The position numbers and the translations under genes were made by a program. 64,000 bases of DNA. Origin: Tubulanus polymorphus (Eukaryota > Animalia > Nemertea). The notes under the pieces are model-generated. The model made no database searches, was not told the DNA's origin, and saw nothing but the letters and a program-made list of their open reading frames with translations. The DNA is taken from contig NC_134032.1 of NCBI RefSeq assembly GCF_964204645.1, positions 124,001 through 188,000 of the forward strand, given 5' to 3'. Below are positions 1 through 64,000 of this stretch, piece by piece. Every line of letters starts with the position of its first letter. Positions within the stretch are counted from its first letter, which is position 1.

Positions 1-538
1 CAACATCTAACATAAGTCTGTCTTTTGCTGACACAGTTTTTTTTCTACGTAAAATCCTTGAAAGAAACCGATGCTGGTTACATTTCGATGTCAGATTGTC
101 GAGTGTGCGCCTCTTTAAAACTAATCCAGCAAATTAAGACAGTATTCTTCAGGCATTTTTAGAAAATAAAGTCAGTGATTTGCGGATGGCGACCTGTTGT
201 GGCTTGTGATTTGATATCTCAGTCGATGACCGACCCTGGCGCGTTATCTGAATGCGTTTTTCACACGATAAAAACCTAATAAACAATTTCAACTGTGTTT
301 TGTAACGTCGCCGGAAATCTCTAAGGAGGTCAAATTATCTAATGTTCCAAATGCGAACTTGTGATGGAGATGTTGAAGTTTAGTCTATTATCCTTTATCA
401 GTAGCGGAAACAAAGAAAATTTCAGTCTGAATATGAGTAGAGGCTGATTGTGTAAATACTGGACAAAACAATTAGGTCAGGAAAAATGTGCTGCACTTGT
501 TGAGATAAAATGACTGAATTCTAAATTCTGTTTTTCAG

Positions 539-676
539 TAAACGTTACTATGGCGGCGAGTAATCCAGGAATAAATGCAGACAATTCTAATTTAAGTATA
601 ATCGGTGACAATAATACAGTGAATCAAAATATCCACGCAGTTACTCAAGCCAGCACCAGACCTGCTGAGAATCTCG
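539..676 (+). CDS. Small exon encoding RHIM-like peptide 1 (MAASNPGINADNSNLSIIGDNNTVNQNIHAVTQASTRPAENL)
   Basis: Acceptor ttctgtttttcag|ta at 538/539, ATG at 550 in strong context (actATGGCG), open frame to donor G|gtaatt at 676/677; N/I/Q-rich core SIIGDNNTVNQ. Confidence 0.65.
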
Positions 677-3600
677 GTAATTATAGATTTTAACCATCAG
701 AGTTCAGTTCAGTACAGAATGATGTGACTTGAGTCTAAATGTGATCTCGTATATAAATCCGGTGTAAAGTTTTGAGGCGAAAGTAATATATTGTCTTTAA
801 AGATTCTGAGTACCAAAATGGACCCACCAACCCGATTGGTTTAAATCTTTGACTAATACTGTCAGGGTCTGGTTCTATAATCGGTATTTTGAATTATGGT
901 CTCTTATCACATCTGGTGACACAGTTTGTTTATCAGTCTCGAGTAGGAATAAAAACAGATTAACAGTATAAATACTGTTAACAGTAAAATAAGACCGCCG
1001 GGTGAAAGTTACCGTGATCAGATACTATCACGTTTCAATCCTAACCCTATAATTCAAAATGGGCCTGGGCCCAATTTGGCCCGACCAAAAACGTCGGACC
1101 AGGTGCGGGTCAACTGGTTCCGGTAGTGACTCACTTCGCTTTGTTTAGTATCAAGTGAGAGGTTTGCGTGTGAAGGCCAGTTTGTGGTGCTTTGGTACAG
1201 AGTAATGTAAATAAAGTGAATGTAAATGAATCAATGGTTCAAATGGGTGGCAATAATACGATGAATTTTTACCTTGGAGATACACAAACTATCGACAGAC
1301 CTGCTGAGAATCTCGGTAATTATAGATTTCTACCATCAGAACTCGTGCTTGAGTCCAAATGTGATCCTAAATCATAAGACGGGTCCGAAGTCTTTGACCA
1401 TGTCTCTAAAGATCGTTCTAAATCTTTAACTAAAATGATAGAAAATTATTTCAAGACATTCTATCCACCAGGTGGCGTATGATTGTTTAAGCCCAGTTGG
1501 GACTTTAGTCCCAGTTGGCTGTTGATTTCACTTTTTGCCCGTTCGTCCGTAGATGGAATCCAGTTATTTCGGATTGTCCCTGTTCACGATCAAGATGGCT
1601 GACAGGCAGCCAGTTCATACATATTTATTGCTATTGGAAGAACTTGTGACTGACACCTACTCAAAATCTAGTAAACTTACGATCAGTTTTTATAGCCACA
1701 TTTCAGGCATGAATTCCTCGATTGTTAAACATTAAAAATTATATCTCAGCAACAAATTTAGTTTATGGACGACAAAATAAAATTGATAATATTACTGTAA
1801 TTAATCAAATATTATTAAATGAAACATATTTAATTACTGAACTAATAGATACTTTCCATAATGGCTCCAGAAATCCTAAAATATTCAATACAGTTTTAGA
1901 TTATAAAGGTAATTTAGATGAAAAAATAATGAATATTCTTGAAACTCCTTTTAAAGAAAGAAATGATGATTTAATACTTTCTAAAGGTTACAATGATTTG
2001 ATTAACTTGAGAATTGAAAAACGAAAATAACATAATTTCAATCTTAATAATAAACAGATTACTTATAATGAAAATTCATCAAATATTGGAATTGGAATGA
2101 CTTTAATCAATATCCTTTATCTTTTATAAGTATATATATCTCCACAGCGCACATCAGCATAAGAAAAAGTTAAAATTTGGTCGATCGGACTCAATATGGC
2201 CGTCCTGAGACCTTTTTGTACCTATTTTTGGTCTAAATTCCGAGACCTGTAGCTTCCTAATTGTTTGGTATTTTCTGTTGAAATTTGTGATGGGTATTTT
2301 TTTGGAAAGGGGATTTCCTGACACATCAGACAGGTTTTTTTCATCATTCAATTTTAACGTAATTTCTTGCACACAGATGAAAAGAGGTGTTTTTGGGGAA
2401 AATGTCATTTTCACATAGTGGGTTAGTGATTTTAACTTAGTCTTGATATTTGGTCGTTATCAGCATTGTCATAGGACATGGAATTTCGGTCTTTTGTTCA
2501 ACCCACCAGGAGAATTAAATATTGAATTGAATACAATTTTCCATTTATATTGGTAACTCTGCATATTTTGTAAACGCGATCAATGAATTGATTTAAAAGT
2601 TGATTTGCTTAGATCAACTCGTTGATATCAGGACCTATAAGTTTTTTTCAGTGAGCGCTCAAATAAAAGCTGTTTTCGAACAAGCTGTAACAAATATTTT
2701 CTTTTAGCTAATTTTTCTCAATCGACCGGAAATTTGGAGACCAAATCAGCGACCATAGAAATTTTAACGACGCCAGTCGCAGCAAGTCGCACATGTTCTA
2801 CTTACTGCGACGCGATCGTCGCAATAGACCTACGGCTACGCGCTCTAGTGACTGGGAGATGCGCGATTTGATCCAGTAATACTGGGATTCGAACCCACAA
2901 TAGTTGTGAGATGTGTTTTGAAATAATTTTTTTTGAAGGATTCGTAGAATTTCTTATCATTTGTTTTCAAGCTGCTTTGACCAAAAAGACCAGTTATTTT
3001 AGCTCTAAGTCAATGACTATTACTAAATAGCTGTGTTGAAACCCAATTTTCCCTAATAGGCCAGAAATGCGACACTTTTTATCTTTGCGTGGTTTGGTTC
3101 CGATTTTAGTTACCACGTGACAATCGCAAGTACGATCGTTTCTTTATATCAGGAAATTTCACAATTTTACCGGCCCCTGCTTTATTGAAATCAAAGTTTT
3201 CAGTAACTATGGAAATAAGGGCACTTAGTCATTTGAAAAAAATGGCAAATAAAGATATATAGGTAGTTCTAGTAAAACAAGGACAGACTTCGGGGTTGGG
3301 GATCGGTAGTCCAGACCCTGCCTTCAAAATTGAACAATGAAAATGTAGATTAAGATTTGTAAGAATTATGAACTTTTGAATGAGATGAGCAAAAATTCAA
3401 GTTGAATTATCGGGAAGAGGATATGAATGTTTATAACTTCACCAGCGCGCATTGTTGCTTTAAATTTATGAATGAGTGATATCATAGAAAAGTTAATTAT
3501 CAGCTGAGTTCATCGATATTTTTACCTTATTTCTATTTTAATCCAATCCAGAGATATGAACGAAATAAGAAAATTAAACTGGGGAAAAAATTGGGACAAG

Positions 3601-6600
3601 AATTCAACAATGCGGACCCGGTGGGTACCCAAAAATAGCGCCTGGCAACTGTAAAAAGACTTATCGCGTCGCAACCGACTTACACCCGGCTTAAAATATC
3701 TCAAACTGATTTCATTTTTGTGGTCGGGTCGCGTAGCAACGCCGACCACGATGTTTTAGTGGTTCGACTTCATTTTCCCATTTTTTCTGTTATTTGACAC
3801 AAGATACGTAGCTTTGTAATTAGTTCAGGGAAATTTGTTGCACTTTCCTGGGTTTATTGAAAGAACGAATGAATTTATTTCTAAAAGAAGAAATCGAAGG
3901 AATTCTGTAAAATAATAATTATTTTCCCGCCTGATGTCATATCGGGATATCCCTTGACTTTTGCGCACCGATATGGCTGATCGGCCTTTCTAAAAAAAAG
4001 TAATTCATACTCGTTGAAGTGTGCCGCTACTTATTGTATTGTATATCCCAGGCCTAGAAACATTTTCTTGGTGAAATCTAAATTAACAAAGTATATTTGG
4101 TTTACCTGCGCTAAGACTTAAAACCGGCACTTCTTATGCGCGTAAGCAGCGAAGATTTGTGTTCAGAAAACCGGTTCATCGTGTATCACGTGACTAATAC
4201 AGTTTTCCAATCCTCATTTCAAAAGTTAAGAACTAAATGAAATGAATTGTTGTCATCCGATTTACTCAAACTGAAATTCACAGAAAGATGAGAAAGATTA
4301 ATAAACATCTTGTCCTGTGCTGAAAATTGCATGTTGATGCGCGGCGTAGTTTGCAGTATTTACTGCGGAGCTGTGATGATATCGCCCTCGTTTTAGTAAC
4401 ACGTGAAGCTCACCAAAATCAATGAAGCCGTTTATCTTTAGATTAAGTATAAATTTGTATAAAAAGGTGAAAAATCTGACTTTTTTAAAGGTGACTTTTG
4501 GAAATGTTTTCCTCGTGTAGATTGAAAATAAAGGATTTTTCCACTCGTGTAGATGGGACCTTGAATGTCTCTGATCGAACTTGTTGCTAACCCGACCCCA
4601 CAGAAAGATCCTTTCTGGTGCATATTTTGCCACCGCAATCAATTGCAAAGTTTTAGCTCATGACATGATGTATGATTGTGGTGAGTTTCAGGTTCGTTGG
4701 TTTTTGTTTAAGGTCACCAGGGGGCGTTGAATAGCAGAATAACTCAGTATTTCCTTGGTACCTAGGCATATTTTGTAACTGCGGTCAATTGTACAATTTT
4801 AGCTCATGACATTTTCTATGATTCTATGATTTTCAGGCAAAATCAGCCGCCATAGAAATTCTAAAAAAATCTCAAACTGATTTTATTTTTACAGATGTTG
4901 ATCAAGTTCGGAAGAACCTGAAAGAAACGTATAAACGAATGATCGATGTTGAAAATTACAAAGAGGTTTCGTGGAGCGATGAATTCGTCAATTTCAACGA
5001 CTTCTTCGCCCAAGAACACGCGAAAATTCAAGCCCAAAAACGAAACCCGAAGAAAAATGAAGGAAGTGAGGAGCAGTCATTGATTTTACCCGATGATTTC
5101 GGGAAACTTTTCACTTATAAAGAGAGTGATGTGAAACCCGTGTGCCTTGTAGGTGAACCCGGTATGGGTAAAACAACTCAGGTAGTTAATCAAGTGTTGT
5201 CATGGGAGCGATCACCGTTTCTAAAAAGATTTCCTATGTTATTCTATATACCGTTAAATGAACTGCCCGCTGATAACGCGTGTATTTATAAGTACATTTA
5301 CAAAAATCTTTTGAATCGAGTAATCGAAGAGAATCTGCTGATTAGTTTTGAGAGATTCTTACGGGAAAATGCAGAAAAATCGATATTTTTTCTAGACGGC
5401 TTCGACGAGTTAAAAAGCGATAAAGCGAAGAAAGACATCGTAGGCGTGACCAATGAATTACCGAAAGCGCATATCGTCATAACAACACGTGAGTCCGGGG
5501 GCAGCATGATCGTCACTGATCCCAAATTCACTGTTGTATCGATATCCGGCTTCAAACGGGAAGAAGTCATCGATATTATGAAGAGAAAATTCCCCGAGCG
5601 CGATGCAAAACAGCTATTCAACAAGCTTAGATACGCAGCGTCACCTTTATTTAAAAGTATCTACTACAACCCGCTGATACTACATATGTTTTGTTTTCTG
5701 TATATGGACGAGGAAGAAATTACGATACCATCAAAACTCACCGATATCTACATCGATTTGACATGTTTTCTGATCAGTAAACGCGAGGGCCTCGAGTTGT
5801 CGAAGGAATGTTTTTTCCGCAATATCGAAAATTCTAAAGCGCTTAAAGAAATTTGTCAAGTCGCGTATGAGACGCTCATCGAGCATCAAAACAGCTTCAC
5901 CGAAAGTCGTCTTGAACTCGACGAATCGAAAAGGACGGCTTTGACGTGCAAAGAGATGTCGCCGCGACGGAAATCAGACTGCTCCGTCCAGCTGCGGTTC
6001 ATACACAAATCTGTGCACGAATTTCTGGCGGCGGTACACTCGGTCGTACAATTCAACAACAGTAATGAAATACCCTGGAAAACACCCTGGAATAAATGCG
6101 CGTTTGAACAACTACAGGACGAACTTGTGAAATATGGTGAATTATACCCGAGATTCATGGCAGGGCTGCTGTATCGTTACAAGTTTAACCGCGGCCTCGG
6201 TGAACTTTTCAAGACTTTAATAGATGAACATTTAAAAGCAGTCACAATAATGGATGAGTACCAGTCCTTGGTTACGGTTACTAGGGAATCGGCAGATATG
6301 CCGCTCATCCCCGATTACGAACGCTACATCGAACTCCGATCCGAAAGAACTGTTTTATCTGATCAGTTGTCAATCTGCATGGATGAAGCCGACTGGCCGG
6401 ACGACGCCATTAGTGAAATAGTTCCCTACATGCAGAAAATGTTGTTCGTATCTGCATTTTATAGCAGATCGTGGATAAACATGCTCGCAAAAATACTCGA
6501 ACACAAACAATGTCAGATCGAGCTAGTTTACATACTGGGTATTCACGAACTGAAACCCGACGAATACCGCCGCGTATTAGAAACAGCCATAACGAGTAAC

Positions 6601-7737
6601 ACTAGTCTTCACGGTATGATATTAGATACACGCGGGTCATCAATACCCGATCAGTTCTTGACTATGTGTAAGAAAAGCTACAGTATAAACTGGTTTGTGT
6701 GGCGAGATAGAATCGACAACACTGGTGAATGTTACAAGAAACTCAATAATGAATGGATTATTACAAGTCACGAGATTAGATCTAAAGATGACGCGCGGTT
6801 GATCAGTGTTGATACTAACACACACAATACAGTGGAGAGTCTGATTATTAATACTGTTGTTAGTGCGGAACGTTTTGGTTATATTTTAGTCAATATTCAC
6901 AAATCGTATCCATCCATAAAACATCTATATCTCAGATCGTGGCCTCAATATCAGCTCGATAGAAATACAATCGGAGGGCTGATAAACATCATTCCGAGTT
7001 TGAAAACCTTATGTCTTGGTGGAGTAATATTCGATAATGATTTGATCGGTTCGGAGGAATTGAATGATTTAAACAACACGTTAAAATCGTCAGACATCGA
7101 AACAATTCAGCTCGGAGTGTACGGACTGCGCGAACTGCGCGAACAGCTCGGACTGCTCGGACTAACGACAGATGAATGTGCAGCAATCAGTGATAATGTC
7201 GGTTCAATGCAGAAACTAAAACGTCTTTTCATTTACGGATTTAATTTACAAAAACACCGCGTTCTAGATCACCTGCCGCGGCTGACTGTATTAGAAATAG
7301 AGTTGCAGTCAGAAGCTGATGTTGACGCACTTGTTCGGTATCTATCAACAGATGCGGTAAATCAGCTGATACAAGTCAGTATTGATAGCCGTCTCGATAG
7401 ACCGGAACAGAACAATCGCATCTTTAAACAACTAAAACACGTCTCATCAATTCGTTATTTAAAGTTTCACAGTTCACTCACGCGGATTAATACACAGCAC
7501 GATATCGATTTATTCGTCAAATTAATCGTCGAATTAATCGATAATCTTCCGCATCTTTCTGACCTGTTTATCTACTGCTGCAGCACCGACCACTATACGA
7601 CGAGAGATTACTTCATATCAGAACTTAAAAAACTCAATAAAAGACTGAGAGTAGAAATAGGGGTTTACTACCCAGCATCTGTATTATCAGATTCATCAGA
7701 TATATCATCGATATCGGAGCTCAGTGACGCAAATTAA
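550..7737 (+). CDS. NLR-family receptor: N-terminal RHIM-like motif(s) + NACHT + LRR-like C-terminus (predicted exons 550-676, optional ~1181-1315, 4895-7737)
   Basis: ORF 4939-7737 has Walker A GEPGMGKT, Walker B IFFLDGFDE, sensor-1 IVITTR, YNPLIL (GxP-equivalent), winged-helix motif FIHKSVHEFLAA and C-terminal LxxLxL repeats (IKHLYL, LKTLCL, LKRLFI, LTVLEI, IRYLKF, LSDLFI). The frame stays open upstream to a phase-1 acceptor (ttttattttt acag|at at 4894/4895) that matches phase-1 donors at 676 and 1315 (CTC G|gtaatt). The NACHT exon is high confidence; the join to the 5' exons is inferred. Confidence 0.85.
1181..1315 (+). CDS. Small exon encoding RHIM-like peptide 2 (...VQSNVNKVNVNESMVQMGGNNTMNFYLGDTQTIDRPAENL)
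   Basis: ORF 1192-1377; VQMGGNNTM fits the RHIM core; it has the same 3' end and donor (RPAENL G|gtaatt) as exon 539-676. The 5' boundary is uncertain (candidate acceptors at 1148, 1180, 1200). Confidence 0.6.
1722..2030 (+). mobile_element. Possible degenerate non-LTR retrotransposon 3' fragment in the NLR intron
   Basis: AT-rich 102-aa ORF; NLVYG...INQILL..YLI resembles the C-terminal tail of L1/Tx1-type ORF2, but no catalytic motif is present. Confidence 0.25.
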
Positions 7738-8136
7738 GTAGATTCAACGATTTATAAGATTCAATCGACTAACGCGCATTTTGTAAAACGTCACTTCCTA
7801 GAAACACAACAGAAACTGAACTGATATTAAACCGCAGTTTATCCTAGAGCTTATCTTCTGAATTGTGGGTTGTTATGTATGGCATGTTACAGCTTGGCAG
7901 CCCGCATGTCGGGTAGTTCAGTGGACTTCCCTGAACACGAAAATGACCGCTGCCCAATTTTCATTGTTACCGTCGTTGCCATAGCAACCGTTTTGTATCC
8001 AAATTTCCAAAAAGTGACCATATGGTCATTGGGGCCTAGATTTTGGAATTCACATTATATATGTGTGAAATCTTATTGTCGGAAATTGAAGTAAACTTTA
8101 CACGCGGTATCAGATTATCTCGGAAAAAAATCTGAA

Positions 8137-8531
8137 TTTGTTGAGATTTATTGCCATGGCAACCGCAAATCTTTGATTTTCTCATTTTGTGTGTGTGTTT
8201 TCGGCAAATATAGTTGTTGCATATATTTGAGTTGCCTCACAGGTTTTAAACCATCTTTTTCTTAAAACGTCTTCTCCACATTATTTGGTACATTTTGAAT
8301 ATAACATCGAACATGACTAATATACCGTAGTTGAGATGGGAGGTAAAATTGATCCAAAGATTTTACCTCCTACTGTAGGATCATTAAAACCACACGTCTG
8401 AAGGGCGCAACTGCAAACATTGATTTGGACAGCACAAGTATTCAAGCCCGAATTCCATGATCCACAGTTATATTTCCCGAATGAGAAAATCAAACATTTT
8501 GCGGTCGCCATGGCAATAAATCTCAACAAAT
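8137..8531. mobile_element. Inverted-repeat (MITE-like) element
   Basis: tttgttgagattttattgccatggcaaccgcaaa...ttgattttctcatt (8137-8190) is the near reverse complement of 8481-8531. Confidence 0.65.
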
Positions 8532-8895
8532 GCAGATAATCTGATATTCACCATTTTTATCTTGCTCGCTGTAGTCAATTGTTTATATAATTGTGTATTT
8601 CGTGTCTATTTTATTGTTAACCAATGTTTATTCACTGTACGGGACAGAGAAGGTCTCAACCTAGCTATCCAAGACCAATCTTTGGGCATTTTTGGGTAGA
8701 GCTTGGCACCCGGGCTTAAATGAAAGGTGAGACTCCCCCCACCCCCTGAAACACCTGTCTGCCACTATGTGATTTTTCACTTTCGGCCTATAGGGGGCGC
8801 TAAATACGAGGTATTCGTTAGGAAGGAAAATCGTCAAATATATTGCAAATTAACCTTAAAAGGTTGTTAACCTTTTGCACGTCAGCAGAGTATGG

Positions 8896-8899
<4 letters not shown>

Positions 8900-8941
<42 letters not shown>
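8900..8941. repeat. (TA)n microsatellite
   Basis: Pure TA run. Confidence 0.95.
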
Positions 8942-8943
<2 letters not shown>

Positions 8944-9859
8944 AACGTTTAAAATCATATATTGTTGGCTGCTGCCTAGCAACCTAATTTGGGCGTTGTT
9001 CACAGGGCTGAAAATTTCTGTTAATGCAAAGACACGGGAATTATATTAATCAGTTTTAGTTAACTAAATAATAACATAATTCATTTATTGCCCGTGTTTC
9101 ATATGACGAATCATAATGACCATCATTGTTGAAACGTCGTTGCTATGACACCATAGATTTAGATTCAATTAATGGATAAATGGATAACCGACTTTCCTGT
9201 TGCTGTGGGACATCAACATCAAACAAACTCCGTTACCATGGAAGCACATACTGTTAAAGGTTGTACTCCAACATTGTTGACTGTCTCCATGGTAACCAAG
9301 GCGGAAAATGCCTATGAAATTATTTTGGTTACAGTCCGATCTCGAGTTGTCGCAGAAAAGTGATACTGGTATCGATTGCTATGTTTTCCGGGTCGCTCTA
9401 CCCGTTTTTGGGCAGAGAAAAAGCTACAACTTAAATAAAATGAAAATCTAGTAGTCCGACCACTAATAAATAGTTCTAGAATCATCATATCCCGTATAAA
9501 TCCATTGTATTTTGATGAAATGAGCATGACTTCATTTGCAGCTAATGATTCAAATTTAGGTTTGCTCAATGACAATAACGACAATAATGGGTGTTATTTT
9601 AAAATCATGTCTCAGATCTTTGCCATGGATGAAACAATGCAGCTGAATGGAGTCAGTTAAGAGGAAAAGGGTGTTTGATGGTGGAGAGTGTTGTTTGTTT
9701 TGTGAAAAGAAGGGTACGGAAAAGTTGTTACTTGGAAAAGATGGTGCCCTTAAGCCCAATATATTCTGCTGAAAATAAAGACTGTGTCATCTAGTTTATA
9801 CAGATTGTTGTGTGGTGTTTATTTGGAGCTGGGCATTTTTCATTATGAGGATAATGGAC

Positions 9860-10157
9860 CACAAGTTTCCATTTCTATGGACTGGGCCCGGTCTAATCTT
9901 ACACAAGTTTCCATTTCTATATGGACTGGGCCCGGTCTAATCTTACACAAGTTTCCATTTCTATATGGACTGGGCCCGGTCTAAGAGACGACACAACTGT
10001 GATCCGGGTCGCGACTAAGAGACGACACAACTGTGATCCGGGTCGCGACTAAGAGACGACACAACTGTGATCCGGGTCGCGACTAAGAGACGACACAACT
10101 GTGATCCGGGTCGCGACTAAGAGACGACACAACTATGATCCGGGTCGCGACTAAGAT
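9860..10157. repeat. Two abutting minisatellites (~41-bp unit x3; 38-bp unit x~4.5)
   Basis: acaagtttccatttctatatggactgggcccggtctaatcttac repeats, then ctaagagacgacacaactgtgatccgggtcgcga repeats. Confidence 0.9.
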
Positions 10158-10914
10158 GATCACTGTGAGTATTGATAGCCTTCTCCCAAAAACCGTTTTA
10201 ACCAACTTTTAACGACGCATTTCAAATCATTCACAATTTTCATTTTGAAAAAACCAATTTCATTTTTCCTCGCAACGATAGAATTAAACAGATTTTAAAA
10301 TATTCGGGTAACTGCGATAAACTATTATTAGACATCCATTTTTACTAATATTTACCGCTGCTATTGCCCTTAGTTTGCTCCTCATATTAGAATTCCACTT
10401 GGGCCGATCTCAATCCCTCTAATCGGTCAGAAAATTATATGTAATTATGTAATAAATATATCTAATTCCTCCTTTTCTATCGGAATTTTTTGAAGCATCG
10501 ATTGCGTTATCAAATATTCTAAAAAGTAAGTCCCACCATTTATATTGGAAATTATAAAAACAAAACTACCATCATTTTTGAATACTAAGTTGTTTAATGA
10601 ACAACTTAAATCTAGCAAACAAAATCATCTCGAGGATTTTTTGCTAAATAAAAGTTAAGTGAATATTTCAATCGCTTGATGTTTACGTCATACGGTCTAC
10701 TTCTGTTTTATAAAAGTCGAACAAGTTTATCTTGCTTGTGAAATATCAAAAAGTTATGATCTTTCTGATTTCAACAATTTCTAATCAGACCCGATCGCCC
10801 CCGGTAATAAATTACGCCTTCTTCACCAAAAGGACACGCTGGGAAGAACAGAAATAACCCTGAAATCTCCCTAACCCTAGCTCTGGTAACCCTAACCCTA
10901 GTTCGACCCTAACC

Positions 10915-10985
10915 CTAGCAGGACTCGAACCCGCGATCCTCAGTATACCAGCCGAGCATGTTGACCACTGGACCATAGATCAGTA
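10915..10985 (-). mobile_element. tRNA-derived SINE head or tRNA pseudogene
   Basis: Minus strand reads TGGTCCAGTGG (A box) ... GGTTCGAGTCC (B box) at tRNA spacing; the acceptor stem is not convincing; followed by TAGGGTTAGGG repeats. Confidence 0.6.
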
Positions 10986-10999
10986 GTTGGTCTGGTTAG

Positions 11000-11130
11000 T
11001 GTGGTGACCGGCGATCAGTCAGGTGCGGTGACTGGCGACCAGTCAGGTGTGGTGACCAGTGACCAGTCAGGTGCGGTGACCAGTGACCAGTCAGGTGTGG
11101 TGACCAGTGACCAGTCAGATGTGGTGACTC
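11000..11130. repeat. 22-bp minisatellite (ggtgaccagtgaccagtcaggt-like)
   Basis: About 5-6 tandem copies. Confidence 0.85.
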
Positions 11131-12429
11131 TTCACTGACTACCCGCTATTATTCTCTGATTACAACAGTTTCTAATCAGACCTGATCTAAATTGCCGCCG
11201 CCAGAAATAGATTAAAAACTTTCTCTTCTATCGACGCTATCAAGAATTATCAGCTGAATATGTTCTATTTTGTCAACATTGTTGCACCGCGTCTTACCTA
11301 CAGCGCCTCCTAGTGGAGGAGGAGAATATCCATCCTATAACCTATAAACATCCGCCATCTTACGAGGAAGCAATGAGTAGCATGTGAACTCTTCACAGAC
11401 ACCAAAACCTGAAAGAAGTGAAATTAAATTTCATTTTGATAAGTCGTTACATTTACATCGAAGCCTTAGTTTGTTTCAGGCCTATTTCTAATTCAGCTAC
11501 GTAATTTGAAATGGTCGTCTGGTTGAGTTTATCGTCACAACTATAACGAATTCAAACAGTGAATTTTAAAACTTTGAAATTTAATTTTATCGACAACGAG
11601 AAGGTTGTGAAATTGGAGGAACTGACCTCGCGAAATTACAATACACAGAGACCTACCTAGAATCGGCGTGAGGAAAATAAAACAGCACGAAATGACTTCA
11701 AAACGATGACTTTAAAAGTTCGTAGCCGCATCCAACATTTATAATCTACATATAGAATAATTGTAATAAATTGTTGAATCTGATTCTGTTTTATGTAATG
11801 AATTTCGATGTTTGCAATAAAACACTGATGTTCAATGGTACAAAAACAACCGCTTCTATTACGAGATTAATTTGAGAGGAGACCTCAAAATAACAAGGTG
11901 TGAATGATTTAAATATAATAATTATTCAATGATTTGAATCATCAATTAAAAAAACCGCGTCTCCTAAAAATATACGCGAGAAATATCGACATCAAAAACA
12001 GCGCGACCAAAATCAGTAAATTAATTCAACCAAATAAACCAGAAACCCAGGTCCCACAGGAATAGGACCCGACCGGGTGGGGTGAGGTGGGTGCTGTCTG
12101 AACCTGAAACCAGTTGTACGTAAGTAAATGTCATTTGTATTTTATAAGAAGTAGAGTTCAACAGTTCAACTCTTCATCTTAATCAAATCACACTTAACTC
12201 ACAAACTGTCAAACATTTTCAATCAAGTACAATTGTAAATAAATGCAACTTTAATTGTCAAAAAGTTCCACTTGAAATAACAACTGTATTTTATATAAAC
12301 AGCTGAAATTATGTTCTAATTCACAGATTTATCAACTAACTATTCTAACCTAACCTATATATTCGGCCTACCTATTCGGGCTCGGGTTTAGGGGTAGGGC
12401 GGGGGATACTGAAATAGAGACATGTTATA

Positions 12430-13620
12430 CAGGTCACACCGGAATTCTTCAGTCACTCTGTCATCATCATTCAACTTCATTTTCAATCTTCTGTGACTAG
12501 GGGGGTCTTGTTCTTCACACTGAAACAGAACATACAGGCCGCACCTGAATCAGGCCACTCTGTTGTGTGCTGGGGGTGAAGACACGTACTCTGTGGCCTA
12601 GTCTTCTGGGGTCTTGTCTCAGCGATGACCCTGAAATTGTCATTTTTATTTCAACTAAACGTTTTTACATGAAAGTCGTTTTCTTATAAAACAAAAGATT
12701 AGAAAAAAACGGAAATTCTGAAATAAAAGGAAAACACCTGAAAATAGAGAGAAACCCTGGAAATAGAAGCGTAAAATACAGGATCCTAAAATAAATATAT
12801 TAGGCATCGAAATAAACAAACAGCTTTCTCTATCTGCAAGACCAGAGACCCAGAGACCCCACAGGACCCTGATACAAATATCACCCAAATTCCTTTACTT
12901 AAACTTACACATTTCGTTGGAAATTGTACTAATTTTCATGCCTTTCTAAAAACTTACTAACTCACAGAGTAAGTTCCTAATAACTAACTTAACCTATAAA
13001 ACATAATTTCAGCTGTTAATGTTTTTCTAACTCACAGTTTATCCAATCCTGTGTGTGTAATGTATGAATCCAGGGATCCTCAGAATTATAGTCGGTTTTT
13101 ATCCTCGTGTTTTTGATAAAAGTTCACAGTTTATTATGAGCGCAGTTTGTTGTAATATCGCAATAATCCTGATTTAATTGAACTCCGATTGAATCGATTC
13201 CAAGTTCCGTGAAGCCTGAAAAATAAAACAAAGAAGAAATTCAAACATCCATAGTCGAAATACCGATAAATTCATTTCCAGGGCAAAATCCCCTCACAGC
13301 TTCGCGCCTCACTGCACTCGCTTTACGGGGGGGGGGGGTGCCCCTTGTAATCGAAAAGGTACCCCACGTATGTTGCCCCCCCCCCCTGCAAATTATCCCT
13401 CCATCTACCCTTGTATCTGAATAGTCTATAAGTAACGAGTAGAAGTTTATATGCCGTTTACATTGCTGGGTTTCACACGTGTGAAAATCAACTCACTTTT
13501 TCACGTAAATATCTAGAAATTTGCGATGCGGAAATCTCGACAAACTCACCTAACAATCGCGTTCATCTTATCCGTATCAGTTTTTTCGTTTCTGAATTGT
13601 TTTTTTATCGTTTAATTTCG
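12430..13620 (-). ncRNA. Candidate spliced non-coding transcript (exons ~13550+, ~13036-13216, ~12546-12630, <=12520)
   Basis: Ordered minus-strand donors (gtgagt at ~13549 and ~13035, gtgcgg at ~12545) and acceptors (ttttcag ~13217, atttcag ~12631, gtttcag ~12520); CCAAT/GC-rich promoter-like segment at 13700-13830; no convincing ORF. Confidence 0.35.
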
Positions 13621-14270
13621 TGTTTTATGATGTAAATTAAACCGCGATTGTGACGGATTCTAATGAAGCGGGTTTCTTGCTCGCTTTGCACTCGGCTCGT
13701 GCGCGGCTGGTCATCGCGGCCGGCGATTGGCCGCATAATTGATGCGGGCGCAATAAGTAATTCTGATTGGTCAAGTGGCGCGCATAGCTAATGATGACCT
13801 GAACTGGACAGAACCGGTTTCGGTGACCCTGATGATGATACATGTACAACTGAATTCTATATTGCGCAATACAGCCAGGCTAACTGTTATTTATCTATTT
13901 GACCGACAGAGACATTAGTGAAACCGTTAGTGAAAATAAATATATTAGGCATCGAAATAAACAAACTGCTTTCTCTATCTGCAAGACCAGAGACCCAGAG
14001 ACTCCACAGGACCCTGACGCAAATAGCACCCAAATTCCTTTACTTAAACTTACACATTTCGTTGGAAATTGTACTAATTTTTATGCATTTCTATAACTTA
14101 CTAACTCACCGAGTAAGTTCCTAATAACTAACTAAACCTATAAAACATAATTTCAGCTGTTAATGTTTTTCTAACTCACAGTTTATCCAATCCTGTGTGT
14201 GTAATGTATGAATCCAATGATAATCTTTGAGTCATTTTGAATCCTTGTGTTTTTTGATAAAAGTTCAGTT
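12789..14270. repeat. Local direct duplication of ~340 bp (12789-13130 and 13934-14270)
   Basis: Both copies start aaataaatatattaggcatcgaaataaacaaac and run near-identically through ctgtgtgtgtaatgtatgaatcc...tttttgataaaagttca. Confidence 0.9.
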
Positions 14271-15569
14271 TATTGAGCACAGTTTATATCAATCCGGAAC
14301 TAGTTTGAGCGCGATTTCATTCCAAATAAATCCTGAACAAGAAGACAATTCGAATTCCATTGAATTTCCAGTAACGGCTCACTTTTTGAGAACGGTTTAT
14401 CTTTCGTTTCAGCGAGATAACATTCAGAATAAATCCTAATATGTTCACAAGAGGTGTCTAATTGTTTACGGGAGACAGTTTGAGCACCTCTGTCCAGACT
14501 GGTAAACCATACACCATCGCGATAACCTCCAGGTGCGAACATATACAAGACACCCAGATGTAATAATCTGCGCGAACGACAAGAATTGTCGAACACAATG
14601 AAGCTTCATATTTCATATTATTATCTAACTATTGGGGTCACTGGTCATAATCCATCTTCGCTCTATAAACTGCGCGGTGACTCTAGTGAAGATATCAATC
14701 CATTCTGAACTGCATGAAGTATATATCGGTATAAATCACACATCTCTAATAGCAAAATGATTTAATTTGAAAATTGAATAATTGAGTTTGCCGCTAAAAC
14801 CAGGTCCACCTTCCAAAACATCCTCATTAATGATTGGACGCATAATTAGTCATACTCATCGATGATTGGCTAATTGGTACGAAATATGCGTAATGTAAAC
14901 TAGATGAAACCGGTTTCGATGGGACCCGCGCGTCACGTGGGCATTTGACACATTTCACGAGATGTTTCTCATTCTCTACTGAAGGTCATTGAATCTGTAT
15001 CGGAAGTCATCGAATTTATTCTGTAGCGTTGAGTGTGAAACACAAAATCCAGAGTTCCACATTTTTTGTCAAAGAAAATTTATTATTGGATGTTTTTATG
15101 TATTTAATTTGAAGGAGATGAGTTTATTTAATTTACAAGATAAACAGTTCAAACATGGAACACAGTTTCAAATCCCTCACAATTATAAACACTTCTGATT
15201 TCCAGTTCAAATCACGAGGAGTTCAAAATATCAGAAAACCCGTGATTTTATTCACTTTAAAATAATAGTATTTTATACAGCGCCATCTGACTACATTTAA
15301 AATTTTGTTATCATTTCGGGTTCATTGGATTAAACATTTTCAAAATTTTGTTTTCCAAAGTCGATCTGGAGTGGAATGTGGCCACTTGCAAAGTTGAATA
15401 TCAAACCTTTGAGAGAAATGTCGATGGAAATCCTGGATATTGATTTTCTTATTTGTGAAAAGTCTGCAAGTGCTACTCGTTTTTTAATGTGGCTACCAAC
15501 AAACACGTAACACCAATAATACCGTGAACCTTTATCAACTACACAGGTATCAACAAATTCTTGCAAAAG

Positions 15570-15875
15570 CAATTCATAAAACTAGAAATAAATCATGATT
15601 TGTTTTTGATAATAGACGGGTATTGAATACTGGATGGATCGCCGTAAACCGCGCACATTCCATGACGAAGTGGAATTCCGACTCCACTTCGCCAGATTGG
15701 CAGATCTGACATGTCCTTTTTTTCCGCGGGTAGTTTCGGATATTGATATCGGCCAGTTTCAATACGGAGCGAGTGGGCACTAATGCGTCATTTTGAGAAG
15801 TTCCTACGGGTGGCGGCAGAGTTTGAACAGCGTAAATAATTTTCAGCTCCGAAGTGAGTTTTAAATAATTGATAG
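15570..15875 (-). mobile_element. Degenerate LINE ORF2 3' end (C-terminal Cys/His motif)
   Basis: Minus-strand translation across a stop and a frameshift gives FGAENYL...RRNFSK*RISAHSLRIETGRY...RTCQICQSGEVESEFHFVMEC, the typical end of invertebrate non-LTR element ORF2. Confidence 0.8.
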
Positions 15876-16363
15876 GTGCGTAGATTAGGGTTTGAAGGGC
15901 ATTTTTGGGCCGATGCTGTGAAAAGAAAATTTTCTAAGAATGGCAAAAAAGCTTTTCGGAGGATTTAACCTGAAAATTCCGCTTAGATTTTTAGTGTTTT
16001 AAGCTACTGGGAACCTCTCAAATTGCATCTCACGAATTTGGAGTCTGGATGAGATGGATATACGAAGATAATATGGACGCTGAGCAGACCTCCCGCATCA
16101 GAAATATTACTTTAGTGTGAAATGAATTTCTCGCGGGGAACTGCTATCAATGAAATTGATTTTACACGTGGAATTCAACGTGTATTTGCAGTGTCTGAAT
16201 GTCAAGGTCAGATCGACGTTAAAGTACAATATGATGAAAAACACTCGTAGAATTTGAAAACGTTTTTCACCTCATTGAATTCATGCATTTATTGATCTGA
16301 TCTGATCTGATGTCTGGTGTGTATAGAGTCACGTGATAACGTGCCGATCGAAAGTTGTGGAGA

Positions 16364-17690
16364 ACCCAGTTCCACAGCGCTGAGTCGTTTTTCCACAGTT
16401 CAGGACCCAGTTCCACAGTCCAGGACCCAGTTCCACAGTCCAGGACCCAGTTCCACAGCGCTGAGTCGTTTTTCCACAGTTCAGGATCCAGTTCCACAGC
16501 GCTGAGTCGTTTTTCCACAGTTCAGGATCCAGTTCCACAGCGCTGAGTCGTTTTTCCACAGTTCAGGATCCAGTTCCACAGCGCTGAGTCGTTTTTCCAC
16601 AGTTCAGGACCCAGTTCCACAGTCCAGGACCCAGTTCCACAGTCCAGGACCCAGTTCCACGGTCCAGGACCCAGTTCCACGGTCCAGGACCCAGTTCCAC
16701 GGTCCAGGACCCAGTTCCACGGTTCAGGACCCAGTTCCACAGTTCAGGACCCAGTTCCACAGTTCAGGACCCAGTTCCACGGTCCAGGACCCAGTTCCAC
16801 GGTCCAGGACCCAGTTCCACGGTCCAGGACCCAGTTCCACGGTCCAGGACCCAGTTCCACGGTTCAGGACCCAGTTCCACAGTTCAGGACCCAGTTCCAC
16901 AGTCCAGGACCCAGTTCCACAGCGCTGAGTCGTTTTTCCACAGTTCAGGATCCAGTTCCACAGCGCTGAGTCGTTTTTCCACAGTTCAGGATCCAGTTCC
17001 ACAGCGCTGAGTCGTTTTTCCACAGTTCAGGACCCAGTTCCACAGTCCAGGACCCAGTTCCACAGTCCAGGACCCAGTTCCACGGTCCAGGACCCAGTTC
17101 CACGGTCCAGGACCCAGTTCCACGGTCCAGGACCCAGTTCCACGGTTCAGGACCCAGTTCCACAGTTCAGGACCCAGTTCCACAGTTCAGGACCCAGTTC
17201 CACGGTCCAGGACCCAGTTCCACGGTCCAGGACCCAGTTCCACGGTCCAGGACCCAGTTCCACGGTCCAGGACCCAGTTCCACGGTTCAGGACCCAGTTC
17301 CACAGTTCAGGACCCAGTTCCACAGTTCAGGACCCAGTTCCACAGTCCAGGACCCAGTTCCACAGTCCAGGACCCAGTTCCACGGTCCAGGACCCAGTTC
17401 CATGGTTCAGGACCCAGTTCCACGGTCCAGGACCCAGTTCCACAGTTCAGGGCCCAGTTCCACGGTTCAGGACCCAGTTCCACAGTTCAGGGCCTAGTTC
17501 CACATTTCAGGACCCAGTTCCACAATGCTGGGTCGCGTTCCCATAGTTCAAGATACAGTTCAACAGCGCTGGTTCGTGTTTGCATAGTTGTGGATCCAGT
17601 TCCACAACGTTGGGTCGTGTATCCACAGAGGATCCAGTTCCACAACGTTGGGTCGTGTATCCACAGAGGATCCAGTTCTACAGTTGTCCA
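16364..17690. repeat. Compound satellite: 20-bp unit (caggacccagttccac[a/g]gt[t/c]) with interspersed 41-bp units
   Basis: Dozens of tandem copies with a visible ~423-bp higher-order duplication (identical ORF translations at 16522-16740 and 16945-17163). Confidence 0.95.
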
Positions 17691-17914
17691 ACTCAGAACT
17701 ATGGGACTGGGTCCTTACTAAGGATTTCGTGAAAGCAAATCTTTGGAAACATTTAACGAATTTGATATCCTATTTCCCATGTTTTTTTCATACTAGTGTA
17801 GAAATGTTAAAGGTAAAATTTAAGTACCCGTACATAGGTAACAGGATCCACAATGTGATCGCATGATTCGATGAAAAATCAATTTCATTGACATCAGTCC
17901 CGAGCGGGCCAAGC

Positions 17915-17990
17915 TATTTATATAGCACTCCAGTAATATTTCTACTGACAGTTTTGACGGACCCCCGAAAACTCTGTTCGTATTCGGTAA
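17915..17990 (+). promoter_or_regulatory. Candidate TATA promoter and non-coding first exon of the lectin gene
   Basis: TATTTATATA at 17915-17924, then a donor cg|gtaaga at ~17986 and an acceptor attcag at ~18076 upstream of the ATG. Confidence 0.45.
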
Positions 17991-18106
17991 GAAAACTTTA
18001 TTTCAATATTTTATAAATATTTTATCCCGATACGCACCTAGCACTACTACGATTAAACTTCTGTTAAAACATTCAGCTAAAAGGGAACGCATTTGACTCG
18101 CTGAAG

Positions 18107-19186
18107 ATGAAATTGTTAACTTCGATTCTGTTACTAGTTTGTTCTGCAACGGCAGGTAAATGTTCCGATTTAATTGTTTATGACAAATATAGCTGCCAGG
18201 CAGCTATAGCGGGTTTATGTACAGTTGGACTGGAAGTTAATTGTAAAAGTTTCACAATTCGAATTTTATATGACATAATTTACTATTGTGAAACCAAAAC
18301 GGGTCGGCTGCTGCTGAGTTAAAGCCGTTTCATCATCACCTGATGTGACGTGAATGTTAGCCAAACAGCTGAAAATGCTGTCGTTTCATAATTATAAAAT
18401 TCTATCATATGAAATTTGAATTGAGGGACTTATTCAGTTATCTACGGTTTGCGCGGAATAGAGTGTTATTATTACTGGACTTGTTACTCGAATAACAATC
18501 ATTTCACTATGTTTTACAGTTTTAGCTTGTTTGTGTCCACCTGGTTCAACAACGGCTGGAATGAAATGTCTCCGGTTTGTCAATGACGCAACCTGTGGTT
18601 CCTTCGGCAAAATAGCTGTGATAAATAACCCGCAGGAAAATACCGTGGCTTTTAGTAAAAAAAAACTTCTATCAATCTGTTTTATAATCGCTATCGTTGA
18701 TTTCAAATACTCAATGAATTTCATCGTTTTCAGATTTATTTCAAAACAGCGACAGAAAGTTCTACTTAGCCTATCTCGGTTTTAAGCGACCGTTTGATAT
18801 GGTGAGTACAAACTGGCGAGGTTGGAATTCTTAGTCTCACGAGCCGGCCGTGTGATACTGGTTCCAGGAGGAAATCAAGCGATTATGATTTATTAAAATC
18901 TGTTTCAAGTATTACAAGATTTCTGGTTCAATAATACCTCTTTAGGCATCAACATCATCAACAGCGCTTGGACTCAGGGCGGGGCTCCAGTGGCTTCTAA
19001 TCCAGTTATATATTCTCATTGTAGTACGGGCGTTTCACAAACTGGCAGATAGGTGAACCAAATAACCAAGGATATGCAGGTCCCGAAGATTGTGTTGCGA
19101 TTGATAGAAAGAACGGACGATGGCTCGATGTCGCCTGTTCACTGGGATACCCTCTTATTTGTGAAGATAGCTGTACTGGGTTGTAG
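18107..19186 (+). CDS. Secreted single-domain C-type lectin, ~138 aa (exons 18107-18155, 18520-18654, 18734-18801, 19025-19186)
   Basis: Signal peptide MKLLTSILLLVCSATA; CPPG...CLRF start; YLGF; last exon FTNWQIGEPNNQGYAGPEDCVAIDRKNGRWLDVACSLGYPLICE. Splice phases (1,1,0) are consistent. Confidence 0.85.
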
Positions 19187-19612
19187 AGTTGGTGGTGACG
19201 CCACATATACTAAAACAGTGATATTCAAATACATAAGAAGTATTGATTGTCATTTTGAAACAAATAAAACTGCAAACCGCTTCTTTAGAAAAATCAAACT
19301 GTTAGTCATGTCTCTCGAGCTGTATGTATTCCCTCCCTCGATCGACCCTACCTGGATGTAGATTCCCTCCCTCAACCTGGCTGTAGATTCCCTCCCTCGA
19401 CCTGGCTGTAGATTCCCTCCCTCAACCTGGATAATGTGGTTTCCCGGCACTGGACCTGGATGACGTGGATTCCTTCCCTCATTTTTTCCGGGGACATTTT
19501 TTCCATGGGACGTTTTTCCGATGAGAATTTTTCCGGGAACATTTTTCCCCGGGACATTTTACCTACATTCGGTTGACAACAATGGCCCTGCAATCAAAAT
19601 AACAAGTTGGCC

Positions 19613-20410
19613 GGGATATCGACAAATTCAAGTTTTTGAATGACTCGTTTGATGGCGCTAGTCGGAACCGGAAATTGGAACCTAAATCCGCCATGTTCTA
19701 GTTCATTTGCGATAAAAATCTCTCGCTTCAAGTTTTTAGTTAGCCATATTTTGATTACATAGGCACGCGTAATCCTTTTATTATGATATCCTGACAATGT
19801 GTTGAATTCGATAAAATCTCACTTCGAACGCTAATGATCACTAGAAATGTAAAAAAAACTACCAAAAATCACAAATTTAGCGATGACGCTCGACTAAGCA
19901 GCTAACGGAGGTAATGACTGGTGCCGGGTGTCATCACTTTGTCGTTGAGTTCAAGACTCTAAGGTGAATTTGTTGCAGGCTTCACTGATAAATATGAAAT
20001 AATATTATGAAATAAAATTGACTTTAGAAGGACTTCACTCATAGATTCATAATAAAAATATGAAAAGTACCAGGACTCAAACCAACAATCGAAATTGGGC
20101 CGTCAAGTGCTGCCACCATGTGATACCTGGCAACCAGTCTTTACATCTTCAGACGATGCAAAATGTTTTTTTATAATTTTAGGACACTTATAGTGATTTC
20201 TAGCCTTTTCAGTGAGGTTTTATCATATCCAACGTAGTGGTAGGATAACATATTCAAAGGATTATGGGTGACGATATATAGTAAGGAAAATATCGCTCAT
20301 TGAAAACTTGAAGCGAGAGATTTTCAAATAAACTAGAGCATGGAGGATTTAGGTTCCAATTTCCGGTTCTGACTAGCGCCATCAAACGAGTAATTCAAGA
20401 ACTTGAATTT
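19613..20410. mobile_element. Foldback/MITE-like element with ~110-bp inverted arms
   Basis: 19625-19737 (aattcaagtttttgaatgactcgtttgatggcgctagtc...cgcttcaagttttt) is the near reverse complement of 20303-20410. Confidence 0.7.
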
Positions 20411-21967
20411 CCTAGCAACGAAATTTCATATCAATCTGTGTGAAAATTGAAATCATAGTCTTTAGTTTCCGGAACAACGCGTCGACTCGTGTTGCTAAAA
20501 AGACATAATTAAGTGGCCATTGAGCATTCTAGCCTTCAGCCATCTTAATACGGGATATCGACAAATTCAAGTTCAAGTAATTGGACTTCGTAGTGATGAG
20601 TATGTCCGGATACATGTATAAACAAAATATCAGGACAATCCATTGGATTGGAGTGTCTTCAAAACTTCCCCAAATAATAACTAGATTCCGTCTACGGACG
20701 GACGGCGGACATAAAGTTAACGCAATAGCCCACTTGGGACTAAAGTCTCAAGTGGGCTAAAAAACTAGATCCGTTCAACAACCACTGAACCTAAAAACAT
20801 CAGTTTCATTAAAAAAAAACACACTGGTAAAAATACTTTTAGATCGAAAAGATTTATTTGTAAAAAATGCGGTTACATTTGACACACGAACATCGAACGA
20901 CCGACCAAACATTATAGAAATAATTTTTATGAAATATCGAAATCGCCTTGACTTGAATTCATTTTATAGTACATAATACAATATTTACAAATGTCGATTC
21001 AGTAAATGCATAATTGTTGAAAGATAAACGAACTACATATCGCGATAGTATAGAACCAGGGGTGAATCTATAGGGTCAGATTCAGGGAGGGCACACTCTG
21101 GTGTGTGTAATTAAAAGGGCACCCAAAAAATATTCATCAGAAAAAATTTTGTAAATACATCGAACAACAAGGAGAATATAAACTTTTTGCTGCTAATTCA
21201 TGATTTTCATACAAAATTTTAGGTCGAGTTGACTTCTTTTAAAAAGGGGTGTGCACCCTGCACCTTCCCTTCAGATCCGTCTCTGGGAGAACTAATCTAT
21301 CATATCATTCATTCTTTAAAAATTCAGATACCTTTATATATATATATATACATTTCAGGGGCTGCAGGCGGCCAGTTGCCCAAAACTTGGTTTAAGTCAA
21401 CCAGTCGATTACAAGTAACCATTGAAACTGGTTAAAGTGGAATTTAAGCAGTTTTCAGCGTGGCGCCACCTACCAGGAAATCAAGGAAAAATAAAGGATA
21501 TTCCTTGCAGATAGGGAATAGACAGGGAATATACGAGGAATTTTGTACCCTAATAATCGGGGAATAGTAGGTCAGGAAAATCTTTAAGTCGGGGAATTTT
21601 TGTTTCCTTTCTGGGAATTTTGTAGAAAAGCAAAAAATAGGGGAAAAGTCATTAATAAAATGAAACAGTTTCTGTCTGTGTTTTACGTGTTTGACTGCGT
21701 TAATCGATTGGATTCTTAGCAGAGAAAACAACGCGCAAATCCAGAAGTAGACATGGGAAAGGGTGGAAGGCAAATCAAATAAAATTGGCCACTCTGTCAC
21801 TGGTTAACATAAACTATCCTTTGAGCAACAACAGATCATAAAATAAAATCCAGCGTTAATTTCAAGATCTGCTCCTGCGATCGAGTTCCAGTCTGATAAA
21901 GTCTCACTTACGGAAATGACATTTCATCTCTCCAAAAATACTTTGTTATCATTAGGCCAAAAAAGAT

Positions 21968-22161
21968 TGATACCTTGTTTCTCCGCTCTGCTGAGCTTAA
22001 ATGTTGACCCGGCCGGCCGCCTATCTACCCTATACATTACTTTTTTTAAAATCGTGATCAATTTCACCATAACAGACCCGGCCGCTATAGAAATGAACTG
22101 TTCATAAATTTTATCATATTTTACAAAAATGACCCGGCCGCTGCGGAGAAACAAGGTATCA
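21968..22161. mobile_element. MITE-like element with TIR tgataccttgtttctccgc
   Basis: 19-bp inverted termini; a related partial copy lies at ~37397-37450. Confidence 0.6.
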
Positions 22162-22193
22162 TTTTTGTTTAGCCTTAAAGTAGAGCACAATTA

Positions 22194-22350
22194 GGGATCA
22201 TTCATTTATTACGTCCGCATTAGGGGAGGGGTCAGTGAAATTGGGTACTGTAATGCTTAATGTTTATGATAAAATGGCCGATTTTGCGTACAGAGGGGGG
22301 GGGGGTTGAAAAATTCAAATTCTATGCGTACGTAATAAATGAATGATCCC
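22194..22350. mobile_element. Tourist/PIF-Harbinger-like MITE
   Basis: ~27-bp TIR gggatcattcatttattacgt(c/a)cgcat, flanked on both sides by TTA (22191-93 and 22351-53). Confidence 0.8.
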
Positions 22351-22945
22351 TTACAGGTCTACGCAGAGTAGGAGTTTGTGAAACAATTCGACAAGTTTAG
22401 AGCAAAGGGCAGGGGGTCGAACAACGACGCCATTTTTGGTACGAATCAGTTTTGTAAATCAGCTATCGAGACATTCCTATTCCGGCAATCGTCGATTATG
22501 CGATTCAGAGCGTAATGACCTAGATTCACAGTTGCGTGGGTTGAATTCAAACTAATTCCAACATTTCCCCCTGCCGATCGAAATACTCCCTATATATAAA
22601 CTTGAATGATAACATCGCGCAGCACATCATGATCGGATCCTGAAAAATGAATAATAACAATTATTCAGTATTCATTGTTTATTACCGCTACCTATAGTAA
22701 CATGTATCTACCACACGAATGTATTTTTACCAAAATTTACTCCAGGAGATTTTGATTCTCACAGCAAATACGCTTCACAGGGGCACGGGTGGGAGCTCTT
22801 GAATCCATACATTATAAGTGGACCGATGAATTATTAATCAAATTCACCCCTCCCCACAGATATACTCGGATAGTTTTCATTTAAAGAGAAAAAAAGTTCA
22901 TTCCGTGTTGCTAGAATGCGGTAGGAACGCGACGGACCGAGTAAC

Positions 22946-23245
22946 TACTAGCGACACCTAGTGGATCCTCACTTGCCACAAATGGAATTCTCTAATGCCG
23001 CAGTAGTTGATGTTTTTCAGCACACTAGCGACACCTGGTGGATCCTCACTTGCCACAAGTTGAATCCTCTGTTGCCGCAGTACTTGGTGTCCTACTGTAC
23101 ACTAGCGACACCTGGTGGATCCTCACTTGCCACAAGTGGAATCCACTAATGCCGCAGTAGTTGACGTTCTACTGCGCACTAGCGACACCTGGTGGATCCT
23201 CACTTGCCACAAGTGGAATCCTCTAATTCCGCAGTAGTTGATGTC
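22946..23245. repeat. ~75-bp tandem repeat x4 with core cactagcgacacctggtgg
   Basis: Four copies; the same core is repeated three times at 37737-37833. Confidence 0.9.
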
Positions 23246-23349
23246 CCCATATCCTGGACATTTTACGCGCTAGCATTTTAGGGGAACCGGTGCAAACTAT
23301 GCTCAAAATGTTTAAAATACAGCTCTCACCTGTTAGCGACGTGTTCAGC

Positions 23350-26300
23350 TCAGTAGATATTACCGTTCGGTCGAACTATAGCAGATGTAGTCACCTGCGT
23401 ACCGGCGATCGGCTGCTGATTCGGCACGAAGATCAGACGATTCGGACTGCTCACGTTCACCGGTTGTCGTAGCAATGACGACATGACGTTCGACTGCGGT
23501 TGTTGAATGATGAGAGGAACTCGCTGTCGATAGAGAATAGAAACCTGATTATATGACAACCAGATTTATGAACTAAAATCATTTACTATAAGTATTTAGA
23601 TTAAAAGACATGGCATTTCGGACTAGAGACCATCGTCAGGTAAAATATCTGAGTACTGAATCTCGGTACAGTGGAACCTCGGCTTAATGACAGTTTCGAA
23701 ATTATGACCAAACTTCATCAGAGACACACAAAAAATGACATGATAGTGATATACAGTAATTCAAAAATACAGATAGTTAGGTTAGGAACCTTTTCCTTGT
23801 CTAAGTTCGTTAAAACATTGCCTTTGTTTTTAATGCCACTGTTCACGCCATCATTCTTTTTAGCAAACTGAACGCTGCCCAATTAGTCATAACGCAAGGT
23901 TTTTCATTTTTGTCCCAATAGTGGCGTTATAAATTACTTTTACTGTATCAAATTTAAACAATTTACTAGATAACTTCAAGTAACAATTTCGGAATGCTGT
24001 AAATTTTTCCAAACTGTAATCTATGGCTTGGAACCTGCAACCCCTCAGACAATCTACAGCCTGTAACCTGCAACCCCTCAGACAAACTACAGCCTGTAAC
24101 CTGCAAGCCTTCAGACAATCTACAGCCTGTAACCTGCACCCCTTCAGACAATCTACAGTCTGTAACCTGCAACCCTTCAGACAATCTGCAGCCTGTAACC
24201 TACACCCCTCAGACAATCTACAGCCTGTAACCTGCAACCCTTCAGACAATCTACAGCCTGTAACTGCACCCCGTCTGACAATCTAAAGTCTGGAATCTGC
24301 AGCCCTTCAGACAATCTACAGCCTGGATCCTAAAACCCATAAGACAATCTGTAGATTGTCTGAGAAAGTGGTTCTAGGCTGCAGATTGTCTGTAAAGGCC
24401 GTCTGCAGCCGTGAACCTGCACCGGTTCTGAATCCTGATTGGCTGTGGATTGTCTGAGGGGTCGGCTGCGAAGCTACGTGAACCTACCTGAGCGCCGGTA
24501 GACGGCAACGAAACAGCATTTTGAATCGTGGGATTTGAAGTGGAGGCAGTGATTAATTGAGGTACGTACTGTATCACTTGATTACCAATAACCTACAAAC
24601 AATCGGACATAAATATATATAATAATAACAGGTTTGATGTTAGTCGTCTACAGTGAACATGCTCCTAGTTACAAATCACATACCGGGTATACAAACACAT
24701 ACAGTATACACACATACATGCTTTTACTCTCTATCGGTCTGGAGCCACCCCTGGAACCACCCTCTTTGGCAGTTACTAATTATTGTTATGATTTCTGGAG
24801 TTTTTGGCAATTCTTCAGTTCATTTTCAATTAGAAATGTCTCAGGTGAAGCACTGAACACATGTGAAGTGTGGACGATCAGTTTTTGAAAGTGTGCTGAT
24901 AAAATGTCTAATATCTGGTGATTGTAGTTCATTTTCAATTGGAAATGTCTCAGGTGAAGCACTGAACACATGTGAAGTGTGGACGATCAGTTTTTGAAAG
25001 TGTGCTGATAAAATGTCTAATATCTGGTGTTTGTAGTTCATTTTCAAATAGAAATGTCTCAGGTGAAGCACTGAACACATGTGAAGTGTGGACGATCAGT
25101 TTTTGAAAGTGTGCTGATATATGTCAGTCAAGTTAGATCCACACAACTGGATCCAGAGTCATATTAAACCCACACAACTGTGGAACTGGATTCAGAGTCA
25201 CAGTTAACCCATTCCACTGTGGAACTGGATTCAGAGTCAAATTAAACCCACACAATGGAACTGGATCCAGAGTCATATTAAACCTACACAACTGTGGAAC
25301 TGGATCCCAAAATAGGTTGTATATTTATTTGGTGAATTTTGGTAAAATAGAAATTGAACGATCTATTTTATGCCTTATAACAGATATAATAAGCCTTATA
25401 GCAATGTGTTCTATGTCAATATAACATACAACTATAGAATTCAATTCACAGTCAATTGTAGATCTATAATTGACTAACTATAGGGGGAGCTGTCAATGAA
25501 CTGATTTCACTGTATGTAACCCTAACCCTAGCTTCTGATTGGCTGGAGCTGGTCACCTGATATATGCAAATAGCCCCAAGCGCATGACAACTAACCCTAA
25601 CCCTAGCTTCTGATTGGCTGGAGCTTGTCACATGGTATATGCAAATAGCCCCAAGCGCATGACAACTAACCCTAACCCTAGCCACTGATTGGCTGGAGCT
25701 GGTCACCTGATATATGCAAATAGCCCCAAGCACATGGCCACTAACCCTAACCCTAGCTTCTGATTGGCTGGAGCTGGTCACCTGATATATGCAAATAGCC
25801 CCAAGCGCATGACAACTAACCCTAACCCTAGCCACTGATTGGCTGGAGCTGGTCACCTGATATATGCAAATAGCCCCAAGCACATGGTCACTAACCCTAA
25901 CCCTAGCTTCTGATTGGTTGGAGCTGGTCACCTGATATATGCAAATAGCCCCAAGCGCATGACAACTAACCCTAACCCTAGCCACTGATTGGCCAGAGCT
26001 GGTCACCTGATGTAAACAAACATGCCAATTACATGTCAAGGGATTATGGGATATGGTAGCAAAAGGAAACTTTGCGTCAAATTAAATCCACACAACTGTG
26101 GAACTGTGGAACTAAGCTCACAGTTAAATTAAACCCACACAACTGTGGAACTGTGGAACTGAGCTCACAGTTAAATTAAACCCACACAACTGTGGAACTG
26201 AGCTCACAGTTAAATTAAACCCACACAACTGTGGAACTGAGCTCACAGCTAAATTAAACCCACACAACTGTGGAACTGTGGAACTGAGCTCACAGTTAAA

Positions 26301-28465
26301 TTAAACCCACACAACTGTGGAACTGTGGAACTGAGCTCACAGTTAAATTAAACCCACACAACTGTGGAACTGTGGAACTGAGCTCACAGTTAAATTAAAC
26401 CCACACAACTGTGGAACTGTGGAACTGAGCTCACAGTTAAATTAAACCCACACAACTGTGGAACTGAGCTCACAGCTAAATTAAACCCACACAACTGTGG
26501 AACTAGGCCCTGAGTGGTGCTGAAATGTCTAATGTCTTATGCTTGTAGTTCATTTTTATTTCATATTATTATGACTCAGTAGTGTTCGAGAGGGAGGAGG
26601 CAAGACTGCAGATTGATGCACCTCACGGCCATTCTACGGTTATCGTATGTTACTAGATTCAACTGAAGCTGAGCCGCATTCAATGCAATGGGCCACCTTC
26701 ATTTTGAGGTAATACATCGAATTGAAAATATCGAAAATTGACTAATCTCAATTTTTCAAGTCAAATTTAACCCTTTAACTGTTGTGGAATTAGGTTGAGG
26801 GCCCCAGTAAACAGCAATTATTAATTATTTATGGAAAAATCTACCTTTAAAACAAAATCAACTACATTTTCACAATGCACAAAAACAAACATGCGACAAA
26901 ATGTTTTTTAAACGCATCACATTTTTTCAAATCTAAATCTACGACGAAACTCGAATGAAACAAAAACTGAAATCGTGAATTTCGACTAAATGAGAGATGA
27001 TTTCACATGCCGGTTAAATTCTATATACCTGGCCGGGCCCGTGATGGCGCGGGGGCGGCAGCCGGAAATCGGGCAGCGGCCGCGGGCCACCGGGTGCCGC
27101 GTGAGGATAGGGTATCGGGGGCTGAAATGTGAAGAAGTGTAAGACAGAATATGCTAGAAAATGAAACAGGAATTAAACGCAAGATTATGAAAAGTCGATT
27201 TTTTTTATAAGTGCACGTGACCGTATCTATATACTAGGTGCTACAGACCGCGAACACTAAAACACGTAACCAGGAATCGGACGAGGGCTATCGGTGTCAG
27301 GTGCAGATCCCGAAAGGTCTTGCAGGCTTTTTTACAAGCCTTTCAAACATTTTCAGATGCCTTTTTCTGAATAAACTCTTAACCTTTTACCGCCATATTT
27401 CATGGAATATTTTAAATTTCCACCGTGTAGGTCGGGCCCCCAATATTGCTTTGAAGAGGAAATGTTTCCCACTTGGAAATGCTGTAATTGCCTTGAATTC
27501 ATCCACAAATTTTCGAAAGCGATGCCTCAATTCCCATTACCCGTCCGAATAATGCTTTTACAATGACAATGCCTGTTAATGTGTAAAAAGACCTTTAAAA
27601 GTCGTCCTCGGGATCCACCCTTGACGGTAAGCCGCTATTCAGAAAATCACAATGAAATCCTGCTGCGCAAATACTTGTTCAATTTACTGCTGTTCACATA
27701 CAGTGAAAATAACGAACATAGATAGAAATGATTTCTCTGGAGAACAGGTGTAATAAATACTGGGAGAGTCAGGGAACGGGGTGCATACCCTCAATGGGTT
27801 ATACACCAATTAATATCCATGTAAATCCTTAAAGCATCGGCATAAAATTACACCTTAAGTGTATTAATGTTATCAATGTAGACTTTCAGTGAATTGAGGG
27901 GTAAACAATGCGTATATTATTTTGACAATACACGAGTGCAGGGCTGGACCCAGGGGAGGGTGCAGGGGATGTGCAGCCCTCCCAAAATCTCAAGTTACCC
28001 TGAATTTTAAATTTCAAAGGAAAATGATATAAATCGAACTGTTATGAAAAAGTTTAAATTCAAAAACGTGTTCTCTGTACATGTATTTTCAAAACCGAGT
28101 TGATGTTTGGAGATAAACTTTCTTTAGAGGTGCCCTTATATGATATGCCCTGTTTCGGGTGTACACCCCTCCCTAAACGAGGCCCTAGATCCGCGCCTGA
28201 CATTTCGGACTTTAATTTCCAATTTTTCATATCTCAATCATTGAATTAGGTACTTAAAATCTGGTGAGTTTTAATTCCTCGTCGATTCCCCTTGTCCGAG
28301 CGTACGAGGTATTTTACCCGATGAAGTTATTCACAACTTACTCTAGGTTGACCTATAATCTGTATTGAACCATCCGGAGGTTTGTCCGGCCCGTTCAATA
28401 TCGTAGCCTGTATCGGCTGTTGGGTAATTGTTGTAGTTGGCACCACGGTGGTCGTCTGCTGCTGT

Positions 28466-28531
<66 letters not shown>

Positions 28532-31500
28532 GTTTCGCTGACAGCTTGCGTACACGTCGCCATGTGTTTCGACCAGTGTTGCTGTTGGCACGGGTAGTCG
28601 CAGTAACTCGTGTTCCAACAACAGTAGAATATCGCCTCTTTACCGCAGTTCGCGCACTGTTACGAGAAGAGAAAAAACTCTTTATAAAACCTCACAAACT
28701 TCTTACTGAAATTGCCGAATTCTTTCTAGAATGCCGCGTTCTTTCTAGAAATCTTCTTGAACCCAAACTTTGAATCAAGACATGACCTTTAAACCTTTCA
28801 ATGCTGACAAATTAATACCTAAAAATGCTGGGCCCAGTTTCAATAAAGATAACATTGAAATGAATTACAGTTTCAAATATACAAGCAGTAGATTTAACTG
28901 TCTGTTGGTATTTTGTATATATTTAATTTTGTTTATAAAGTCTATTAGAGCTTAATAGGTTTTAATAGGTTGATCGAACACTCGTTATCTTTGTCTATGG
29001 TCCAACATTAGAACAATCAATAGTTCCAACTTTGGCATGTGTCTAATCAAAGGGGGGGGGGGTTAAAACCAATTAGACAGTTATTCCAATTGACGGAACT
29101 ATAGAAATTTTGAGATGCTCCCTTAAAAGCAATCTAATTACTAATAAAATCAATACACTGTGGTGTTAACGGACTGAAAGGGTTAAGTCTGAAGAATCAT
29201 TCATCACTCTTATTTCTGACTGAAATCATGGTTTCTTCGTGCTATGAATGATTTTACCCCGATGATTGATCATCGATGCTGAGTAGACCCGGGTGTTCAA
29301 GCACCCCAAACTCACCCATTGTTTTTTCTTGGCTTCGTTGACGGCTTTAGCGGCTTCGACCTCCAGAGTGCGGCGTAATTCGCTGAGCGCCGCGTGTCTG
29401 TCAGCCTCGAAACTCTGCCGCATCTCAGCGAGCGTCAACTCGGTATTGTGCCGGATTTCGGACAGCTGTTGCTGGTGCAACCACCTCAACTGATCGAGTT
29501 CCGTCTGAATTTTCTTCATCATTTCCTTAGATTAGAAAAAAAACTTGCAATTAATTGTCGCAACAAAATATTGCTAATGTCTAACATATAAATCCCACAA
29601 GATCGAAAAATCTTTTAGAAATATCAAAACTTTTAAATCTATTAAGAATCCGAATTTTCGGTTTTTCACTAAAAACCATTATCTTTCCTTGATGGCACAT
29701 ACCTGATAAAAGTCTTATTACGACCAGAAAGGACGGGTAGTCGACCTAAAACATTGATTTTAGTCCATTTTGCACTTTATGGAAGGATTGCAAAAAGTCC
29801 TCGTTGAAAGGGGTTGAATAAAGAAAAGAGACTCCATGATTTGAAAGTTTAACAATATGTTTCGATGCCTACCAACTGAGGTTTACCACTTTTCTCTTTA
29901 CAGCCTCTTTCACTCTAAGACTTTTCTGCCATATTTCAATACAGTGAAGAGTGGATTAGAAAACAATGGTTTAGGTCGACTGCCAGTCCTTTCTGGTCCT
30001 ATTAAGAATTTCATCTTAGCTCAGTAAGTTTTGATGGTACATACCTGATAAAAGTCTTATTAGGACCAGAAAGTCTGCATGATTTGAAAGCTAAACAATA
30101 TGCCTCCATGCCTACCAACTGAAGTTTGGTATGCAGGCATGGAAACTTTCACATCATTAAGTCCTATTTCTATCAAGAACACCTTTCAATGAAGACTTTC
30201 CGGTCCTAATAAGACTTTTATCAGGTATGTGCCATCAAAACTGACTGAGCTAAGCCACCTGATGTGTTTGCTCTCAAGTCAAGTTGAAATAGACATAAAA
30301 TCCCCCCTAAATCCATCCCAATAGGTATATATATATATTAATATATGGAAGGTGAACCGACTTCTGTTACTGAGCTGCTAATCTTACCATATCGTGTTGC
30401 GTTTTCAACAGATCTTGATACATCTCATGGAATGTCGATTTGATCACGTCTGTGATCTTTTTCGTATATTTCTCCAAGCTGACACCAGAGGGCAGCTCGG
30501 TGGTGACTGTATTCGCGATCAATGATTCGGTAATGCGACTGGCTGTGAGCAGCTGAGCGGAGACGGCAGGTGCGGCAGGCACTGCAGGTGCGGCAGGTGC
30601 TGCTACCGGTGCTACGGGTGCTGCAGGAGCAGACGGCTCTGGTGCAGGTGTAATCGACGTTGATGGTTGGCTGAAATTTTGAAATTCATGTTTTCAAAAA
30701 AACTTCTAAACACCTGTGGAACTGAATTCAGTAACAAATTAGACTCATACAACTGTGGAACTGACTCCAGGGACAAATTTAACCCACCAAACTGCGGAAC
30801 TGGGTTCAGTCAGATCAAACCCGCACAACAGTGAAGCTGGATCCAGAGTCAAATCAAATCCACACTTCTGTGGAACTGGGTTCAGAATCAAATTAAGCCG
30901 GCACAACTGTGGAACTGGATGCAATTAAACCCACACAACTGTGGAACTGGATGCAATCAAACCCACACAACTGTGGAACTGAGTTAAGAGTAAAATTAAA
31001 CCCACACAACTGTGGAACTGGATCCAGAGTCAAAGTAAACCTGGACAACTGTGGAACTGTGGAAGTGGATTATTTACCTCGATGTTTTATTCTTAGATTC
31101 CTCGGTTATTTGCAGTTGTTTCTGCAACGTAGTTTCTTGTTGTTGATGTTTCGTTGTTTCGAGCGCCGCTGTCATCGCCTGTTTCGCTTTCAACGTTTCA
31201 TTCGCCTTTATCCGCGCAGTTTCGCAGGCGCGCAGCTCGGCGGCCAGAACGTCGCGACGTTTCTGTATCAGGTCCAACTGCGGCTGCCGCGTCGACGTCC
31301 CGGTTTTCTTCTTCGCCTTGTCGCGATTGTCTCCGAGATCGATGACGAGTTGTTCGTCGCCGTCCGACGACTCGTCCGCCGCCGCGACGACGGCAGACGG
31401 CGCGTCGTCCGTATCCATAGCGACCATCGTATTACCGTTCGATGAATTCTCGCGTGATTTACGCTCACTTTCTTTAACGCAATCTTCCAACACGATGATG

Positions 31501-31566
31501 ATATCTTTGACCGTTTTTTGTTTGACGCAAACTTTCTCGTCGACTTTCGACTCCTCCGCCCGTATC

Positions 31567-31601
<35 letters not shown>

Positions 31602-34600
31602 GGTACCGCTGGTCGTATCCATCTTCTCTTCCGCATCTTCGGTCTTCTCGTCGCCATCTTTACCGGCTACTAACTCGAGCTCGGCACCGGTTTCTGTGTC
31701 GCCCGGTCGGTCGGTTTCTGCAAAATCAGTAATAACTGAACTAATTTTAATATCCCTTAAAACCCTTTTGGTGCGTCTACACCGCACTAATGGACTGGCA
31801 TCGCGGTGTTACGACGATATTAGTAAATAGTTTTCAGCTCTATTGAAAGATGGCAGCACCGGTGTCAAACATAATTTCATATTAGCACCTAATGATACAC
31901 CGCACCGCGGAGTAGATGTACCAAAGTGGTACAACAACACACTGAGGTGGAATTCTTTATAAAGATTTTCAAATTACCACCAGCGCCCAGTTGCTCAAAA
32001 GTTGGTTAAAGCTAACCGGTGGATAAATACCACAGTAACGATGAACTTTTAATTGTCGCTATGTCAACTATCCACTGGTTAATTCTAACAAACCTTTGAG
32101 CAACTGAAGGCCCTGCACTTTAGGGTATCAGTTAGTCGGCAATGGAAGGTCAAAAGTTTAAGTTGAAAAAAATATTGTTCAAATTTTCTACACTACACTA
32201 TGAACTGGTGGCGCCCCCCATTTCCATTTCCCGATAAACAATTGAAAAGGTCCACTTACTTTTATTAGTGATATCCTCTTCGTCGTCGGACGAACTGACG
32301 CTGGACGTCGATACATCGGACGATAACGAAGCCGGTTCTTCATCTTCACCTTCCTCCTCCTCGTCCTCCTCGTTGCCGCCGACGACGATACCGAGTTTCT
32401 CTTTACACGTTTCGATCGTTTTCTTCAGTTTATCTCGAAACTCTTCGACCGGCGACGACTTTTCCTCGAGATCATCGTCATCATCATTACCTTCATCTTC
32501 ACCTTCTTTATCCTCCTCGTTACGAGCATTGTCATCTGCTCCTGAATTAGACAATGAATATTGATAAGAAGGTCGATATTTCCCCCGTCCGAGGAGCGGC
32601 CATGTAAATGAACGCGTCAAAAAATAAAATTCCAGATTATGATAAAATTCACTGAAATGAAACCAGAAGGAATTGATTAATCTGTTGATTAAAACCTACC
32701 GGTTTTCTCGTTTGAATATTCGAGCGTTTCTTTTTCTCCGTCGAGATCCATTTCTAGTCCTTCCGCTTTATTATCATTATCACTTTCCTTATCGCCGGCT
32801 TCAGTTTCATTCATCTCCTCCATTTCTCTTTCCTTCATCGCGGCAGCAGCGGCTGCAGCAAGCTTCACATCATTTACCTCCTCCTTCTCTTTTTCCGTTT
32901 CATCTTTTTCTCTATTCTCCTCATCATCTTTCTTCGTTGCGTCGGGCGTCGTCTGCTCTTCCAGAGCGGTTGATTCCGTCGCCGCGGCAACATCCTTCGA
33001 TAGCAACGAAACAACATCCGTATCCTTTCCTCCTTCGCCTCCAACAGCCTCCATCTCTTCCTCCTCACCGTCATTTACATCCGTCTGCTCAGCCGGTGTA
33101 TCTGTTTTATTCGTACCGACCTTCGCAGACGCCGCCGCCGCTCGTCTCGTCGCTATAGCCGTCTGCTGATTGATATATTTACTCTTGACGGCCGAAGCCG
33201 TTTTAGTGGTGATTGTCTCCGCCGGCGACCGAATGGCCGCCGCGCGATGTTTCACCGGCAGTTTTTGCGTACGGAAATTCGGCGACAGGTCGGATTTCGG
33301 CGGCATCGCGGTTTTATTGTCGTCGCGGTCGTCGTCGTTGTCAGTTTTATTGTGTTGATACGAACTGTTTTTATCGAACGGAGTTTTCGCAGGAGCGTAA
33401 GTAAATGTGCCGTACTTTTTTCTGAAAAAAAATCAAGAAAACGCGATGACATCAAAACCGGTTCTTCGGTGCTAAAACTAAGTCTGTGTGAAGTACAATA
33501 CGTCTGCCCTCCAGATAATTCCCCCCACCCTATTTTTCTTTTATCTGAAATTCCAATAACCTCGTACATTAAAACAAGGTGGCGCCACTTTCCGCCCATT
33601 TACAAATTCCTCGAGTTTTCCCTGATATTTTTTCTGTGTCATCGCACAAAATACGTCCAGTAAATCAGAAAGATTTCTAGGCTTAAAATGTTTTGAATTC
33701 CCCGGGTTTTCCAGCTCAGTGGTCACGTTGTTTATGCCATTTTGGATTACTTAAGCTCAATTCAAACTTAAATGTTCTAAGCTTAAACCTGACCCTTGAT
33801 TACAGACTAATCTTGAAGTTTCCTTTGATTTGACAATTGAAATTACAAAATCTTGACAAGGCAAACGGGGAAAAGTTGTCTGGGGGCAGCTCTCCTAGAA
33901 TAATGAAGTGTGGACGATCAGTTTTTGAAAGTGCGCTGATACAATGTCTAATATCTGGTGTTTGTAGTTCAGTTTTTGATTAGAAATGTCTCAGATGAAG
34001 CACTGAACACATGTGAAGTGTGGACGATCAGTTTTTGAAAGTGCGCTGATACAATGTCTAATGTCTGGTGTTTGTAGTTCAGTTTTTGATTAGAAATGTC
34101 TCAGATGAAGCACTGAACACATGTGAAGTGTGGACGATCAGTTTTTGAAAGTGTGCTGATAAAATGTCTAATATCTGGTGTTTGTAGTTCATTTTCAATT
34201 AAAAATGTCTCAGGTGAAGCACTGAACACATGTGAAGTGTGGACGATCAGTTTCTGAAAGTGCGCTGATAAAATGTCTAATATCTGGTGTTAGTAGTTCA
34301 TTTTCAATTAAAAATATCAAAAACTTTTCTAACGAAAATAACCTACCTCAATTTATCGATGTGAATCTCTAATTCTTTCATCGAATGGTCGTAGCCGCCT
34401 TTTTTCATGTTTTTGATGACGGTCGGATTATCAGCGGAGAGCATGTAGACTTGATTGACGCCGAGCCACGCGCGATCGTGAGCGCCAAAAAACCTCACGT
34501 CAACCTGTCCGTCGACCTCGCGTAACACCTTCGCCGGCCAGAACGGATAACCTTTCAACTTCGCCCAAACAACCGGGTGAGGATTCCTCTGAAATTAGAT

Positions 34601-37600
34601 ATGAATGACCAGTTGAAATATCATCGAGCAATGACTTGTTGGGTTGTTTGACCAAATGACCAGTTGAAATATCAAATGACTTGTTGGGTTGTTTGACCAG
34701 TCACAGAAACGACCTTAATGGATTTCAGTGTCATCAGTACATAATATACATCCTGCCTCAAACCTGAGACTCTGCCAAGTTCCTCCCTCGACAGGGATTA
34801 GAACCTGATGACATCATGAAACACTGCCAAGTTCCTCCCTCGACAGGGATTGAACCTGATGACATCATGAGACTCTGTCACGTTCCTCCCTCGACAGGGA
34901 TTAGAACCTGATGACATCATGAGACTCTGCCACGTTCCTCCCTCGACAGGGATTAGAACCTGATGACATCATGAGACTCTGTCACGTTCCTCCCTCGACA
35001 GGGATTAGAACCTGATGACATCATGAGACTCTGCCACGTTCCTCCCTCGACAGGGATTAGAACCTGATGACATCATGAGACTCTGTCACGTTCCTCCCTC
35101 GACAGGGATTAGAACCTGATGACATCATGAGACTCTGTCACGTTCTTCCCTCGACAGGGATTAGAACCTGATGACATCATGAGACTCTGTCACGTTCCTC
35201 CCTCGACAGGGATTCAAACCTGATGACATCATGAGACTCTGTCACGTTCCTCCCTCGACAGGGATTCAAACCTGATGACATCATGAAACACTGCCACATT
35301 CCTTCGTTGGCAGGGTTTCGAACGGGATTATTTCCCAGTTCAAAAAGATTATGCAATACTCACACAAGGCTCGCAGAACCAATAATCACTGGTCTTCGTA
35401 CAAGAATTATAATAACAATCGGGACACAATTCGATTTCACTCATCTAAAAATTAGACAAACAAAATTCTAAATTCTTGCCCTAATGAAATAAAATGTAAT
35501 ATTAAATAGAGTTTATAATTCATACCTCGTGTTTTCCGATTTTGAGAATCATTTTCGCGCTCCCCGTCAATTTATGATGAGCTGTATGAAAATTCCAGAG
35601 CAGACGGAGGATTAAAAATCAACCAAAACAAACTATGATTTGGATTTTGTGATGAAAGCATTTCAACATTAATCAGAATATCAATATTGACTTTAAAAAA
35701 TTTATTCTGCTAGTCGTAGATGTAACACAAGTCTAAGCTCATTTTAGTTCTATAGCCAATCAAACAACTTAAGACTGGTCTTAACTCATTTTGGTTCTAT
35801 AGCCAATCTAACAACTTAAGACCAGTCTAAGCTCATTTTGGTTCTATAACCAATCTAACAACTTGAGACCAGTCTAAGCTCATTTTGGTTCTATAACCAA
35901 TCTAACAACTTGAGACCAGTCTAAACTCATTTTGGAGACCAGTCTAAGCTCATTTTGGTTCTATAACCAATCTAACAACTTGAGACCAGTCTAAGCTCAT
36001 TTTGGTTCTATAACCAATCTAACAACTTGAGACCAGTCTAAACTCATTTTGGAGACCAGTCTAAGCTCATTTTGGTTCTATCACCAATCTTATAACTTAA
36101 AACCAGTCTAAAGTCCATTTAAACTTGTCAGATTTTTATGATTGAAATCAGATTGAAACTTACTGCCGTTGAATATAATACAGTTGTGTAAAATCCATCT
36201 TGCGTCTGCTAAGAAAGCTTCTGTACAGCCGTACATCTTCTTCTTTATATTCTACAACATTAAACAATACGATATTTGAATAAAACCGGGCTCGAAATGA
36301 GATGAATTTGGAAAACACAAGCGAGATCGCATCTATGAACTCTGGAACACATTTTTCAAATCCTTATAATTGGCTTTTTAACATTTTAAGCGAGATAATA
36401 CCACGAGCCAGGTGATCGAAAGTTGGTAAGAGTTGTGGATAGCAACGATCGAAAGTTCATTATCACTATGTCAACTATCCACTGGTTCTCTAACCAACTT
36501 TTGACCAACCGAAGAAAGGATTTTAAAGATTTTCCCCGATTTTAAACATCTACGCTCGTCAAGGCACAATCTACTGAAAGCAATCTGTAATGTGGACGAG
36601 ATTGAAATAAAATTTTTTCAACACAGTTCAGGCATAAATTCAGAGCTGCACCGTACATGGCATAGAAAGGGGATCTAAATATTTTTACAAGACAATTTTC
36701 ATGACTTTTTTTCACAACTTTTCACATCTATCTGCCCTTTAAAACCCCTTCAGTGCCGACTATTTAACTGATAAGAAAGTGCTGAAGATAATGTTTAAAA
36801 ATTCCACCTCATCCAGTGTTTTATATCATGTGTACCACTATAGTGCGTCTACACCGCGGTGCAGTGTATCGTCAGTTACTAGTATTTCACTATGTTTGAC
36901 AGGTGCTGCCATCTTTCAATGAGACCAAAACTAATCGCTAATTACATCAATACACCTGAAAGGGTGCATACATACAGTTTCCATTTGAGACAGATCCATC
37001 GGATTGATAACAAAGTCTTTATATTGAGGATGCATAGTCAGATCGACCGGCTTCTGAAACGGTTCACTCTGCAGAACAGAAACAAGGATTGGAATTATTT
37101 CTACGAAAAAAAAACTTAACTGAAATCATGGTTTATCAGCCTGATACCGGGGTTTTTTACTGGCATATTTTACAGTGAAAGTCTTTCTGCTACTAGTAAG
37201 TGATAATTTAACGGAATCATGCGTCTGCTTACCCCATTGTGTTTCATACGTTGCAGTCCGAATTTCAACAATATGCACAGTTGGTCGATGGTTACCATCG
37301 ACATGGCCTTCGATCGCGTGTCGGTGCATTCCGATTTCATAATAGTCTACAAAACATGAATCAAATAAGATAGAATTATTCCAGGCAAAAACAAATTGAT
37401 TTCCTGTTTCTCCGCTCTGAGCTTAAAACTTGACCCGGCCGGCTGCCAATCTGACCTGTATGGTAACAATTACAGGCATTTAGTATCTTACCTCACACTC
37501 CGGGCAGACCCAGTCACCCCGCGGGTCTCTATCGAGCCCGAGACATTTAGCGTGATACGCCCGCGGGCAAAGTTCGCACAGAAGCGCTTGACCTTCTTTG

Positions 37601-38464
37601 TGGCACATCCAGCAGTAAGGGTCGGCTTCTCTATCCTACAGTACATAACACAGTTTTATCAGTGCATAATAAATTACAATTAGAATATGAGAAATTATTG
37701 ATCGATTCTCATTGAATCAAGCAACATCTGAATGCACACTAGCGACACCTGGTGGAAGATGGTGTCCTACTGCACACTAGCGACACCTGGTGGAAGATGG
37801 TGTCCTACTGCACACTAGCGACACCTGGTGGATCCACACTTACCGCTGTATCAGTTTTGCGACGGCGTTTCACGGGAGGCGTCTGCGACAAGTTCGCGCC
37901 GCCGGCTTCAGACGATACGATGCGTTTCCTAGACGACAGTCCTCCACCGCTCGATCCAGGTGTCACTACTGCAATGTCAGAAACAACAAAACATTACAAC
38001 AGATGGGGGCCGATCTAGGAGGAATTTTTGGGGGTCCGGACCTTTCCCCTCTAATCAATCTACTTATTATATTCCTTTTAATTGATGACGAATCATCATC
38101 ATTATCATCATTATTAAGGAAAGCCCCTTCGGGTTAGAACACAACTTTTCACAGATATTGCATGATTTTGGAATATTTTAATTGTTAGGGATAACCTCTA
38201 CTTTCCTATTGAGATTGTCCCCTTTATGTCGAAAAAATCCTCAAAAAACGCTTGTTAATTTGAAAATTAACGATCTTAGGAAATAGAATTTTCTAGATGG
38301 ATCTCTTTATCCCGTTCGTCCGGGCCCCGATGCAGCCCTAGGACCGCGATCTCGTCAGAATTACTCACCTTTCGTTACGGGACTATTTTTCGGCGTTGTC
38401 GCCGATGAATCTTTGATGCTTCCATCTCGACTGAACGTACGACGTCTCGCGTTGCCTTCTTCGG
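23350..38464 (-). CDS. ZMYND8: ZMYND8/RACK7 (PRKCBP1)-like chromatin reader: PHD-bromodomain-PWWP, acidic linker, coiled coil, MYND, polyQ tail; start exon not resolved
   Basis: Frame-consistent GT-AG exons: 38369-38464, 37844-37968, 37492-37635 ([30 protein letters not shown]), 37233-37346, 36976-37068, 36164-36251 (bromo [24 protein letters not shown]), 35526-35581, 35364-35444 (CPDCY..WFCEPC), 34347-34588 ([23 protein letters not shown]), 32700-33421, 32260-32541, 31078-31717, 30388-30670, 29316-29525 (..EAKKKQW), 28342-28656 ([32 protein letters not shown]), 27029-27121, 24488-24592, 23350-23544. Candidate polyA signal at 20853-20858. Confidence 0.95.
24030..24330. repeat. 31-bp minisatellite (cagacaatctacagcctgtaacctgcaaccc)
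   Basis: About 9 tandem copies within a ZMYND8 intron. Confidence 0.9.
24815..25120. repeat. ~105-bp tandem repeat x3; sister array x4 at 33905-34315
   Basis: gaaatgtctcaggtgaagcactgaacacatgtgaagtgtggacgatcagtttttgaaagtg unit at both sites. Confidence 0.9.
25517..26012. repeat. 75-bp tandem repeat x~6.5 containing TAACCC, ATTGG, CACCTG and ATGCAAAT
   Basis: Unit taaccctaaccctagc...ctgattggctggagctggtcacctgatatatgcaaatagccccaagcgcatgacaac. Confidence 0.95.
26075..26505. repeat. 39-47-bp satellite (aaattaaacccacacaactgtggaactg...); related arrays at 25140-25310 and 30715-31065
   Basis: Tandem copies; the core is the reverse complement of cagttccacagtt in the 16.4-kb satellite. Confidence 0.9.
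28456..28526 (-). repeat. CAG/CAA repeat encoding a polyglutamine tract after the MYND finger
   Basis: (ctg)n on the + strand, in frame within exon 28342-28656. Confidence 0.9.
34765..35325. repeat. ~54-bp tandem repeat x~10
   Basis: Unit gttcctccctcgacagggattagaacctgatgacatcatgagactctgtcac. Confidence 0.95.
35730..36112. repeat. 46-bp tandem repeat related to the 40.5-kb palindromic element
   Basis: gaccagtctaagctcattttggttctataaccaatctaacaactt matches the arm sequence at 40520-40580. Confidence 0.85.
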
Positions 38465-40490
38465 CTAATAAAATAAACATTTAATACATCGACAACTCCA
38501 AAACTAATTCAAGGTCGCCGCTGTTATCGGACTTACTTTTCCCCCCGACTTTCCCTGACTTGATCTGCTAAGAATCCAATCAATTAATGCAGTCAAATAC
38601 GTAACAATAGATGAAAACTATTCGATTTTAGGCGCAATCAAGCAATCTCTGCCTAATTGTGGAACTGGGTCCCAGTGGTTATGATCACAGGATTTCACTG
38701 TCAAAGAGCCAGTATCAACAACAATTGAATCGATACAGACAGCTGTAACTGGTCGAACTCACACCGGGTATCAGAGACTAGCACAGGCAAGAGTGAATAA
38801 ACAGCGAGGGAAAATGAAGAAATTAGACACAAATTTCTAATGGCCCATCGCTCAGATCGAATGAGTTTCAGACATGTTTAAAAGTATTAGAAAGAGTTTT
38901 TAAGGAATCGAGGAGTGTTCGAGTTCTCAGGATGAAACTATTTACCCTTCGATCTCGTTCCAATCGGGTCTTTACGACGCTGAGACGACATCTCAAAATC
39001 AGCTCCGCGCGTCCTCCTAAAATAGACAAACAGAACCAAAAACGTTTTACAATCGAGGTACTCAGGGATGGATTTAGAGCGGGGCTGGGGGGGGGGCGCG
39101 GAATACACCATCATTCTCGTCCGGACCGACGCCTTACAATCCTACAGCCTAGATCCAACTCTGTTTATAAATCGAGAGACAGAAATAAACGTAGAAAATA
39201 CTTTTAATTATCCATGTAATTATCATCGGTTTAATCATGGACTCCACGGTTTAATCGATTTCAGCCGTAATTAGGACATGAAAGAGATTGAAAAAATGGC
39301 ACGTCATTATCTTTTTCCTCGATTGAGTTTTTTTAAAACTCAAACGAATTTCGAAATCAAAGAGCGATGAATAAATACACGTGGCGTTAACTTCTCGTTG
39401 AAGATTTAATCGATAATAACCGATGAGAAACGCGAGTTTTCATTTACACGGAGCTCGTGAGCCCTCGGGGGAGAGTTGAATCTAGACTTACGGATTATTA
39501 CATTCATTCATTCATTCATTCATTCATTCATTCATTCATTCATTCTCTACATGAAAATCACGCCGTCAGAAAGCAGACGACTGTGCCTTGCTCGCAAAAA
39601 TAACATACCAACGAAATATCAGTTTGGTGGACAATCACGAATATAACATCTTGCTAAACACAAGCAGAAGCATACTCGCAAAAATAACACACCATAACTA
39701 ATATCATTCAAGCGGAAAATCACTAAAATAACATACCGCTTAACATTAGCAGACGGACACTCACGAAAATAACATACCGACGAATATCTGTTTGGTGGAC
39801 AATCGCGAAAATAACATTCCGCGATATACCAACAGAAGCTCGCGGAAATAACGTACCGACGAATATAAGCAGACGGATGAGACCCGCCTACAATTAATAG
39901 CGATGATAATTCATGATGGGAACGAATCGCAACAAAATCATCGCGACGGTGACAGTGGCGCCCTCATCACCGCAGCCGAGAGACAGATGGATAAAGTTTA
40001 ATATATAGATTACGTGTCGTTAAATTCAAGATCGGTTTTCGCGAGCGCTGATTTTATCGACTCGTCGTCGTCGACGACGACGTTTAACGACGGCCGATCG
40101 ATATCCGATAAAAACACATCGTTCTAATTCATCGCTTTCAATTTTTTTTGCTCGAAGATTTTTCACGAAACTGATTCTCCGTAGCGAGGGGCAAGTTTTG
40201 GGCGCGAGGGGCAAGTTTTGGGCGCGAGGGGCATGTTTTGGGCGCGAGGGCCGGTTCGAAACTTTCACTAAGCGGCGTCCCTACAGATCAGTCATCCCTG
40301 GATGTAAGAGTTTTAAAGGATAATCAAAATTGTTTCTATCCCAACTACAGTAAACTCCTCCTAAATCTGTTCTGTTTATCTCTCAGTAAACCATTTATTC
40401 AATTGTTTTGTAAGCAAATTTGATCTTTTACACAACTGAACTCTGTTTCTAATTCAGTAACCGCCTAATTGGGAAAAGAAAAAATCCCCA

Positions 40491-40766
40491 GGGGCCGGTT
40501 CCATAGACAGGACTTAGACTTAAGACCAGTCTAAGACAAACTTAGTTCTATAGCCTATCTAACAACTTAAGACCAGTCTTAAGGTTTAAGACCACTTTTG
40601 GACTTAAGTTATGACTGCGCGCCCCTGGGGCCAATTGCGCAGTCCTGATTTAAGTCCAAAAGTAGTCTTGAATCTTAAGACTGGTCTTAAGTTGTTAGAT
40701 AGGCTTTAGAATAGAGTTCGTCTTAGACTGGTGTTAAGTCCAAGCCCTGTCTATGGAACCGGCCCC
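40491..40766. mobile_element. Palindromic MITE-like structure (two ~135-bp inverted arms)
   Basis: ggggccggttccatagacagg ... cctgtctatggaaccggcccc termini, with imperfect complementarity continuing to the centre (~40625). Confidence 0.8.
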
Positions 40767-41431
40767 GGGTCCAAACAGTACCGATATAGGCGTAGTCTAC
40801 TGCGCAACATCTTGAGTTTATAACTGAGTTTGTTTGAAAGGAGTTTTGGGAATTTTTCTCATATACTAAAGGAGTTTCAAGCACCTATTTAAGCTTTATT
40901 TGTTTAGAAGGGAGTTTTTAAGACATGAATGAGTGGTGCACAGTTATAAAAAATAGAAGACTTTTGAATAATCGCAAACAATATTTCATTTTTCTCTGAT
41001 TGATATTCGATATCTGCGCTTTATCGAAACGACATATTGTACCCGTTAAGATTTCGACACGGTGACCCCGATTCGCGCGGCTAAAAATAGCGCGCGAGCC
41101 GAATTTGTTGCCAAAAAAGCGTCTCGTTTCAAGTAGTTTTTCGACCCTGATTGAGATGTGTCGACTCTGCGTATTGTCAAGGTCTTCGAGATTACGCGCG
41201 ATGCGGCCGTTTTGAGATCGCTATAATCAGGTCGCAGTCTATTGTCGTATCTCGTTTGGCGTTCGTCCATTTATATCGAAATTCTCTGCGATATAAAAAG
41301 TGCTTTTTTAACCGCGTAGCCTTCGTGCACCTAATCTATATCGAGGTCTCGACGCTTATCTCAATATCTATAACGGTTTATTTGCTGATATTATTTTATT
41401 GATTCGTAATGTCCTTTCTGGCAGGTATTGC

Positions 41432-41915
41432 AGAGATAGAGAGGGATGAGAGAAAGATAGAGAGAGAGAGGAGAGGGAGCAAGTGAGAGGAGAGGGAGGA
41501 GAGAGAAAGGAGTGGGAGAGAAGATTGAGAGGAAGAGGGAGAGATGAAAGATAGAAAGGGAGGAGAGGGGAGTGAGAGGAGAGGGGAGTGAGAGGAGAGG
41601 GGAGAGGGGGAGGAGAGGGAGAGGGAGAGAAGAGAGGAGGGGAGATGAGTGAGAGGAGAGGTGAGAGGAGAGGGAGGAGAGGGAGAGAGAGGGGGAGAGA
41701 GAGGGGGAGGAGAGGGAGGAGAGAGGGAGGAGAGGGGAGTGAGAGGAGAGGGTGAGAGGAGAGGGGAGAGGGAGAGGGAGAGAGAGGGGGAGGAGAGGGA
41801 GGAGAGAGGGAGGAGAGGGGAGTGAGAGGAGAGGGTGAGAGGAGAGGAGAGGGTGAGAGGAGAGGGGAGAGGGAGAGAGAGGGGGAGGAGAGGGGAGAGG
41901 AGAGGGGAGAGAGGA
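41432..41915. repeat. GA-rich polypurine low-complexity tract
   Basis: ~480 bp almost entirely G/A. Confidence 0.95.
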
Positions 41916-43529
41916 AATATATCAAATAGAAATATCAAATCTTAAAAGTCAATCAACTATCTACACTGAGGAGCGCCCGGACAGAGCGCCCGGACAGAGC
42001 GCCGGACTGATTGTATGAAGTGTTTATCGAGCGTTTATTCTACTAACGAATTTTCAGAGGTTGTTAACGACTTAAACAATTAAAGTGTCTCTCACACACA
42101 GGCCGTGCGTCACGGCGACCGAACCCGAGAGGTCAGATTATCATTGATATCTCGACCGTGCCTCGCTCGTCGCGCTTCGAAACCGTTCGCTTGGAACGCA
42201 CTATAAAAATTCTTTGTAGTAGCCATGTACTTTAAGTTTGAGATCGCGTTGAAAGGTTTGATTTAATCAAAGCCAGTCCTTAAATCTCTGAAATACCTCC
42301 AAATACTAAATGCACGACCATATATTAGTTACACCGGGGGGGGGGGGGGGTCATCAAATTCATAAAAATATAGAAACGCAACATCAAGATCAAGAAAGCA
42401 TTACTTGGAAAATCTTCAGTCAGGCTTTAGACAGCGAGGGGCAGGTTTTAGACAGCAAGGGGCAGGTTTTTGACAACTCTTTCGACAGGTCTTAGCCAGC
42501 CCTAAGGGTCAGGTTTTAGCCAGCCTTAGGCCCTGGTGTCAGGTAGGCCTAAGGTCAAGTTTTGGAAAGCCTAGACCCGATTTTAGACCCGGTACTGTAG
42601 CCTGGTGTTAGGTAGCTCTAGGGCCAGCTTTTAGACAATATTCTCAGGCAAGGCTTAGAGAATCCCAGAGCCTGGTTTTAGCCCGGTGTTAGGCAACCCT
42701 CGGGCCAGGTTTTAGACCAGCCAACTGTTAGGCCCATTATGCTAGGTAGCCTAGTACAATTTAACTCCAGGCTGAGTCAGCTGAGACCATCTCACCTATA
42801 AAGAGACTGACTGTACTGGTGAACCCTTCTCTCAAAATCAATATAATGTGAACATTTTTCTCGTGGGGCCAATCCTTAAATATAGACGACAACAAGATTA
42901 GGTCACATAAATAAAAAAAACCGAATCAAGAACAAGATGACAGTGCCGGGAACCAATGGGACCACAAGTTCTCGGTGTAGATGTAAAAAGAATACTTTGT
43001 ATAAGATTGAAATATCAAGTGCACGCGCCTCCTAAAATAGGGCTGTCCTTCAGCCGAGCTCGGTAGAACAAGTAGGTCATATACTAACTAATAGTGTCAC
43101 ACACACAGTCGTATTTAGGCATTAAGGGTTAGATTGTCTCACAGGTGAGTGCTACACGCGTCAGTTCTCTCTCTCTCTGTCTCTCGGAATCTACTGACTC
43201 CAGAGACTCCGGAGTCCTCAGCAGGAATTAGTGAAGTCATCTCTCCGCACAGGGGAAGAAAAGTGGCGATTTATCATCGAGGACTGCAGCAGCAGGAAAT
43301 TGTGTAAGTAGTTTTTGGCAAAATTGATGGCGAATTAATTTCGATCTCACTTTCAGTGAAGTTCGATAATATGCCTTGTGTTTAATACTGCTGTTTTAAG
43401 GCAGATCATTTTCAATGACTGTTAATCGATATTATGATTAGTTACTGATGACGTTCTGCTTGAAATTCTAATTAATCATATTCAAACTAAAAACATTCAG
43501 TAAAAAATTAGTTATTTAAGTAAAGACCT

Positions 43530-43840
43530 TCTTATTCTCAATGACTTCAACGATTCAGTAAAATTATGATTAGTTACTAATGACCGACCTCGACTTCAAA
43601 GATTCAGTCAAATTAACGACCGACCTCATTCTCGATGACTTCAACAATTCAGTAAAATTATGATTAGTAACAAGCAAAGACCTCGCTCTAAATGATTTCA
43701 ACAATTCAGTAAAATTATGATTAGTAACAAGCAAAGACCTCGCTCTAAATGATTTCAACAATTCAGTAAAATTATGATTAGTTGATCGTCTATGCTTTCT
43801 CATTCTTAACGACTTCAACGAGTCAGAAAAATTATAATTT
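43530..43840. repeat. Diverged ~57-bp tandem repeat (gacttcaacaattcagtaaaattatgattagt core)
   Basis: About 5 copies; the repeated peptide TNHNFTELLKS in ORF 43570-43845 reflects the 57-bp period. Confidence 0.8.
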
Positions 43841-45503
43841 ATCACCGATGCCGAATGACTTCGATATTTTCAATAGAATTATAATTAGTTTAGCCGACTT
43901 GGTAGAATTTCAAATGAATTGAAAGACAATTCAATAAAATTATAATTAATTACTAATAATAGCGTTAATGGGTTTAGATGACGCGTGCGATTTGAACAAC
44001 AACAGTGGTGCAAATTAAATCAATTTTTATTAATTAATTCTAACGAGATCAGTGACGCGCAGTAGTTAATCAGCCGGGGCTGCAGCTGCTGCTGATGCTG
44101 ATGATGCTGGTCTGCGCAGTCTCAAAGCATCCTTGATAAACAACACGTATGTTATAACATTATCTATCATTCGTCGCATCAAGTAAAGCAAGAAGCCCCC
44201 GGGCGAGTATCGAGTCTTGCCGATTTATTCCACGCGTCATGAGGGCCGTTTTTATTACCGCGCGGGCCCGTCGTCGCGCGGGCGAGCGCGCGAACGTTGC
44301 GGGCGTACCCACGCGCCCGGACCGAATGCGGAGCCGCGAACGCGCCGGTCGCAAGAGCGCGCCGAGGTTCCGATCGCGAAAATAAACGCCGCGCGAAAAT
44401 TCGTGTCCGCGATCGATCGTTTAAAAATCGGCGGAAATATCAGAGACGCCGAGCACTGACGTTATCATAAATTACGCGACGCGGCGCGACGCTAAATTCA
44501 CGGCGAGTTTCGCGAAAAACTTTCCGACATTCCGAGGGCCGTTCGTCGTCCGGTGACAACAAAGCCCGAAAACGATGAACGCAAACGCGGGTGACGATAA
44601 CAACAATGGCAATGTCATCGTCGCCTTGGTTACCGACGCGTGAAGAACCAGGTAAAATAAAATCATCGTCGTTTTTTTCTTGTCGTAAAAAATGATTTCG
44701 TTCGATTTTTCCGTCGTCGTCATGGTTTTTATTGTTGTCGCGGTTAGTAAACGTAGTAACGTAATTCGTAAATTGTCGGTTTCGTTTTTTTGCCGCGTTC
44801 AAACGGTTATAATTTACGTTTGTGAAAAAATGGCTCGTAGGGTTTAGAAATACACTTTGTGTTTAAACAGAGCCGCCTAATTGTGTAAAAAAAAAAAAAC
44901 AAAATCCCTCGGGACGCAGTTGCTCTATTGTCGGTTACAGTTAACCAGTGAATAGTTGATATAGTGACGATTAAAAGTTCATTGAACTGTATTTATCAGG
45001 GGCTGCAGTTACCAAAAAGTTGGTTAGAGTTAAATTAGATAGTTGACATAATGACAATTAAAAGTTCATTGTTACTATGATATCCATTAGGGGTTGCAGT
45101 TGCTCAAAAGTTGGTCAGAGTTAACCAGTGGATAGTTGACGTGGTGACAATTTAAAGTTCATTTTTGTTTGATTAAGGGGTAGTCTACTCTTTAGTTTGT
45201 ACAACTACGTAAAAATATTTCTAATTGCATATTTCTCAAAATTGAAGGCTTTTAAAAGGGGTTTCAAGGCATTTTGTTCAAATTAAAGGAGTTTCAAGCT
45301 TCTTTGATAGCACTTTCCGCTTACAAGGGGTTTTAAAGGAATCAAGGAATCCTCCCGCTTAATCCAGTCATCTTGCACTTACAGTAATCAAGACTGGAAT
45401 AATGACTTAATTAAGTCATTATTCCAGTCTTAAAGTACTTGAATTTTTGAAGTTGGACTTAAGAAATGAGAAATTTTATGACTTCACCAATTGATGTTTT
45501 ATC

Positions 45504-47013
45504 CTGTTCTAGGGGTAACCCGTAAGATCAGCTGGTATTCACACTGTTCTAGGGGTAACCCGTAAGATCAGCTGGTATTCACACTGTTCTAGGGGTAACC
45601 CGTAGGATCAGCTGGTATTCACACTGTTCTAGGGGTAACCCGTAAGATCAGCTGGTATTCACACTGTTCTAGGGGTAACCCGTAGGATCAGCTGGTATTC
45701 ACACTGTTCTAGGTGTAACCAGTAAGATCAGCTGGTATTCACTCCGTTCTAGGGGTAACCTGTAAGATCAGCTGGTATTCACACTGTTCTAGGGGTAACC
45801 CGTAGGATCAGCTGGTATTCACACTGTTCTAGGGGTAACCCGTAAGATCAGCTGGTATTCACACTGTTCTAGGGGTAACCCGTAAGATCAGCTGGTATTC
45901 ACACTGTTCTAGGGGTAACCCGTAAGATCAGCTGGTATTCACACTGTTCTAGGGGTAACCCGTAGGATCAGCTGGTATTCACACTGTTCTAGGGGTAACC
46001 AGTAAGATCAGCTGGTATTCACACTGTTCTAGGGGTAACCCGTAAGATCAGCTGGTATTCACACTGTTCTAGGGGTAACCAGTAAGATCAGCTGGTATTC
46101 ACTCCGTTCTAGGGGTAACCCGTAAGATCAGCTGGTATTCACTCCGTTCTAGGGGTAACCTGTAAGATCAGCTGGTATTTATACTGTTCTAGGGGTAACC
46201 AGTAAGATCAGCTGGTATTCACACTGTTCTAGGGGTAACCCGTAAGATCAGCTGGTATTCACACTGTTCTAGGGGTAACCCGTAAGATCAGCTGGTATTC
46301 ACACTGTTCTAGGGGTTACCCGTAAGATCAGCTGGTATTCACACTGTTCTAGGGGTAACCCGTTAGATCAGCTGGTATTCACACTGTTCTAGGGGTAACC
46401 CGTAAGATCAGCTGGTATTCACACTGTTCTAGGGGTAACCCGTAAGACCAGCTGGTATTCACTCCGTTCTAGGGGTAACCCGTAAGATCAGCTGGTATTC
46501 ACTCCGTTCTAGGGGTAACCTGTAAGATCAGCTGGTATTCACACTGTTATAGGGGTAACCAGTAAGATCAGCTGGTATTCACACTGTTCTAGGGGTAACC
46601 CGTAGGATCAGCTGGTATTCACACTGTTCTAGGTGTAACCAGTAAGATCAGCTGGTATTCACACTGTTCTAGGGGTAACCCGTAGGATCAGCTGGTATTC
46701 ACACTGTTCTAGGGGTAACCAGTAGGATCAGCTGGTATTCACACTGTTCTAGGGGTAACCAGTAAGATCAGCTGGTATTCACACTGTCCTAGGGGTAACC
46801 CGTAAGATCAGCTGGTATTCACACTGTTCTAGGGGTAACCCGTAAGATCAGCTGGTATTCACACTGTTCTAGGGGTAACCCGTAAGATCAGCTGGTATTC
46901 ACACTGTTCTAGGGGTAACCAGTAAGATCAGCTGGTATTCACACTGTTCTAGGGGTAACCAGTAAGATCAGCTGGTATTCACACTGTTCTAGGGGTAACC
47001 AGTAAGATCAGCT
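45504..47013. repeat. 40-bp satellite, ~38 copies (ctgttctaggggtaacccgtaagatcagctggtattcaca)
   Basis: Homogeneous head-to-tail array without spacers. Confidence 0.98.
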
Positions 47014-47624
47014 GTCCAACGGCTAACACAGTTTTATAAGAGGAAGGTTGACAGTCAATTAGACCGACTTGAAACCATGGACAACTGGACCAGATGGTCC
47101 TATTTGACTCTGGAAAATTGACAGTTAGGCCATAATTACTCTTTAAGATTTCGACAAAGCATTTGATAAGGTACAACATCAGCCATTACTAAACAGGCTA
47201 TTAGGAAACAGTATCAACGATAGGTCGCTCAAATGGCTCAGCAGTTATCTCTGAACAGGGAAGTCGAATAAAAGTGGCTACAGTTTGAATTTTCACGATG
47301 TCACTGTTAACGTTATACCTATAATTTTTAGGCAACAAACCCCCGAAAGTGGACGCCCTATACATAGGAACCCGAGACCCATTGAAATTCATAATCTAAG
47401 TTTAACTCTAAAAACTGCATTTATTAGTTATCGAGACCTTATTCCAAATGACTTCAACAGACAGTAAAATTATTATTAGTTTCCTGTTGTAAGGCCAAGA
47501 TAAAAAGAAGTACTTTGAGGGACTTTTTCGACCAAAAAGGGAAGGAATTTTTGACTGAAAAAGAAGTTCTTTCCTGTAAAATAAGGGTCCTTATAAGGAA
47601 GGACTTCCGTAATGATTTCAACCG

Positions 47625-47626
<2 letters not shown>

Positions 47627-47673
<47 letters not shown>
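47627..47673. repeat. (TA)n microsatellite
   Basis: Pure TA run. Confidence 0.95.
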
Positions 47674-47676
<3 letters not shown>

Positions 47677-48028
47677 CATGTATTTTGAGCTTCGCGAATC
47701 AGAAATCAAAGCAAATTGACGAGAAAATACCTCGTCGCACAAATTAGTAAAGATTTCCACAGTCGTTAGAAAAGTTCAATAAGCGACAAACAAAATCGAA
47801 ACTCGCACGAGCTCCGCGCGATCGCGCGTGCCAGCAACCAGTCTAATAACGACACGTAAAATATCAACGAACCCCGCGGGCAACGGCGGGGCTCACGTTT
47901 CAATATCGTTTAGAACGCGTGATGAAAGGCGGATATTTCGATAACAATTTGAGAATCGCTCATTTGCGAAATGACAATATTTCACTGCGTTAAGCTGGCT
48001 ATAGATATTACTGCATTTACACTGAATT

Positions 48029-49452
48029 ATATGAGACATTTTCGAAACTAAGAGAGTAGTGACGTTTAGACTCAATTCTATGAGACATTTTCGAAACTAA
48101 GAGAGTAGTGACATTTAGACTCGATTCTATGAGACATTTTCAAAACTAAGAGAGTAGTGACGTTTAGACTCAATTCTATGAGACATTTTCAGAAACTAAG
48201 AGAGTAGTGGCGTTTAGACTCAATTCTATGAGACATTTTCAAAACTAAGAGAGTAGTGACATTTAGACTCGATTCTATGAGACATTTTCAAAACTAAGAG
48301 AGTAGTGACGTTTAGACTCAATTCTATGAGACATTTTCGAAACTAAGAGAGTAGTGACATTTAGACTCAATTCTATGAGACATTTTCAAAACTAAGAGAG
48401 TAGTGACGTTTAGACTCGATTCTATGAGACATTTTCAAAACTAAGAGAGTAGTGACGTTTAGACTCAATTCTATGAGACATTTTCAAAACTAAGAGAGTA
48501 GTGACATTTAGACTCGATTCTATGAGACATTTTCAAAACTAAGAGAGTAGTGACGTTTAGACTCAATTCTATGAGACATTTTCAGAAACTAAGAGAGTAG
48601 TGACGTTTAGACTCGATTCTATGAGACATTTTCAAAACTAAGAGAGTAGTGACGTTTAGACTCAATTCTATGAGACATTTTCAGAAACTAAGAGAGTAGT
48701 GACATTTAGACTCGATTCTATGAGACATTTTCAAAAACTAAGAGAGTAGTGACGTTTAGACTCAATTCTATGAGACATTTTCAAAAACTAAGAGAGTAGT
48801 GACGTTTAGACTCAATTCTATGAGACATTTTCATTTTAGTTTTTGAAAATGTCTCATAGAATCGAGTCTAAACGTCACTAATCTCTTAGTTTTGAAAATG
48901 TCTCATAGAATTGAGTCTAAACGTCACTACCCTCTTAGTCTCTGAAAATGTCTCATAGAATTGAGTCTTAACGTCACTAATCTCTTAGTTTCGAAAATGT
49001 CTCATAGAATTGAGTCTAAATGTCACTAATCTCTTAGTTTCGAAAATGTCTCATAGAATTGAGTCTTAATGTCACTAATCTCTTAGTTTCGAAAATGTCT
49101 CATAGAATTGAGTCTAAACGTCACTACTCTCTTAGTTTTGAAAATGTCTCATAGAATCGAGTCTTAACGTCACTAATCTCTTAGTTTTGAAAATGTCTCA
49201 TAGAATCGAGTCTTAACGTCACTAATCTCTAAGTTTTGAAAATGTCTCATAGAATTGAGTCTAAACGCCACTACTCTCTTAGTTTTGAAAATGTCTCATA
49301 GAATCGAGTCTTAACGTCACTAATCTCTTAGTTTTGAAAATGTCTCATAGAATCGAGTCTTAACGTCACTAATCTCTAAGTTTTGAAAATGTATCATATA
49401 ATTGAGTCTAAACGTCACTACTCTCTTATTTTTTAAAATGTCTCATAGAATT
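48029..49452. repeat. 49-50-bp satellite arranged as a large inverted repeat
   Basis: ~16 forward copies (tatgagacattttcaaaactaagagagtagtgacgtttagactcaattc) to 48832, then ~12 reverse-complement copies from ~48836. Confidence 0.95.
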
Positions 49453-49867
49453 AAACCTCTCTCATGTGTTGACTTCAAATTCAAAAAACGGATTAACCAA
49501 GTTTGAAAGTACAGTTTTTGCAGTTTGAAAAAGTTCCGGATAAAAGTTTTAATATGTATGAATTTATAGTAACATCAATTGGGTGTGAACGCTATCAGCT
49601 GTCGGTTCCAGCAGCGTCGATCGGGCCTCCAGGCACCTTTCATATGATGACGAAGTTTTAAAAGTTTTTTTTTAAATCGATTTTTAAAACAATTTCCAGC
49701 TATTAAAAAACCCAATAATCCAATGAAATTCGAAACTTAAAAATGAAAAAGAAAAAATATTCATACGACGCACCATGGACCTCTTACTATTACTCTTACT
49801 TATATACTTAACCAGACTTAAAGAGACAATTTATTGTAAGTTGAAATGATATATGATGATTTTAAAA

Positions 49868-50048
49868 TAGAGAGGGGAGAGAGAGGGGGAGAAATAGAGA
49901 GAGGGAGAGGGAGAGAGAGAGAGGGGGAGAGAGAGGGAGAGAGAGAGGGAGAGAGAGAGGGAGAGAGAGAGAGAGAGAGGGAGAGGGAGAGGGAGAGAGG
50001 GGGAGAGAGAGGGAGAGAGAGGGAGAGAGAGGGAGAGAGAGGGAGAGA

Positions 50049-50093
<45 letters not shown>

Positions 50094-50134
50094 GGGGAGA
50101 GAGGGGGAGAGAGGGGGAGAGAGGGGGAGAGAGG

Positions 50135-50169
<35 letters not shown>

Positions 50170-50190
50170 AGGAGAGGGAGAGAGATGAGA
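49868..50190. repeat. (GA)n/GGA polypurine microsatellite
   Basis: ~320 bp of G/A. Confidence 0.95.
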
Positions 50191-51281
50191 GTTTAAACGC
50201 TGACGTGTACTAACACCGAAAATAACTGCTGACAAAACTTCAGTCACCAGCGCTCACTGGCGCTCGCTACAAGTCGATAGATAGTATTTATCAGATAGGT
50301 GATGAACGATAGCCCTGAGGCGCGACCATCACGCGACAATGACGCTCGCTCCTGCTCTTCCCATTTCGAAAAAATCGCTTTAATAAATACAACTGACGCC
50401 GGGTTACTTTTTTTCCGTTAACTACTAGTTATACGTAAAACAGGGTTACGATCCACGGACTTTTCCGGACTTACCAGTATTCTTTTTTCTACGGTCAAAG
50501 AAATAAGGCAATTTTTTTCAAGTAGGCTCGAGTTACGCATCGCGACGACTGACACGGAGAAAACTCAGGATATCAGCGAAATTGAGATCAACTCTGTGAA
50601 AGTTTAAGGAATTTGAATTTATTTCGCGCAAAGACCTGGAATTTGGATATATTATGTTGTTGACCGTCGGTACGTGATTTGACGAAAAAATGAACGAATC
50701 GTAACGTTCGCTATCGTTTAATCACATGGAAAAATTAGGACAAGGTATTTGACAATTATTAGCATCACCAGGGAAAAACCTCAGGGAATTCGGATTTATT
50801 GCTATTGACCACTTGTTCCTTTATCAGCAAGTGATAATCGATTTTCAATCGGACTTTTAGCCTGCGACATATCGGACATTTGGTGAATCATGTCTCCTGA
50901 TAAATTCTTTTTAATTTCGATATTTATTATTTTATCATCTATTATCAATATTCTATTACATTATTTCATAAGTATCATTATTTCAATATATATTATCATT
51001 TTATCATCATTCATTATTTTTATATCTATTATCATTTTATGATCTAATATTATTTCATAACAATCATTATTTTATCTATTAAGATATTGTATTATCTAAT
51101 ATTATTTAATATTATTTCATAATAATCATCATTTTAATATCCATTATTATCTTTGTTTTATTATTATTTTCTTTATTGTTCGTTAAATATCGTTTTATCA
51201 TTAATCGTTTAATTTATTATTAATATCTTATTATTGATTTCACTATTTTTCTATACAGCCTAACAGCAGCAGCAGAAAACA

Positions 51282-53603
51282 ATGTCTCAACGAGATGATA
51301 CATCATCGGCGGGAGGATTAACGATGCAGCAGCAGCAGCAGCACCAGCAGCAGCCGACCATCTGCCAAATAAACGACCGCCTGAAGCGGACTCAGATGAT
51401 CCGACCTCCGTGGCGCACGATGCTCCATGCCGAAACTCTACACTACGTTCAAACCCACGCGAACGCGATCGGCGTCGCCGAGGAGTACGTCTGCTTCCCG
51501 CTGCTGACGATCGTCGCCGGTCTCATCGGCGCCAAGGCGTCGCTCGAGGTTACCGATACGTGGCACGAACCGGCGGTGCTGTGGTGCGGTCTGCTCGCGC
51601 GACGCGGCGAACTCAAGTCGACCACGATACGATACTTCGCGCGATCGCTGCGCGCGTTCGAGGACGCACTCACGCGCGATGTATCGACGCCGCAGAGTTC
51701 GCAACACGTCCTACTCGACGAGGCTGAGTTTACGCCGCGCGATCTGGCGCGACGACTCGACGCCAACGGCAACTCGATGATCCTGTTGGCGGAGGACCTG
51801 ACGACGCTTTACGAAGACGCCGCGTCAAAAAGCGAACGACGCGCCGATGAACGTCAGCTCAACGCGGCGTACCGCGGCGCAGAAACACCCGCGTTGGGCG
51901 TCGTCGGTTTCGTGCATCCGAAACGCGCCGTCGAACTCGTCACCGGAGACGACCTCGACCCGGTCGCCGCGCGTCTGCTGCTCGTGCATCCGATCGAACG
52001 CGACTGCTTCATGGACGACGTCGCGCCGGCGCCGAAATACACGCCGCCGCTGCACCTCGTTTACAAGATCGTCGCCGACGCGCACAGGCGCCGTCTGCTG
52101 TTCCGTTTGAGCGCTGAGGCGCGCGACATCGCCTACGACTACCTCGACGAGTTAATCGCGTTGAAGAAAATGTCCGCCGGCGACGAGAACAAACGATACG
52201 TGCTCGCGAACGCGTGCGGTCAGTTTTGCCGCCTGGCGTTGGCCGTACACACGCTGAACGGCGCCGTCAAAGAGGCGCAATCGCGCCACGAAAACGCCGA
52301 GAACTTGGACGCCAGTTTGAGCGTCGTCGACAACCAGTGGCGCACCGGTATCGTCGGCGCCGACTCGGTTCGCCAGGCGCGCGATCTCATGAACTTTCTC
52401 ATCGAGCAGAAGTTCATATTGATGGGGTTCGAACCGGCGACGGCAGGCGCCGACGAACACCAGTTGAACGTAAACGAACACCGATTGAACGTCGACGAAC
52501 ACCACCCCGCGATGAACGTCAGTTTCGACATGAAAACCGGTCAGTGGTTGACGACCGCGGCCGGCGGCATCTTAATGCCGACAATGACTAAACCGATCGC
52601 GTACAATCAACAAGTGGCGCCACATATAGGCTACGCTGTTCATCCGCCGCCCGCTCATACGGCGTTCACGGCGACTAAAGCCGCGCTCGAAGCGCCGCTC
52701 AACGTTCAACGATCGCTCTTCAAAAACTACGCCGACAGTTTTCACATGTTGACGTATGCCGCAGCCCAGCAACAACAACAGAAAAAAGACCATCAACAAT
52801 TGGAACCGTTGAATTTGAACGTCAACTACGAACTGTTGAACGCGTCGCGCGAACGTACCCCACGGCAACGATCGCCGACGACGACCGACTCGCAGAGCTC
52901 GACGCATTCGCCGTTGACGACCGTATCCACGACGACGACCAAACACAACAATAGCCTGAAACCGGGTCGCGTCGTCGGGCGCGAGGAGAACGGCTGTTAC
53001 CAGTACGACTTCGGCAACCTGCTCCCGTACGGCGCCAAGAACATACGCAGCCTACTGACATCCGGGTACCTCGAGATCAGCGCGTCGCTAGTCGCCGGGC
53101 GCCACCTGATGCCGCCGACCCGAACCCCGGGCACGGAGAACCGCTATAAAACGGAGGCGGCCGTCGCGTATTTGCACAAAGTCGCGGAACTCGGTTTCGG
53201 TACGATACACCGTACAAATAAACGCAGTTATATATTCAAGAAACGGAATTACGAGGAATTGAGCGACGAATCACGTCGGATCCTTGCAGATATACAGGTG
53301 ACAGAGGCGGCGTATCGCAAGGTGAAACTATCGATCGTCGACGCAGACAAGAAGAACCCGCTCCTCGCTCAGATCGACCTCAGTAATAATAACACAAACA
53401 CGAGCAACGCTAACACCTCCGTACTGAATAGTTTAATCATGGCGAGTTCGACAGCGCCGATGACGGCGTTCGCGGTGGCGCCACCGCTCAGCGTTAACGG
53501 TTCAGCGACGAATAGCCCCGGATCGACGACTACCGCCGAGATTAAAGTAGAAAATACGACGGGTATCGCGGTGCCCCCTAGTCCAATGATAGTCGATCAT
53601 TAG
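51282..53603 (+). CDS. DUF3987 (YfjI-like) domain protein with degenerate P-loop motifs, Q/T-rich linkers and a separate C-terminal folded domain; single coding exon
   Basis: 773-aa GC-rich ORF; HANAIGVAEEYVCFPLLTIVAGLIG...WHEPAVLWCGLLARRGELKS, LGVVGFVHP, ARLLL and RLALAVH follow the DUF3987 motif order (recognised by eye); acceptor tatacag| at 51258; polyA signals ~54944-54955. Confidence 0.7.
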   Translation: MSQRDDTSSAGGLTMQQQQQHQQQPTICQINDRLKRTQMIRPPWRTMLHAETLHYVQTHANAIGVAEEYVCFPLLTIVAGLIGAKASLEVTDTWHEPAVLWCGLLARRGELKSTTIRYFARSLRAFEDALTRDVSTPQSSQHVLLDEAEFTPRDLARRLDANGNSMILLAEDLTTLYEDAASKSERRADERQLNAAYRGAETPALGVVGFVHPKRAVELVTGDDLDPVAARLLLVHPIERDCFMDDVAPAPKYTPPLHLVYKIVADAHRRRLLFRLSAEARDIAYDYLDELIALKKMSAGDENKRYVLANACGQFCRLALAVHTLNGAVKEAQSRHENAENLDASLSVVDNQWRTGIVGADSVRQARDLMNFLIEQKFILMGFEPATAGADEHQLNVNEHRLNVDEHHPAMNVSFDMKTGQWLTTAAGGILMPTMTKPIAYNQQVAPHIGYAVHPPPAHTAFTATKAALEAPLNVQRSLFKNYADSFHMLTYAAAQQQQQKKDHQQLEPLNLNVNYELLNASRERTPRQRSPTTTDSQSSTHSPLTTVSTTTTKHNNSLKPGRVVGREENGCYQYDFGNLLPYGAKNIRSLLTSGYLEISASLVAGRHLMPPTRTPGTENRYKTEAAVAYLHKVAELGFGTIHRTNKRSYIFKKRNYEELSDESRRILADIQVTEAAYRKVKLSIVDADKKNPLLAQIDLSNNNTNTSNANTSVLNSLIMASSTAPMTAFAVAPPLSVNGSATNSPGSTTTAEIKVENTTGIAVPPSPMIVDH

Positions 53604-55255
53604 TTTGACTGTGGATCCAGTTCCGTGGTTCCACATGGGAACTGGATAGCAGCGCGCTACAAGCAGCTGGCATTTGTGTAAAAATGTACAAAGAACAATC
53701 AAAAACTAAAAAGCCGATGATTAATCGTTGAATTTGTTAAATTTGGCTATTTTCAGTGATCACTTTGCGATCTATGCATCATTTTCAATTTAATTTCTCG
53801 TTAATAGTTTATATTCGCGCACTGTCGTTATGTTGTTGTTGGTTCCAGTGTCTTTTTATTCATATATATATATATACATAGTTTATTTTCAACGGGCTTC
53901 AAACAATGACATTAAACGCCTTTTGGTCACGCGACGATCGAATAACGAATTGTATTTTAGCGACAATTTTTTCTGTTGTATTTCTCAATAACGATTTTAG
54001 TAATCGTTAAAATTATTGTACGTGTTGTTTTTAAGAAGTTACGAATGTATCATACGTTTAACTATTATTTCATTATCATCATACGTCGATTCAGAGGGAA
54101 TCTACAATGTTTCCGTTTAACCCTTTCCGTGCGGTGTATCAATCCGTGTTGGAATTTGCTAGTACACTGCATCACGGTGTATTGGATGATATTAGTAATT
54201 AGTTCTTATTTCTAATAAGAGATGGCAGCACCTCAATCATTAGTAAGGTATCTTATGCAATACATTGCACTGCGGTGTAGACACACTTTAGCGCTATGTC
54301 TGTTTTTCAACACAATCCTTACCCTTTCAGTGATTCTACACCTTAATGCGGTGTATTGAAGATAGACTTTGCTAGTACACTGCATCGCGGTGTATTGATC
54401 TTATTACTAATATCATCAATACACTATGATCTAATTACATAAATATGTAATTAGTTTTTATCTCTAATGAGAGATGGCAGCACCTATCGAATAAAATGAA
54501 ACTTAGGTCGATACATCGCGCTGCGGTGAAAACACACGGTAAGCCCATTATACGCTATACAGGGTTTTCAAACATTTTGAAACTATCTCTAACACTTTCA
54601 GGTATTAATTATAATTAGTCGATGCTCACTGAAACGGTTTTAACTACTATAAATTGGCTATGCAATTTTCTAACCGGAATTTCATTTTTTTAAATCTATG
54701 CAGAATCAGAGTAGTTTTTGCTACAAACGTTAATTCAAAATCAATTGAATATAACGCGTATTTTGAATAACCACAAAATGCGAAGTGCCTTAAAGGGAAT
54801 CATATTGTATTACTGTAATAGTTCAAGAGTATTAGCACAGATGGCAGCACTGCCTATAGAGGCCTTCACTCGAATACATTCCGATTATGAAATGACTGTA
54901 AATATGTCGATGATTTTAGACTAATGTTTAGTATTATTTTGTAAATAAAATAAAAAACCATCATCCAAAATCACGTTTTTTTTTTTATTTATGGACTTTT
55001 AGGATTCGGATCCTGGATCCAAGTAAGCCGAGGTTTCAGTCATCTAAAATCCCACAAGATGGCGTGCGTATCAGGATAACCCGACCAAAATCGAGATAAT
55101 TTTCGATGAACTTATGTCAAGATCTTTAGCCTCGAAAAATCAGACGGTTCATGGACGGAGCGGAAGAAGTACCAAAATGGCTGCTTTTTGAATCGCAGGA
55201 GGGCCGTCCTCGCTTGCCAGGGTTTGATTGCCTCCAACCGCAGGCTAACACCAAC

Positions 55256-55684
55256 GGTCATCCTTATTACCGAGATGACGTATTTTACCGAGATCAACCG
55301 AGATAAAATGAAATATAACATATTTATTTATTCCTTATCGATTTTAACAATTGATATCATATCATATCAGTAATAAATGCCTGCTGGAGTCATATTTTAC
55401 ATATTTTGTCGGATATTTTTGTAGAAAAATAACTTAACTTTACCGAGATGAGATCGTCGATCAATCAAATTCAATGAAATTTTATTGCTAACCGAGCTTA
55501 CGTATTTGAAGTCAAAATTTTTCTAAATAAAAAAAATATGTAAAATGTGACTCTAGAAGGTATTTATTACTGATATAACATGATTTCAAGTGTTAAAATC
55601 GATAAGGAATAAATAAATATGATATATTTCATTTCATCTCGGTTCGTCTCGGTAAAATACGTCATCTCGGTAATAAGGATGACC
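55256..55684. mobile_element. MITE with ~120-bp terminal inverted repeats
   Basis: ggtcatccttattaccgagatgacgtattttaccgag...cagtaataaat (55256-55378) is the near reverse complement of 55562-55684. Confidence 0.85.
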
Positions 55685-55878
55685 CGACACCAACACAAAC
55701 CCTTCACTAAACTTATTACACTTCCCAGGATTTCTAAGGCGGACAGGATGCCACTGAACGGCCACCAGTCTGTATATCTAACCAATCAGAAACAGATCGA
55801 ATCTGCAGCTGAAAAACAACGCGTCTGATTGGCTAGATGTATAAACTGGTGGATAAGCGGCAACATTTCCGCCTTAGA

Positions 55879-56091
55879 AATTGTGGGTGGTTTAATAGAC
55901 CGGTGAAGGGCGACGATGCCTGGGTTTGCGGCAACAAAACCCGCATAGCGAGGAGGCAGGGATAGGATTGGAAGGGTCAACGGGTAAGTGTGGTAGGATC
56001 TCATCCGGATAACTAGACTTCTCTGCAGTAGAGTCGGTGCCGTCTTGTGGCGCCATCTGCAGCCACCTTGTCGCACCATCCGTTTCAGTGA
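55879..56091 (-). ncRNA. Candidate structured intronic RNA, box H/ACA-like
   Basis: GC-rich ~210 nt with several complementary segments, an AGAGAA (ANANNA) box and terminal ACA+3 nt about 70 nt upstream of a 3' splice site. Confidence 0.3.
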
Positions 56092-57188
56092 AGACTTTTT
56101 GGATATCCTTCAATACAGTTTCAAATGGATTAAAAAATGATGATTTAGGTCGATTGTCTCTACTTTCTGGTCCTAATAAGCCTTTTATCAGATATGTACC
56201 ACCAAAACTGACTGAGCTAGGCCACCAGGAATGCTCTCAAGTCAGGTTGAAATAGACATTAGTACTAAATAGACTAGGGAGGGGGGAGGGGGAAGTCGAA
56301 GAACTTCCACAAAACATGGATAAAATTCGGAAATTCTCCGAAATTTGATGAAACACCTAGAGATCTTCATTCTGATAAAATGCATGCGGGAAAACAGGCG
56401 AAAGTTAAAGTTATTGGAATAAAAATTAATTTGAATTGCGTAATCGAATTGTTCATCTTTGCGACCTATTTTCGAATGAACTGACCTAGAAAACTCTTCC
56501 TCGTCTTTTCTTCTTTATTCGGTAAGACTTCGATTTGGGTTCGGAGTAATGGGAACGTCGAATCGGCGGTTTAACTCGCAGTAATCCGTGATCACCACGA
56601 ATTCATTGTTTTCATGGGCGCGGCCATCTTGGGTCGTCTCGGGTACAAACATCGGGTACGGTCGACACCCGCCGCGATGAACGCGCACGCGTACCACGCA
56701 TATCCGGTACCGGATATCCGCTGCAAACTTCGTTATCCGAAACGACGAAAAAGATTATTATCATTTATCATGAATTATATTCAATCCTTAAAAATTGCAT
56801 CATAATCATAGGTTTTAATTATAAATTCTTTTGATTCTATTCGATAGTCAGTTTTGACGTATCTACTTTGAATTTTGATTAGAAAATATAAAATCGACAT
56901 TTCGTGTTTAAGTTTTGCTATGAGTTCAAAGTCGCTAAAACCGAAGACATCCGAAACGAAAGACATATATTTTATTCAATGTATCATAGAATATATCTAA
57001 ATCAAAACAATATAGATATCTATGATATAAATTATTTAAGAAAAAGTTCTTTTTTATTTTGAATTGAGTTTTAACCATTTTAAATCAAAAAAATCTCGAT
57101 CGCCGTTTCGTCGACCGGTTTCGAACAGTTTGTCGAAGTGAAAGCGAAACAGCTGTTTTTGTGGTTGGTTCCTTTTTGCAGCGGTTAA

Positions 57189-63491
<6,303 letters not shown>

Positions 63492-63705
63492 GTATGTGGT
63501 CAGAGTGGTTAACATCCGATCTTAAGCAAGAAATTTAAACAGAGAATCACTGTTAGTAACCAACAGAGTGCAGGCTAGCAGAGGCCGTTGACCCAGAGCG
63601 GAGGCCGTTGATCCAGAGTGCAGGCTAGCTGAGGCCGTTGACCCTGCTTGTAAAGATTTTTTCATATCCAACTGCCCTTCTTCCAGGCTGCCCCCAATCC
63701 AATTT

Positions 63706-63974
63706 CACTCTCAGAATAGAGTCGCTCTCAGAATAGAGTCACTCTCAGAATAGAGTCGCTCTCAGAATAGAGTTGCTCTCAGAATAGAGTCGCTCTCAGG
63801 GAATAGAGTCACTCTCAGAATAGAGTTGCTCTCAGAATAGAGTCGCTCTCAGGGAATAGAGTCACTCTCAGAATAGAGTCACTCTCAGAATAGAGTCACT
63901 CTCAGAATAGAGTCACTCTCAGAATAGAGTTGCTCTCAGAATAGAGTCGCTCTCAGAATAGAGTCACTCTCAGG
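63706..63974. repeat. 18-bp minisatellite (ctctcagaatagagtca/cg)
   Basis: About 14 tandem copies. Confidence 0.95.
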
Positions 63975-64000
63975 GAATTTTGTGTAATCACATCGAGACC

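Follow-up and report, generated by a model that had tools for sequence, protein, structure and literature searches.

A NACHT-LRR receptor gene of the nemertean Tubulanus polymorphus with short N-terminal cassette exons of probable RHIM descent

Closest described systems

Amyloid-type signalling by NLRs is established in fungi and has been proposed in bacteria. In animals, kinases and adaptors are known to signal through RHIMs; NLRs, to our knowledge, are not. The sole earlier animal hint is a sequence observation made in amphioxus in 2014 (PMC4262963) and not taken up in the later field reviews consulted. It concerns RHIM-NACHT-repeat proteins of Branchiostoma floridae, e.g. BF82280 (Kajava, Klopffleisch, Chen and Hofmann 2014; PMC4262963). 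An N-terminal RHIM is found in these proteins where a CARD-like six-helix domain normally sits; the work was purely bioinformatic (PMC4262963). Fungal NLR/effector amyloid pairs include NWD2/HET-S and PNT1/HELLP, the latter with the RHIM-like PP motif; oligomerisation of the NACHT or NB-ARC receptor is proposed to nucleate a templated fold in the effector (PMC4344463, PMC7885112, PMC12881547). Bacterial BASS3 is a RHIM-like motif on NLR/Bell gene pairs (preprint 10.1101/2020.01.06.895854).

The Tubulanus polymorphus (Nemertea) gene LOC141909593 resembles amphioxus BF82280 in coding for an animal NACHT receptor with a RHIM-type N-terminus in the CARD-like position. The amphioxus RHIM-NACHT proteins were absent from the search results obtained here and are compared by their published description. 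Unlike them, the T. polymorphus receptor belongs to a spiralian, not to a cephalochordate. Its motif is carried by several duplicated phase-1 cassette exons, modelled as alternatively included. The cassettes are canonical, variant and core-less, and occur also on an NYN RNase gene. The first-pass annotation had left novelty beyond prior RHIM-like motifs to a later search; it is reduced by the 2014 precedent, since the RHIM-NACHT layout was already described in amphioxus. What looks new is the phylum, the alternative inclusion of cassette exons (RefSeq-modelled) and the sharing of a cassette with an RNase gene.

As in the fungal pairs, a short N-terminal motif is present on the NLR and a related motif on separate candidate proteins. 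The 21-residue unit of one T. polymorphus paralogue recalls the 21-residue HET-s repeats. Fungal partners are adjacent genes with HeLo/HELL pore-former effectors, whereas the putative T. polymorphus partners, an NYN RNase and RHIM ORFs, are unlinked. BASS3 differs in being prokaryotic, in its adjacent or overlapping gene pairs and in its NB-ARC-TPR, not NACHT-LRR, receptors. With RIPK1, RIPK3, ZBP1 and TRIF (PF12721) the family shares the (I/V)Q(I/V/L)G-x-x-N core and a short strand ahead of it, and cassettes of paralogues pass Pfam. Those four proteins are kinases or adaptors, none of them an NLR, and the cassettes of LOC141909593 itself are below the Pfam threshold.

Locus and receptor body

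The window analysed is a stretch of 64,000 nucleotides. Positions are counted from its first letter; all features are on the + strand. LOC141909593 is located at C8:0.12 Mb. One large exon at 4895..7737, which includes the stop codon at 7735-7737, encodes the whole body of the receptor: NACHT, helical domains and LRR. The acceptor is ttttacag/AT at 4895 (slash, exon border). The earliest in-frame ATG of this exon lies only at 4939; the acceptor and the 14 codons ahead of the ATG are kept in paralogues (60-89% protein identity).

The NACHT domain occupies 5137..5595 (PF05729, 55.4 bits, cut-off 26.7, 8.9e-15). Walker A GEPGMGKTT (5152-5178), Walker B FFLDGFDE (5386-5409) and sensor-1 with TTR (5476-5496) are recognised by motif reading. 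The winged-helix motif FIHKSVHEFLAA at 5998..6033 is adjoined by a weak NLRC4_HD2 match (Pfam). It resembles the FxHxSxQEFLAA motif typical of animal NLRs. C-terminal strand/helix repeats at 6295..7677 form an LRR-like horseshoe in the AF2 model and give weak Pfam LRR matches; residues about 580-1040 of the protein P0025 are modelled as alternating strands and helices, with pLDDT 65-93. The top 50 Foldseek matches of the P0025 model are nearly all NLRC4, NLRP or NAIP (top ones over about 960 columns, E down to 1e-12). A NACHT with Walker A and Walker B, an LRR sensor and the overall fold of animal NLRs are present.

The body is like that of its best Foldseek matches, NLRC4, NLRP and NAIP, in its NACHT, helical domains and LRR. 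The N-termini of these receptors are CARD, PYD or BIR, whereas that of LOC141909593 consists of predicted disordered cassettes. The first-pass reading of a NACHT-LRR exon devoid of CARD, PYD, DD and TIR is borne out: PF05729 is matched and Pfam reports none of these four in the large exon. No death-fold or other folded effector domain is reported by Pfam in the cassettes, in the N-terminus of the RefSeq protein or in intron ORFs, and the intron ORFs, those of 1316..4894 included, are without any Pfam family. Residues 1-113 of P0025 are without a Pfam domain and are modelled by AF2 as coil, pLDDT about 23-25; disorder is thus predicted for this part of the protein. The absence of a death fold is the point of the finding and no obstacle to membership of the NLRs.

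Cassette exons

Two small exons precede the large one, with splice sites read directly. Exon A (539..676) has 46 codons, phase 1 at both ends, the acceptor ...tttttcag/TA at 539, the donor CTC G/gtaat after 676 and an in-frame ATG at 550. Exon B (1181..1315) has 45 codons and phase 1 at both ends. Its acceptor, ...ggccag/TT at 1181, is weak and without a pyrimidine tract; its donor is G/gtaat after 1315. The intron between A and B spans 677..1180 (RefSeq X1 junction 676>1181). The intron before the NACHT exon spans 1316..4894 (RefSeq junctions); it is repeat-rich, with parts of very high contig depth. Direct reading upheld the coordinates and phases first given for all three exons. Every junction is phase 1, so any cassette can be joined to any other cassette or to the large exon.

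The ATG of exon A, pointed out in the first-pass annotation, is not the annotated start. A third cassette, exon 0, precedes exon A at G000:C8:123576-123671, 330 bases upstream of the window. The first-pass annotation had recommended a look at this upstream region; the cassette found there is without a RHIM core.

The RefSeq models comprise all four in/out combinations of exons A and B, as computed. Both exons are in X1 (676>1181 and 1315>4895), A is in and B is skipped in X2 (676>4895), B is in and A is out in X3 (1315>4895), and both are skipped in X4. The three junctions predicted beforehand from the sequence are thus all found among the models (676>4895 in X2, 1315>4895 in X1 and X3, 676>1181 in X1). 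Public runs over 5,900 bases of the locus are DNA-like: introns and exons are covered alike, without the expected joints. An RNA-like run from 2015 touches only 43 bases of the locus. Because the runs at the locus are DNA-like, isoforms X1-X4 are taken from RefSeq alone.

Relation of the cassettes to RHIM

In the RHIM core consensus, x-x-N comes after the tetrad (I/V)-Q-(I/V/L/C)-G (10.1101/2020.01.06.895854). The core of exon A is S-I-I-G-D-N-N-T-V-N at 595..624 (alignments A1 and A3). Its G-D-N-N-T part is retained and its h-Q-h part is lost, the Gln and the first hydrophobic residue being gone. The core of exon B is V-Q-M-G-G-N-N-T-M at 1237..1263; Met stands where RHIM has I/V/L/C, and the remainder of the tetrad-x-x-N is kept. 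The G, N and T of G-x-N-N-T are at least 90% conserved among the cassettes (A1 and A3). The DNA pattern for V-Q-h-G-x-x-N-T-M occurs in 9 copies in the 268-Mb genome versus 0 for the reversed control. Seven of the nine are NLR cassettes, exon B included; the remaining two belong to RHIM ORFs that are not NLRs. The extended core motif exceeds chance.

The Pfam RHIM profile (PF12721, gathering cut-off 20 bits) reports no match in exon A, exon B or P0025:1-113 even at E up to 10; the HMMER check suggested in the first-pass annotation is therefore negative for the N-terminal product. Paralogue cassettes homologous to A and B (MVQIGDNNTMNV) are above the cut-off, with 22.6 and 21.0 bits. Exon B and one above-cut-off cassette of a paralogue share 68% identity, and a MVQMGD cassette, a close relative of exon B, reaches 13.5 bits. 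Six-frame scanning of the genome gives five above-cut-off matches, three of them NLR-type cassettes; the same scan of 14 control genomes gives none. The RHIM label first given to this N-terminus thus holds by descent, through the paralogue cassettes, and fails as a Pfam assignment of exons A and B themselves. The cassettes are probably descended from RHIM, as judged from sequence.

Among solved structures, with E values up to 10 allowed, the cassette profile retrieves no chain of a RHIM protein; its matches are insignificant (phage tail, flagellin, adhesin repeats). A language-model search for look-alikes of the N-terminus gave none. Complex prediction for two copies of exon B with the RHIM segment of the C3 ORF scored 0.03, which speaks neither for nor against an interaction.

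Paralogue family

Exon A has more than 60 DNA relatives within the same genome. The genome-wide search that had been recommended recovers about 18 intact paralogous NACHT exons, about 12 of which have cassettes 0.3-6 kb upstream; this linkage is counted from coordinates, not every locus having been inspected individually, and the counts may be inflated by paralogues on small contigs that are haplotigs. In many of the family's cassettes the core or its Gln is missing, and in one paralogue a 21-residue unit is repeated ten times in tandem. An open frame, phase 1 at both ends and splice sites are kept in every cassette copy examined. Transposon origin as the main source of the cassettes is rejected, the copies being concentrated at NLR loci with frame and phase kept. 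An exhaustive profile search among 1.84 billion representatives gave five matches, all of T. polymorphus; orthologues may still exist elsewhere.

Orphan cassette copies occur in a tandem repeat of 2079 bp and close to mobile elements. The paralogue P0009 has a helical N-terminus, without a family and without a PDB relative.

Alternative explanations

The architecture, an animal NLR in which short RHIM-derived cassette exons replace the death-fold domain, is very probably real. It would be an artefact of annotation if the cassettes were duplicated non-coding or exonised repeats and the NACHT exon were expressed from its own promoter, with ATG 4939. The computed nature of the isoforms, the DNA-like public runs and the orphan copies in the tandem repeat and near mobile elements agree with this. 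It is nevertheless very improbable: the peptide encoded by the 14 codons from 4895 to the ATG is conserved even in paralogues of only about 60% identity, the 4895 acceptor is itself conserved, frame and phase are intact in every cassette, and about 12 of the 18 NACHT exons of paralogues are preceded by cassettes.

More weight, still short of likely, is given to decay. The cassettes would be degenerate RHIM derivatives that nucleate nothing, and the N-terminus a flexible Asn-rich tail; signalling, if any, would proceed by co-oligomerisation with canonical-cassette paralogues, or the protein would have a regulator role. Failure of exon A, exon B and the whole N-terminus to score with Pfam RHIM points this way, as do the deleted core of exon 0, the many core-less or Gln-less cassettes and the modelled isoform X4, which has no core at all. 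Exon B, however, retains V-Q-h-G-x-x-N-T-M exactly, a pattern with just 9 copies genome-wide; G-x-N-N-T is at least 90% conserved across cassettes, and frames, phases and splice sites are intact in all copies examined. The cassettes could also provide an ordinary soluble interaction without templated amyloid, e.g. a beta-solenoid or beta-roll of strung units, or attachment to the NYN protein with its own cassettes. The ten tandem units of one paralogue could form a soluble solenoid, and the profile has a weak, non-significant likeness to beta-roll adhesin head repeats. This is decidedly improbable, as a lone 45-residue cassette is too short for an independent fold, AF2 gives coil of very low confidence, and paralogue cassettes exceed the Pfam RHIM cut-off.

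Proposed mechanism

The preferred account, an NLR with RHIM-descended, phase-symmetric N-terminal cassettes and homotypic signalling, is given an even chance as a whole. RHIM-type homotypic or amyloid signalling by LOC141909593 is a tentative proposal, a little short of an even chance; the first-pass idea that the receptor nucleates a RHIM-bearing adaptor or effector is likewise tentative. The N-terminus would be put together from up to three short cassette exons: 0 (core deleted), A (variant) and B (near-canonical), A and B each being optionally included or skipped. Sensing of a ligand by the LRR would lead to NACHT oligomerisation, which would cluster the disordered RHIM-like tails. By homotypic cross-beta contacts of the RHIM type, the clustered tails would bind other proteins that share the motif. 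Alternative inclusion of cassettes would decide whether a receptor molecule has a competent motif. Candidate partners in this mechanism are two non-NLR ORFs with VQ(L)G-x-x-NTM and a MARF1-like NYN RNase gene.

That the cassettes are a splice-programmable amyloid code, by which the NLR family selects downstream arms via canonical, variant and core-less cassettes, is quite unlikely. If so, one arm would lead to a RHIM adaptor, possibly TIR-like, in which VQ(L)G-x-x-NTM is also present, and the other to the NYN RNase with its variant cassette; the core-less isoform would be a receptor switched off. Such a system would parallel, in an animal, the NLR-to-effector prion templating of fungi, and alternative splicing would control it at one more level.

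With RHIM-derived NLR N-termini in a second animal lineage, distant from the first, amyloid templating by animal NLRs would become directly testable, the peptides being short and the candidate partners defined. Further features in T. polymorphus are the modelled alternative inclusion of cassettes, the array of ten tandem units in one paralogue and the presence of a matching cassette on an RNase. The locus is a clean case of exon-cassette shuffling in an immune gene family.

Candidate partners

The search for RHIM-bearing partners recommended in the first-pass annotation was productive in part: two non-NLR RHIM ORFs and a cassette-bearing NYN gene were found, and none of them adjoins NLR genes. 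Adjacency of NLR and effector genes was not found, the NYN gene and the RHIM ORFs being unlinked to NLR genes. Both RHIM ORFs have VQLG-x-x-NTM and are candidate partners by their sequence; one is on C3, the other at C8:4.55 Mb, in an ORF-dense stretch without a Pfam family. The C3 ORF gave no result in homology searches or in PDB by sequence and was negative for Pfam TIR. Its single-sequence AF2 model is poor (pLDDT 34). Likeness to TIR adaptors is seen in language-model features alone, and the ORF is possibly TIR-like.

The candidate effector is the MARF1-like NYN RNase gene (NYN-RRM protein P0020), which begins at the 5' side with two cassettes homologous to those of the NLRs. Both are of the Gln-less variant type, with the same G/gtaattataga donors as the NLR cassettes. 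The gene is located at C9:4.83 Mb; of the NLR paralogues on C9, the nearest lie at 3.71 and 5.58 Mb.

Gene structure and isoforms

LOC141909593, of the nemertean Tubulanus polymorphus, encodes a NACHT-LRR receptor (NLR); the window corresponds to G000:C8:124001-188000. Its large exon occupies 4895-7737 (acceptor ttttacag, stop codon at 7735-7737) and is preceded by three short exons of one family, here termed cassettes. Exon A, 539-676, has acceptor tttttcag/TA and donor G/gtaat. Exon B, 1181-1315, has acceptor ggccag/TT without a pyrimidine tract, and the same donor G/gtaat as exon A. All these boundaries were read directly from the sequence, and the coordinates of the first-pass annotation proved correct throughout. 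Exon 0 (G000:C8:123576-123671) lies 330 bases upstream of the window and carries an acidic stretch where the cassette core would stand. The annotated start codon falls within exon 0, and not at the ATG of exon A. Every junction is in phase 1, so the reading frame survives the splicing of any two cassettes to each other, and of any cassette to the large exon.

Four isoforms are listed by RefSeq, all computed models: X1 (P0025), exon 0, A, B and large exon; X2 (P0001), exon 0, A and large exon; X3 (P0026), exon 0, B and large exon; X4 (P0024), exon 0 and large exon. The splicing of cassettes to NACHT postulated earlier is present in these models. In the only public runs covering the locus, introns are as evenly covered as exons, and none of the expected joints was found (5,900 letters compared). 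The modelled joining is supported indirectly. Within the large exon, ATG occurs in frame for the first time only at 4939; among paralogues with as little as about 60% identity, the acceptor and the amino acids encoded by the 14 codons that separate it from this ATG are conserved. Each cassette copy examined has retained an open frame, with phase 1 at either end. Of the approximately 18 paralogous NACHT exons that are intact, about 12 have cassettes 0.3-6 kb upstream, as do two pseudogenes. Parts of both introns (977-1173, 1371-2355, 3341-3734 and 4523-4916) have a contig depth tens to hundreds of times that of their surroundings, in DNA-like runs, and are high-copy repeats.

NLR body and predicted fold

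Pfam searches were run exon by exon, the joined forms being RefSeq's own proteins. The large exon matches NACHT (PF05729, 8.9e-15), with Walker A at 5152-5178 and Walker B at 5386-5409; matches to NLRC4_HD2 and LRR are weak. No CARD, DD, PYD or TIR was detected in it by Pfam, in agreement with the first reading of a NACHT-LRR exon devoid of death-fold and TIR domains, and no Pfam family was found in ORFs within the introns. In the AF2 model of isoform X1, built on an alignment of 13 paralogues, residues 1-113 are coil (pLDDT about 23-25), the NACHT region is of low confidence, and residues 580-1040 form a confident strand/helix repeat region. With this model, NLRC4, NLRP2/3/7/9/14 and NAIP rank first in Foldseek (about 960 columns). 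The protein is, as modelled, an NLR without a folded N-terminal domain.

Relation of the cassettes to RHIM

With the RHIM model of Pfam, no match was reported for exon A, exon B or the whole N-terminus, even with E values up to 10 allowed. The cut-off of 20 bits is passed, with scores of 22.6 and 21.0 bits, by paralogue cassettes that have the core MVQIGDNNTMNV and align to exon B at 68% identity. A six-frame scan of the 268-Mb genome with this Pfam model gave five matches over the cut-off, three of them such paralogue cassettes; the same scan of 14 control genomes gave none. A cassette with MVQMGD scores 13.5 bits, and exon B, with VQMGG, is one further change away. Across cassettes, G and N-T of G-x-N-N-T are at least 90% conserved; Gln is not conserved. 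Three types are distinguished: the Gln type (VQIG or VQMG), including exon B; the variant type (SIIG, SISG, MRKSG or RIGG), including exon A; and the core-less type, including exon 0.

The DNA pattern for V-Q-h-G-x-x-N-T-M occurs nine times in the genome and is absent from the reversed control. Seven of the nine sites are NLR cassettes, among them 1237-1263 of the window. The pattern was derived after these sequences had been seen, and the cassettes at its seven NLR sites are paralogues of one another; its informative value therefore lies in the other two sites, which fall in the two non-NLR loci found independently by the Pfam model. Judged from sequence relationship, the cassettes of LOC141909593 are taken to be RHIM by descent, not by direct test. 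The proposal of a RHIM-like motif in place of a death-fold domain is supported through paralogues that pass Pfam, and not through exons A and B themselves.

In the paralogous NLR P0013, the first coding exon (L011:5410-6162; G000:C9:3605409-3606161) contains ten tandem 63-bp units (93% matches), each encoding 21 residues with an IVQIGD core, followed by a final cassette. The 21-residue period equals that of HET-s repeats.

Candidate partners

Besides the NLR paralogues, two non-NLR RHIM ORFs and a MARF1-like NYN RNase gene are candidate partners, none adjacent to an NLR gene. The first ORF, of 434 codons, is at L034:420-1721, minus strand (G000:C3:26755419-26756720). Its RHIM, reading GVQLGNSNTMTV, scores 21.7 bits, above the Pfam cut-off, and is followed by about eight acidic repeats of 10 residues each. 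The first 200 residues encoded by the ORF are similar to TIR adaptors by language-model features only (0.91); Pfam, PDB, homology searches and AF2 returned nothing, and the databases yielded no protein of similar length. The second ORF, of 231 codons, at 4.55 Mb of contig C8, ends in the RHIM-like CVQLGNGNTMEV (19.4 bits). The minus strand around it (L035 and L036, G000:C8:4545000-4561999) is filled for about 17 kb with open frames of 250-340 codons; no frame in this region contains a Pfam family, and the region may be a giant gene or an integrated element.

An exhaustive profile search with the cassette alignment against 1.84 billion representatives gave five matches, all from Tubulanus polymorphus: NLRs, P0020, and a group of small proteins, 119-122 residues long and encoded at three C8 loci, that consist of cassettes alone. 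These cassette-only proteins (P0018, P0021-P0023; L027, L028 and L029, at 3.59, 2.39 and 3.81 Mb of C8) may be remnants of truncated NLRs or else small regulators of RHIM-like type; one isoform runs on into a short piece from the start of the NACHT exon and ends there.

P0020 (XP_074658355.1), annotated as MARF1-like, combines two variant-type cassettes, a NYN domain (2.3e-17) and a MARF1-type RRM. Its gene (L030:511-1994 and G000:C9:4829260-4848659) carries the cassettes at the 5' end, roughly 1 kb before the first of the NYN exons and with the same phase-1 G/gtaattataga donors, and is the one case of an NLR-type cassette on a non-NLR catalytic domain. By analogy with the fungal paradigm, this is the arrangement expected of an effector, for which the gene is a candidate. 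A paralogue on C4:9703477-9707003 is without cassettes. Polinton/Maverick-like ORFs (polB, integrase, ATPase) lie in a 19-kb intron that interrupts the NYN domain.

Proposed mechanism and prior reports

The sequence and the models show an NLR body, an N-terminus that is disordered and built of cassettes descended from RHIM, isoforms that differ in the cassettes they include, and a recurrence of the motif on a few other genes. Oligomerisation of NACHT domains would cluster the cassettes, and the clusters would nucleate a RHIM-type cross-beta assembly with a partner bearing the motif, or enter one. The choice of cassettes would tune competence, X4 being motif-less and X3 having the best core. 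For LOC141909593 this is proposed tentatively, at slightly less than an even chance. The main rival, considered rather unlikely, is that the cassettes of this gene are decayed relics and the tail simply disordered. Of the initial reading, the observation is confirmed, and the interpretation is partly supported.

In Branchiostoma, a large set of RHIM proteins was described in which RHIM stands "at positions usually occupied by" CARD-like domains; among them BF82280 has a RHIM-NACHT-repeat architecture, likened to fungal NWD2 (Kajava et al. 2014, PMC4262963). The kind is therefore already known. The later reviews of amyloid signalling that were consulted make no mention of animal RHIM-NLRs, and full-text literature searches found no later report of them. 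What appears to be new is a spiralian example; phase-symmetric cassette exons in canonical, variant and null versions with modelled alternative inclusion; the ten-unit array of 21-residue repeats in one paralogue; and a cassette on a NYN RNase.

Other paralogues and elements

P0007 and P0010 (G000:C6:22.26-22.31 Mb) share the NACHT-LRR body of LOC141909593. Their models contain no cassettes and place a signal peptide, an Ig-like ectodomain and a transmembrane segment ahead of this body; if the models are right, both would be membrane-anchored NLRs. The paralogue P0009 (G000:C19, about 30 kb) has a helical N-terminal domain of 300 residues (P0009:1-305), with no relative in Pfam, NCBIfam or PDB, which may be an integrated effector domain. 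An orphan variant-type cassette (L007-L009, L025, L026; G000:C1:19744861-19749150) is repeated at least three times at intervals of 2079 bp, and no NACHT exon lies close to it. At 51282-53603 of the window, plus strand, an unbroken ORF of 773 codons matches DUF3987 (1.8e-11). DUF3987 is typical of primase/helicase proteins in mobile elements and viruses, and this ORF may be an inserted element.
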